Shown here piece after piece: positions 1 to 64,000 of a stretch of 64,000 bases of DNA (its first letter is position 1; every line of letters starts with the position of its first letter). A program made the position numbers and the translations under genes. The DNA is taken from contig OX597841.1 in assembly GCA_951406725.2 (NCBI GenBank), forward strand, positions 16,864,001 to 16,928,000, read 5' to 3'. The stretch comes from Octopus vulgaris. Its lineage: Eukaryota. The notes under the pieces are model-generated. The model had not been told where the DNA came from. It ran no database searches and saw only the letters and a list, made by a program, of their open reading frames with translations.

Positions 1-570
1 TATATATATATATATATATATATATACATACATGTTTGTATATGTGTCTGTATGTATATCAATACTAATATGGAGATATACATTCGCAAGTGTGTGTGTG
101 TTTGCGACAGTGTGCCCCTTTTAATCTGAAATTCAAAAAAAAATTCATGAAATATACTTGTTTTAGATATAGTCTCAAGAGAAAGAAAATTACACACACA
201 CACACATACACACACATAAGCACACACAAATACAGAAGTAAACAAAGAATCACTATTACACAAACACTGACGCACAGACAGACAAACAAAGCCATCCCGA
301 GACACACAACGTGGCACACACATGAGAGGACGTGGATACGGCGACTCATATTAATACAACGCATCGAATACTCTCACACACACAAATACATATACACACA
401 AATATATATACATATATATATATGTATATATAAGCATGTGTTAGGTCTTCGTTAAAATTTCTTCATTCAAAGCGGATTACAGTCATGTGTTTTACTCCGT
501 ACAATCTAGAATCGTGGACTTCGTTCTGCAGAATTTCCCACTACGATCGTTGCAACATCTGCTGTTCTAA

Positions 571-688
571 GTCTTTGGTCGGCCCGAGGCTATAGTAGAA
601 GACACTCTCCCAAGGTGCCACGCAGTGGGACTGAACCCGGAACCGTGTGGTTGGTAAGCAGGTTACTTACCACACAGCCACTCCTGCA
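571..688 (-). mobile_element. tRNA-derived SINE family 1, 5' head fragment
   Basis: Reverse complement of AGGAGTGGCTGTGTGGTAAG...GGTTCAGTCCC...CACCTTGGG head shared with about 20 other copies in the window. Confidence 0.85.
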
Positions 689-696
689 CAAACTAT

Positions 697-951
697 AAGC
701 GCAGAAGCCCTTAAAGGAAAACGTTTTGAAGAACTGGAAGCGGTGAAGATAAAAACAAGAGAGGCGTTAAAAGGCGACACAAGAGTTCCAGGACTGCTTC
801 GAAGAATGGAAAACACGCGTCGTGGACCGATGGATTGCTTCAAATGGAGAATACTCTGAAGGCGATAAAAATGTAAAGGAAGTAAATACGTAAAAAAGTG
901 CGAAGTGAATAATAATTGCAAAATTCTGGTCCCTTTTAGGTATCCCCCGCG
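697..951 (+). mobile_element. mariner transposase 3' end relic plus terminal inverted repeat end
   Basis: With frameshifts reads ALKGKRFEELEAVKIKTREALKG..TQEFQDCFEEWKTR..DRWIASNGEYSEGDK, a mariner C-terminal pattern; ends AAATTCTGGTCCCTTTTAGGTATCCCCCGCG|TA. Confidence 0.75.
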
Positions 952-995
952 TATATATAAGCGTAGAAGCCCATAAAGGAAAACGTTTTGAAGAA

Positions 996-1263
996 CGCAG
1001 GAGTGGCTGTGTGGTAAGTAGCTTGCTTACCAACCACATGGTTCCGGGTTCAGTCCGACTGCGTGGCACCTTGGGCAAGTGTCTTCTACTATAGCCTTGG
1101 GTCGACCAATGCCTTGTGAGTGGATTTGGTAGACGGAAACTGAAAGAAGCCTGTCGTATATATGTATATATAGGCGAGAATGGCTGTGTGGTAAGTAGCT
1201 TACCAACCACACGGTTCGGGTTCAGTCCACTGCGTGGCACCCTGTCGTATATAGCCTGTCGTA

Positions 1264-1310
<47 letters not shown>

Positions 1311-1558
1311 TTGTGTGTCTGTGTTTGTCTTCCTAGCATTGGTTGACAACCGATGCTGGTGTTGTTTATGTCCCCGTCACTTAGCGGTTCGGCAAAAGAG
1401 ACCGATAGAATATGTATGTTTGTGTGTCTGTGTTTGTCCACCTAGCATTGCTTGACAACCGATGCTGGTGTGTTTACGTCCCGGCGTCGATTTGATCGAC
1501 TAAAAGGCGGTGCTCCAGCATGGCCGCAGTCAAATGACTGAAACAAGTAAAAGAGTAA
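996..1558 (+). mobile_element. SINE family 1, near full length with internal duplications
   Basis: A/B-box-like tRNA head, CORE-like GGCACCTTGGGCAAGTG block, internal (TA)n, 3' module ending GAAACAAGTAAAAGAG. Confidence 0.9.
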
Positions 1559-1724
1559 CTCAATACGCAAGATTTCCAGTGCTGCTTCGAAGAATGGAAA
1601 ACGCGTTTGGACCGGAGCCTTGCTTCAAATGAAGAATATTCTGAAAGCGATAAAAGTATAAGCCCGTAAAACTAAGTGAAGAGACTGATATTGCTGTTTT
1701 CCGGTTTCTTTAGGGTACGCCCCT
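1559..1724 (+). mobile_element. second mariner transposase 3' end relic
   Basis: TQDFQCCFEEWKTRLDRSLASNEEYSESDK, paralogous to 780-870; ends TTTCCGGTTTCTTTAGGGTACGCCCCT|TA. Confidence 0.7.
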
Positions 1725-1999
1725 TATATATAAGCGCAGAAGTCCTTAAGGGTCTACCCCCTCGGACATACAGACATCTCTGGGCTAAACCCTCGTACAT
1801 ACAAACATGCATACATACATACACGACGGGCTTCCACACACAAGGTTTTGGTCGGCCCCGGGCTATAGTAATATACATATGACCAAGGCGCCACGCAGTA
1901 GGACTGAACCCGGATCCATGAAGTGGGGAAGCAAATCTTCTTTCTGCACAGTCACGTAGCGCCAACAACGACAGACAGACAGACACCAAATATATATCT

Positions 2000-2087
2000 T
2001 GAATTACACACATACAATCAGATACACATATACACATACAATTATACATACACACATATATATACACATACTTGTATCCATACACAT

Positions 2088-2120
<33 letters not shown>

Positions 2121-2371
2121 CATACAAGTATACATACACATACAAACATGTATATATGCACATACAAATATACATACACATACACACATATATATACACA
2201 TACAAATTACATACACATATATATACACATACCAATACACATACACATATATATATACAGACATACAAGTATACATACACATACATACACACATACACAT
2301 ACATACACACATACACATATATATATACACATACAAGTATACATACACATACACACATGTATATATGTGTG

Positions 2372-2422
<51 letters not shown>

Positions 2423-2890
2423 GTTTTGCTTTTATGTTAGTGTGAGAATGTGTTTGTGTCTGTCTTACCATCCAACCTGCTATTTGTCTGTCGAAAATTG
2501 GTGTTAACCGAAGCCATTATCATTTATATACACACTTTCCAGCTATATATATATATACACACATACATACATCAACCTATACACCTCATGTATACACACA
2601 CACATTTTACATATATATGTAACTTATACTCACGTGTATGGGTATGCATGTTTATGTATGTATAGTTGTGTGTTGGTGTATAAATGTGTGTGTGTATGAG
2701 TGTGTGTGTGTAGGTATATATATATATATATATATGTATATGCATATATAGCTGTGTGTAGGAATATATATAGATATATGTCTTTGTGTGTATAGTTGTG
2801 TGTAGGTGTGTATATATATGTACGTTTGTGTGTGTGTGTATAGGTATATCTATGTATATATATATGTATGCATGTAAAGCTGTGTGTAGG

Positions 2891-2925
<35 letters not shown>

Positions 2926-3012
2926 TTATGTATGTATAGTTGTATGTATGTATATATATATATATATGTGTATATGTGTGTGTGTGTTTATGTATGTATA
3001 GTTGTATGTATG

Positions 3013-3051
<39 letters not shown>

Positions 3052-3577
3052 TTATGTATGTATAGTTGTATGTATGTATATATATATATAGCTGTGCGTG
3101 TGTGTATATATATCTGTGAATGTATATAGCCACACGCACCTAAACGTACCGTAAATATAGTAATTTCAACTGATTAACTCGCAAACAATCATTTGTACAC
3201 ACGTACATATAAAAATACGTACCATAGAAACGTACTCTGATACTTGTATATATATGTACATATATACATACATATACAATTGTGTGTGCATCCGTATGTA
3301 TATATATTTATATATATATATATACACCTATGTGTATACAAATACTAAAAGCGTAGCGTCACGTAAAGTAAGTTGGAATTTAAAGTCTTAGCGATAATTC
3401 TTCTTTAAGACAAACACGGACCTTCTCCTGCCCACACGCCCCCTTATAGCCACACATTCACGTCCGCATTTGCGCAGAAGTATACACACGAACTCACACA
3501 TGCACACATACACACACGCACGGTCACGCAGAAGAGCACATGCATACGTACATAGAGAGATATACATGCACACACAT

Positions 3578-3609
<32 letters not shown>

Positions 3610-3732
3610 TATATATATATAAACACATATATATACACACATGCATACGCACCAAGACATTACATACGTGTATGTATATATATATATACATGTATGTATA
3701 TATATACTTTTATATATACTTATGTATATATG

Positions 3733-3806
<74 letters not shown>

Positions 3807-4260
3807 TGCTTTTACTCTCAGAAAAACAAATACTAGCTTCTATACATTCACTCAGATTTAGAAAGCTACATGGAGTACCCATACACTCATATACATACAA
3901 ATGCATTTAGACATACATACACGCAGTCATACATAGTCATGTATACATACATATATACATACATATATATACATACATACATACGCACTTACATGCATAT
4001 TTACATACATACATACAATCATATATACTGTTATACGTACATAAATATATACATACGCACATCTACACACATACATATATACATAGATATCTACATACGG
4101 ACTTACATATATATATATATACACACACACAAACATACGATCATACATACATACATAAAGTTATACATTCATAGATACATATACATACATATCTACATAC
4201 ATATACACATACATATTTACATACAATCATTTCTTACATACAGGTATACATACATAGATA
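2000..4260. repeat. compound (TA)n/(CA)n/(TG)n/(TACA)n microsatellite tract
   Basis: Directly visible low-complexity dinucleotide and tetranucleotide runs with short higher-order duplications. Confidence 0.95.
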
Positions 4261-4608
4261 CATACATACGCACTGATGCACCACGTGACCTACCAAACCT
4301 CATTTTAAATGGCTGCCATAAATTTACTGGATGAGCTGCGTACACGCATAAAATTACAAATGCATCGTACATACATACGGACATTTGTACAATCACACAC
4401 ACATACACACACACACACACACGTCTCTCTTTTACAATTTTAAAATCTTTTATCTGTTGCGGTCATTAGACTGCGGCATGCTGGGGCAATGTCTTGAAGA
4501 TGGTCAGTCCAATGAATCGACTATTTTCAACTGGTACTTATTCTATCGGTCTCTCTTGACGACAGCTAAGTTACGTTAGCGTAAACACAGCGATACCAGT
4601 TTTATATA

Positions 4609-4993
4609 TCTCTCTATATATAAACGGCAGTTTGTCTGTGCGTGTTTCTGTGTGTCTGTTTTCTCGTACCTCACCCTGACCACGGCTTTCAACCGATTCT
4701 GATGAAACTTGACACACACATAGCCCAATGTCATAATTCAAAACTAACGCAGCGAAAATTTTGAAAAGTTAACCCCAGTTCTGAAAAATCGATAAATTCG
4801 ACATGGGGTCGAGAATCAAAAAAAACAAACCACAGACTGTCTAGGGGACGCAACTCAACCTTTTTTTACTCTCAAAAAAAAATTTACCATAATTTTTTTT
4901 CCATTTTTTTGCTATTTTTTGGCTATAACTCTCTAAAAATGCTTTATAGTTATTTCCCTTACAAACCTGAGCAACGCCGGGCGATACTGCTAG
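4609..4993 (+). mobile_element. non-autonomous Helitron-like element
   Basis: A|TC 5' end, subterminal hairpin CCTGAGCAACGCCGGG, 3' CTAG|T, no TSD. Confidence 0.75.
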
Positions 4994-5016
4994 TATATAT
5001 ATATATATAGACGCTA

Positions 5017-5202
5017 TGATAGATCGTTAGCTCCTACACGCATTTTTTTCTCTCCTTGTTTTTTTTCTGTGTATCTTTCTGTCGAAGAGCGTAGGCTCGA
5101 AACGGAAAAGACTTTTTCTATTCCTGAGCGCTATACTAATACATTTCTTTGTTTGTACTCCACCTGCCTTCGTCTTTTGTTTATTTTCGTAAACTTTCCC
5201 GT

Positions 5203-5205
<3 letters not shown>
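5017..5205 (+). mobile_element. short HHR-bearing element family A (copy 1; cleavage-site U mutated to G)
   Basis: TCTTT-CTGTCGA-A-GAGC GTAG GCTC-GAAA-CG-GA-AAAGA at 5074-5111; flanked by (TA)n; homologous to copies at 15.9, 48.9, 49.3, 53.0 and 53.4 kb. Confidence 0.7.
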
Positions 5206-5249
<44 letters not shown>

Positions 5250-5278
5250 AATGTACGTGTACTCACACACACATATAT

Positions 5279-5678
5279 TCTTTTCTACTCTAGGCACCTT
5301 GCCCAAAATTTTGAGGGAGGGGGCCAGTCAATTAGAGCGACCTCAGTACGCAACTGGTACTTCATTTATCGTCTTCGAAAGGATGAAAAGCAAAGTCGAT
5401 CTAGGCGGAATTTGAACTCAGAACATAAAGACAGATGAAATACCTATTTCTTTACTGCCCACAAGGGGCTAAACACAGAGAGGACAAACAAGGACAGACA
5501 AACGGATTAAGTCGATTATATCGACCCCAGTGCGCAACTGGTACTTATTTAATCGACCCCGAAAGGATGAAAGGCAAAGTCGACCTCGGCGGAATTTGAA
5601 CTCAGTACGTAGTGGCAGATGAAATACCTCCAAGCATTTCGCCCGGCGTGCTAACGTTTTTACCAAGCTCGCCACCTT
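5279..5678 (-). mobile_element. tRNA-derived SINE family 2 (Nin/Deu-like core), head plus two bodies
   Basis: Reverse complement of GAGTTCAAATTCCGCCGAGGTCGACTTTGCCTTTCATCCTTTCGGGGTCGAT..AAGTACCAG, present twice. Confidence 0.85.
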
Positions 5679-6559
5679 CATACACACATATATTAATATG
5701 TGTATCAATGCATATTTGCGTTTATATATATATGCGTGTGTGTATATATATATATATATATACATACACATACAGGTATAGCTATAACTATGCCTATTTA
5801 TTCCCTAGTCTCTCCCCCTCTTTATGTGTCTATATGCAAATATATGAATAAGCATGTATGTATACATATAGATATGCATATGTATATATGTGTATATATG
5901 TGTGTGTGTGTCCTTATATAATAACTTAGTGAAACTGAAGTCCTTTTCCCTCATAAAATGCCAACGACAATAATATAACATAACACTATAAAACACTAAA
6001 ATAAACGCATAAGGAAGAAATAAACATCCAAAAAGTTTCTTCAAAAAAGAGACAAAAACACAAACGAACGCAAAGGAAAGACTCTCTCTGATTCCAATCT
6101 CGGGGAAAACCGTTAAGACGAAAGTCAAAAATATAACAACCACAACAGCAACTACAATACTACTACTACTAATGATGATGATAATAATAGCAATAAGAAT
6201 ATTAACCAAGAAGCAGCAACTAATAAATTTAAAAAGCATTTATATAGAAGAGGTAAAAAAAAAAGGAAAGGAAAGAACAATATCGCAGCAACATGAACGA
6301 ACGATAATTCGCCATTTTGTTTAGCCTTAGCAACGCAAGTCACGTCAGAGCGTTTTCTTCTGCAGACAGACGGCCATCTTTTATGTCGTTCTACATTCGA
6401 CATTTGGACAGTTTTGTGGTTTTGTTTTTGTGGTGTTTGTTTTGCTTCGTTTTGCTTTGTTTTGTGTTGTTTTGTTTTTGCGCAGACCCTTCCTCTGTCG
6501 ACTCTAACCCACTCTCCACTCCGTCCATATTTAACGGTTTTCTTAAGATAAAGGGAAGT

Positions 6560-6962
6560 AGGGGGGAGAGTGGGAGAGGGAAAGGGACACAGAGAGGGAG
6601 GGAGAGAGAGAGGGACAAAGAAAGAGACAGACAGACAGACAGAAGAGACGAGGGAGAGAGTGACAGAGGGGAGAGGGGAAATAGAGAGTGTGTGTGACAG
6701 AGGAGAGATGGGAAAGAGAGAGAGTGACAGAGGAGAGAGAGGAAAGAGAGCGACAGTGAGAGAGAGAGAGAGAGAGGAACAGACTGACAGAGACAGACGG
6801 ATTGACAGTCACACAGAGAGCGACAGAAAGGGAGAGAGATAGAGAGGGAGTGAACCACAGAGAGGGACAGAGAAAGAGAGAGAACGATAGAGAGAGAGAG
6901 AGAAAAGGAGAGAGTTTGTTGGGGCGGCAGAGAGAAGAGGATAGAGATAAAGAAAGAGAGAA
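6560..6962. repeat. (GA)n/(GACA)n polypurine tract
   Basis: Directly visible. Confidence 0.95.
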
Positions 6963-7159
6963 GCATGACATGACGTTTACGATGTTAGAACGGGTTGCTG
7001 TAGGTGGCGTTGTTGTTGTTGCTGTTGGTGGCGTTGTTGTTGTTTCCTGGCTGCGTCAGTTGTTGTTATTGGTCGGGGGTGGGGAGTAACGTGGAGCCAT
7101 GGTAGAAGTAATGGTCGTGCGATGTAGATGGCGCGCTTGGTTTGTGTTGTGAGAACGGT

Positions 7160-7900
7160 GACTACGACGATGATGATGGTAATGATGGTTATGATGGTTA
7201 TGATGATGATGATAATGATGGTTATGATGATGATGGTTATGATGGTTATGATGATGATGATGGTTATGATGATGGTGATGGTTATGATCATGATAGTAAT
7301 GATGGTTATGAAGATGATGAACAGGAGGAAGAGGTGGATGACTATGATGATGATGAAGTTGCTGATGAGGATGATGATGATGATGGTGAGTGGTGGTGGT
7401 GATTACGACGTTGCTGCTGGTGATGATGGCGATGATTATGATGATGATCATGAACCGAAGGAAGAGGTGGAGGACTGTGAGGATTATGAAGTTGCTGATG
7501 ATGATGATGAGTGGTGATTTTGGTGATTACGATGTTGATGATGATGATGATGATGGTGATGATAATGGCGATGATGGTGATGATTATGATGATGATGTTG
7601 AAGAGGTGGAGGACTATGATGATAATGAAATTGCTGATGATGGGGATGAGTGGTGGTGGTCATTACGACGTTGATGATGATGATGATGATGATGGTGATG
7701 ATTATGATGATGAAGGGGAAGAGGTGGAGGACTATGATGATAATGAAGTTGCTGCTGCTGATGATGATGATGATGATGATGATGATGAGTGGTGGTGGTC
7801 ATTACGACGTTGATGATGATGATGATGATAGTGGTGGTGATGATGGCGATGATTATGATGATGATGATGATGGTGGTGATGATGACAATGCTTGTGATTG
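7160..7900. repeat. (GAT)n tract with about 4 higher-order units of about 120-140 bp
   Basis: Recurrent GAAGAGGTGGAGGACTATGATGA...GAGTGGTGGTGGTCATTACGACGTTG at about 7328, 7460, 7600, 7718. Confidence 0.9.
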
Positions 7901-8274
7901 TTAACTCTAGGAAGTTTATTTCAAATAGTGTTGATGTTGTTGTTGTTGACAGTGGCGACGGTGGTGGTGGCGGCGGCGGCGGCGGCAGCGTTGATGGTGA
8001 TGGCCGTGGTGGTGGTATTGGTGGCGTCTGGCGGTGACGGTGGTGGTAACGTCGGTGGCGATGGTAGTTGTGGTGGTGGTCGTGGCAGGGATGTCGTTGG
8101 AGATTTGGTCACGGCTATGGTTGTCGTGCAGGCGGCGGTGGCGGCGGCGGCGGCCGTGGTTATTGTGATGGTGGTGGTGGTGGTGGTGGTGGTGATGGTA
8201 AAGTTGTGTGGACAATGGAGGATGAGTCGCAAATCCAGAAATAGTCGTTGCGTTCATCGGTTCAGTTCTAATTA

Positions 8275-9060
8275 CTGTGGCTGCTGCTGAGGCTGCTGCT
8301 GCTACTACTGCCACTGACGCTATTGCGGCTACTGATGCTACTACGGCCACTGCTGCTACTTCGGCTACTACTACTACTGCTACTACTTCGGCTACTACTA
8401 CTGCTACTACTTCGGCTACTACTACTACTACTACTGCGGTTACTACTGCTACTATTTCGGCTACTACTACTACCACTGCTGCTACTACTGCTACTACTTC
8501 GGCTACTACCATTGCTGCTGCTACGGCTACTACTGCTACTACTTCGGCTACTACTGCTACTACTGCGGCTACTACTGCTACTACTTCGGCTGCTACTACT
8601 ACCACTGCTACTACTACTGCTACTACTTCGGCTACTACTACTACTACTACTCGGCTACTACTACTACTACTGCGGCTACTACTGCTACTACTTCGGCTGC
8701 TACTACTACCACTGCTGCTACTACTGCTACTACTACTACTACTACTGCTACTACTTCGGCTACTACTACTGCTACTACTTCGGCTACTACTACTACTACT
8801 ACTGCTGCTACTACTGCTACTACTTCGGCTGCTACTACTACCACTGCTGCTACTACTGTTACTACTTCGGCTACTACTACTGTTACTACTTCGGCTACTA
8901 CCATTGCTGCTGCTACGGCTACTACTGCTACTACTTCGGCTACTACTACTGCGGCTACTACTGCTGCTATCACTGCTACTGCAGCTACTGCTGCTACAAG
9001 TGCTACTACTGCTACTACTACCACTACTACTCCTAATACTGCCACTGCTGCTGCTATTGG
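8275..9060. repeat. (CTA/CTG)n trinucleotide tract punctuated by CTTCGG
   Basis: Directly visible; reading frame slips from Thr/Ala to Leu near 8650. Confidence 0.9.
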
Positions 9061-10023
9061 TTAGCCCTGGACCCCTAAATTCTGCAGCCCCTTTTTTCAT
9101 CTCTAATCCCCTTTCATAACTGTTTCATTCTGTTCGACCCTCGCAGCCATTCTAGAGAATTCCTTCCAAATTCCTTCTTTGTTTTTCTGCAAATTGACTC
9201 ATCGTTTATCATTTATCCTCTGTATATTTCGGTCACTCGACTGCGGCCATGCTGCAGCACCGTTTTGAAGAATTTTAGGCGAAAGTATCGATCCCGGTGC
9301 TTGTTTTTGACTTTTGCTTTTTTTTGTTTTCTTTTTTTGTAAAGTCTGGTGCTTATTCTATCGGTGTCCTTTTGTCGAATCGCTATGTTACGGGGGATGT
9401 AAACACAACACTGGTGATGATGGTGGTGGTGGTGGGGCAAGCACAGAAGCAAAGACATACGCACATATGCATATAGACACCCAGACAAAGTGAGAGAGAG
9501 ACGCAGAAGTGGTATGGTAAGTAGCTTGCTTACTTTCGGTTACCCAGAATGCAACACTAGTTGGTCTGGACTGTTACAGTGACAAGATGTGAGTTTTTTG
9601 GGGGCTCCGTGAATAGAAAAAAGAACAAAAAGAAAATTGTCAATTATGGCTCGCTATAGCGAGCAAAATACTGGGTTCTCATCACCGTAACGGTGAATTG
9701 AGAATTTTTGCTTGAAAATTCTTTTTGGAAATTCTAGTGGGCGTATCTCGCCAGAAAAAGTACAATTTTTCCGAACTTCAAGAATAAGCCATTTGGATTA
9801 CCTTTTTGGAGTATTATACAAAGGATTCCTTGTCTGTGCTATTTGTGAGGTTTTACTTTTATTTTTCCCTTCTTCTATTTTTTCTTTCTTTCTAAATTTT
9901 GGTTCATTCTTTTCATTACTTTAATTTCAGTTTCCTCCCCTCCTCTTTTATTTTGTTTTATTTTTATTCGGTTTAATTTTTTGGCAGACTGTCTTTTGAA
10001 CTACTTTTGAACTGTTTTTTGAC

Positions 10024-10650
10024 ATGGCAGAGAAGGAACTTAAAAAGAAAAACTTAGAGTGGGAAATTAACCCGCCTAAGCAGTGATTAAAAGATATGGA
10101 GGAGAAGACGATGGTGCTTAGAACTTATTCTAAAGTTCTTAATTCCATCACCGTCTTCCTAAAACAAGTTATAAAAATTGAACTTAAAGACTATTTGTCC
10201 TCTTTAAAATATATATCCCGTGGTGTCAAACATGCAACCGTATGGTTGCTGTTCCGTCTGCATGTCCCGAAGTTGTGCCACCCACGGTGGAAGAAACCAC
10301 CCCACCCTTAAAGATGATCAATTAATTATCTTTTTCTATAAGGGCGGGGAGGTGGAAAAATAGTAGAAGAACATAAAGAGACAGTAGATATGCCCTTCAC
10401 ACGGGATCCTGAATGGCCTCCGCAGATAGCTTTGGAGGTCATAAGGTTTCCCTTGTGGGAAAGGCTTAAAGGATTTGGGGAGGAGAGTCGCATATGGCGG
10501 GGCGGCCCTTACGCGACTTACATGTCCTACATGAGTGAGGCATGGGAAATGGCGGGATACAGGAACTCAAGAGGCATTGAAGATAATGATGAATATATCG
10601 ATGGATATATCGAAGAGTCAGAGGTGAAAGACCCTCGTTATAGGGTTTGA
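10024..10650 (+). pseudogene. disrupted ORF, probably a retrotransposon ORF1/gag-like relic
   Basis: MAEKELKKKNLEWEINPPKQ*LKDMEEKTMVLRTYSK...YISRGVKHATVWLLF continues through an in-frame stop and apparent frameshifts; lies in a 1.25-kb microsatellite-free block that interrupts a SINE head at 9533; family not identified. Confidence 0.35.
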
Positions 10651-10787
10651 AACCTCATATTGAATGAATTTTTAAATAAAGAAAATGTTTCCGAGAAAAA
10701 TCCAATCCATTCCGAGAAAAATCCAATTAGGGTCGTTTATTCATTTATTCATTCTATTTCATTTCCATTCATTAATGTGTTTGTTCC

Positions 10788-10830
<43 letters not shown>

Positions 10831-10973
10831 CACACATATATATATGGTTGTGTGTGTGTATGCGAGTGTATTTCTGTATTGACATAAAATAGACTAGATC
10901 AGATATATGTTTTTGCTGCCGGAAACGGATCAAATTATTAAGTTGATTTATTCATGTTGATACTGTTCCAGCA

Positions 10974-11023
<50 letters not shown>

Positions 11024-11138
11024 CGTTGTTGTTATTGTTGCCGCTAATGGTAGAGGTGATAAACTTTGTTCTCACCGCTAAGACACACACTCCGAAACAC
11101 ATGCGTACATACATATATACATACATATATATGTATGC

Positions 11139-11191
<53 letters not shown>

Positions 11192-12577
11192 CATAGTTGT
11201 ATACTGTGTGTGTGTGTGTGTGTGTATACACATACGTATATACATTTCTATATTGTTCTAATTAATCTATTATGGACGTATTCGTATACGTGCATATATA
11301 TATATATGTATGTATACATACAGACGCATGCACACGCACGCTCACATACACATAAATATTTATATATATATATATATGTGTGTGTATATATATATGTCTG
11401 TGTGTATATATATGTGTGTATATATATGTGTGTGTATATATATGTGTGTGTATATATATATATGTGTGTGTATATATATATGTGTGTGTGTATATATGTG
11501 TGTGTATATATGTGTGTGTATATATATGTGTATATATATGTGTGTATATGTATATATATATATATACATATTATGTACTATATATAGAGAGAGAAAGAGG
11601 GGAGAAAGAGAGACAAGTATACATTAAAATGTATATCTATGTATGTCATATATATACACACACGCATACATACATACATCTTAATATATCATATGCTATA
11701 TATAAAAATCGAAGTATCTCCAAGATCACTCAATACTTTTCAGTAGAGCATAGTATTGTATCAACAAGTATGCACACACATATGTATATGTATATATATG
11801 ACAGGCTTCTTTCAGTTTCCGTCTACCAAATCCACTCATTAATTTGTGTGTGTATGTATTTATGTGTATTTATGTATGTGTGTATTTAAGTGTCTATGTA
11901 TGTATCTATGTATGTATATATGTATGTATGTATCTATGTATGCATCTATGTATGTATGTATGTATGTATGCATGTATGTATGTATGCATGTATGTATGTA
12001 TGCATCTACTTATGTATGTATGCATCTATGTATGTATGCATCTATGTATGTATGCATCTATGTATGTATGTATGCATTTATGTATGTATGCATCTAGGTA
12101 TGTATGCATGTATGTATGTATGTATATATGATGGCGTTCCTAATGATGGTAGTAATAATAGCATCGATAGTGGTGGCGGTTTAAGTGGTATTTGTCGTAG
12201 CGGTGGTGGTTGTAGTGCTGGTAATGGTCTCGTAGATGATGATGATGATGATTTTAGGCCGAAAGTGTAGGCGAAGGCCAAATGGTCAGGCTACAAAATC
12301 CATCACCTTTGTGACTTCGAAACAGCTCGTACGTAAGGAGAAATTTTGCCTGCAAAACATCCACCCTCTCTGTCTGCCTATCTCTCTCTCCTCCTCACAC
12401 TCAGAATTCACCATAATAATATAGAGAGGAAGAAAGAAATACCAGTATAATAGTTATTCGTATCTAACTTCTCATTGGTCAATGCAAAGTCCCGCCAGCG
12501 TTGTCCGACAAATTCTGCCGCACGTTGCCGCATCACGTGTCGCATATTTTCATATAGTTATTGTAACAGACGGCACT

Positions 12578-13350
12578 CGTGGTGGTGGTGGTGGTGATCG
12601 TAGTTGCCATTGTGGTGGTGGTAGGTGTTGTGATGGTGGTGGTGATGGTCTCATTGTGGTGGTGGTGGTGGTGGTGGTGGTGATGGTATTGTTGTTATTG
12701 GTGATGGTGTTGTTGATGGTGGCGATGATGGTGTTGCTGATGGTGGTGGTGGTGGTGATGGTATTGTTGTTGTTGGTGTTGGTGTTGTTGGTGATGGTGT
12801 TCTTGTTGATGCTGGTGATGGTGGCGATGATGGTATTGGTGATGGTGGTGGTGGTGATGGTGGCGATGATGGTATTACTGATGGTGGTGATGGTATTGTT
12901 GTTGTTGTTGGTGATGGTGTTCTTGTTGATGCTGGTGGTGGTGGTGATGGTGGCGATGATGGTATTACTGATGGTGGTGGTGGCGGTGATGGTGTTGTTG
13001 TTGGTGACGGTGTTGTTGGTGGTGATGGTGGCGCTGAGGGTGTTGATGTTGATGGTGGTGGCGGTGATGGTATTGGTGGTGGTTGTGGTGGTGGTGCTGG
13101 TCGCGGTGCAGAGTGCGATGAAGATGAGTAGGAGGAGGAGGAGGCAGGAGGTGATGGTGATGGCGTTCCTAGTGATGGTAGTAATAGTAGTATCGATGGT
13201 GGTGGCGGTTTAAGTGGTATTTGTAGTGGCGGCGGTTGTGGTTGTAGTGCTGGTAATGGTCTTGTAGATGATGATGATGACGGTTTTGCTGATGGCCCTA
13301 GTAGTGGTGAATAGTGATGGCACTGATGGTGGGGAAATGGTGGCGGTGGT
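12578..13350. repeat. (GGT/GAT/GTT)n trinucleotide tract
   Basis: Directly visible. Confidence 0.9.
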
Positions 13351-13532
13351 GAACGATAAATGTAAAGTTTTACTGTCCCATGTCCGAATATAGTAGTAGT
13401 AGTAGTTGTAGTAGTTATAGTAGTAGTAGTAGTAGTAGTTGTAGTAAAGTGGAGGGGAAAGGAGGAGGCGGGTAAGAAACATGATTCGTATGTGTGTATG
13501 TGTTCACATACTACACATGTGTATATACATAC

Positions 13533-13566
<34 letters not shown>

Positions 13567-14101
13567 CTAGTGTACGTGTATACACCAACATACACATACG
13601 TCTGTGTGCGATTATATATATGTGCATGCATATACATATGTTTGCATGTATATATATATATATATATTAAAATGTATGTCTGAATACGTATGTATTTTTA
13701 TATATGTGCGTGTGTGTGTACATATATATATATATGTATATAAATATATGTAACTATATGTATATATATATATGCATATATATATTTATATATCTTTACA
13801 TATATATGCATATGTATATATATATAACTGTATATGTGTTTATATATATATGCATATATATATTTATATATCTTTACATATATATGCATATGTATATATA
13901 TATAAGTGTATATGTGTTTATATATATATATATATATATATATAACATATAAACACTCATGTAAATTCATATATATAGGCGTGTATATATATAGATATGT
14001 ATGTGTGTGTGTGTGTGTGTGTATATGAGACTGTGCGTGTGTGTAAATGTACACTAACACACACATGCACATAAGCCAAAATGCCCGTGTGGATATGTAT
14101 G

Positions 14102-14168
<67 letters not shown>

Positions 14169-14530
14169 ATATATATATAAAGTGAAAGGCGAGACAAAAT
14201 TTCGAAGACGGAAGAAAATAAGGGAGAGCAAGTATAGCAACAGAAGCAATAATACTACCAAAACAACAACACCAACAACAACAGCGGCAATAAAAACAAG
14301 AAAGTGAGGAAAAGATAATTATAAAGGATAAATATATAAATTAATAAAAAAAAAAGAATTACATAAACATACGCATATGTATAATATATATATGTATATA
14401 TATATATATATGTACATATGCATATATGTGTGTGTGTAGATATATATGTATATATATATATATATGAACAAATACATATATAAATATATGTATATTATGA
14501 CTCTCTATGTGTGCGTATATGATATGCATA

Positions 14531-14577
<47 letters not shown>

Positions 14578-14976
14578 ATTGTGTACATATATATGTATAT
14601 ATATATATATACACACATGCATACGTACATAGATGTATATATAGATGCGTATATGTATATCAAATACATGACTATATATATGTGCGTATATATACATATA
14701 CAAACACACACACACACACATGTATATATTTATATATTTTACATATACACATATATATATTGCGTGTATATATACGTTCCCCTATATGTCTATATATACA
14801 TGTAAGCATATATTTATGCATACATATATGTATGTGTTAATATATATACATACATATATAAATATTGTTTTCACGTGTATATACATACGCTTATCCATAT
14901 ATGTGTATCTCCATACATGTCTTAGCGTATACATACATACATACATACATACAACCATATATATGCACACGCACAA

Positions 14977-15011
<35 letters not shown>

Positions 15012-15375
15012 CGTACACATTTAGGCATGTATGTATACATGTATACATGTATATATGAACGTACGTCTGTATATTTACAAACGATCGATATCCCAGGAAA
15101 ATGTCGGCCTTTATGAGCTGATGATATTAACGCTAAATCTCGTTAAACGTGAGAGTTAAGTGACAAGGCTGGGCTCCGGCATCATATGCAACTAAAAGTC
15201 TTCAGTCCTGTACATATTATCAACACTTAGTGTTATAGCTTGGCTTTCTATGGCGCAGCGTGAGACAGGCCTCGGTGGCGTGGCCTTTGGTACGGTGTTC
15301 TGCGGAGCGATGCCGCGTGACGTCTGCTGTTCTTAACATGACGTTTTGCGGTTGTTATTAGAATGTCGTGTAGAC

Positions 15376-15734
15376 TCTCTCTTTTACTCTTTTTACTCTT
15401 TTACTTGTTTCAGTCATGTGACTGCGGCCATGCTGGAGCACCGCCTTTAGTCGAGCAAATCGACCACAGGACTTATTCTTTGTAAGCCTAGTACTTATTC
15501 TCTCGGACTCTTTTTTGCCGAACCGCTAAGTTACAGGGATATAAACACACCAGCATCGGTTGTCAAGCGATGTTGTGAGGACAGACACACAAACACGCAC
15601 ACAAACATACATATATATATATATACACATATATACGACGGGCTTCTTTCAGTTTCCGTCTACCAATTCCCCTCACAAGGTTTTGGTCGGGCCATGGCTA
15701 TAGTAGAAGACACTTGCCCAAGGTGCCACGCAGT
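15376..15734 (-). mobile_element. SINE family 1, 5'-truncated
   Basis: Reverse complement of family 1 body and CTCTTTTA tail. Confidence 0.9.
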
Positions 15735-15868
15735 TTTTTTAGCAAAACATATTAAGTAACGCCTATAATAAGTCAAAAGACATAAAAATAAACAAGTTTT
15801 TGATGGTTTTATAGATATTTCAAAATTATGATGCTATGTGTTTATATTATTTTGTTCAACACCTGTAA

Positions 15869-15915
<47 letters not shown>

Positions 15916-15919
<4 letters not shown>

Positions 15920-16117
15920 TCGTTAGCTCCTACACGCATTTCTTTTCTCTCCTTGTTTCTCTCCTTGTTTTTTTCTGTGTATCTTTCTGTCGAAGAGCGT
16001 AGGCTCGAAACGTAAAAGGCTTGTTCTATTTCTATTCCTGAGCGCCATACTAATACAATTGTTTGTTTGTACTCCACCTGCCTTCGTCTTTTGTTTATTT
16101 TCGTAAACCTTCCCGTT
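15916..16117 (+). mobile_element. HHR-bearing element family A (copy 2, intact motif)
   Basis: TCTTT-CTGTCGA-A-GAGC GTAG GCTC-GAAA-CG-TA-AAAGG at 15982-16019; (TA)n on both sides. Confidence 0.75.
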
Positions 16118-16129
16118 ATATATATATAT

Positions 16130-16160
<31 letters not shown>

Positions 16161-16161
<1 letters not shown>

Positions 16162-16320
16162 CGACGGGTTTCTTTCAGTTTCCGTCTACCAAATCCACTC
16201 ACAAGGCTTTGGTCGGCCCGAGGCTATAGTAGAAGACACTTGCCCAAGGTGCCACGCAGTGGGACTGAACCCGGAACCATGTGGTTGGTAAGCAAGCTAC
16301 TTACCACACAGCCACTCCTG
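16161..16320 (-). mobile_element. SINE family 1, 5' half
   Basis: Near-consensus head and core, between (TA)n runs. Confidence 0.9.
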
Positions 16321-16351
<31 letters not shown>

Positions 16352-16362
16352 TATATAATAAT

Positions 16363-16737
16363 ATAAATATAAGAGAGTGTTCACTATATTGATCACTCTA
16401 GCACCAGTTAATCCAAGAGGTTTCAACCACGAAAAATACATGTTTCCCATGAAAGCCGGTACGACTGTTAGCTCACACGGACAGGGCAAATAAAAAATAA
16501 CAAAAATACAGATTATCTTGGGACAATTGTTTCGCTATTAATGAATTAAATGTAATATTACTTACAGTAATCCATTTGTAGCTCTTCAGCCAATTTTTGT
16601 TATTTTTTATTTGCCCTGTCCGTGTGAGCTAACAGTCGTACCGGCTTTCATGGGAAACATGTATTTTTCGTGGTTGAAACCTCTTGGATTAACTGGTGCT
16701 AGAGTGATCAATATAGTGAACACTCTCTTATATTTAT
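16363..16737. repeat. perfect 145-bp inverted repeat with 85-bp spacer (Penelope-like inverted pLTR structure)
   Basis: 16363-16507 is the reverse complement of 16593-16737, with no mismatch found by eye. Confidence 0.92.
16518..16593 (-). ncRNA. type I hammerhead ribozyme, canonical core
   Basis: UUGG-CUGAAGA-GCUA[AAUGGAUUA/UAAUUCAUU, UGUAA/UUACA hairpin]UAGC-GAAA-CAAUUG-UC^CCAA; predicted cut between 16522 and 16521. Confidence 0.85.
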
Positions 16738-18234
16738 TTTGTGAAAATATTATAATATGTTATAAAATATTATAATAATCCAGGTTTCTCGTAGCACTAG
16801 GCCACTTGGTGTGGAATAAATATACTATTAAATTAGTATCTAATTCTCTCACCCTTATTAATTAATTATATACATATATATATATATATATCAGGTGGGG
16901 TGTATAATGATGTAAGTCTTGACGTAGTAGCAACTGCAACAATATCTACTTCTACTACTACTACTACTATTTCACCAATATCCCCACCCCCAACACCGCG
17001 CCCAGCTGGCAACAACGACAGCCAATAAAGACTGCAACAGGAACAACAACAACAACACCAATAGCCACAACTATTCGCAAATACTACACCGTTATTATCG
17101 ACAACAACGCAACTATCACCGCCACTACCACCACCACTACCACAATCAACAACAAGCAAGAAAAAAAAAACGAGATCTACCACGTGATTACAAACTAAGA
17201 GTCACAAATCAGACAGCCGCCATGATGCAGTCGAGAAAATGGCCGGTTTTCCTGTAATTGGGCGTCCATTATGGGAAATAATCGTGTCGCTTGATGGGAC
17301 AGTATGGATTAGTTGCGCCTATTTCGTGGTGTGTGTTTGTATGAGGTTGTGTACGTGCGCATGCGTATTCAGTGCTGTTTGTTACATGACGTTCTTTTGT
17401 TTCTGTTGATGTGTCTACGGGGTTTGGGTAGGGGTGTTGTGTTTGCGTCTGCGTTGAATTTGCTGGTTGTGTATATGTTCATGTGTATACAGTAAGGGCA
17501 AGAGAGAGAGAGGTAGAGAGCGAGAGAGTGAGAGAGAGTGCTAAAGAGGGAGAGCTTGAGAGAGTCAGAGAAAATGAGAGAGAGAGAGCTTGAGAGACAG
17601 AGAAAGAGAAAGGGAGAGAGAAAGTGAGAGAGAGTGCTAACGAGGGAGAACTTGAGAGTCAGAGAAAATGAGAGAGAGAGAGCTAGAGAGGCAGAGAAAG
17701 AGAAGGGAGAGCTAGAAGAAGAGAGAATGTGTGTGACAGAGTGTCTGTGTGTGTATGTCAGAGAGAGAATGTGTGTGTGTGTGTGTGAGTGTTAGAGTGT
17801 TAGAGAACGAGAACGAGTGTGTGAGAGAGTGCATGTGTATATGTGTGTGTCTGCGTCTGTATGCGTGTGTCTGCGTGTATGTATGTGTGTCTGTGTGTGT
17901 GTGTGTGTATGTGTGAATCGTTATTTAACAATGTGTTTATACGACAGTACACAGACGTGTCTATGTGTATGTGATTGCGTATGTATGTGTGTGTGTGTAT
18001 AGGTGTCAATTTAATGGTATGTTTATACAGCAGTGTATAAGTGTATGCATGTGTGTGTGTGTGTATGAGTTTGTGTGTGTGTGTGAACGGTTTAGTTTGC
18101 AATGTGTTTATACGGCAGTACATAGTCGCATGTATATGTGTGAGTACGTCTGTGTGTGTGCGTGTACTTGTGTGTGGTTGCGTATGTGTGTTCGTGCGGG
18201 CTCCAATTTCATGGTATGTTTATACTACAGTGTA

Positions 18235-18266
<32 letters not shown>

Positions 18267-18444
18267 CTCCAACAATTTCATGAAGTGTTTTATTTGGCAA
18301 TATACGGGCGCATGCGCACACAATACTTTATTACATGATATAGCTGTGTCTACGTGGTTGAGTATACCATGTCTGGGTAGCTAGACGTATTTGTGTGTGA
18401 GTGGCCACAGCCAAATGACCAAAACAAGTAAGAAAGTAAAAGAT

Positions 18445-18594
18445 ATGTGGTAGGTAGCTTGTTTACCAACCACATGGTTCCGGGTTCAGTCCCACTGCGT
18501 GGCACCTTGGGCAAGTGTCTTCTACTAGAGCCTCGGGCTGACCAAAGCTTTGTGAGTGGATTTGGTAGACGGAAACTGAAAGAAGCCCGTCGAG

Positions 18595-18643
<49 letters not shown>

Positions 18644-18812
18644 TTGTGTGTGCATGTGTATATTAGCGGTTCAGCAAGAGAGACCGATAGAATAAGTACT
18701 AGGCTTGCAAAGAATAAATCCTGTGGTCGCTTAGCTCGACTAAATGCGGTGCTCCAGCATGGCCACATTCAAATGACTGAAACAAGTAAATGAGTAAAGA
18801 GTAAAAGAGAGA
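18445..18812 (+). mobile_element. SINE family 1 with internal deletion
   Basis: Head, core, (TA)n and 3' tail match family 1. Confidence 0.88.
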
Positions 18813-19297
18813 GTATATATATGTATATATATATATGACGAGCCAGTTTCCATCTACCAAATCTAGTCACAAGGCATTGGTCGGCCTGAGGCCACGGTAG
18901 AAGACATTTGCTCAAAGTGTCACAGGGTTTGGTAAGCAAGCTTCTTACCACACAGCTACCCCTGGTTCGAGTTCGTATGCGTATTTGCGTGCGTTTACAT
19001 ATGTGGGTGCGGTTTTGTGTTTTCAAAACGTGTATGCGTGTGATTTTACCTAACTTATGTATGTTGATAACGATAGGTATACAGAAAAATCAGAGGAACA
19101 GATAGAGGGAGAGAGAGAGATGTATAGTGAACTATACAGACAGAGAGAGAGAATGATAGAGAGGAAGAGAGAGAGAGTGTCAGACCAACAGAGAGTAAGA
19201 GAGAGAAAGAGAGCCAGATACACAAGATGGAAAGTCAAACAATAAAATAGATAGATAGATATACAGAGAGATAGATATAGGTAGGCAGACAGACAGC

Positions 19298-19343
<46 letters not shown>

Positions 19344-19536
19344 TATAGAGAGGTGGGCAGACACATATACCGACAGACAGACAGACAGATAGATAGACAT
19401 AAATCGATAAACTGATAGATCAATATCTGTGTATGTCTGAATGTGTGTATATACATCTGTTTATAAACACATACGTATATATATTGATATATGCACTCTC
19501 TCTCCCTTTCTCTCTCTCTCCCCTCTCTCTCTCTCT

Positions 19537-19590
<54 letters not shown>

Positions 19591-19596
19591 ATAACA

Positions 19597-19800
19597 AAGG
19601 GTAAAATTAATTAATTAAGAAGTAATCAATAATTTCACCAATTAGAATTCGGCATGAAAAAAGGACCATTTTACGGTAAACTTAAGTAATACTTTTTTCT
19701 GTGAGCCCCTTTTAAGTAGAAGGAATAGCTAAGATTCTTTAACTGCTATTTCTAAACTTCGGTATGTGGTGAGGCAAATCGTTGCTGTGCTCTACTTATA
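19597..19800. mobile_element. unclassified two-module repeat adjacent to (TA)n
   Basis: Both modules recur at 57738-57928 with one module inverted. Confidence 0.65.
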
Positions 19801-20279
19801 AAGTATAGATAGATAGATAGATATTTATACACACACAGACAGGCAGATAAGCAATGATATCTAAATATATGTACGCACACACATATATATATGTGTGTAT
19901 CTATGTGTGCCTCTTCCCATTCATACGTCTCTATATACATACGCCTATACCCGTTTTGCTACTTACGAATGTTTATATGGAAATACGTATATATATATAC
20001 ATATATATATATATATGTAAATTTGTATGTATGTATACACATGGTCGTCTGTACATTTATACGTCTACGTACCTGCTTTTATACACACATGCGTGCGCGT
20101 AGCTGGTCAAACAGCGATGTAATGAGACAGAAACAAAGATGGCGTCGACGAGAAAGCGATGCGATGGAAAAAAGAGAAATCCATGGCCGACAGACGAGTT
20201 AAATAGATAAAGACGTTTGGGTGTGTGTATACGTGTGTTTAACTATATACGCATCAATCACTCATACCTATACACATGC

Positions 20280-20280
20280 G

Positions 20281-20317
<37 letters not shown>

Positions 20318-20904
20318 ATATATATATGTGTGTGTATATATATATGTGTGTGTATATATATATGTGTGTGTATATATATATGTGTGTGTATATATATATG
20401 TGTGTGTGTATATATATATGTGTGTGTGTGTGTATATATATATGTGTGTGTGTGTGTATATATATATGTGTGTGTGTGTGTATATATATATGTGTGTGTG
20501 TGTGTGTATATATATGTGTGTGTGTGTGTGTATATATATGTGTGTGTGTGTGTGTATATATATGTGTGTGTGTGTGTGTATATATGTGTGTGTGTGTATA
20601 TATATATGTGTGTGTGTGTATATATGTGTGTGTGTGTGTGTGTATATATGTGTGTGTGTGTATATATATATGTGTGTATATATATATATATGTATATATA
20701 TATATGTGTGTGTATATATATATATGTATATATATATATATGTGTGTGTGTATATATATATATGTATATATATGTGTGTGTGTATATATATATGTATATA
20801 TATATGTGTGTGTGTATATATATATGTATATATATATGTGTGTGTGTATATATATATGTATATATATATTTGTGTGTGTGTATATATATATGTATATATA
20901 TATT

Positions 20905-20943
<39 letters not shown>

Positions 20944-21000
20944 ATATATTATATATATATATATGTGTATATATATGTATATATATATATATATGCACAT
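20280..21000. repeat. alternating (TA)n(TG)n compound microsatellite
   Basis: Directly visible, about 720 bp. Confidence 0.95.
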
Positions 21001-21133
21001 TATCTATCTATATGCGAATATATACCAACGTATAGACTGTATGTATAAAGATAAGTAATTAAATATATATATGCTTATTAACATATTTTTCTATCTATCT
21101 ATACATATATATGTATACACATACACACATATA

Positions 21134-21172
<39 letters not shown>

Positions 21173-21500
21173 ATGTATGTATACATATTATGACCACATG
21201 CATTCATTCGCACGTATATTATACACACACACACATACAAACACACCCACACACATTGACAAACGTGCCTTGAAAACTGTGACGCCGAACGTGTCTACAA
21301 ATGACCGTATATGATACGTATTTGTCATCATATCTGTCAGCGTCAGCGTCTGTGCGCGTGCAGACAAGCATAGTGTTCGAGGGTGTATACACACATGCCT
21401 AATATACATACATAAACGCATACATAAAAGCATTGTATATATATATATATGTAGGTTTATGTCCACCCATAACATATACGTTTTTGTAGGATCCTATATA

Positions 21501-21552
<52 letters not shown>

Positions 21553-22309
21553 TATTATACATGTGTATATATATATTATATATATATATATATGCATGTG
21601 GGCGAGTGGCTGTAAGCGTCTGTGTGTCTCTTTTCCCTCTCTATACGTCTGTCACTTCCGTTTGCGCGCTTTTCCAATCTTAACTACACTTATGCCTACG
21701 TAGATAATTTGATAAATGTCAGAAAAATGAACATCGTTTTGGATTTTTTCTTTGCTTCTTTTCGTTTTCTCGGCCATTTGTAATTTTCAGGGACATTTTT
21801 CTTTTTTTTTTTTTTTTTTATCTGTCTTTATTTTATTTTATTTCGTCATTTTTTTTTTCTATAACCGGAAAAAAATTTTGCTTCATTTTCTTCCATTTTT
21901 TTTCCATTTTTTTCTTTCATTTTTCTCCCCAATCCTTTCCTTGTCCCTTCGTTTTCATAAACTTTCTCTTTATTCTTGCAGTTGTTGTTTGTGATAATGT
22001 GAATGTTTCTGTTGTTGTTACACATTCTCACTTCTACACTTTATTACAGTCGTTTTTTTTTATATTTGTTTTGTGTTTTTGTTATTCACTCTTTTTCCCT
22101 ATATTACACTCTATTATCATTCTTCTTCTTTTCAATATATACATACTATGTATATAAACACATGCATATATCTATATAAATATACGCACATACATGTATA
22201 TTAAAAACACAAACACACAAATGTCATATATATGTATATATATATATGTGTGTGTGTGTGTATATGTATGTATGTATGTATGTATGGTCAGACATATATA
22301 TGTATGGGG

Positions 22310-22341
<32 letters not shown>

Positions 22342-22501
22342 GTATATGTATGTATGTATATATGGTCAGACATATATATGTATGGACACACACATACATA
22401 TATAGATATATATATACATATATATATGTATGTATGTATGGTCAGACATATATATATATGGACACACACATACATATATAGATATATATACGCACATACA
22501 C

Positions 22502-22552
<51 letters not shown>

Positions 22553-22649
22553 CATACATTATATATATATATCGAAGATATACATTCAGACATAGAATAG
22601 TGAGTGTATAATCATACGAGACAAAGAATATGGTCATCAGTTGCACAGA

Positions 22650-22960
22650 ACAAACGGGTAGAAAATATACAAGAAGAATCGCAGAAACTTAATATAGAAA
22701 CTTCAAATATTTAAGACAAATGCTAAATCAGGGAAGGAGGTTCCATGAGAAAAACGTTATTCAAAGAATGAAGCCTAAAACAACGTTTGTAAAAATGAAT
22801 AATGATCTCCACCTGGAAGGACATCATGCTGCTTCTTAAAATCAGACGAGTAAACTGTTATATTATGCCAATTGTCTTTCTATATGGTGGAACTTTGGAC
22901 AACGTACACAGCTCTAATGGAAAAGATTATCTGCAGAAGACGGGGTAACCAATGCTGTAG
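22650..22960 (+). mobile_element. RTE-clade LINE reverse transcriptase C-terminal relic
   Basis: With frameshifts: NFKYLRQMLNQ...QRM..KTTFVKMNN..TWKDIMLLLKIRRVNCYIMPIV..Y.VELWTTYTALMEKI, matching the FKYLG...LYGxExWT pattern. Confidence 0.65.
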
Positions 22961-22979
22961 TTTTAGTAATGCTGAAAGT

Positions 22980-23640
22980 GGAGGTGCAATGGCCCAGTGG
23001 TTAGGGCAGCGGACTCGCGGTCATAGGATCGCGGTTTCGATTCCCAGACCGGGCGTTTTGAGTGTTTATTGAGTGAAAACACCTAAAAGCTCCACGAGGC
23101 TCCGGCAGGGGATGGTGGTGATCTCTGCTGCACTCTTTCACCACAACTTTCTCTCACTCTTACTTCCTGTTTCTGTTGTACCTGTATTTCAAAGGGGCCG
23201 GCCTTGTCACTCTCTGTGTCACACTGAATATCCCCGAGAACTACGTTAAGGGTACATGTGTCTGTGGAGTGCTCAGCCACTTACACGTTAATTTCACGAG
23301 TAGGCTGTTCCGTTGATCGGATCAACTGGAACCCTCGTCGTCGTAACCGACGGAGTGCTTCCATCCGAGGCTCCGGCAGGAGATGGTGGTGATCCCTGTT
23401 GTACTCTTTCACCACAACTTTCTCTCACTCTTACTTCCTGTTTCTGTTGTACCTGTATTTCAAGGGGCCGGCCTTGTCACTCTCTGTGTCACGTTGAATA
23501 TCCCCGAGAACTACGTTAAGGGTGCACGTGTCTGTGGAGTGCTCAGCCACTTACACGTTAATTTCACGAGCAGGCTGTTCCGTTGATTCGGATCAACCGG
23601 AACCCTCGTCGTCGTAACCGACGGAGTACTAAAGAAGAAG
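22980..23640 (+). mobile_element. tRNA(Arg-like)-derived SINE family 3, full copy plus tandem 3' partial copy
   Basis: TGGCCCAGTGGTTAGGGC A-box, GGTTTCGATTCCC B-box; TSD AATGCTGAAAGT at 22968-22979 and 23641-23652. Confidence 0.9.
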
Positions 23641-23722
23641 AATGCTGAAAGTTCGATGATAAATAAAATGGAGAATCTAGCCCGCAAAGACATCGAATTT
23701 GGTGGATAGAGTGCATCAGAAG

Positions 23723-24203
23723 TCGCTGGCAGAAACGTAAGCACGCAGGGCGAAATGCCTTAGTGGTGTTTCGTCAGTCTTTACGTTCTGAGTTCAAATT
23801 CTGCGGAGGTCGACTTTGCCTTTCATCCTTTCGGGGTCGATAAATTAAGCACTAGTTGCGTACTGGGATTGATCTAATCGATTGGCCCCCTTTCCCCGAA
23901 ATGTCGGGCTTTGTGCCTAGAATATTATAACATTGTACATAAGGGGGCGAGCTGGCAGAATCGTTCGCACGCCGGGCGAAATGCGTAGACGTATTTCGTC
24001 GGTCTTTACGTTCTGAGTTCAAATTCTGCCGAGGTCGACTTTGCCTTTCATCCTTTCGGGGTCGATTAAATAAGTACCAGTTACGCACTGGGGTCGATCA
24101 AATAAGTACCAGTTAAGCACTGGAGTCAATGTAATCGACTTAATCCTTTTGTCTGTCTTTGTTTTATCCCCTCTGTTTAGTCCCCTGTGGGCAATAAAGA
24201 AAT
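23723..24203 (+). mobile_element. two adjacent SINE family 2 copies
   Basis: GCTGGCAGAA..GGGCGAAATG..GAGTTCAAATTC..GTCGACTTTGCCTTTCATCCTTTCGGGGTCGAT at about 23725 and 23950, with different 3' tails. Confidence 0.88.
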
Positions 24204-24224
24204 ATACATACATATATATATACA

Positions 24225-24493
24225 CTAGCTGGCTCCGTGCCGTCACAAATAAGGACTAAAAGAACTTTTTTTTTCACACATACAAACATTCACATACTTC
24301 CCTTTTACATGCACAAAAATGCACACATATACTCACAGAGTTGAAACGCTGCTTGATTTTCTCTTTTTCACCATACAATTCCCAGCATCCCTCTACCAGT
24401 GTGCCATCGCCCCTTCCTTATTCATCTACCACCCCTTCCTTTCTCATCCATATGTTGTGACGGAGAAAACTACAAAAGTATTATTATAGTAGA
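24225..24493 (-). mobile_element. non-autonomous Helitron/Helentron-like element with subterminal inverted repeats
   Basis: Minus strand starts A|TC and ends CTAG|T; CCGTCACAA (24240-24248) / TTGTGACGG (24455-24463) inverted pair. Confidence 0.65.
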
Positions 24494-24617
24494 TATATAT
24501 ATACGCTCTAGCTGCTAGGAATGTGTTTCGTATGTAAATTGGTTTATCAAACAGCGTTACACGCTAAAGTCAGTGAGTATTTAAGCATTGCGTTCGTGGA
24601 TCGATAACGAGTTGAAT

Positions 24618-24661
24618 GTGGTGCGGATGAAAGATCAATAAATCCTGAAACATGTATCTAC
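24618..24661 (+). ncRNA. degenerate type I hammerhead motif
   Basis: GUGGUG-CGGAUGA-AAGAU caauaa AUCCU-GAAA-CAUG-UA^UCUAC; U4G core change and stem mismatches. Confidence 0.45.
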
Positions 24662-24907
24662 AACCATTAACTTTTTATTTTCTGTCTCCGATCGCATTGT
24701 TTATATAGATGTATGCTTTATGAAACGGCGTAACTTACGATGCTGCTTCTGAATACTGTAGAAAATCTATAGAGAGAAACTGAACAAAATTTACATATAT
24801 ATATATATTTGTGTATATATGTATGAAGAGAGACATAGATGTATATGTATATATATATATGTATATATATATATTTATGTATATATGTATAGAGACAGAC
24901 AGAGATG

Positions 24908-24938
<31 letters not shown>

Positions 24939-24988
24939 GTATATATGTATAAAGAGAAACAGACATATATATATATATATATACACAA

Positions 24989-25035
<47 letters not shown>

Positions 25036-25137
25036 CAAATATATATATATATATATATATATAGAACACAAATATGTATATATATATATATATACATACA
25101 CAAATATGTATATATATATATATATACATACACAAAT

Positions 25138-25179
<42 letters not shown>

Positions 25180-25270
25180 ATATATGTATAAAGAGAGACA
25201 GACATATGTATATGTGTGTGTGTGTGTGTATATATGTATAAAGAGAGACAGACATATGTATATGTGTGTG

Positions 25271-25310
<40 letters not shown>

Positions 25311-25343
25311 GTATATATGTATAAAGAGAGACAGACAGACAGA

Positions 25344-25381
<38 letters not shown>

Positions 25382-25696
25382 CTGCAAAGGATGGAGGGAA
25401 GAAGGAGGAGAGAAGAACATACAATGACTGTTATTAAGTTTTAGTCAATTTTAAAAAGATGTCTGCCATCGTCGTTCGTTATTGAAATCTTACACAATAT
25501 GGTGTGGTTTGATGATGCATTGCTATGAGCGAATACGTTATTACTCGGCGGTAAGAAGACGAAATTATAAACAGAGAAAATATATAGAAGCGGGGAGGAC
25601 AAAAGTAAAATCAGGGGGTGAGCGAAAGAGAAAGTATGGAAGAGGAAAACGAAGAATACGAAGAAGAAAGAATAACATAAAACTAAATACTACGTG

Positions 25697-26083
25697 ATGG
25701 AAGCTCTCCGTCGGTTACGACGACGAGGGTTCCGGTTGATCCGAATCAACGGAACAGCCTGCTCGTGAAATTAACGTGTAAGTGGCTGAGCACTCCACAG
25801 ACACGTGCGCCCTTAACGTAGTTCTCGGGGATATTCAGCGTGACACAGAGAGTGACAAGGCCGGCCCCTTGAAATACAGGTACAACAGAAACAGGAAGTA
25901 AGAGTGAGAGAAAGTTGTGGTGAAAGAGTACAGCAGGGATCACCACCATCCCCTGCCGGAGCCTTGTGGAGCTTTTAGGTGTTTTCGCTCAATAAACACT
26001 CACAACGCCCGGTCTGGGAATCGAAACCGCGATCCTACGACCGCGAGTCCGCTGCCCTAACCACTGGGCCATTGCGTCTCCAC
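25697..26083 (-). mobile_element. SINE family 3, full length
   Basis: Reverse complement of the 22980 copy; TSD-like AAATACTAYGT at 25685 and 26084. Confidence 0.9.
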
Positions 26084-26226
26084 AAATACTATGTATGTAA
26101 TGATCATAAAAAGGATAATCATAGAGTGAAAGTGAAAGTACGGGATATAGTGGGTAGTGTATTCGGTTCGTGATTGTGAGGTGGTGAGTTCGATTACCGG
26201 TGACGGGTTTTCTCCTTGGGCAAGAC

Positions 26227-26650
26227 ACTTCATTCTTCAGATTATTGCGCAGGAGTGGCTGTGTGGTAAGTAGCTGGTTTACCAGCCCCATGGTTCCGGG
26301 TTCAGTCCCACTGCGTGACACCTTGGGTAAGTGTCTTGTACTATATCCTCAGGCTGACCAAAGCCTTGTGAGTGGATTTGGCAGACGGAAACTAAAAGAA
26401 GCCCGTCGCATATATGTATATATATGTGTGTGTGTGTGTTTGTGTGTCTGTGATTGTCCTCCTAGCATCGCTTAACAACCGATGCTGGTGTGTTTATGTC
26501 CCCGTTACTTAGCGGTTCGGCAAAAGAGACCGATAGTATAAGGACTGGGCTTACAAAAGAATAAGTCCTGGGGTCGATTTGCTCGATTGAAGGTGGTGCT
26601 CCAGCATGGCCGCAGTCAAATGACTGAAACAAGTAAAAGAGTAAAAGAGA
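26227..26650 (+). mobile_element. SINE family 1, full length
   Basis: Head, core, internal (TA/TG)n, tail. Confidence 0.9.
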
Positions 26651-27135
26651 GATGATGATGGCGATGAAGTTGTTGTTGTTGTGAGTCTGTCGTAGCCTGA
26701 GAAAACACGGTCCTGTCATTTTTTTTTGCTGTCAAACCCGATCGTAAGGTGATGAGTTCGATTACAGGTGACGGGTTTTGTCCTTGGGCAAGACACTTTT
26801 TTCATGTTGCTAGCAAATGATGATGATGATGATAATGAGTCTCTCGTAGCCTGAAAAAAGACGGTTCTGTCATTTTTTTTACTGAACAAGTCCGATCATG
26901 AGATGGTGAGTTCGATTACCAGTGACGAGTTTTGTCCTTGGGCAAGACACTTCATTCTTAACGTTGCTAGGAAGTGATAATGATAATGATGCTGATGTTG
27001 TGAGTCTCCTGTAGTCTAAAAAAATATGGTTTTGTCATTGTTTTGCTGAACAAACCCGATCGTAAGATGGTGAATTCGATCACCAGTGGTGGATTTTGTT
27101 CTTGGGCAAGACACTTCATTCTTCACGCTGCTATT
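26650..27135 (+). repeat. three tandem units of about 160 bp containing a SINE B-box/core fragment
   Basis: GTGAGTTCGATTAC..GTGACG..TTTTGTCCTTGGGCAAGACACTT in each unit; related SINE head at 26150-26226. Confidence 0.85.
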
Positions 27136-27174
27136 AAAAATGAGTCGTATGTATAATTCAACGGATGAACTTAT

Positions 27175-27360
27175 CTGTTATGACAGATGAATAAGTATTG
27201 ACAGAGCATTAAAACATATAAATAAGTATTGACAGAACGTTATGACAGATGAATAAGTATTGACAGATGATTATTGACAGATGATTATTGACAGACCGTT
27301 ATGACAGATGAATAAGTATTGACTGACCGTTATCATAGACAAGTATTGAGACTGTTATGA
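27175..27360. repeat. minisatellite built on GTTATGACAGATGAATAAGTATTGACAGA
   Basis: Directly visible, 8 TGACAG hexamers. Confidence 0.85.
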
Positions 27361-27418
27361 ATTCAAAGAAGTGATTGTTTATTTTTAGAATCATATTGTA
27401 GGGTAACCCAATATATAT

Positions 27419-27578
27419 GAGTGGCTGTGTGGTAAGTAGCTTCTTTACTAACCACATAGTTCTGGTTTCAGTCCCACTGCGTGGAACCTTCGGCAAGTGT
27501 CTTCTACTATAGCCTTGAACCGACGAAAGCCCTGTGAGTGGATTTGGTAGACGAAAACGGAAAGACCCCCCCCGTCGT
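27419..27578 (+). mobile_element. SINE family 1, 5' half
   Basis: Head and core match. Confidence 0.85.
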
Positions 27579-27644
27579 ACATGCATATATATATATATAT
27601 ATACATCTATCTAACTAGCTATCACTCTCTTTCTGTGTGTGTGG

Positions 27645-27678
27645 ATATACACACACACACACATATACACATATATAC

Positions 27679-27773
<95 letters not shown>

Positions 27774-27944
27774 CATACATATATATATACATATATATAT
27801 ATATATACATATATATACACATATATATATATATATATACATACATATATATATACATACATATATATATATACATACATATACATACATATATATATAT
27901 ACATACATATACATACATATATATATATACATACATATACATAC

Positions 27945-27977
<33 letters not shown>

Positions 27978-28166
27978 CATATATATACATACATATATAT
28001 ATATATACATATATATATACATATATATATATATACATATATATATATACATACACATATATATATACATATATATATATACACATATATATATATACAC
28101 ATATATATATATATACACATATATATATATACACACATATATATATATACACACATATATATATAC

Positions 28167-28197
<31 letters not shown>

Positions 28198-28226
28198 CAC
28201 ATATATATATATACATATATATATAC

Positions 28227-28278
<52 letters not shown>

Positions 28279-28326
28279 GTACATATATATATATACATAT
28301 ATATATATATACATATATATATATAC

Positions 28327-28402
<76 letters not shown>
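27645..28402. repeat. (TA)n/(CA) compound microsatellite
   Basis: Directly visible, about 750 bp. Confidence 0.95.
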
Positions 28403-28406
<4 letters not shown>

Positions 28407-28482
28407 GGAATTTACAAAAAACAGACAAAACTAAAGACGAAGACGGGTGTGTAAACAACAAACAGATGTATTAATTTAACGC
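28403..28482 (-). mobile_element. family A 3' fragment lacking the HHR
   Basis: Reverse complement of TAATACATCTGTTTGTTGTTTACAC..GTCTTCGTCTTT..GTAAATT shared with the 48.9-kb copy. Confidence 0.7.
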
Positions 28483-28956
28483 CTATATACACACACACAC
28501 CCACACACACACACACACACCCACACAGATATATGTACGACGTGCTTCTTACAATCTCCGTCTCCCAAATCCACTCACAATGCTTCGATAACCCGATGCT
28601 GCCACGCAGTGGGACTGATCCCAGAACCCATATGGTTGGGAAGCAAGCTTCTTACCACACGACCACGGCTTAACCTGTGACCGAGAGCAGAATCAGTCAT
28701 TCTTTTCAAAAGATTCAGTCTTTGACGTTCAAAGTTCGGACAGGTTTTATGTTGGGTTACGTTCTTAGCAGGGAATGCTATTTGCTCGTAGGAGGAGGAG
28801 GAGGAGGAGATTAAATCTTAATTTCCGATGAAAATATTGACAATCTGAAAGGCTTATAAACATCTCCGATATGCACGGCTTGTGGGCGTTGTGTGTTTGT
28901 ATGTGTGTGCCTGCGTGTGTGTGTGTGTGTGTGTGTGTGCTTGTGTACGTTTTGCA

Positions 28957-28998
<42 letters not shown>

Positions 28999-29134
28999 TT
29001 AAAACAAGTATTGCAATTTATGAAATCGCTAAGTTTATTCTTCAGATCTTCAGCTACCGAACATTTAGGTACACCTAAAACATGAACACACGCGCACAAT
29101 CAAGGAATATATACATATATATATATACATATAG

Positions 29135-29174
<40 letters not shown>

Positions 29175-29176
29175 CA

Positions 29177-29754
<578 letters not shown>

Positions 29755-29849
29755 GGAGCAAACACATAAATGTGAAACAAGGTGGAAGAAAAGAATACTC
29801 AAATACCAGGGGTAGAGTAATATGCTTTATTTAAAAGCAGCAGAAATTC

Positions 29850-29902
29850 AACAAAACCTGGTACTCGGAGTTTCACGTTCCCGTTCGTCGGACAGTTTTG
29901 TT
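29850..29902 (-). ncRNA. type I hammerhead-like motif with CCGACGA core, within a short element (29752-29905)
   Basis: AACAAAACUGU-CCGACGA-ACG GGAA CGU-GAAA-CUC C GAG-UA^CCAGGUUUUGUU. Confidence 0.65.
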
Positions 29903-30617
29903 AAAATATGACAGATGCCTATATGGGTACAGAACATCAAAAAAACGTTGAACACAGTGAGAAACGAAAACATAAAAAAAAAACATGCGAACGAACTTTT
30001 TTTCAAACAACGAAAAAACAGAGTACAAGACATACAACACAAGGAATATTCCCCTTCTTCAGTTGTTCCTGTTTCGAAGGCAAGGACAAGACGCGACTTA
30101 GTTGAAACCGTCCTTCCCGCAAAGAAAATTAAAATTAAATAAAATTTGGGATTTTTTGCGTAGGGGTAAAAGTGGTAACAAGAACAGGACAGTGAGAACA
30201 AAACAAGACAGTAAAAACGATAACACTAAAAACAGTAAAAGACAGGACAAAGAGAATAACACAGTAAAAACAAACGATGAGGGCTGGTACCCCCTCCTCC
30301 TCCTCCTCGACTCTCTCGTCACTGACACGTGATGTGAGGGAAGCCATCTTTCCAACTGTTATCTTCACCAAGACCAAACCGCTCATCCTGTCCCACTTAT
30401 AAGCTGACTCCTTTAGCGTTCAGAATAATTTTTCTACCGTCTTGGTTTAACAGCAGCAATCAGAACAGATACAAATTTGAATATTATAAAATCTTACTTT
30501 TGGTTAAATAACCGTCTTTAAAGCTTTGGAATTGTCAAGCTTTAAAAGACACACATATTCACAAACACGGACCCAATTATGCATATTGATGGTTCTCATA
30601 TACTATGTGTGTATGTA

Positions 30618-31040
30618 TACTCTTTACTCTTTTACTTGTTTCAGTCATTTGACTGCGGCCATGCTGGAGCACCGCCTTTTGTCGAGCAAATCGACCCCGG
30701 GACTTATTCCTTGTAAGCCCAGTACTTATTCTATCGGTCTCTTTTTTGCCGAAACCGCTAAATAACGGGGACGTAAACACACCAACATCGGTTGTCAAGC
30801 AATGCTAGGGGGACAAACACTGACACACACACACACACACTCACACACATACATATACATATATATATACACATATATGACAGGCTTCTTTCAGTTTCTG
30901 TCTACCAAATCCACTCACAAGGCATTGGTCGGCCCGGGGCAATAGAAGAAGACACTTGCCCAAGATGCCACGCAGTGGGACTGAACCCGGAATCATGTGG
31001 TTGGTTAGCAAGCTACTTACCACACAGCCACTCCTGCGCC
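30618..31040 (-). mobile_element. SINE family 1, full length
   Basis: Complete reverse-complement copy. Confidence 0.92.
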
Positions 31041-31071
31041 TATATATGTATATGTTTGTGTATATGTACAT

Positions 31072-31117
<46 letters not shown>

Positions 31118-31494
31118 ACAAACACATATATATATATGTATATACACTCATATATATGTTTACACACACACATATACACATATATATATATATATATATA
31201 TATACTCATATATATATTTACACACACACACACATATATATATATATGTTTACACACACACACACACACACACACACAAAGAGCTTGAAAGACAGAGAGA
31301 GAGATGTAAATATATATATAGAGAGAGATACACGGACAGACGGAGAGATAAGTAGGTAGACAGACAGACAGACAGACAGATAGATAGATAGATAGATAGA
31401 TGATCATCCATAGATAAATATATACACATGTCCCTATGTGCATTTATACATATATTCATACGTAAACGCGCACATGCTCAAACACACTATATAT

Positions 31495-31539
<45 letters not shown>

Positions 31540-31949
31540 CATTTAAATCCTCACCACCACCACCACGCTGTCTAGATGTATATATGTATGGATGCAACGT
31601 GATTATTGACAATATAATGAGAGCTAAGAAGCAAAACATTACGAAATTGTGCATGGAAATACCTGGCATACAAAACACACATAGTTACGTAACGAAGTTT
31701 ATACATACGTCGTGTGTGTGTATATATATGTGTTTATATATGGACTTATATGGCTCTGTGTGTGTGCGTGTGTGTGTGTGTGTGTGTAGAAATGCATTAA
31801 TATGTGTTTGTGAATTTCATGTGTTTGTTAAATTATTTGACTAATAAATGCCACGTATTCGAGCAATTTCGAAAATTGCACACGCGCGCATGCGCATCGG
31901 ACTGCAGCGTGTGCAAATATGAATGTACGTACGTACGTACAACTACTTC

Positions 31950-32473
31950 ATATATATATATATGTGTGTGTACGTGTGTATCTTTATACATTTATATATG
32001 TATATATATGTATGTGTATATATATATATGTATATATATATATGTATATATGTATGTCTATATGTATATGTGTATATATATATGTATATGTGTATATATA
32101 TATATGTATATGTGTATATGTATGTATATGTATATATATGTATATATATGTATATGTATATATGTATATATATATTTATATGTATATATGTATGTATATG
32201 TATATATGTATGTATATGTATATATATATGTATATGTATATATATGTATATTTATATGTATATGTATATGTATATGTATATATATATGTATATATATATT
32301 TATATGTATATTTATATGTATATGTATATATATATGTATATATATATTTATATGTATATTTATATGTATATATATATGTATATATATATTTATATGTATA
32401 TGTATATATATATGTATATATATATATTTATATGTATATATGTATATATATATTTATATGTATATATATATAT

Positions 32474-32571
<98 letters not shown>

Positions 32572-32640
32572 TTATATGTATATGTATTTATAGGTATATA
32601 TATATGTATATATATATTTATATGTATATATATGTGTGTG
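31950..32640. repeat. (TA)n/(TATATG)n microsatellite
   Basis: Directly visible. Confidence 0.95.
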
Positions 32641-33205
32641 CGTGTGTGCATTTGTATATTTACGTATGTATATATGTATGTGTTTTTGCGTACATACGTG
32701 TGTTGGTGCGGCGCGTGTATTTGTGTAAGCATGATTAAATCGAAAGTTCTTTGAATAAACACTATGAAATTACGTAATGCTGAAATTGAACAACAATGCA
32801 CGCACACGCACGTATATATATGTACACACATATATACAGCTAGGCACACGCTTTACCTCGTGTATCTGCGCACACTAACACACACATATACAGGCGTATA
32901 TCTATCTATATATATATATACATACGTGTATGTATACCTATTTGTGTTGGTTTATATATATATATATGTGTTTGTGCAAGCATACACACACATACATTAA
33001 CAGGCATATATATTTATATATGTACATATGTATATATATACATATTTGTGTTGGTATATATATATACATATATATATGTATATATGATTCTGTGTGTGCA
33101 GGCATACACACTCACGCATATACATATACAGGCATATACCTATATATGTACATATGTATATGTATACATATTTTTGTTGTCATATATATGTATGTGGGTG
33201 TGCAT

Positions 33206-33236
<31 letters not shown>

Positions 33237-33734
33237 CATATACTGATATAAGTGTATTTCCTCATGTGTATCTATATATATATATATATATGTATATGTA
33301 TATGCCTATACATGTAGATGTACATATGTAAACATACAAGAACGCACCCTCACACACACACCTAGGTATGTATTTACATATATAAACACACACAATCTGC
33401 TAATGTATTCACCTGCAACATTTATACACGCATGGACATATGTACGCACACCGGCAAATACAGTTATTTACACGTACCGTGCAAACGTAAGAGAGTTATG
33501 TATTGTCTCTCAACCTTCTGAATTCTCTGATCCTTCCATCTTCAAAACAGTAAAGAATGTGATGGGAAGCAGTTTTGCTCCTGACTAAACTTATGCTTCC
33601 CTGCAGACGAGTGTTGTCCCTATTTTGGCTACACAGGAGCTGTCTCACTGAATAATGTTTCCCCTATCTTAAAACCATTTTGGTGCAGTATTTCCAGCGT
33701 TTTAATTAATCTTGAGCAAAAAATGAGAAATTTA

Positions 33735-33985
33735 TAACGTCGAACATTTCTCGTTTTCAGAAGCCTAATTTCTTAAGATTGGTATTTAGGCAGTGTGTGA
33801 CATATTCCAGAGACCCAATAATTACAGGTATAAAACTGAACTTGTAATCTGGATAGAATAACTGCAGATTTCTCAAGAGTTCGTCGTAGGTGTTCTCTTT
33901 TTCACTGGTCTTCAGCCTTATGTTAACATCCGCTGGGCAGCTAATTTCCACAACTATGCACAGTTTCTCTTCTCTATCCAAAAAC
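33735..33985 (-). mobile_element. R4/Dong-type non-LTR retrotransposon, restriction-like endonuclease C-terminal fragment
   Basis: DREEKLCIVVEISCPADVNIRLKTSEKENTYDELLRNLQLFYPDYKFSFIPVIIGSLEYV: the E-I-S-C-P, KxxxYxxL and IPVIIG motifs of REL domains. Confidence 0.8.
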
Positions 33986-34299
33986 ATTTTGTATGTATGT
34001 AGGTATGCTACATACGTATGTTATGTATGTATCGCTAAGATATTTTGAAATTATAAACTAGTGTAGAACGCAATACACATATACTTCAGAACGAGCCATT
34101 GGACGAGAATAGAGTAGTAATTAAAAAAACCAGATGACGAACGAATAAATGATTATCTTATGCACTTCACTAGCTTACGTCTGTTTCTGCTATAAGATGC
34201 AGTGAATACATAGCAGAGCGCCTGAATGCCATCCTATGCCTTCGTGCGAGCCTCGAATATGAAATACCATTTTACATACATTTTATATATATTATCTTT

Positions 34300-34369
<70 letters not shown>

Positions 34370-34789
34370 CTAGGTGTACACATATATACATATCTATAAA
34401 GAAATGTAGTGTATTATCATGCACAAATGAACATAGGTGGGTTGGGGCAGTTGGGAGTGCAACCGAGTTCAAAACGTGTTGCAGGTTAGTTTTTGTTTAT
34501 TAATTTCTAGTAGATTTATTTAATACCTAACCGGTTTCGACAATTTTTTGCTTTTCATCGGTAAATAATGAATTTTAGGGGAGATTGAAAGCATACGCGA
34601 AAATGTAGAAAGACATGTTTGAACGATCAAACGTTCATACTAATTTCAATATTCAATAAGTTTCACAGAGATAGACACTAATACAATTTCAACTGTTTGA
34701 TCAACTGTATATTAGATATCACCCAGACAATATATTACTTATATAATACGGATATATAAAATAGATATAGCGTAAAAGCACCATAGATG

Positions 34790-35198
34790 TAGGAGTGGCT
34801 GTGTGGTAAGTAGCTTGCTTACAAACCACATGGTTCCGGGTTCAGTCCCACTGCGTGGCATCTTGGGCAAGTGTCTTCTGCTATAGCCCCGGGCCAACCA
34901 ATGCCTTGTGAGTGGATTTGGTAGACGGAAACTGAAAGAAGCCCGTCGTATATATGTATATATATATATATGTGTGTGTGCGTATTTGTGTGTCTGTGTT
35001 TGTCACCCCAATATCGCTTGACAACCGATGTTGGTGTGTTTACGTCCCCGTTACTTAGCGGCTTCGGCAAAAGGGACCGATAGAATAAGTACTGGGCTTA
35101 CAAAGCATAAGTCCAGGGGTCGATTTGCTCGACTAAAGGCGGTGCTCCAGCATGGCCGCAGTCAAATGACTGAAAGAAGTAAAAGAGTGAAAGAGAGT
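34790..35198 (+). mobile_element. SINE family 1, full length
   Basis: Complete copy. Confidence 0.92.
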
Positions 35199-36041
35199 AT
35201 ATCGGATATTGAATTCTTTAAAAATTCACTCAAAACGTGTTATTTATGTGTTGTGGTACAAATAAGAAATTAAAAGATAGATTGTTTTTTCTTATTCCTA
35301 TCCGTGACTGGATGGTATAAAATTTTGAAACGACAACCCTTACTACGCCACTGACTCTGTCTTCTCACTGGAACCAGAACATTTGTTAGCTTTTAAAAGG
35401 GATCTGTGCGTACGTTGCGGTGTAGTCCTACAGATCCCATCGGATATATCATGGATTTGTAAACAGTAAAAGCAAAACGGACCCGACGGCATTTTGAAAA
35501 AAAAAGGGACTGTTTCATTATTAACAAAAATGGCTGCCTCTTGAGTGAGCTTTCTGCAATATATGCTGCACCAGAAGAAACGAAACATACGAATATGGCG
35601 CAGAAACACACAACTATAAAGCATTGATTATCTACACACTTGTTATAACCAACGTGCACATATATATATATATGTCTGTATGTATGTATGTGTGTGTGTG
35701 TGTGTGTGTGCTTAAGATTAGTATATGTGCCCGTTGGTTCTCTTCTGTATATGTAAGCATAAACACAAGCACACGAACACTTATACATCTATATATGTGT
35801 ATATGTGGGAGTATACACATATATGTATGTATATATATATATATCAAAATACATATGTATATTAATATGTGTGTGTATATATATATGTATATATGTATGT
35901 ATATATATATATCAAAATACATATGTATATTAATGTGTGTGTATATATATATGTATATATGTATGCATATATATATATCAAAATACATATGTGTATATGT
36001 ATATTAATATATGTGTGTGTATATATATGTATATATTTATG

Positions 36042-36073
<32 letters not shown>

Positions 36074-36577
36074 TATGTACATGCATAAGTGTGCGCACAC
36101 GCATATATATATATATATATATACATATAGTTGCATGCACACGAGCATACAGATTCATGAATGCGATATGAATTTATATATGTATATTCAACCCTTGTGT
36201 ATGTATATCTGTCTGCCTGTCTGTTTGTCTGTCTATCTATATATCGAAACCCTGGAAGAGATAGTTCAAAGCCAGCTAGATGCATACATATGTACATGCA
36301 CAGATAGACAGACAGGCAGGCAGGCAAGTAAGCAAGCAGAAAGATAGAGACAAAGAGACGAATAGAGAGGAAGGCAGATATATAGGAAAACGGAGAGAAA
36401 CGGAGCGTAATAGATATAGACAGACAGTTAGAGAGAGAGAGAAATATAGAGAGATAGATAGATAGATAGATATATAGATAGATAGATATATAGATAGATA
36501 GATATAAATATACTCATACACTTGAGTTCAGGAGAAATGTTACAGGATTGTATGTATATCGTGCTATACACACACAT

Positions 36578-36608
<31 letters not shown>

Positions 36609-37076
36609 CACATACATGTATACGCACACAAGAGAGGCAAACATGCATGGATAGGAAACAGAAGTGAATTTGTTCGCTTTTATAAATGAGGCGTATACAA
36701 GAAATCGACGCAGAAACACGTATTCATATGCAGACAACTTGGCATATATATGTGTTTATATATATATGTGTGTGTGTGTATGTATGTATATATGTGTGTG
36801 TGTGTATGTATGTATGTATGTATGTATGTATGTACGTATATGTGTGTGTAGGTATGTATATATATGTATGTATATATGTATATATATGTATGTGTATATG
36901 TATGTATATATGTATGTATGTATATATATGTATATGTATGTATATATATATGTATGTGCATATGTATATATGTATGTATGTATATATATGTATATGTATG
37001 TATATATATATGTATGTGCATATGTATATATGTATATGTATATATCTATATGTATATATATTTATATATATATTTA

Positions 37077-37116
<40 letters not shown>

Positions 37117-37165
37117 CACAGAAAATATACATAAACACACACACACACACATACATGTGAACCTG

Positions 37166-37325
37166 TAGGCATTCGTGGCTGTGGTGGGATGCTGGCTTCC
37201 CAACCACATCCTTCCGGGTTCAGTCCCAGCGCATGGCACATTGGCCAAATCTGTTTTACGATGGCCTTAGGCCGACAAAAGTCTTGTGAGTGGAATTCGC
37301 AGGTGGAAACTGAAAGAAGCCCGTT
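37166..37325 (+). mobile_element. diverged SINE family 1, 5' half
   Basis: GTGGCTGTGGTGG..CCGGGTTCAGTCCC..GGAAACTGAAAGAAGCCCGT. Confidence 0.8.
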
Positions 37326-37434
37326 CTATATATATAATATATAAATATATATATATGGACGCATATGGATATACAAAGAAACACCATAATACATACAATA
37401 TATATACGCAAATATCTCTCCATCTTTGTATATG

Positions 37435-37481
<47 letters not shown>

Positions 37482-37541
37482 CAAATGAAATAAAAAGACA
37501 GAACACACAGGATATCGCGGTACACATGTTTCGAGCTTTAT

Positions 37542-37578
<37 letters not shown>

Positions 37579-37599
37579 CATACATATATACATATATAT

Positions 37600-37646
<47 letters not shown>

Positions 37647-37709
37647 TATATAGACACACACACACATATATATATATACACACATATATATATATATATA
37701 TATATACAT

Positions 37710-37766
<57 letters not shown>

Positions 37767-38188
37767 CATACTTGTGCGTGTGTATATATATGCACTTTAT
37801 GCATAAATTTACGTATGTATGCACAGAAATTACATATATAATTGAATTTCTGTAAAAGGCGCACCATCGACGCAAACATGCACACACACCGCATATAGAT
37901 ACCAGTATACATGTACCGTTAAAACACACACACACAGAGAAAACTTAGATATAGGAAATACATAGGAAAACAGAAATTTCGCCTCGGTTGACTGGTTGAC
38001 ATGTACGAATACTTGAATAATACGCAGTCTCAAGATGCTCACATAAGCATATATATACTTGTATGTATGTATGTATGTATTACTTCTCAAAGGTCTATGT
38101 GCGTACCTACAGATATACATACGCATGAGTTTGCAAATACAGGTTTGTATATACACACACATATACATACATGTATATATACACACAC

Positions 38189-38243
<55 letters not shown>

Positions 38244-38319
38244 GGTACATGTAACTGTACATATATTGATATCTGCTTATATACTTTAAAATATGCTATG
38301 TAAGGGAACATCAAAATAC

Positions 38320-38368
<49 letters not shown>

Positions 38369-38853
38369 ATATTTACATGGATATATATATATATATGGAT
38401 ATATATATATATGTATATTTCGGAATGGTCATATATATGTATATATATATATATATATGGATATTTACATGGATATATATATATATATATATGGATATTT
38501 ACATGGATATATATATATGTATGTATAGTATACATATATATATGTATATACATATATATGTATATATATGGATATATATATATATATATGGATATGTATA
38601 TGGATATATGTAAATGGATATATATATGTATATATATATATATATATATATGGATATATATATGTATATGGATATGTCTATAGATATATATATATAGATA
38701 TTTATGTATGCATATATCTATGTATGTGTGTGTATACATTGTAATATATGTCTGTTTTTGTCTATGTGCATAGGTGTGAATGGATGAGAATGCACGGGTT
38801 TGTGCCTCTCTTCGTGTACGTCTTTGAATATGTGTGTATTTGCCCGGACGAGG

Positions 38854-38905
<52 letters not shown>

Positions 38906-39110
38906 GCACGCGCACGATTGAATGTATATACAAAGAGGATTCTTAGGTAGTTGCTGGTGAACGGAATGGCGCAGCAGCAATTATGAAACGAATTGAAATA
39001 GACCTACATGACGGACAAAGGAAGAAAACCCTCGCGGCAGCTATTGGCGACTGTCGTAGAAAAGGGAGATAATAAGGACAGAATCTATACAACTACGTAT
39101 GTTTCTTTGG

Positions 39111-39173
<63 letters not shown>

Positions 39174-39730
39174 GCACACGTATGTATATAGGTATGCGTA
39201 TATATATATATTTGTGTGCGAATAACAACGTATATATCTTTTATGAAAGATCTTCCCTATGCCACAAACAAATATATCGGAATTATCTAAGCTCACATAC
39301 ACACGGCTATGGAATGTATATATATCTGTATGTATATGTACACATATGTATATGTATTATACATACATATATATATATATATTATATACATTTGTAGGTA
39401 TATATAGAAGAAAATCTCTTTCATTTGCCCCCTCATATACATTAGTTTGAATGTACCTCTACATACATACGTTCTCTCTCACACACACACATATATATAT
39501 ACACATGCATGTATGCATGTGTGTGTGTGTATATACATATATATATATATATACATACATAGACATATATGTATATATGCGTGTATGTATACATATATAC
39601 CTATATATATATGTACGTATGTATGTATATACTTATATACCTATAGTTACCTATATATACATATATATATATATATATATGCATACATATATATATATAT
39701 ATATGTGTGTGTATGTATGTATTAAATGCA

Positions 39731-39771
<41 letters not shown>

Positions 39772-40084
39772 GTATATACAGGTAACTATACGTATATAAG
39801 TTTATACGTACATAGTTACATACAAACCTACATATATACACACATACACACATACATACATAGATACGTGCGTACATATATGCATAAACACACACACACA
39901 CACACACACATCCATAGAGGCATGTGTAACAGAGAGAGAAAGAGCGACACACGGCACACTTTAACACGCAGGCATTATGCTTCCCTGGAGATAGATTTTC
40001 TCAAGTTGGAAGAATTTTCGCATATTTTGCTCTGATTTTAAACGCCTTTTCGCTCGTCATGTTCTTCGGCAAAGGACGACCTTG

Positions 40085-40897
40085 CTTATTGTTGTTGTTG
40101 TTGTTGTTGCTGTAGCTATTGTCGCTGCTGCTGCTGCTGCTGCTACTGCTGCCACTGCCACTGCTGCTGCTGCTGTTGTTGTTGTTGTTGTTGATTCTGT
40201 TGTTTTTAATGTTGTTGTTGTTGTCGGTATTTTTGCTGCTGTTTGTTCTTGGCCTTGTTTGCTGCTGTTGCCGCTACTACTACTACTACTACTACTACGA
40301 CTACTACTACTACTACTACTACTACAAATACCACCAGCACTATTTGCACTACTGCTCCTATTACTACTACTACTACTACAACTACTACTAGTACTACAAC
40401 TACTACTATGGGTGATGGTGATGATAGTAGTGGTAGAATTCGTTCATATTGTGGTAGTTGTGTTGGTGATGGTTGGGTAGTGGTGGTAGTGGTAGAAATA
40501 GTAGCTGTGGTGGTGGCAATGGCAGTAGTAGTAGTTGTAGTAGCAGCGGTGGTGGTGGTGGTGGTGAAATACTGCTGATAGTGCTGTTCTTGGTCATATT
40601 ACTGCTTTGGTGGTAGTGGTGGTGGTGGTTGGATTGTGGCGGAGGTGTTGATGATGGCGGTGTTGATGGTGGTTGTGGGGGAAGCGTTGATAGTGGAGGT
40701 GTTGATGGTGGTGGTGTTGATGGTAGTGGATTTGGTGGTGTTTGGGTAGTGGTGGAGGTGTTGCTGGTGGTAGTAGTGGTAGTGGTGTTGATGGTAGTGG
40801 ATTTGGTGGTGTTTGGGTAGTGGTGGAGATGTTGCTGGTTGTAGCATTGGTAGTGGTTCTCGCTATAGTGGTGGTGTTTGTGGCAGAGGTGGTGGAT

Positions 40898-40932
<35 letters not shown>

Positions 40933-42773
40933 GGTAGTAGTAGTAGTAGTAACATGACAAAAGTAACAGCACTAAAAATAACACAAAACCTACAGCAACA
41001 ACACCTACAATAACTACAACAACAACAACACCACCACCAACAACACCAACACCAACAGCAGCACCAGCACCAGCACCGGCAGCCGCTGGTTACCTGCTTT
41101 TCTATACTTATACCTAGTTTACGACGTTGTATTACGCTCTTCTGCTTGTGCATCACGCCGTTGTTGTTGTTTCCTGCCTTGGCTTTGATTTTACATGTAT
41201 ATTCCAAGTCTTAACTTTTTGTCTTTTAATGTTTTTTCCCTCCTTTTTTTCTACGCTTGTTTTCTTTTCTTTTCTGTTTTTGTTTGTTTGTTGTTTGTTT
41301 CTTTTTGTCGTTTCCTTTATTACCTTGTTTTGATTTGATTTGATTTGATTTTATTCCATTTTATTTTTATTTTTGCCTTGCCTTCCCTTTTTCTTCGTTC
41401 CGTTCCGTTCCGTATCGTTTCGTATCGCATTCCTTTTCGTTTCGTTTAGTGCTTCACCTATGAATATTTCGCAGGCAGCATGCGTAATGCCAGCGTTAAC
41501 AATAATAATAATAATAATAATAGTAGTAGTAGTAATAGTAGTAATAAAACAATAATAATAATAATAACAACAATAATAATAATAATAGTAATGATAATAA
41601 TAATAATAAGGATAATAATAATAATAATGATAATAATAATAATAATGATAATAATGATAATAATAATAATAATAATAATGAGAAGAAAACGAAAGAAAAA
41701 TAGTAAAAAATAGAGTAATGCTGTTGATGATGAGGGTGACTATGATGAGGGTGATGATGATGATGATGATAAATGGTGATGGTGATGAGGGTGATGATGA
41801 TGATGATGACGATGGTTTCTTTTATATGCCATAGGGATATCAGATACTACTACTAATACTACTACTACTACTAATAATAATGATAATAATATTGATGACG
41901 ATGATGATCGTAATGATGATCATAATGGTGGTGGTGGTGAAGGTGATGGCGAAGAGGGTGATTTGCCAGGAGGCCAAGAATGAGAATGACATTACGAACA
42001 CAGGTTAATATTTGGTGAAGTGGCGGAGTTACGTAAGAACGGGGAGGGGAGTGCAGGAGGAATAGGAACATTAACATGAAGAAGAAGAAGAAGAATTAAA
42101 CAGGAAGAAGAGGACGGAGAAGAATGGAAGAAGGGGAAGGAGAAGAATGTAACAAGAAGAGGATGGAGAAGAATGAAACAGGAAGAAGAATGAAAGAGGA
42201 AGGAGAATGAAACAAGAAGAGGATGGAGAAGAATGAAACAAAGATGAATGAAAGAAGAAAAGGAAGGAGAAGAATGAAACAAGATGGAGAAGAATGAAAC
42301 AGAAAGAAGAATGAAAGAAGGGTAAGGGGAAGAATGAAACAGGAAGAAGAATGAAACAAAGAAGAATGAACAAAGATGAGTAAAAGAGGAGGAAGGAGAA
42401 GAATGGAGCAGGAAGAGGAAGAAACTGAAGAAGAATGAAACAGTGAAACGAATAAGGAAAGAAGAAAAACAAGGAGGAGGAGGAAGAGGATGAAGGGGAT
42501 GAAGGACAAGAATGAGAAGAAGAAAAAAGTAAGATGGGGAAGAAGAAAAGTAGTAGGAAGAGAACATGAACAATTGTAATAATAATAATAATGATGATAA
42601 TGATAATAATGATAATAATGATAATAATAATAATAATAATAATAGTAATAATAATGATAATAGTAATAGTAATAATAATAATGATAATAATAATGATAAT
42701 AATAATAATAATAATGATAATGATGATAATAATAGTAATAGTAATAATAATAATGATAACAGTAATAACAATA

Positions 42774-42804
<31 letters not shown>

Positions 42805-43010
42805 TGATAATAATAATGTTAATAATAATAATAATAATAACAATGGTGATAATAATAATAATGATAATAATAATGTTAATAATAATAATAATGATAATAA
42901 TGATGATAATAATAATAATGATAATAATGATGATAATAATAATAATGATAATAATAATGATAATAATAGTAATGATAATAATAATGATAATAATAGTAAT
43001 AATAATAATA
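40085..43010. repeat. mosaic of trinucleotide tracts (GTT/GCT/CTA/GGT/TAA/GAT) and a GAAGAATGAAAC polypurine minisatellite (42080-42560)
   Basis: Directly visible. Confidence 0.9.
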
Positions 43011-43635
43011 AGGCTGGAAAAACTGAACAGGGGATGAAAATCGTAAAAGAGGAGAGAAAAAATGGTATGATGGCATGGAATACAATTGACATCTATATCC
43101 AGCCTCGCTTCGCATGTGTATGAATATTTATGTATGTTTACATCTATATATATGCACGTGAATGCATCCATACATCCATGTATACATGCATATGTATACT
43201 TATAAATATATAGATGTATGTATGTATATATGTACGTATTCGTATAATTATATGTATATATTAATATATAAATATATCAATATGCATGAGTGTGTGTTTG
43301 TGTGCGTGCATGTGTGTATTATATACGCATGTGTATATGTATATATACACATTGGTGTACAGAGAGGTACATATGATTGTACAAATATTTATATATATAT
43401 ACTTATGTATATGTATGCATATATATATATACGTATATATGCATGCTTTAATGTACATGTATATAAACATATGTATATATATACATATATATATATACAT
43501 GTATATATATATATACATGCATATATATATACACATGCATATATATATACACATACATATATATACACATGTATATATATATACACATGTATATATATAT
43601 ACATGCATACATATATATATACACATATACATATG

Positions 43636-43669
<34 letters not shown>

Positions 43670-44013
43670 TATGTATATATATATATATATACACATATAC
43701 ATATGTATATATATATACATGCTTACATATATATATATATATACATATATATACACATATACATATGTATATATATATACATGCTTACATATATATATAT
43801 ATACATATATATACACACACACACACATATATATATATATGTCTATATATATATATATATACCAGGATAAACGGATGGATGAATGCATAAAGAACAATAA
43901 GTATATAGAAAGCCAGATTTACAAAAAATATACACCTGCATGTGACGTACGTGTATGGGTGTATATATAAACATTCTCTTATACATCACATACATACATA
44001 CACATATATGCAC

Positions 44014-44045
<32 letters not shown>

Positions 44046-44099
44046 ATATATACTTATACATACGTGCATATTTATATATATATATTTATTTGTATATTC

Positions 44100-44139
<40 letters not shown>

Positions 44140-44684
44140 GTATATATGTGTGTGTATGGATGGATGGATGGATGGATCTAAAATTCGCTCTATTTCGATA
44201 ACTCTGTATGCGTAACGAAGTACACTCACTCGTCCACACGTATATTTTGCTTGATATACATGGCTTATATCCGATTTAGTACTTTTGATTTCTTTTTCGC
44301 AACGAAAGGGCGTGATAGGAATTCATATATGAGTGTGTATGATCGTGTGTATAAACAAATATGTATGTATATATATATATACCTAGGTGTGTGTATATAT
44401 GTATATTTATAACTATATGCATATTCATATATATATATATATATATACACATATATATGCATGCATGCAGGTTTGTACGCTGGTATGTATATAAGTATGT
44501 ATATAGAAATATATAGAAAGAAGAACATATATATATATATGTATGTATGTACGAATATTAATGCATATATCCATATCCACATATGTGCATAAATATAGAT
44601 ACGCTATTGTATGTATATATATTTATATATCTATGTATATATGAACTTTTACATACTTTCTTACACACACACACATATACAATA

Positions 44685-44720
<36 letters not shown>

Positions 44721-44775
44721 CATATATATATATACATACATATATATATATACATACATATATATATATACACAC

Positions 44776-44808
<33 letters not shown>

Positions 44809-45134
44809 CATATATATACATATATATATACATATACATATATATATATATACACATATACATATACATATATACATATACATATATATATATACATATA
44901 CATATATATATATTTATAAATATGTACATATATATACATATACACATACACACATATATGTATATAAAAGACGTAGGTTACTTTGTAATGGCAGCAGGCC
45001 AATCAGCTACCTTTAACTAGCCACGTGATTTCTGTCTTGTAGTCCCGCACTAAATATTCCTTTTGTTATAAGTTATTCTTAATGCTATCGCCATTATCGT
45101 GGGACCTGTTTCTAGCGTTGTTACTGTATTGAGA

Positions 45135-45810
45135 ACGATGATGATGATGATGGTGACGATGATGATGATGATGACGATGATGATGAAGATGATGATGGCG
45201 ATGATCATGATGAAGATGAGGATGATGATGGTGACGATGATGATGATGGCGATGATGATGAAGATGATGATGATGATGGTGACGATGATGATGATGGTGA
45301 TGATGATAATGATGGTAATGGTGACGATAATGACGACGATGATGATGATGAAGATGATGATGATGATGTCGATGATGAAGACGATGATGATGATGTTAAT
45401 GGTGACGATGATGATGATGATGATGATGACAATGATAAGGACAACGATGATGATGAAGAAGATGATGATGATGATGTCGATGATGAAGACGATGATGATG
45501 ATGTTAATGGTGACGATGATGATGATGATGATGATGACAATGATAAGGACAACGATGATGATGAAGAAGATGATGATGATGATGTCGATGATGAAGACGA
45601 TGATGATGATGTTAATGGTGACGATGATGATGATGATGATGATGACAATGATAAGGACAACGATGATGATGAAGAAGATGATGATGATGATGTCGATGAT
45701 GAAGACGATGATGATGATGTTAATGGTGACGATGATGATGATGATGATGATGACAATGATAAGGACAACGATGATGATGAAGAAGATGATGATGATGATG
45801 ATGTTATTGA
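45135..45810. repeat. (GAT)n tract containing about 4 near-perfect 108-bp units
   Basis: TGTCGATGATGAAGACG recurs at 45367, 45475, 45583, 45691 (period 108). Confidence 0.92.
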
Positions 45811-46122
45811 TGCCGTCAACGCCGAGGAGGAAGTGAGAGGAAAGGAGAGAGGAGGCGGACGTTGGTGACGGCGATGCTTCTTCTGGCCGTTGGTGTTCGG
45901 GGCGGTCGTGGTGTTCCGTCTACTTGTGATGATGATGATGATGTTGATGAAAACAACGATGATGATGACGACGATGACATTAACGTTCGTGACGTTACAA
46001 TTTATGAGAACAACATCAAAACCAGCAACAACACCAGCAACAACAATAATAATGATAATAATAATAATAATGATAATAATGATAAGGATAACAACATAAT
46101 AATAACATTAATAATAATAGTG

Positions 46123-46158
<36 letters not shown>

Positions 46159-46645
46159 GCACTATAATAATAGTGATAATAACAATATTAACGATAATAA
46201 TGATAATAATAATAATAATAATAATGATAATAATAATAACACTATAATAATAGTGATAATAACGATAATAATAATAGTAATAATAATAATAACGATAATA
46301 ATCATGATAATAACAACATAATAACAGCAATAATAATAATGATAATAATAATAATAACATAATAACGACAATATTGATAATAAAAAAAAATAATAATAAC
46401 TTAATAACGATAATAATAATCATAATAATAATAATAATAATAATGATAATAACAACAATGATGATGATGACAATAATAAGGACAACAAGAACAACAATAA
46501 TAATAATGATGATGATGATGATAATAATAACAATGACGGTGATTATAATAATAATAATAATAATAATAATAACTTAATAACGACAATAATAACAATAATA
46601 ATAATGATTCTTATTCGGTTGCTATTATTTATGACAACAATAACA

Positions 46646-46677
<32 letters not shown>

Positions 46678-47231
46678 CGGAAATTATGAATTTTCTATTT
46701 TCATCTTTGAAATTAAACAATTTAAATCCTGAAGATTAATTGGTTTGTTTTTGTCGGTGGCGGTGGGGTGGGGGACAGGTGGGGAGGTAGTGGTGGCGGC
46801 GGTGGTGGTGGTGCTGGTGCTGTGGCGGCTGCGGGTTGTAGTGGAGAAAGGATTTTGTGTTGATGTTCATGGAGAATTTTGCTTTTTTTTTTGTGTGTGT
46901 GTGTGTATGTGTTGGCTTCCGCTGTTGCTGTTGTTTATGTTGCAGTTGTTGTTGTTGTGGTGGTGGTGGTGGTAATAGTAGTGGCGGCGGCGGTGGTGGT
47001 GCTGGTCAATGCAACATCATTGTTTGTATTAGTGTTGCTATTTGTACTGTAGTAGTAGTAGTAGTAGTGGTGGTGATGTACACTTAGTTTTGTAACAAGT
47101 ACAACCTACACAGGTATCCGTATGTCACGTGCCAAGTGATACTATACATTTCCCATTCATATAGATTTGTATGTGTGTGTGACAGATTGTGAGTGTAAGC
47201 ATGTTTGTGTGTATGTATATATATATATATA

Positions 47232-47646
47232 TACTCTTTTACTCTCTTTTACACTTTTACTTGTTTCAGTCATTTGACTGCGGCCATGCTGGAGCACGGC
47301 CTTCAGTCGAGCAAATCGACCCCGGGATTGTAAGCCCAGTACTTTTTCTATCGGTCTCTTTTCCCGAACCGCTAAGTGACGGGGACGTGAACACACCAGC
47401 ATCGGTTGTCAAGCAATGCTAGGGGGACAAACACAGACACACAAACACGTACACACACATATATACACATATACATATATACGACAGGCTTCTTTCAGTT
47501 TCCGTCTACCAAATCCACTCACAAGGCATTGTTCGGCCCGGGACTATAGCAGAAGACACTTGCCCAAGATGCCACGCAGTTGGACTGAACCCGGAACCAT
47601 GTGGTTGGTTAGCAAGCTACTTACCACACAACCACTCCTGCGCCTA
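47232..47646 (-). mobile_element. SINE family 1, full length
   Basis: Complete reverse-complement copy. Confidence 0.92.
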
Positions 47647-47926
47647 TGTATATATATATAGTAGAAATATGTTACGAAAAGGAAATGTAAAATACACGTG
47701 GAAATGTAAGGGTAAAATATGAGAAATCAACGAAAATGCATGTTGCAGATAGAAAAAGACTATTTATGACAGGTAACGACAAATATATACATTTAGATTG
47801 ACTGAGGTAGTAATACGAGTCATAAAAGTCATTATTATGAGATGATTATAAGATGATAATAAAGTAAGAGAACAAAACGAACCAATTGTTTACGCTAAGC
47901 TATTCATCGTTTGAACAACACCGGTT

Positions 47927-48606
47927 AACTTATAAATAAGGGTAAACGAAAAAATTTCTAATACCAAATACGTCGAAATTGAACATATTGTCCATAACCA
48001 TATATCTTTTCACAATACGCACGCTACTCGAAAAATAAAACCCAACAGAAATTTCCAAAAAATTCCATTATTACCATATCGGACTGATTTCAGGGTTAGT
48101 TCGCGAGAACCCTCCCTTCATCAGTGATAAATGTGGCAAAGAAATAAATGAGATACTTACTCAAACCCATGGAAGAAGCAAAACACTAAGTCATGAGCAC
48201 AATTAAGTACCCCAAATACATCCAAAATAGAAATACTCCAGCCCATTCAAGACACGTGCGATTTGAACTGAGGCTCTCATAGAATGAGAGAGTCCGAAAG
48301 TGAACGCCATTAAATTTATGTTTATTGTAGGATAAATTTTTTTCGAAAAAAATTTTTATCAATGGCCAGCATATTAAAAAATAGCTTTAAAGGTTAAATT
48401 TATAAATAACTTATAAATAATGGCAAACGAAAAAATTTCTAATGCCAAATATGCCGAAAATTGGACATATTGTCCATAACCATATAATTTTTCACAATAC
48501 GCACGCTACTCGAAAAAAAGGCCAACAGGAATTTCCAAAAAATTCCATTATTACCATATCGGACCGATTTCAGGGTTAGTTCATAAGAACCCTCCCTTCG
48601 TCAGTG
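47927..48606 (-). mobile_element. retrozyme/PLE-like element: two about 200-bp direct repeats, each carrying an HHR, period 480 nt
   Basis: 47927-48126 matches 48408-48606; non-coding structured middle. Confidence 0.75.
48077..48129 (-). ncRNA. type I hammerhead ribozyme motif
   Basis: UAUCA-CUGAUGA-AGGG AG GGUUC UCGC GAACU AA CCCU-GAAA-UCAG-UC^CGAUA. Confidence 0.72.
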
Positions 48607-48609
48607 ACA
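48557..48609 (-). ncRNA. type I hammerhead ribozyme motif
   Basis: UGUCA-CUGACGA-AGGG AG GGUUC UUAU GAACU AA CCCU-GAAA-UCGG-UC^CGAUA. Confidence 0.75.
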
Positions 48610-48740
48610 ATCAATACTTCATTTCATTTTACTATATACATACTATTTATACTATATATTCTATATTCTACGTTAATATTATAAAGAATATAAATAAAAC
48701 ATAAAAAACAGTTGGAATTCCTTTGAATAATGTATATATA

Positions 48741-48774
<34 letters not shown>

Positions 48775-48859
48775 CATGCTTATATATGCATAACCACTAG
48801 TTTATTATCTCCCCTTCTTGCTAGCTCTCCTGTGTGACCCCTCTGTCTGGCATTTGCCA

Positions 48860-49042
48860 TGATAGATCGCTAGCCACTAAACCCTTTTTATTTTCTCTCT
48901 CTGCTTATTTCTTTGTTCATTCCTGTTGAAGAGCATAGGCTCGAAACGTAAAAGACTTTCTCACTTCCTGAGCATTAAACTAATACATCTGTTTGTTGTT
49001 TACATACCTGTCTTCGTCTTTTGTTTGTTTGTAAATTTTCAA
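48860..49042 (+). mobile_element. HHR-bearing family A (copy 3, diverged subfamily)
   Basis: CTGTTGA-A-GAGC ATAG GCTC-GAAA-CG-TA at 48923-48950; weak stem I. Confidence 0.7.
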
Positions 49043-49102
49043 TATATATGTATATATATATATATGTATTGATTGGATAATCATTTTTACACACATATAT
49101 AT

Positions 49103-49195
<93 letters not shown>

Positions 49196-49198
<3 letters not shown>

Positions 49199-49398
49199 CG
49201 GGAAGGTTTACGAAAATAAACAAAAGACGAAGGCAGGTGGAGTACAAACAAACAAATATATTAGTATGGTGCTCGGGAATAGAAATAGAACAAGTCTTTT
49301 ACGTTTCGAGCCTACGCTCTTCGACAGAAAGATACACAGAAAAGAAACAAGGAGAGAAAAAAATGCGTGCAGGAGCTAACGATCTAACATGGCGTTCT
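49196..49398 (-). mobile_element. HHR-bearing family A (copy 4, intact motif)
   Basis: Motif at 49295-49332 on the minus strand; (TA)n on both sides. Confidence 0.75.
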
Positions 49399-49444
<46 letters not shown>

Positions 49445-50129
49445 TCCATCTATCCAGGTAGAAAGAGATATTTATATATGTAAGCATATAATATCTATCC
49501 ACTGTCTACCTGTCTATGTATGTATGCATGAATGTATCTATCTGTCTGTCTGTCGCTATATATATATATATATTTATCTATCAACCTACCCACCTACCTA
49601 TCTCTTTGTCTATCGCTTAATCTGTGTCTCTGTATAAGAGATATACATTCGTGGGTGTACGTTTGTTTGTATGCACACACACATACACACATATAATGCA
49701 TATATAGACACATATATACACACGCACACACATATAAACATATATAGATATACATACATACATACACGCACGTACACACCAACTTGCATAAATACCCCCC
49801 CCCCCCACACACACACACAGAAACACATATTATCTATCTTCTCAGCTAATCCGGATCAGATAAACATTTTTTCCTTTCATCTCCAATTCTTCAATATCTA
49901 CTCAGAGGTTTTTTTTTCTTCTTTATATATATTCCCCACCCGTCCCACGTTTTTTTTTCCTGTTTTCTTGAAATTTTTTCCACTTTCTCACTCCCCCCCC
50001 CCACACTTAAGTAAACACCACCACCTTCACCACCACCCGGCCACGATTTTTTCGTTTTCCGTTTTCTTTTTTTTCGATTTTTACATCTTTTCTCACCTCC
50101 TCAAAATTACCACACTCTCCTCACACACA

Positions 50130-51370
50130 CACACACCACCACCACCACCACTTCCACCATCACCACCACCATCATCACTACTATTCTCATCACAATTATC
50201 ACCACCTCCAACCGCCCACGCTCGTCATTTTTTTCTTTCTTCAGTTTTTCAATTTTTTCTCTCCACACCCACACCCTCATTGAAATACACATGTATATCA
50301 CCACCACCACCACCATTCCCACCTCCACCACTATCGCCAACTACAACACTATTACTATCATCGTCATGACCATCACTCACCACTACCACCACCAAAACTG
50401 CCACCAACACCACCACTAACAAAAACAACACCACCAACACCACCATCACTACCACTAGTACCACAAATAACACCACTACCAGAAACAACACCACCACCAT
50501 CATCTTCATCATCACCATCACCTCCAAGAATCTCACCACCAACACCAGTACCAACATCGCAACCACCCCCTCCACCACTACTATCACCACCAACACTATC
50601 ACCATCACCACTACCACACAACACCACCACCACCACTACCACACACAACACCGTCACCACCACCACCACCATCATCTACATCATCATCATCTACATCACC
50701 ACCACCATCATCTCCATCGACATCATCACCACCACTACCATCATCATCATCATCGACATCCTCACCACTACCACCATCTACATCGTCATTATCACCATCA
50801 CCACATCATCATCACCACCACCATAACCACCGCTACCATCACTATCATCTCCACCACCACAACCACCATCCCCATCTACATCATCACCATCACCACATCG
50901 ACATCATCACCACCACCATCACCGTCACCATCATCTACATCATCACCACCACCACCATCACTATCTACATCACCACCACCACCACCAACATCCCCATCTA
51001 CATCACCAGCACCAGCACCATCGTCACCATCATCTACATCATCACCACCACCACCATCACCGTCACCATCATCCCCATTTACATCACCACCACCAACATC
51101 CCCATCTACATCACCACCACCACCACCACCACCGTCACCATCATCTACATCATCACCACCACCACCATCACCGTCACCATCATCCCCATTTACATCACCA
51201 CCACCAACATCCCCATCTACATCACCACCACCACCACCACCATCGCCACCATCACCATCACCACCACCTACATCATCACCACCACCATCACCATCACCAC
51301 CACCACCACCACCACCACCTCCACCACAATCTACACCACCACCACCACCACCATACCACCGCCACTCCCA
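50130..51370. repeat. (CAC/CAT)n tract with local higher-order duplication
   Basis: Directly visible. Confidence 0.9.
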
Positions 51371-51790
51371 CATTCCCTTCTTCCCTTCTCTCCCTCTCTT
51401 CCCTAATGTCTCCCTATTCCCTTCCTTGTCATTCTTCGAACTTTACTCTTCACCTTTCGTTCTATTTCCATTCCCATATCACCGCCATTTCTTACGCATT
51501 TCTTCCCTATTTTTCGCCATATTTCTTGTCGTATTTCTCTTATTTTTTTCTCTCCAAAAAAACACTGTGATTTCTTCATTCCTTACCATTCGTCTTGTAA
51601 TCTTCCTTTTATATTCCGTTGCCATTGTTTTTGTATTTGTTTGGTGCGTTCACCATTTCTATCTATTGTTCCATTGTCCTGTTTTCTTCTAAACCATCCG
51701 CCCGCCCGCCCACCCATCCCCTCCACCACTCGGCTTACAAGTCGCATTCTTTCATATATATATATATATAGAATATGCATCTATGTATGT

Positions 51791-51833
<43 letters not shown>

Positions 51834-51846
51834 GCATGCATCTATG

Positions 51847-51884
<38 letters not shown>

Positions 51885-51897
51885 GCATGCATCTATG

Positions 51898-51937
<40 letters not shown>

Positions 51938-51950
51938 GCATGCATCTATG

Positions 51951-51986
<36 letters not shown>

Positions 51987-52003
51987 ATGCATGTATTTAT
52001 GTA

Positions 52004-52039
<36 letters not shown>

Positions 52040-52301
52040 ATGCATGTATTTATGTATGTACATATATATATATATAATATGCATGTATGTATGTATATAT
52101 ATATGTATATATATATATATGTATGTATGTATTTACATATATATATATATATATATATACATACACATACACATATATATAATATATACGCATGTTATAT
52201 TTATACGCATGTTATATTTATATCATATTTATTCCAAATCTTTCCTATGTCGATATGCATATTCTAAATATACAGATCTACGTACACGGAGGTATATATA
52301 T

Positions 52302-52337
<36 letters not shown>

Positions 52338-52553
52338 ATATTTATGTCTACATATACATATCCATGTATACATACATTTATATACATATATATATGTATG
52401 TATATATATACACATACAGACATAGACACAAACAAACACACACACATATGCATGTGCGTAACCTATCTTAGTGTATATTCCATTTCTTTTACATTCTTGC
52501 CATTTCTTTTACATTCTTGCTAATATATATATATATATACATACATATATGTA

Positions 52554-52983
52554 CTGCTCGTCTTCGACTTACGACCACATTTGGTTCCGACTGACTGGAC
52601 GTAAGTCAGCCTAAAGGCCTACATAGCTTTGTTTTATATTTTTACATTCTTAAGGTACATCCACAGGTTAAAATCCACACACAGCATTCCGTATCGTACT
52701 ATTATGTTGGCGTTAGTCGAAAATGTCGGAATCTCAAGCAGTCGTCTTATAAACAAATACGAGGTTTCCTCGATGTCTCCGTGGTAGGATACTCATCCAA
52801 AACAGTGGCGATCGATAACCAAACCTAGGGCAAGCGTTTGTTAGCAGCTGACATCATCCGTAGAGAAATTAAACCCATTAGATTTCAACTGGACTATTTA
52901 TGATTGCTGCCGGGACTTGGTGCATCAATCGTCGTAAAGTCGATCGGTCGTCAGTCGGATAGGTAGTAAGGCGACGGCGACCC

Positions 52984-52984
<1 letters not shown>
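52554..52984. mobile_element. pogo/Tigger-like MITE
   Basis: TA|CTGCTCGTCTTCGACTTTACGACC ... GGTAGTAAGGCGACGGCGACCCG|TA degenerate TIRs, internal GTCGTAAAGTCGA subterminal repeats. Confidence 0.6.
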
Positions 52985-53017
<33 letters not shown>

Positions 53018-53021
<4 letters not shown>

Positions 53022-53130
53022 CTCACCCTGTTTATTTCTGTGTTCCTTTCTGTCGAAGAGCGTAGGCTCGAAACGTAAAAGACTTCCTCACTTTCCGAGC
53101 GTTAAGCTAATACATCTGTTTGTTGTTTAT
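53018..53130 (+). mobile_element. HHR-bearing family A (copy 5, partial)
   Basis: CTTT-CTGTCGA-A-GAGC GTAG GCTC-GAAA-CG-TA-AAAG at 53046-53081. Confidence 0.72.
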
Positions 53131-53169
53131 ACATACATACATACATACATACATACATACATACATACA

Positions 53170-53234
<65 letters not shown>

Positions 53235-53389
53235 ATATATTGTTGAAAGATATCGTTATAGGTATAAATATACCGTAAACAAGTATAAAAAAATGGAGGA
53301 GAAAAAGATGTTATGATGAATCTTTTTTAGAAATCATTCTTTCTCTCTTTTTGAACCTCTCAAAAAGTTTGAATTGTTCTTTTTGAACT

Positions 53390-53556
53390 TATTTTCTCTC
53401 CTTTTTTCTCTCCTTGTTTTTTCTGTATCCCTTTCTGTAGAAGAGCGTAGGCTCGAAACGTAAAAGACTTTTTTCTCTTCTTGAGCGTTATACTAATACA
53501 TCTCTTTGTTTTGTACACCACCTGTCTTCGTCTTTTGTTTTTTTTCGTAAACTCTC
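53390..53556 (+). mobile_element. HHR-bearing family A (copy 6)
   Basis: CTTT-CTGTAGA-A-GAGC GTAG GCTC-GAAA-CG-TA-AAAG at 53431-53466. Confidence 0.72.
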
Positions 53557-54003
53557 CCCCCCCCTCTCTCTCTCTCTATATATATATAGTTCTTTTCCTG
53601 TTATTTAATATATATATTCTATCTAATTACAGGTGACCGTACGTCTTTGAAACGGCCGAATTTCAAACCAGGTAAGCCGATATTCCTCTCCCGCTTTATC
53701 GTATTATAAGGTTAATTTTTCAGAAAAAAAAAATCTATTATCATTTTTGTTATATGAAAACTTTTACACCTTATTTTGCTGGTTATGGTGGAAATAATAA
53801 TAATAAGAAGAAGAACAACAACAACAGTAATAATAATAATATTAATAACAGCCAGCAGACTAAGGTGACATTTATTTTACTGGTCATGCTTCAAGAACTC
53901 GACGAAGAATTCTTGCATTTCCAAGCAATACTGATTTTTGTAGGTGTTCTACCTTCACACTTGCACCGATCTTTTTCAACCATGTTGGTAGTTCAGTACT
54001 GAT

Positions 54004-54480
54004 AGGAGGAATTACAACCGTGTTTCGTGGTCTGCTACCACAACAGCTCCTTTATAGGATCCTGTTAGCTCAAGACATCATCAGGAGGAACCACGTCCGG
54101 TTTCGGCCCCTACTCCTCTACCGTTTTGACGTGGTGGGGCACCCCCTTTCGGAGGTGTCTTCAGCTCTGGTGTTGGGTGCATGTCTTCTTTCTTCCGTTC
54201 CTTGGCCTCTTCGATGTATCGTCAGCGAGTGTCAGCCGGTGACTGACTGTCTTTTCAAATTTTTCCCTTTAAATACCTGCCTGCTACGCTCCAGCAGGCG
54301 ACCCCAGCAAGTTGTCACGTGATACTGTCTCACCTTAACTGACTAGTGAAGGCGCATAGTTTTAGCCCACGCTTTTTCCAAACGACCGTCACCTGTCAGT
54401 CAGCTTGTCTCACCTAATGATGTTATTTCCCATCGGCGTGTTTATTACTTTCAAGCCATTTTCGGTCTTCCCGCTCCAGC
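54004..54480 (-). mobile_element. probable Penelope-like element 3' end with a cluster of hammerhead components
   Basis: Interrupts the REL ORF; minus strand has a short ENGLKV..W-like coding tail, TATTTAAA, then CUGAAGA, CUGAUGA, GAAACCGG and GAAACACGGUUGUA. Confidence 0.5.
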
Positions 54481-54516
54481 CAATTACTATTGGTATCACG
54501 TCTACTCTCTTCATTG

Positions 54517-54900
54517 GGAGGCGCAATGGCCCAGTGGTTAGGGCAGCGGACTCGCGGTCATAGGATCGCGGTTTCGATTCCCAGACCGGGCGTTGTGAGT
54601 GTTTATTGAGCGAAAACACCTAAAAGCTCCACGAGGCTCCGGCAGGGGATGGTGGTGATCCCTGCTGTACTCTTTCACCACAACTTTCTCTCACTCTTAC
54701 TTCCTGTTTCTGTTGTACCTGTATTTCAAAGGGCCGGCCTTGTCACTCTCTGTGTCACGCTGAATATCCCCGAGAACTACGTTAAGGGTACACGTGTCTG
54801 TGGAGTACTCAGCCACTTACACGTTAATTTCACGAGCAGGCTGTTCCGTTGATTCGGATCAACCGGAACCCTCGTCGTCGTAACCGACGGAGTGTTTCCA
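54517..54900 (+). mobile_element. SINE family 3, full length
   Basis: Nearly identical to the 22980 and 25697 copies. Confidence 0.92.
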
Positions 54901-55329
54901 TCCATAGTTGTATATTTTTTCTTCTTTCACATTGATCCTGTTGTCACCGGAGCATGCTATGTCAATTATCAAACAGGTTCTTCCTTTTCTATTCATCACA
55001 ACAATGTCCGGTTTCCAATGTCTGGTCAGGTGATTGCACTGGATCATTGCGTCCCATAGGATTCTGCAATTCTCATTTTCATTGACTCCTTCTGGGGTTT
55101 TCTCATACCACGTCTTTGCTTTTTGTAAGCCATGATTTCCAAAGATCTCCCAATGGATCATTCTTGCCACATTGTCATGGCGTCTTTTGTAATCGCATTG
55201 TGCCAATTGCAGACATTCGTTAATGATGTGCCATACCATTTCACCCCTCTCACCACACATTCTGCATTTGTCGCCATCGGTAGTATTGTCCATTCTGCAC
55301 TTCGTATAGTTGTTCCATTATTATTATTA

Positions 55330-55888
55330 TCATTGAGTGAGAGAGCAGTGCATGCCATCAAAGTGACACTGGGGTAAAATATACGAAGCCCAATATACCC
55401 ATCATGACTACCCGTCTGATAAGGGTACACCAGGCACATGCATCACAACCATATGTGCGCGACATGGTGATCTCATATCAAGATAAACAGCACATGACCT
55501 TGCAGGTGGGGCCCAGTTAGAATTTTCTTCAGGTTGAGTAGCCCATCCCGCTCAAACGGTCCCTGAATAAGGGTTGCTTAAGGATGTTGAAAGAACCACC
55601 CATGTTTCCAGAGGTGAACTATTCAAACCCCAAAGAATCCCTCTCAACACATGGCTATGATGCTCCCCCACTACTTCTGCTCGTGATCAGAGATGCACAT
55701 ATCGTCAGCCACTAAGGGACATGCTCAACTGGTTAAGGTCAAACAACTGACAAGCAAATCTGTGGTATTGAGCAGAATATTTGCTGTAGCCCATCTTTTA
55801 TACCAAGACAAAACAATGTACACGATAACACTTCCAATCAGTTAAGATCAGAAGCCATGAGAGCCACTGCCTGGTACTGCATCAGGGC

Positions 55889-55892
<4 letters not shown>
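55330..55892 (-). mobile_element. non-coding interspersed element embedded in (TAA)n
   Basis: 560-bp complex sequence with TAA/TTA repeats on both sides and no ORF; may be a non-autonomous TAA-targeting element; strand is a guess. Confidence 0.45.
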
Positions 55893-55948
<56 letters not shown>

Positions 55949-55970
55949 TTTTATTATTATTATTATTAGC

Positions 55971-56370
55971 ATAGGTGCAGGAATGGCTGTGTGGTAAGTA
56001 GCTTGCTTACCAATCACACGGTTCCGGGTTCAGTCCCACTGCGTGGCACCTTGGGCAAGTGTCTTCTACTATACCTCGGGCCGACCAAAGCCTTGTGAGT
56101 GGATCTGGTAGACGGAAACTGAAAGAAGCCCGTCGTATATACGTATGTGTATGTATGTGTGTGTTTGTGTGTCTTTGTTTGTCTCCCCAACATCGCTTGA
56201 CAACCGATGCTTGTATGTTTACACCCCCGTCACTAGCGGTTCGGCAAAAATAGACCGATAGAATAAGTACTATGCTTATAAAGAATAAGTCCTGGGGTCG
56301 ATTTGCTCGACTAAAGGCGGTGCTCCAGCATGGTCACAGTCACATGACTGAAACAAGTAAAAAAAAGAGT
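55971..56370 (+). mobile_element. SINE family 1, full length
   Basis: Complete copy. Confidence 0.9.
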
Positions 56371-56437
56371 ATTAGTATTGCTGTTGTTGTTGTTCTTCTT
56401 CTTCTTCATCTTCCTCTTCTTTTTATTGTTGACGTTG

Positions 56438-56469
<32 letters not shown>

Positions 56470-57163
56470 GCTGTTGTTGTTGTTAGTGTTGTCGTTGTCA
56501 TATTACTATTAATAACATTATTATTGTTGTTGTTATGTCATTATTATTGTTATTATTGTTGTTGCTATGTCGTTAATATTGTTGTTGTTACCATATTATT
56601 ATTATTGTTGTTGTTGTCATTATTATTATTATTATTATTATTGTTGTTATTATTATTGTTGTTGTTGTCATTATTATTTTTGTTGTCATTATTATTTGTA
56701 TTCAAAACCGCTTTTTTTGCAGGTTAAACATGTCCCAAACGTATATGAACCGATATAGGCCTTTGGCCACTTACAAAACCTCTCATACACGTTCATCTCA
56801 TACTCTATTCCAGCCTGTCCATCGTGGCGGTGTCATTATTTCCTAATTAATGTTGAATTTTCCCTACGGAAGCCATGTCTTCCATAGTAATTTCAGGGTT
56901 TGTAACGCTTGTAGTTCATGATGTTGATAATAGCTTGAAACGCATTCATCATTCCGATATATATGTAATGTCCCAAGAAGATTTTATATATTTTTATATA
57001 TTTTTATATATTTTTTATGTATTTTATATATTTTTTTATATATTTTTATATAATTTTTATGACGAAAAATGCGAGCGATGTATAAGTACGCAGGCAAGCA
57101 GAGTTATAACAGAGTAATTTCCCTTTATTTAACGGTATTTTTTCATAACGTTTTCAAATAGCC

Positions 57164-57226
57164 AGATAACCGAAGAGATGGTGCTGTGGATGTCCACTTC
57201 GGCATCTGAAACTCAGAGTTTTATCT
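57164..57226 (+). ncRNA. type I hammerhead-like motif with CCGAAGA core
   Basis: AGAUAA-CCGAAGA-GAUG..GUGGA UG UCCAC..CAUC-U-GAAA-CUC A GAG-UU^UUAUCU; perfect 6-bp stem I. Confidence 0.65.
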
Positions 57227-57251
57227 TGACTACCGAGTAAAGTAACATATT

Positions 57252-57282
<31 letters not shown>

Positions 57283-57365
57283 AACAAAGTGGGGTTGTAG
57301 GGTACCGCACGAGTGGAATTATATACGAAAGAAGGTTTGAAAATGCAATTTTAAAAGATGTTTAT

Positions 57366-57410
57366 TTACTTTACCGGTTTCACTCTTTGGAAAAAGATTG
57401 TCAAAAGTAA
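57366..57410 (-). ncRNA. degenerate hammerhead motif
   Basis: UUACUU-UUGACAA-UCUUU UUCC AAAGA GU-GAAA-CCGG-UA^AAGUAA; two core substitutions. Confidence 0.5.
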
Positions 57411-57430
57411 CATGTAAAAGCTTGGTTGCG

Positions 57431-57479
<49 letters not shown>

Positions 57480-57737
57480 CATACTTACATATTATATTAG
57501 GGAATATGTCTAGTTACTAATTATATACTATTTATTTATCAATTCGTACTTTATTTAGTTCTAGGTAAATGTTTTTATCGTTTCTTTAACTTTTTTCTAT
57601 ATGCTATGATTTAATTATATCATTGTTGACTAGTTATATCGTGGTTCTTCTCTAATTTATATATATATCACCGGATATAGATTGATTTTCGTTATTTTTC
57701 CTCTCTACCTGCGTGAATTGTTTTCAAGTATTTTGGT

Positions 57738-57928
57738 TTTTTCTGGGAGTCCCTTTTTAAAGTAGAAGAAATAGCTAAGGTTTTCTAAACTTCGGTATGT
57801 GGTAAAGCAAATCTTTTGCTGAACCCTAATTATTAAGTATTACTTAAGTTTACCGTGAAGTGGTCCTTTTTCATGCCGAATTCTGCTTGGTGAAAATATT
57901 GATTGCTTCTTAATTAATTTTACCTTGT
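57738..57928. mobile_element. second copy of the two-module repeat seen at 19597-19800
   Basis: Shared AAGTAGAAG.AATAGCTAAG..CTAAACTTCGGTATGTGG and inverted CTTAAGTTTACCGT..CATGCCGAATTC module. Confidence 0.65.
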
Positions 57929-58015
57929 TATTATATATATATATACATATATATACATACACACATATATATACATACATACAAATGTATGTACATACAT
58001 ACATACACATATATA

Positions 58016-58111
<96 letters not shown>

Positions 58112-58136
58112 CACACACACATATATATATATATAT

Positions 58137-58185
<49 letters not shown>

Positions 58186-58699
58186 AACACATATATATAT
58201 ATATATATATACAAACACATATATATATATGTATAGCGAATATATTTTTATATACTTATATTTATGAATTTTTATATATTTATAAATTTCTGTGCATATG
58301 TATGTATTTATAAATTCTCAGAAATTTTTTTTGTGTATGAAATAGATGAATGCATCTATGTATGTCCTTTGCATACCATGGAGAATTTCGTTAATATGGT
58401 TTGAATGACTATATAAATCGACCTTTGAATTTTTCTCTCCTCTTTAATATATATATATATATATATATTTGTATGTACATATATATATTTGGCAACTGAT
58501 ATTTTACTCTTCTTTTATTCACATATTTAATATTATACCTATGAAGGAAGAAGTCTTGCTAACCACCTCATCATTACTGTATTTAATAGTAATAATGCTT
58601 TCAAAGCCAGCTGGAGACGATGATCTCCTGTGGCTAAAAGCTACAGTAACACCCACCCTTAGGGGTTAGCCATATTGAGATGGCTAGTATACTTTACGT

Positions 58700-58747
<48 letters not shown>

Positions 58748-58764
58748 TATCATACTGTATTATA

Positions 58765-59190
58765 TTATATGAGAGGAAAAAGCAAAAGGCAGAACGAATT
58801 TCTCGAGTCATTGAGAACAATATCATTAGGACAAGGTGAATTTTGAAGTCTTACAGCCGTTTCATAGATAACCGAAGTGGTAGATTAGCATGTCCACGCA
58901 CTGGGTATTCCGTCATTAGAGACAAGGTATGAAAGTACTAGAGCAGGGAAATTTACAGTTTACGAGGAATAGAGAGGACGAAAATAGTAAATAGAAGGAA
59001 ATAAAGTAAATGTAGAAAATGTACCTTGTCTCTGATGATGGAATGCTTACGGCTTGGACACGCTAACCTACCACTTGGCTTATCCCAGAAACGGCTGTAA
59101 GACTTCAAATTCTCCTTACCCTAATTAAATTGTTCTAAATGAGTTGAGATACCCCGTTCTACTTTGTTTTTTGCTTATTCCTCTAATATT
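58765..59190. mobile_element. imperfect inverted repeat element, arms about 165 bp, each with an HHR motif
   Basis: 58765-58930 vs 59021-59190, e.g. TTTGAAGTCTTACAGCCGTTTC / GAAACGGCTGTAAGACTTCAAA. Confidence 0.8.
59028..59103 (+). ncRNA. type I hammerhead ribozyme, canonical core, long stem II insert
   Basis: GUCU-CUGAUGA-UGG..CCA-GAAA-CGGCUG-UA^AGAC; predicted cut after 59099. Confidence 0.75.
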
Positions 59191-59346
59191 TTATATACCT
59201 GCTATAACGGAGCCCTAATGCGAATCTCTTGATCTGTCCTCAGCTGTGGACTTGGAACTTAACGGGCGTACAGTTTCGTGTAGATCACCAGTGAACTAAA
59301 CTCCTTATATTCTATGTATGTATGTATGTATGTATGTATGTATGTA

Positions 59347-59387
<41 letters not shown>

Positions 59388-59389
<2 letters not shown>

Positions 59390-59796
59390 TATTTTACTCT
59401 TTTACTTGTTTCAGTCATTTTGACTGCGGCCATGCTGGAGCATCGACTTTAGTCGAGCAAATCGACCCCGGGACTTATTCTTTGTAAGCCTAGTACTTAT
59501 TCTATCGGTCTCTTTTGCCGAACCGCTAAGTGACGGGGATATAAACACACCAGCATCGGTTGTCAAGCAATGCTAGGGGGACAAACACAGACACACAAAC
59601 ACTCACACATACATATATATATATATACATATATACGACGGGCTTCTTTCAGTTTCCTTCTACCAAATCCACTCACAAGGCATTGGTCGGTCCGAGGCTA
59701 TAGCAGAAGCCACTTGCCCAAAATGCCACGCAGTGGGACTGAACCCGGAACCATGTGGTTGGTAAGCAAGCTACTTACCACACAGCCACTCCTGCG

Positions 59797-59799
<3 letters not shown>
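59388..59799 (-). mobile_element. SINE family 1, full length
   Basis: Complete reverse-complement copy. Confidence 0.92.
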
Positions 59800-59843
<44 letters not shown>

Positions 59844-60444
59844 CAGATGATAATAACCATTACGAAATCTGTAAAAATATTCATCTCTGAATATTTGTTC
59901 CGTATATGTGGGTGTGTGTTTGTTTAAATAGTGAAATCCAATATAGTCGCGGTGCAGACACTTGGTTAATCTCAAGCATAGACAAAGATTGTATTGGTGA
60001 CACAAATTAGATGGTAATCGATTCATAATATTTCTTAATCAATGTGTCTAATACACTTCGAACAATATCGAATTAGACAGAAATTCCGGTAAGAGGACCA
60101 CCACTATACAGCTCGAGTATATAGCAACAAGTTCGCCACTTTTACGATAATGAAGTCATGGGTGAAGGGAACGGATTAGGTAGTCACGTACGACATATGT
60201 TTCTAAAGCTAACCGAACGCATATTTTGTAAATCTATTGTTCGGTGTTCCTTCTCTTTGGGATGCATTTTTACTTGTTTATAATTCCAAGTGACAGATAA
60301 AAAAGATCCGATGAGGAGAAACATTGAGCATTAACATCGGGCCTAAAAGTTACGTAAAATGCGTTCGGTGTGTCTTTTGAAACATATGCAGTATGCACCT
60401 ACCTATCCTATTCCCTTCACCCACGGACTCTATACACATATATA

Positions 60445-60481
<37 letters not shown>

Positions 60482-60937
60482 ATACACACATATATAAACA
60501 TATGTCGGAACGAACAACACGCAAACTTTATAAGCAGATAAGCATAGCGGTTCTTTCAGCATTGATGCGTCTGTCACGTGATACGCTGTGACACAGTAGA
60601 TCCGTGATATGTTCAAACTCACCACGGTCTCCGCGTGCATCTTTTTCACGAATGATACAATCTAGTTTTCGTGTTAATACGTGGTGGCATCAAAAACTTC
60701 CCAGATCATAAATCTTTTCTACTCTAGGCACATATATGTATGTATGTATAAAGGAATATAAAATATGGGACAAGAACGCAAAACATCCAGATAAATGATG
60801 CAAAAAAAGGGAGAAGTAAAAGCAAAGACGGGTCATTCGGTGTCTTCTTTCCTCAATAGAGTCTCAGATTATCTTTGCAATTTCGGCTGGGCATACTCGA
60901 GATTGCTCCAATCTGGCCAGCCCCAAGGAACAGTTAA

Positions 60938-60981
<44 letters not shown>

Positions 60982-61073
60982 TGTACATAATGATAATAAC
61001 TTAAAACTTATAATTATATAATTATAGGCAGAAAACACACACACATATATTTGTAGATATATATATGCACACA

Positions 61074-61133
<60 letters not shown>

Positions 61134-61298
61134 TAGATAGATAGATAGATAGATTGACACATTCATGCATACATACGTACAATCATATTTACATACGTAC
61201 ATATATATATATAAATACATACAAATGTGTCTGTATGTATATGTGTGTGTGTGTGTGTGTTTCTCTTTTGTCTATCTCAATATTGATCTCTAATGATC

Positions 61299-61339
<41 letters not shown>

Positions 61340-62061
61340 ATATCATGTGGTTGTAGGTGTGATTTCACTGGGATTTGACTGCTACCTCTAGCACTTAGAA
61401 CTACCGCTTAAAAATCCTCCCTGTCTAGCTGATAACGTTTGGTGGAATTCTAACTGTGGTGCTTTCCTTATCGCTAGAACAAAAACCATTCTGTCATGGA
61501 CACAGCAGGACAGCGTAAATTATGCATTCGCATTATTATATTTATCTGTTAATGGTGACAAACCGAAGAGAAATACTCAATACTGGAGCAAGAGTATAAA
61601 TATTTAAATTCGTACAATCGAAAACAGACTTTCGCTAGATTAAACCAACTCGGTCTCTGCAGACCAAGTTAAAGTCATTTGTTTTCTTTTACTGGTTACC
61701 CTCGTTCTACTCTGGCCATGCTGGGGCACTGCTATGAGTGGTTTAGTCAAAACAAATCGCCCTCTGGTACATTTTTTTTTTCATTTTTGATGTTGTGATG
61801 TGTATTCTATCGGTCAGGATTTTTATTTTATCGAACCGCTAAGTTTTGGGACAACAAATAACATTGGTTTTCAAGCGGGCGTGAGAGAGAAAAACAAACG
61901 CATATATGCCCACCCACATGGTCACACGTATACGCACACACAAAGAAACACAGACGCATACATTTATATATATATGTGTGTGTGTGCGTGTGTGTGTGTG
62001 TGCGTGTGTGTGTGTATATATATGTATATATTCAATATATTCATATAGATATATGTATATA

Positions 62062-62103
<42 letters not shown>

Positions 62104-62176
62104 ATTAGATAATATCACTTTAGGCATACTACTTAAAAATAAAAATGAAATGGTTAGCTGGAGATACGATAGTTTA

Positions 62177-62246
<70 letters not shown>

Positions 62247-62248
62247 TA

Positions 62249-62290
62249 CAGTAATCTCTCGCTATATCGCGGTTCACCTATTGCAGTTTA
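62249..62290 (+). mobile_element. pogo/Tigger-like TIR fragment
   Basis: TA|CAGTAATCTCTCGCTATATCGCGGTTCA. Confidence 0.45.
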
Positions 62291-62322
62291 TTATTTAAGC
62301 TTACGTAGATTCCTCTATGGTG

Positions 62323-62355
<33 letters not shown>

Positions 62356-62835
62356 TGTATGTATGTATGTATTCTATCCTGATGAAGGTGGCCCGTCTCA
62401 TCCTATGTTAAATGCATCCATACGGCCGCATATTGTGATGGGATAAATATACCAACATTATTATGGATCGCCGAGCCCCACAGAAACAGTTGTTGGGCTC
62501 ATAACACCTTTATGCCACCCCTTTGTAGTCTGCGCAGGTTGGACCCATTAATATAAATATATATAGTTGCCATAATGTAAATGTGTCGTAAATCCAAAAC
62601 GTTGCTTTTCTCAGTAACCAAAAAAAATATTTCCACCATTCCATAGCAAAACCGTTGTACTACACTTTGACAATGTTTGATATCTTGGCATCTGAAGCAG
62701 CTGGAGATACGATACTTTGACCAAAAGAACCGGAAGCCAAAATATATATTGAGAAAAAAAAAACGCATTTGGCCAAATTTGGACACACGACAGTTTAACA
62801 CAATATCAACGATATGTATGTATATATATACATAT

Positions 62836-63002
62836 CTATTTCTTTACTACCCACAAGGGGCTAAACACAGAGAGGACAAACAAGGACAGACAAACGGATT
62901 AAGTCAATTATATCGACCCCAGTGCGTAACTGGTGCTTATTTTATCGACCCCGAAAGGATGAAAGGCAAAGGCGACCTCGGCGGAATTTGAACTCAGAAC
63001 GT
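62836..63002 (-). mobile_element. SINE family 2, 3' part
   Basis: TATTTCTTTACTACCCACAAGGGG..ATCGACCCCGAAAGGATGAAAGGC..GGAATTTGAACTCAG. Confidence 0.88.
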
Positions 63003-63049
63003 ATGCTATTATGCAAAAGTGTCTTAAGTCCAAAACGTTGCTTTTTAAA

Positions 63050-63325
63050 AAGCGACACCAACTCGAAACAAAAACCGAACTGATGGCCAAGATGAAGGCT
63101 GTATTTGTAGATCTTCCCAATAAAATAGTGAGGAAAGCGAACGCCAAGTTCCCGAGCTGTCTTGAGGCCGTAATGGGCGCTGAGGGCGGTTAATATTTAA
63201 CTGATATATCCCAGCCATAGTCTAGTTAAACCTTGACCATTTATAAAAAAAAACCATTTATTTTGGGATGGTCGTTTCACTTCGTTTTAAGCAAACTATC
63301 AAATTTACCCCGACCACTTCCATAT
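63050..63325 (+). mobile_element. Tc1/mariner-superfamily transposase 3' relic with degenerate TIR
   Basis: TKTELMAKMKAVFVDLPNKIVRKANAKFPSCLEAVMGAEGG resembles the C-terminal ..RLEAVIxAxGG motif; ends TCAAATTTACCCCGACCAC. Confidence 0.65.
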
Positions 63326-63567
63326 AACTGCGTTTAGCAGTCATAACGCTGCTTAGTAGTTGTTTAATTAATTAATTAATTAATTAGTTCCAACTCGACA
63401 AAGCTTTATGTCCGTCAGCAAATGGTAAATTTGCTTTTGGAGTAGAGAATCAGAAGGCCCTTAGTGCTTGGGAAACGTGACTTGGTGTCTGTTAAAGACA
63501 ACGCGTAATCAACGGTAAACAAACGCATGCGCTCTACGGCCTGATGACGTCATTCATGATCAATAGT

Positions 63568-63971
63568 TATTTCTTTACTAAACACAGAGAGGACAAAAAA
63601 GGACAGACAAACGGGTTAAGTCGGTTATATCGACCCCAGTGCGTAACTGGTACTTAATTTATCGACCCCGAAAGGATGAAAGGTAAAGTCGACCTCGGCG
63701 GAATTTGAACTCAGAACGTAGCTGCAGACGAAATACCTATTTCTTTCTTACCCACAAGGGGCTAAACACAGAGGGGACAAACAAGGACAGAAATAGGTAT
63801 TAAGTCGATTACATCGACCCCAGTGAGAAACTGGTACTTAATTTATCGACCCCGAAAGGATGAAAGGCAAAGTCAACCTCGATGGAATTTGAACTCAGAA
63901 CGTAGCGGCAGAAGAAATACCGCTGAGCATTTCGTCCGGCGTGCTAACGTCTCTGCCAGCTCGTCGCAACC
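63568..63971 (-). mobile_element. SINE family 2, head plus duplicated body, with 15-bp TSD
   Basis: TSD TTCATGATCAATAGT at 63553-63567 and 63972-63986. Confidence 0.92.
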
Positions 63972-64000
63972 TTCATGATCAATAGTGTCTTGACAGACAC

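Follow-up and report, generated by a model that had tools for sequence, protein, structure and literature searches.

The insertion in the window

The window (the whole analysed stretch of 64,000 nucleotides of Octopus vulgaris DNA) contains an insertion of 508 bp at 16363-16870, the middle of which is a perfect hairpin: two inverted-repeat arms of 145 bp pair with zero mismatches (predicted duplex energy about -279 kcal/mol) around a spacer of 85 nt. All of the inserted DNA is 100% identical to pieces of a repeat unit of 534 bp, whose positions are given below with the prefix q. The features are as follows.

16363..16593, minus strand: A arm, unit q1-231, 100% identical to the 534-bp unit; its RNA sense is the minus strand, with the 3' end outward at 16363, the fixed site A
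16593..16870, plus strand: B arm, unit q145 back to q1 and then q534-402, 100% identical to the unit; its RNA sense is the plus strand, with the 3' end outward at 16870, the fixed site B
16363..16507, no strand: left arm of the perfect 145-bp inverted repeat
16593..16737, no strand: right arm of the perfect 145-bp inverted repeat
16508..16592, minus strand: 85-nt spacer, unit q146-230, copied in the A arm only
16518..16593, minus strand: type I hammerhead, called from core motif and family covariation, with predicted cleavage
16593..16593, no strand: head-to-head (5'-to-5') junction with an overlap of 1 nt
16738..16870, plus strand: 133-nt "tail" separating sites A and B; only one of the two arms has it
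16340..16357, plus strand: likely target-site duplication, left copy, (TA)n with one C
16867..16884, plus strand: likely target-site duplication, right copy

The hairpin arises where the two arms overlap, and its loop is the stretch copied in one arm only. The initial annotation had described the arms and the spacer correctly, and was also right in deducing a recent event from the identity of the arms; however, its extent (16363 to 16737) was too short, as the right arm continues to 16870 with 133 more bases of the element. As to its proposal that inverted pLTRs are a known product of the insertion of Penelope-like elements (PLEs), the inverted PLE-type product stands, whereas the arms do not belong to a coding PLE as its pLTRs: in the 89 stretches that we mapped in the genome, the repeat is never joined to a PLE ORF, and the unit has stops in all six frames.

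The duplication measures up to 18 nt, or 14 nt excluding the bases common to the element end, and its boundaries are uncertain, since they lie within the (TA)n repeat; five extra AT bases (16358-16362) follow its left copy. The insertion is bracketed by a SINE-like inverted pair (16130-16308 and 18446-18624; 179 nt, 96% complementary, 2137 nt apart), and the (TA)n that it targeted is where the left SINE-like copy ends.

The 534-bp repeat and its hammerhead ribozyme

The repeat unit measures 534/535 bp, has a GC content of 33.5% (179/534) and occurs in tandem, with one hammerhead ribozyme (HHR) per unit. It is non-coding in all six frames, and an endless ORF on a circle of 178 codons was likewise excluded by stops in every frame. 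An exact 28-mer of the unit has 412 matches in the genome (2.8 Gb), compared with 0 for the reversed control, and copies that are 100% identical were found by genome search on many contigs; the HHR pattern, which includes the sister subfamilies, gives 821 matches. There are several haplotypes in the family, and its tandem loci are homogeneous. The fold predicted for the circular unit has an energy of -151.6 kcal/mol (z=-7.2 vs 40 shuffles). Judged from its sequence, the repeat is a young, ORF-less, retrozyme-like element. Among the variants confined to one unit, G>A in the RNA sense (genomic C>T) dominates (25/61); the template-level variants lack this bias.

In the window copy the HHR core lies on the minus strand, with CUGAAGA at 16589-16583 and GAAA at 16533-16530, and the type I order (CUGANGA / GAAA / NUH) is found. 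The stem II region comprises 49 nt (16582-16534), stem III is formed by the palindromic ACAAUUGU at 16530-16523 (a 2-bp stem), and the GUC has its C17 at 16522, which places the predicted cut at 16522/16521. The motif in the spacer, with its canonical core, long stem II, palindromic stem III and cut site, had been recognized as such in the initial annotation. Its description as an intact ribozyme has to be corrected, since the junction at 16593 takes away the distal 5' strand of stem I and reduces this stem to 4 bp, compared with 5-7 bp plus a distal helix in full units.

The HHR was called from the core motif and covariation, not from Rfam, where no hammerhead family was among the 9 matches at E<=10 for 16340-16800 and the search over the whole window was swamped by microsatellite-like miRNA models. 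In a set of 13 hand-picked related rows from about five subfamilies, both sides of stem I change in 5/7 pairs, which was reached in 0/500 shuffles, and slid controls gave far lower values; the closing pairs of stems II and III were preset by the search pattern and do not count as evidence. The covariation of stem I is such that the motif is, so far as sequence comparison can tell, under selection in the family.

In folding predictions for monomers, adopting the active fold costs 5.6-7.3 kcal/mol relative to the ensemble in full units, and 7.1 kcal/mol in the window hairpin; a duplex of two stem III palindromes has -6.4 kcal/mol. The palindromic 2-bp stem III points to possible cleavage in the form of dimers, as was reported for the HHRs of axolotl retrozymes (PMC7229834). 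The window copy, being single and truncated in stem I, is predicted to cleave poorly. Other hammerhead-core-like motifs occur in the window at 48604, 48124 and 54084 (minus strand) and at 59032 and 4699 (plus strand); the pair at 48.1/48.6 kb lies within a direct repeat of 480 bp that is pLTR-like.

None of the sequencing runs is recorded as RNA; parts of the unit are covered by contigs of four runs for which RNA is a guess, and three of the four leave uncovered the unique flank 17168-17480, where a DNA run has a depth of 42; this contrast is not counted as expression, since a repeat of several hundred copies could give it by DNA carry-over. The joint 16508/16593 ("opposite strands") in the run contigs turned out to be ordinary unit and not the window junction. 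In run X6 there is a loose end of 16 nt at window position 16649, which we take to be a cDNA template-switch adapter, hinting that X6 is cDNA holding the unit.

Two-armed insertions and their template

The mapped sample (89 stretches, L031-L119) holds 304 of the 412 exact 28-mer matches, so that 26% of the matches lie outside it; 49 stretches were selected for having an A end, and 33 were taken from the 28-mer matches regardless of end. L064 and L065 are parts of one rearranged locus and were excluded from the locus counts, which leaves 87 loci. At the place concerned (L063-L065, G000:C4 160.91-160.93 Mb) the insertion is present again 14 kb away in an error-rich second copy, and the haplotypes are mixed, the locus being either rearranged or mis-assembled; in L042 the host flanks mirror each other, due to an inverted duplication or to an assembly artefact.

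Two arms are present in 58 of the 87 loci, in all 58 of them head-to-head with the RNA 3' ends outward. One arm ends at site A (q532-1) and the other at site B (q402-417), with the 133-nt tail between these sites, in 55 of the 58, while A/A and B/B pairs are absent (0 each) and three loci have one end unresolved. The A+B combination recurs in 18/20 two-armed loci of the subset taken regardless of end (33 stretches) and, by eye, in 10/13 two-armed loci of the sister subfamilies (20 stretches, L150-L169, 70-99% identity), the other three being unresolved. The remaining 29 of the 87 loci have one arm only, and a short B-end remnant is found in 7/24 of the A-type ones.

The arms abut (TA)n directly: such flanks are found on both sides in 46/58 loci and on one or both sides in 56/58. 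Target duplications, read by eye from 52 printed sites, have 14-18 nt at the seven informative ones, the window included. A non-TA insertion site with a clean duplication of 15 bp (L039:4003-5499) is the best marker of the cut geometry. As for the junctions between arms, 40/58 are blunt or overlapping and 18/58 carry inserts; overlaps of at least 2 nt occur in 22 of these 40 vs 18% at random, and short duplications were seen at the junctions of L044, L096 and L116. By analogy with described elements, two-armed A+B insertions in (TA)n with short duplications are a PLE footprint. At some priming sites (the left end of L070, the inner ends of L071 and L094, and window 16358-16362) there are repeats of 4-6 nt, in up to about seven copies, and these added short repeats resemble telomerase-like re-priming.

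The two arms of a locus carry the same markers. Their haplotypes agree in 43/43 informative loci (mean of 15.0 and maximum of 24 in 5000 permutations), and rare variants defined in one arm are present in the other in 14/14 cases (12 loci). Of these 14 variants, 13 are absent from the arms of all other sampled loci, and the shared rare variants fill nearly all tandem units of both arms, with 55 other variants confined to a single unit; sharing between arms is partial in L063 and L075. Alternatively, the shared variants could come from a homogeneous source array beyond the 304/412 sampled matches, or from conversion between arms. Half of the 110 arms are longer than one unit, the longest having 5266 bp, the B arm runs past site A in 44/55 cases, and 3/116 inner ends fall no more than 5 nt from the HHR cut, which is chance level (2.4 expected). 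Cleaved linear monomers were therefore rejected as the template, in view of the many arms that are longer than a unit and of the inner ends, which ignore the cut. Finally, the two arms stop within 10 nt of a common unit position in 10/58 loci, with 2.3 expected (P=8e-5; permutation P=0.0003), and this co-stopping modulo 534 is seen even where the arms differ in length by whole units (L040, L096, L082). One circle read by two polymerases that are able to catch each other would explain the shared variants, the long arms and the co-stops.

We therefore consider it probable that the hairpin is the centre of a two-armed insertion, made by a borrowed PLE-type enzyme which copied one RNA, likely a circular one, from both cut strands of a TA repeat. 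As to the more specific proposal, that each insertion records the simultaneous work of two PLE polymerases, which started at two fixed sites on one self-cleaved RNA circle and often stopped on meeting each other, we lean slightly in its favor. What is directly seen (the unit, the head-to-head arms, the A and B ends, the (TA)n targets with their duplications, the shared variants and the scattered junctions) might be connected in the following way. Tandem transcripts would cleave themselves, likely as HHR dimers, and the cleaved units would be ligated into circles of 534 nt. A dimer of the PLE RT/GIY-YIG protein would bind near the 133-nt tail and nick both target strands about 15 bp apart, after which each 3'-OH would prime at one of the two sites, A or B. 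Both polymerases would travel round one common circle over variable lengths, and the two cDNA ends would be joined via microhomology and then filled in. Any overlap between the two arms would give a perfect palindrome, and at the window locus the extra stretch of one arm would have happened to hold the ribozyme, minus most of its stem I.

In L1 twin priming, too, both target strands prime on one RNA, which results in an inversion with microhomology at the junction. There, however, the position of the second site varies and the pieces have little overlap, whereas in the octopus both sites are fixed and the arms overlap over many units.

It is possible, but in our opinion rather unlikely, that a PLE made the two-armed insertions with no circle involved, using as templates linear multimeric transcripts, one molecule or two, that came from a homogeneous tandem locus. 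The homogeneity of the tandem loci and the 26% of exact matches outside the sample would agree with such templates, as would the fact that insertion by the anole PLE in vitro did not need HHR cleavage (PMC11167929). Yet 13 of the 14 rare variants are absent from the other sampled loci, although almost every unit of both arms carries them; the arms co-stop modulo 534 despite whole-unit differences; and the covariation of stem I speaks for selection on the ribozyme.

Single priming followed by fold-back of the DNA, so that the second arm is copied from the first by self-priming, would account both for the shared variants and for the excess of near-zero spacers, and it is in line with the short duplications at some junctions (L044, L096, L116) and with the interpretation of palindromes at PLE inverted junctions as self-priming (PMC3846280). 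We regard it as very unlikely, since either arm may be much the longer one (A 117 and B 977 in L051; A 5266 and B 192 in L091), and each arm ends exactly at its own site with the duplication, while a copy of the first arm has no reason to halt at the other site.

With two polymerases copying one circle as the preferred reading, the ribozyme in the hairpin loop is incidental, as the junctions are scattered: it is a selected rare draw, a by-product of the variable junction. Junction positions do not cluster across loci (P=0.91), nor is there significant clustering at the HHR cut or at q226-240. The HHR core lies inside the in-register loop in 14/49 loci, about one third being expected with random ends, while a loop of at most 100 nt with the whole core is expected at 0.4% of junctions and was seen in 1/58, namely at the window locus, which was itself selected. 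Hence the idea first put forward for this locus, that a dsRNA hairpin whose loop cleaves itself is selected or active and feeds Dicer or ADAR, appears highly improbable and is left without support: a read-through transcript would indeed give the 145-bp perfect duplex, with longer duplexes from many other loci, but the loop content follows the random junctions, stem I is truncated, and an A-to-I imprint, sought in the template-level variants, is absent (A>G 6/26, U>C 7). That the hairpin is an artefact of assembly or read fold-back can hardly be credited. It is true that the arms are perfect, that the window junction was not seen bridged in the run contigs among the pieces listed, that the flanks of L042 mirror each other and that L063-L065 give the impression of mis-assembly or rearrangement; but the window flanks are unrelated except for the short duplication, the window arms differ by the tail, and 55 loci obey one rule with different junctions.

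Related elements and the candidate enzyme

The octopus repeat resembles the metazoan non-LTR retrozymes described from coral, mussel and axolotl (Cervera and de la Peña, 2020, PMC7229834) in its AT-rich non-coding units, which stand in tandem and have one type I HHR each with a short palindromic helix III, in the highly paired circle that is predicted and in duplications of more than 4 bp. It differs in the size of the unit, 534 nt vs the 150-450 bp reported there. For metazoan retrozymes, rolling-circle reverse transcription by PLE machinery was proposed (PMC7229834, PMC7761336). The words "inverted", "opposite", "octopus", "cephalopod" and "microsatellite" occur 0 times in the main text of PMC7229834, and in the main texts of the open-access literature we found no description of two-armed retrozyme insertions from a single template or single circle with fixed A/B ends and variants common to both arms.

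On the side of PLEs, the known signature is a 5'-truncated inverted copy together with a tail at one end (PMC8557442, PMC3846280). In vitro, the protein purified from the anole PLE cuts both strands and extends them, with two start sites that bound the tail (PMC11167929). The octopus insertions agree with what these three papers describe in the head-to-head inverted copy, the tail at one end, the microsatellite targets, the duplications of the 8-10-bp class and the two RT start sites. In contrast to PLEs as described there, the octopus unit is without an ORF, its tail has 133 nt vs 30-40, the A+B rule is nearly strict (55/58), and the arms are multimers of a short unit, whose markers trace the template. 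By these analogies, the octopus repeat would behave as metazoan non-LTR retrozymes do and be moved by PLE machinery, with a unit size and a tail outside the reported ranges.

Animal retrozymes were recently argued to be non-autonomous derivatives of PLEs (Li, Clavereau and Pollet, bioRxiv 10.64898/2026.07.22.740005), the evidence presented being co-occurrence and pLTR homology in vertebrates, with local tandem amplification invoked. The octopus arrays, unlike those, appear to arise during insertion, and a homologous PLE was not found; the words "tail" and "octopus" occur 0 times in the text of the preprint.

The octopus insertions bear on two questions, namely whether retrozyme circles are reverse-transcribed into the genome and why the insertions of PLEs have an inverted copy and, at one end, a tail. 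If the proposed mechanism is true, the circRNA is a true retrotransposition intermediate, and the PLE signature of an inverted repeat with one tail is explained as twin priming by a dimer. A young family with marker variants makes both questions testable, by way of the A+B rule, the private variants shared between arms and the co-stopping. The hairpin with a ribozyme loop matters little in itself; such insertions seed many perfect inverted repeats genome-wide.

As for the enzyme, no ORF with RT and GIY-YIG adjoins the unit in L031-L119 or L150-L169. A PLE-like fragment beside L039 was rejected as the driver: it belongs to an old family, whose next copies have 84% identity or lower. A GIY-YIG scan of the genome gave 6136 candidates, of which 150 were scored, and revealed a young intact PLE family (L170-L185) with copies mostly 97-99% identical. 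One of them (L183:1618-5318) has a frame of 781 aa with RT and GIY-YIG, and the family has an overlapping upstream frame of 479 aa with no Pfam match. Its copies end in (TA)n and have an optional tail of about 40 nt, which in both of the two-armed copies observed (L175, L177) is on one arm only. This candidate family has no sequence in common with the unit (best BLAST E=0.17), and its tail has 40 vs 133 nt; nor was homology of the unit to a PLE pLTR found in 20 GIY-YIG loci of a few families. Nevertheless, with its intact frame, (TA)n ends and one-arm tail of about 40 nt, the young family indicates that suitable machinery exists in the genome. Near its end it carries, by eye, a degenerate hammerhead-like motif.
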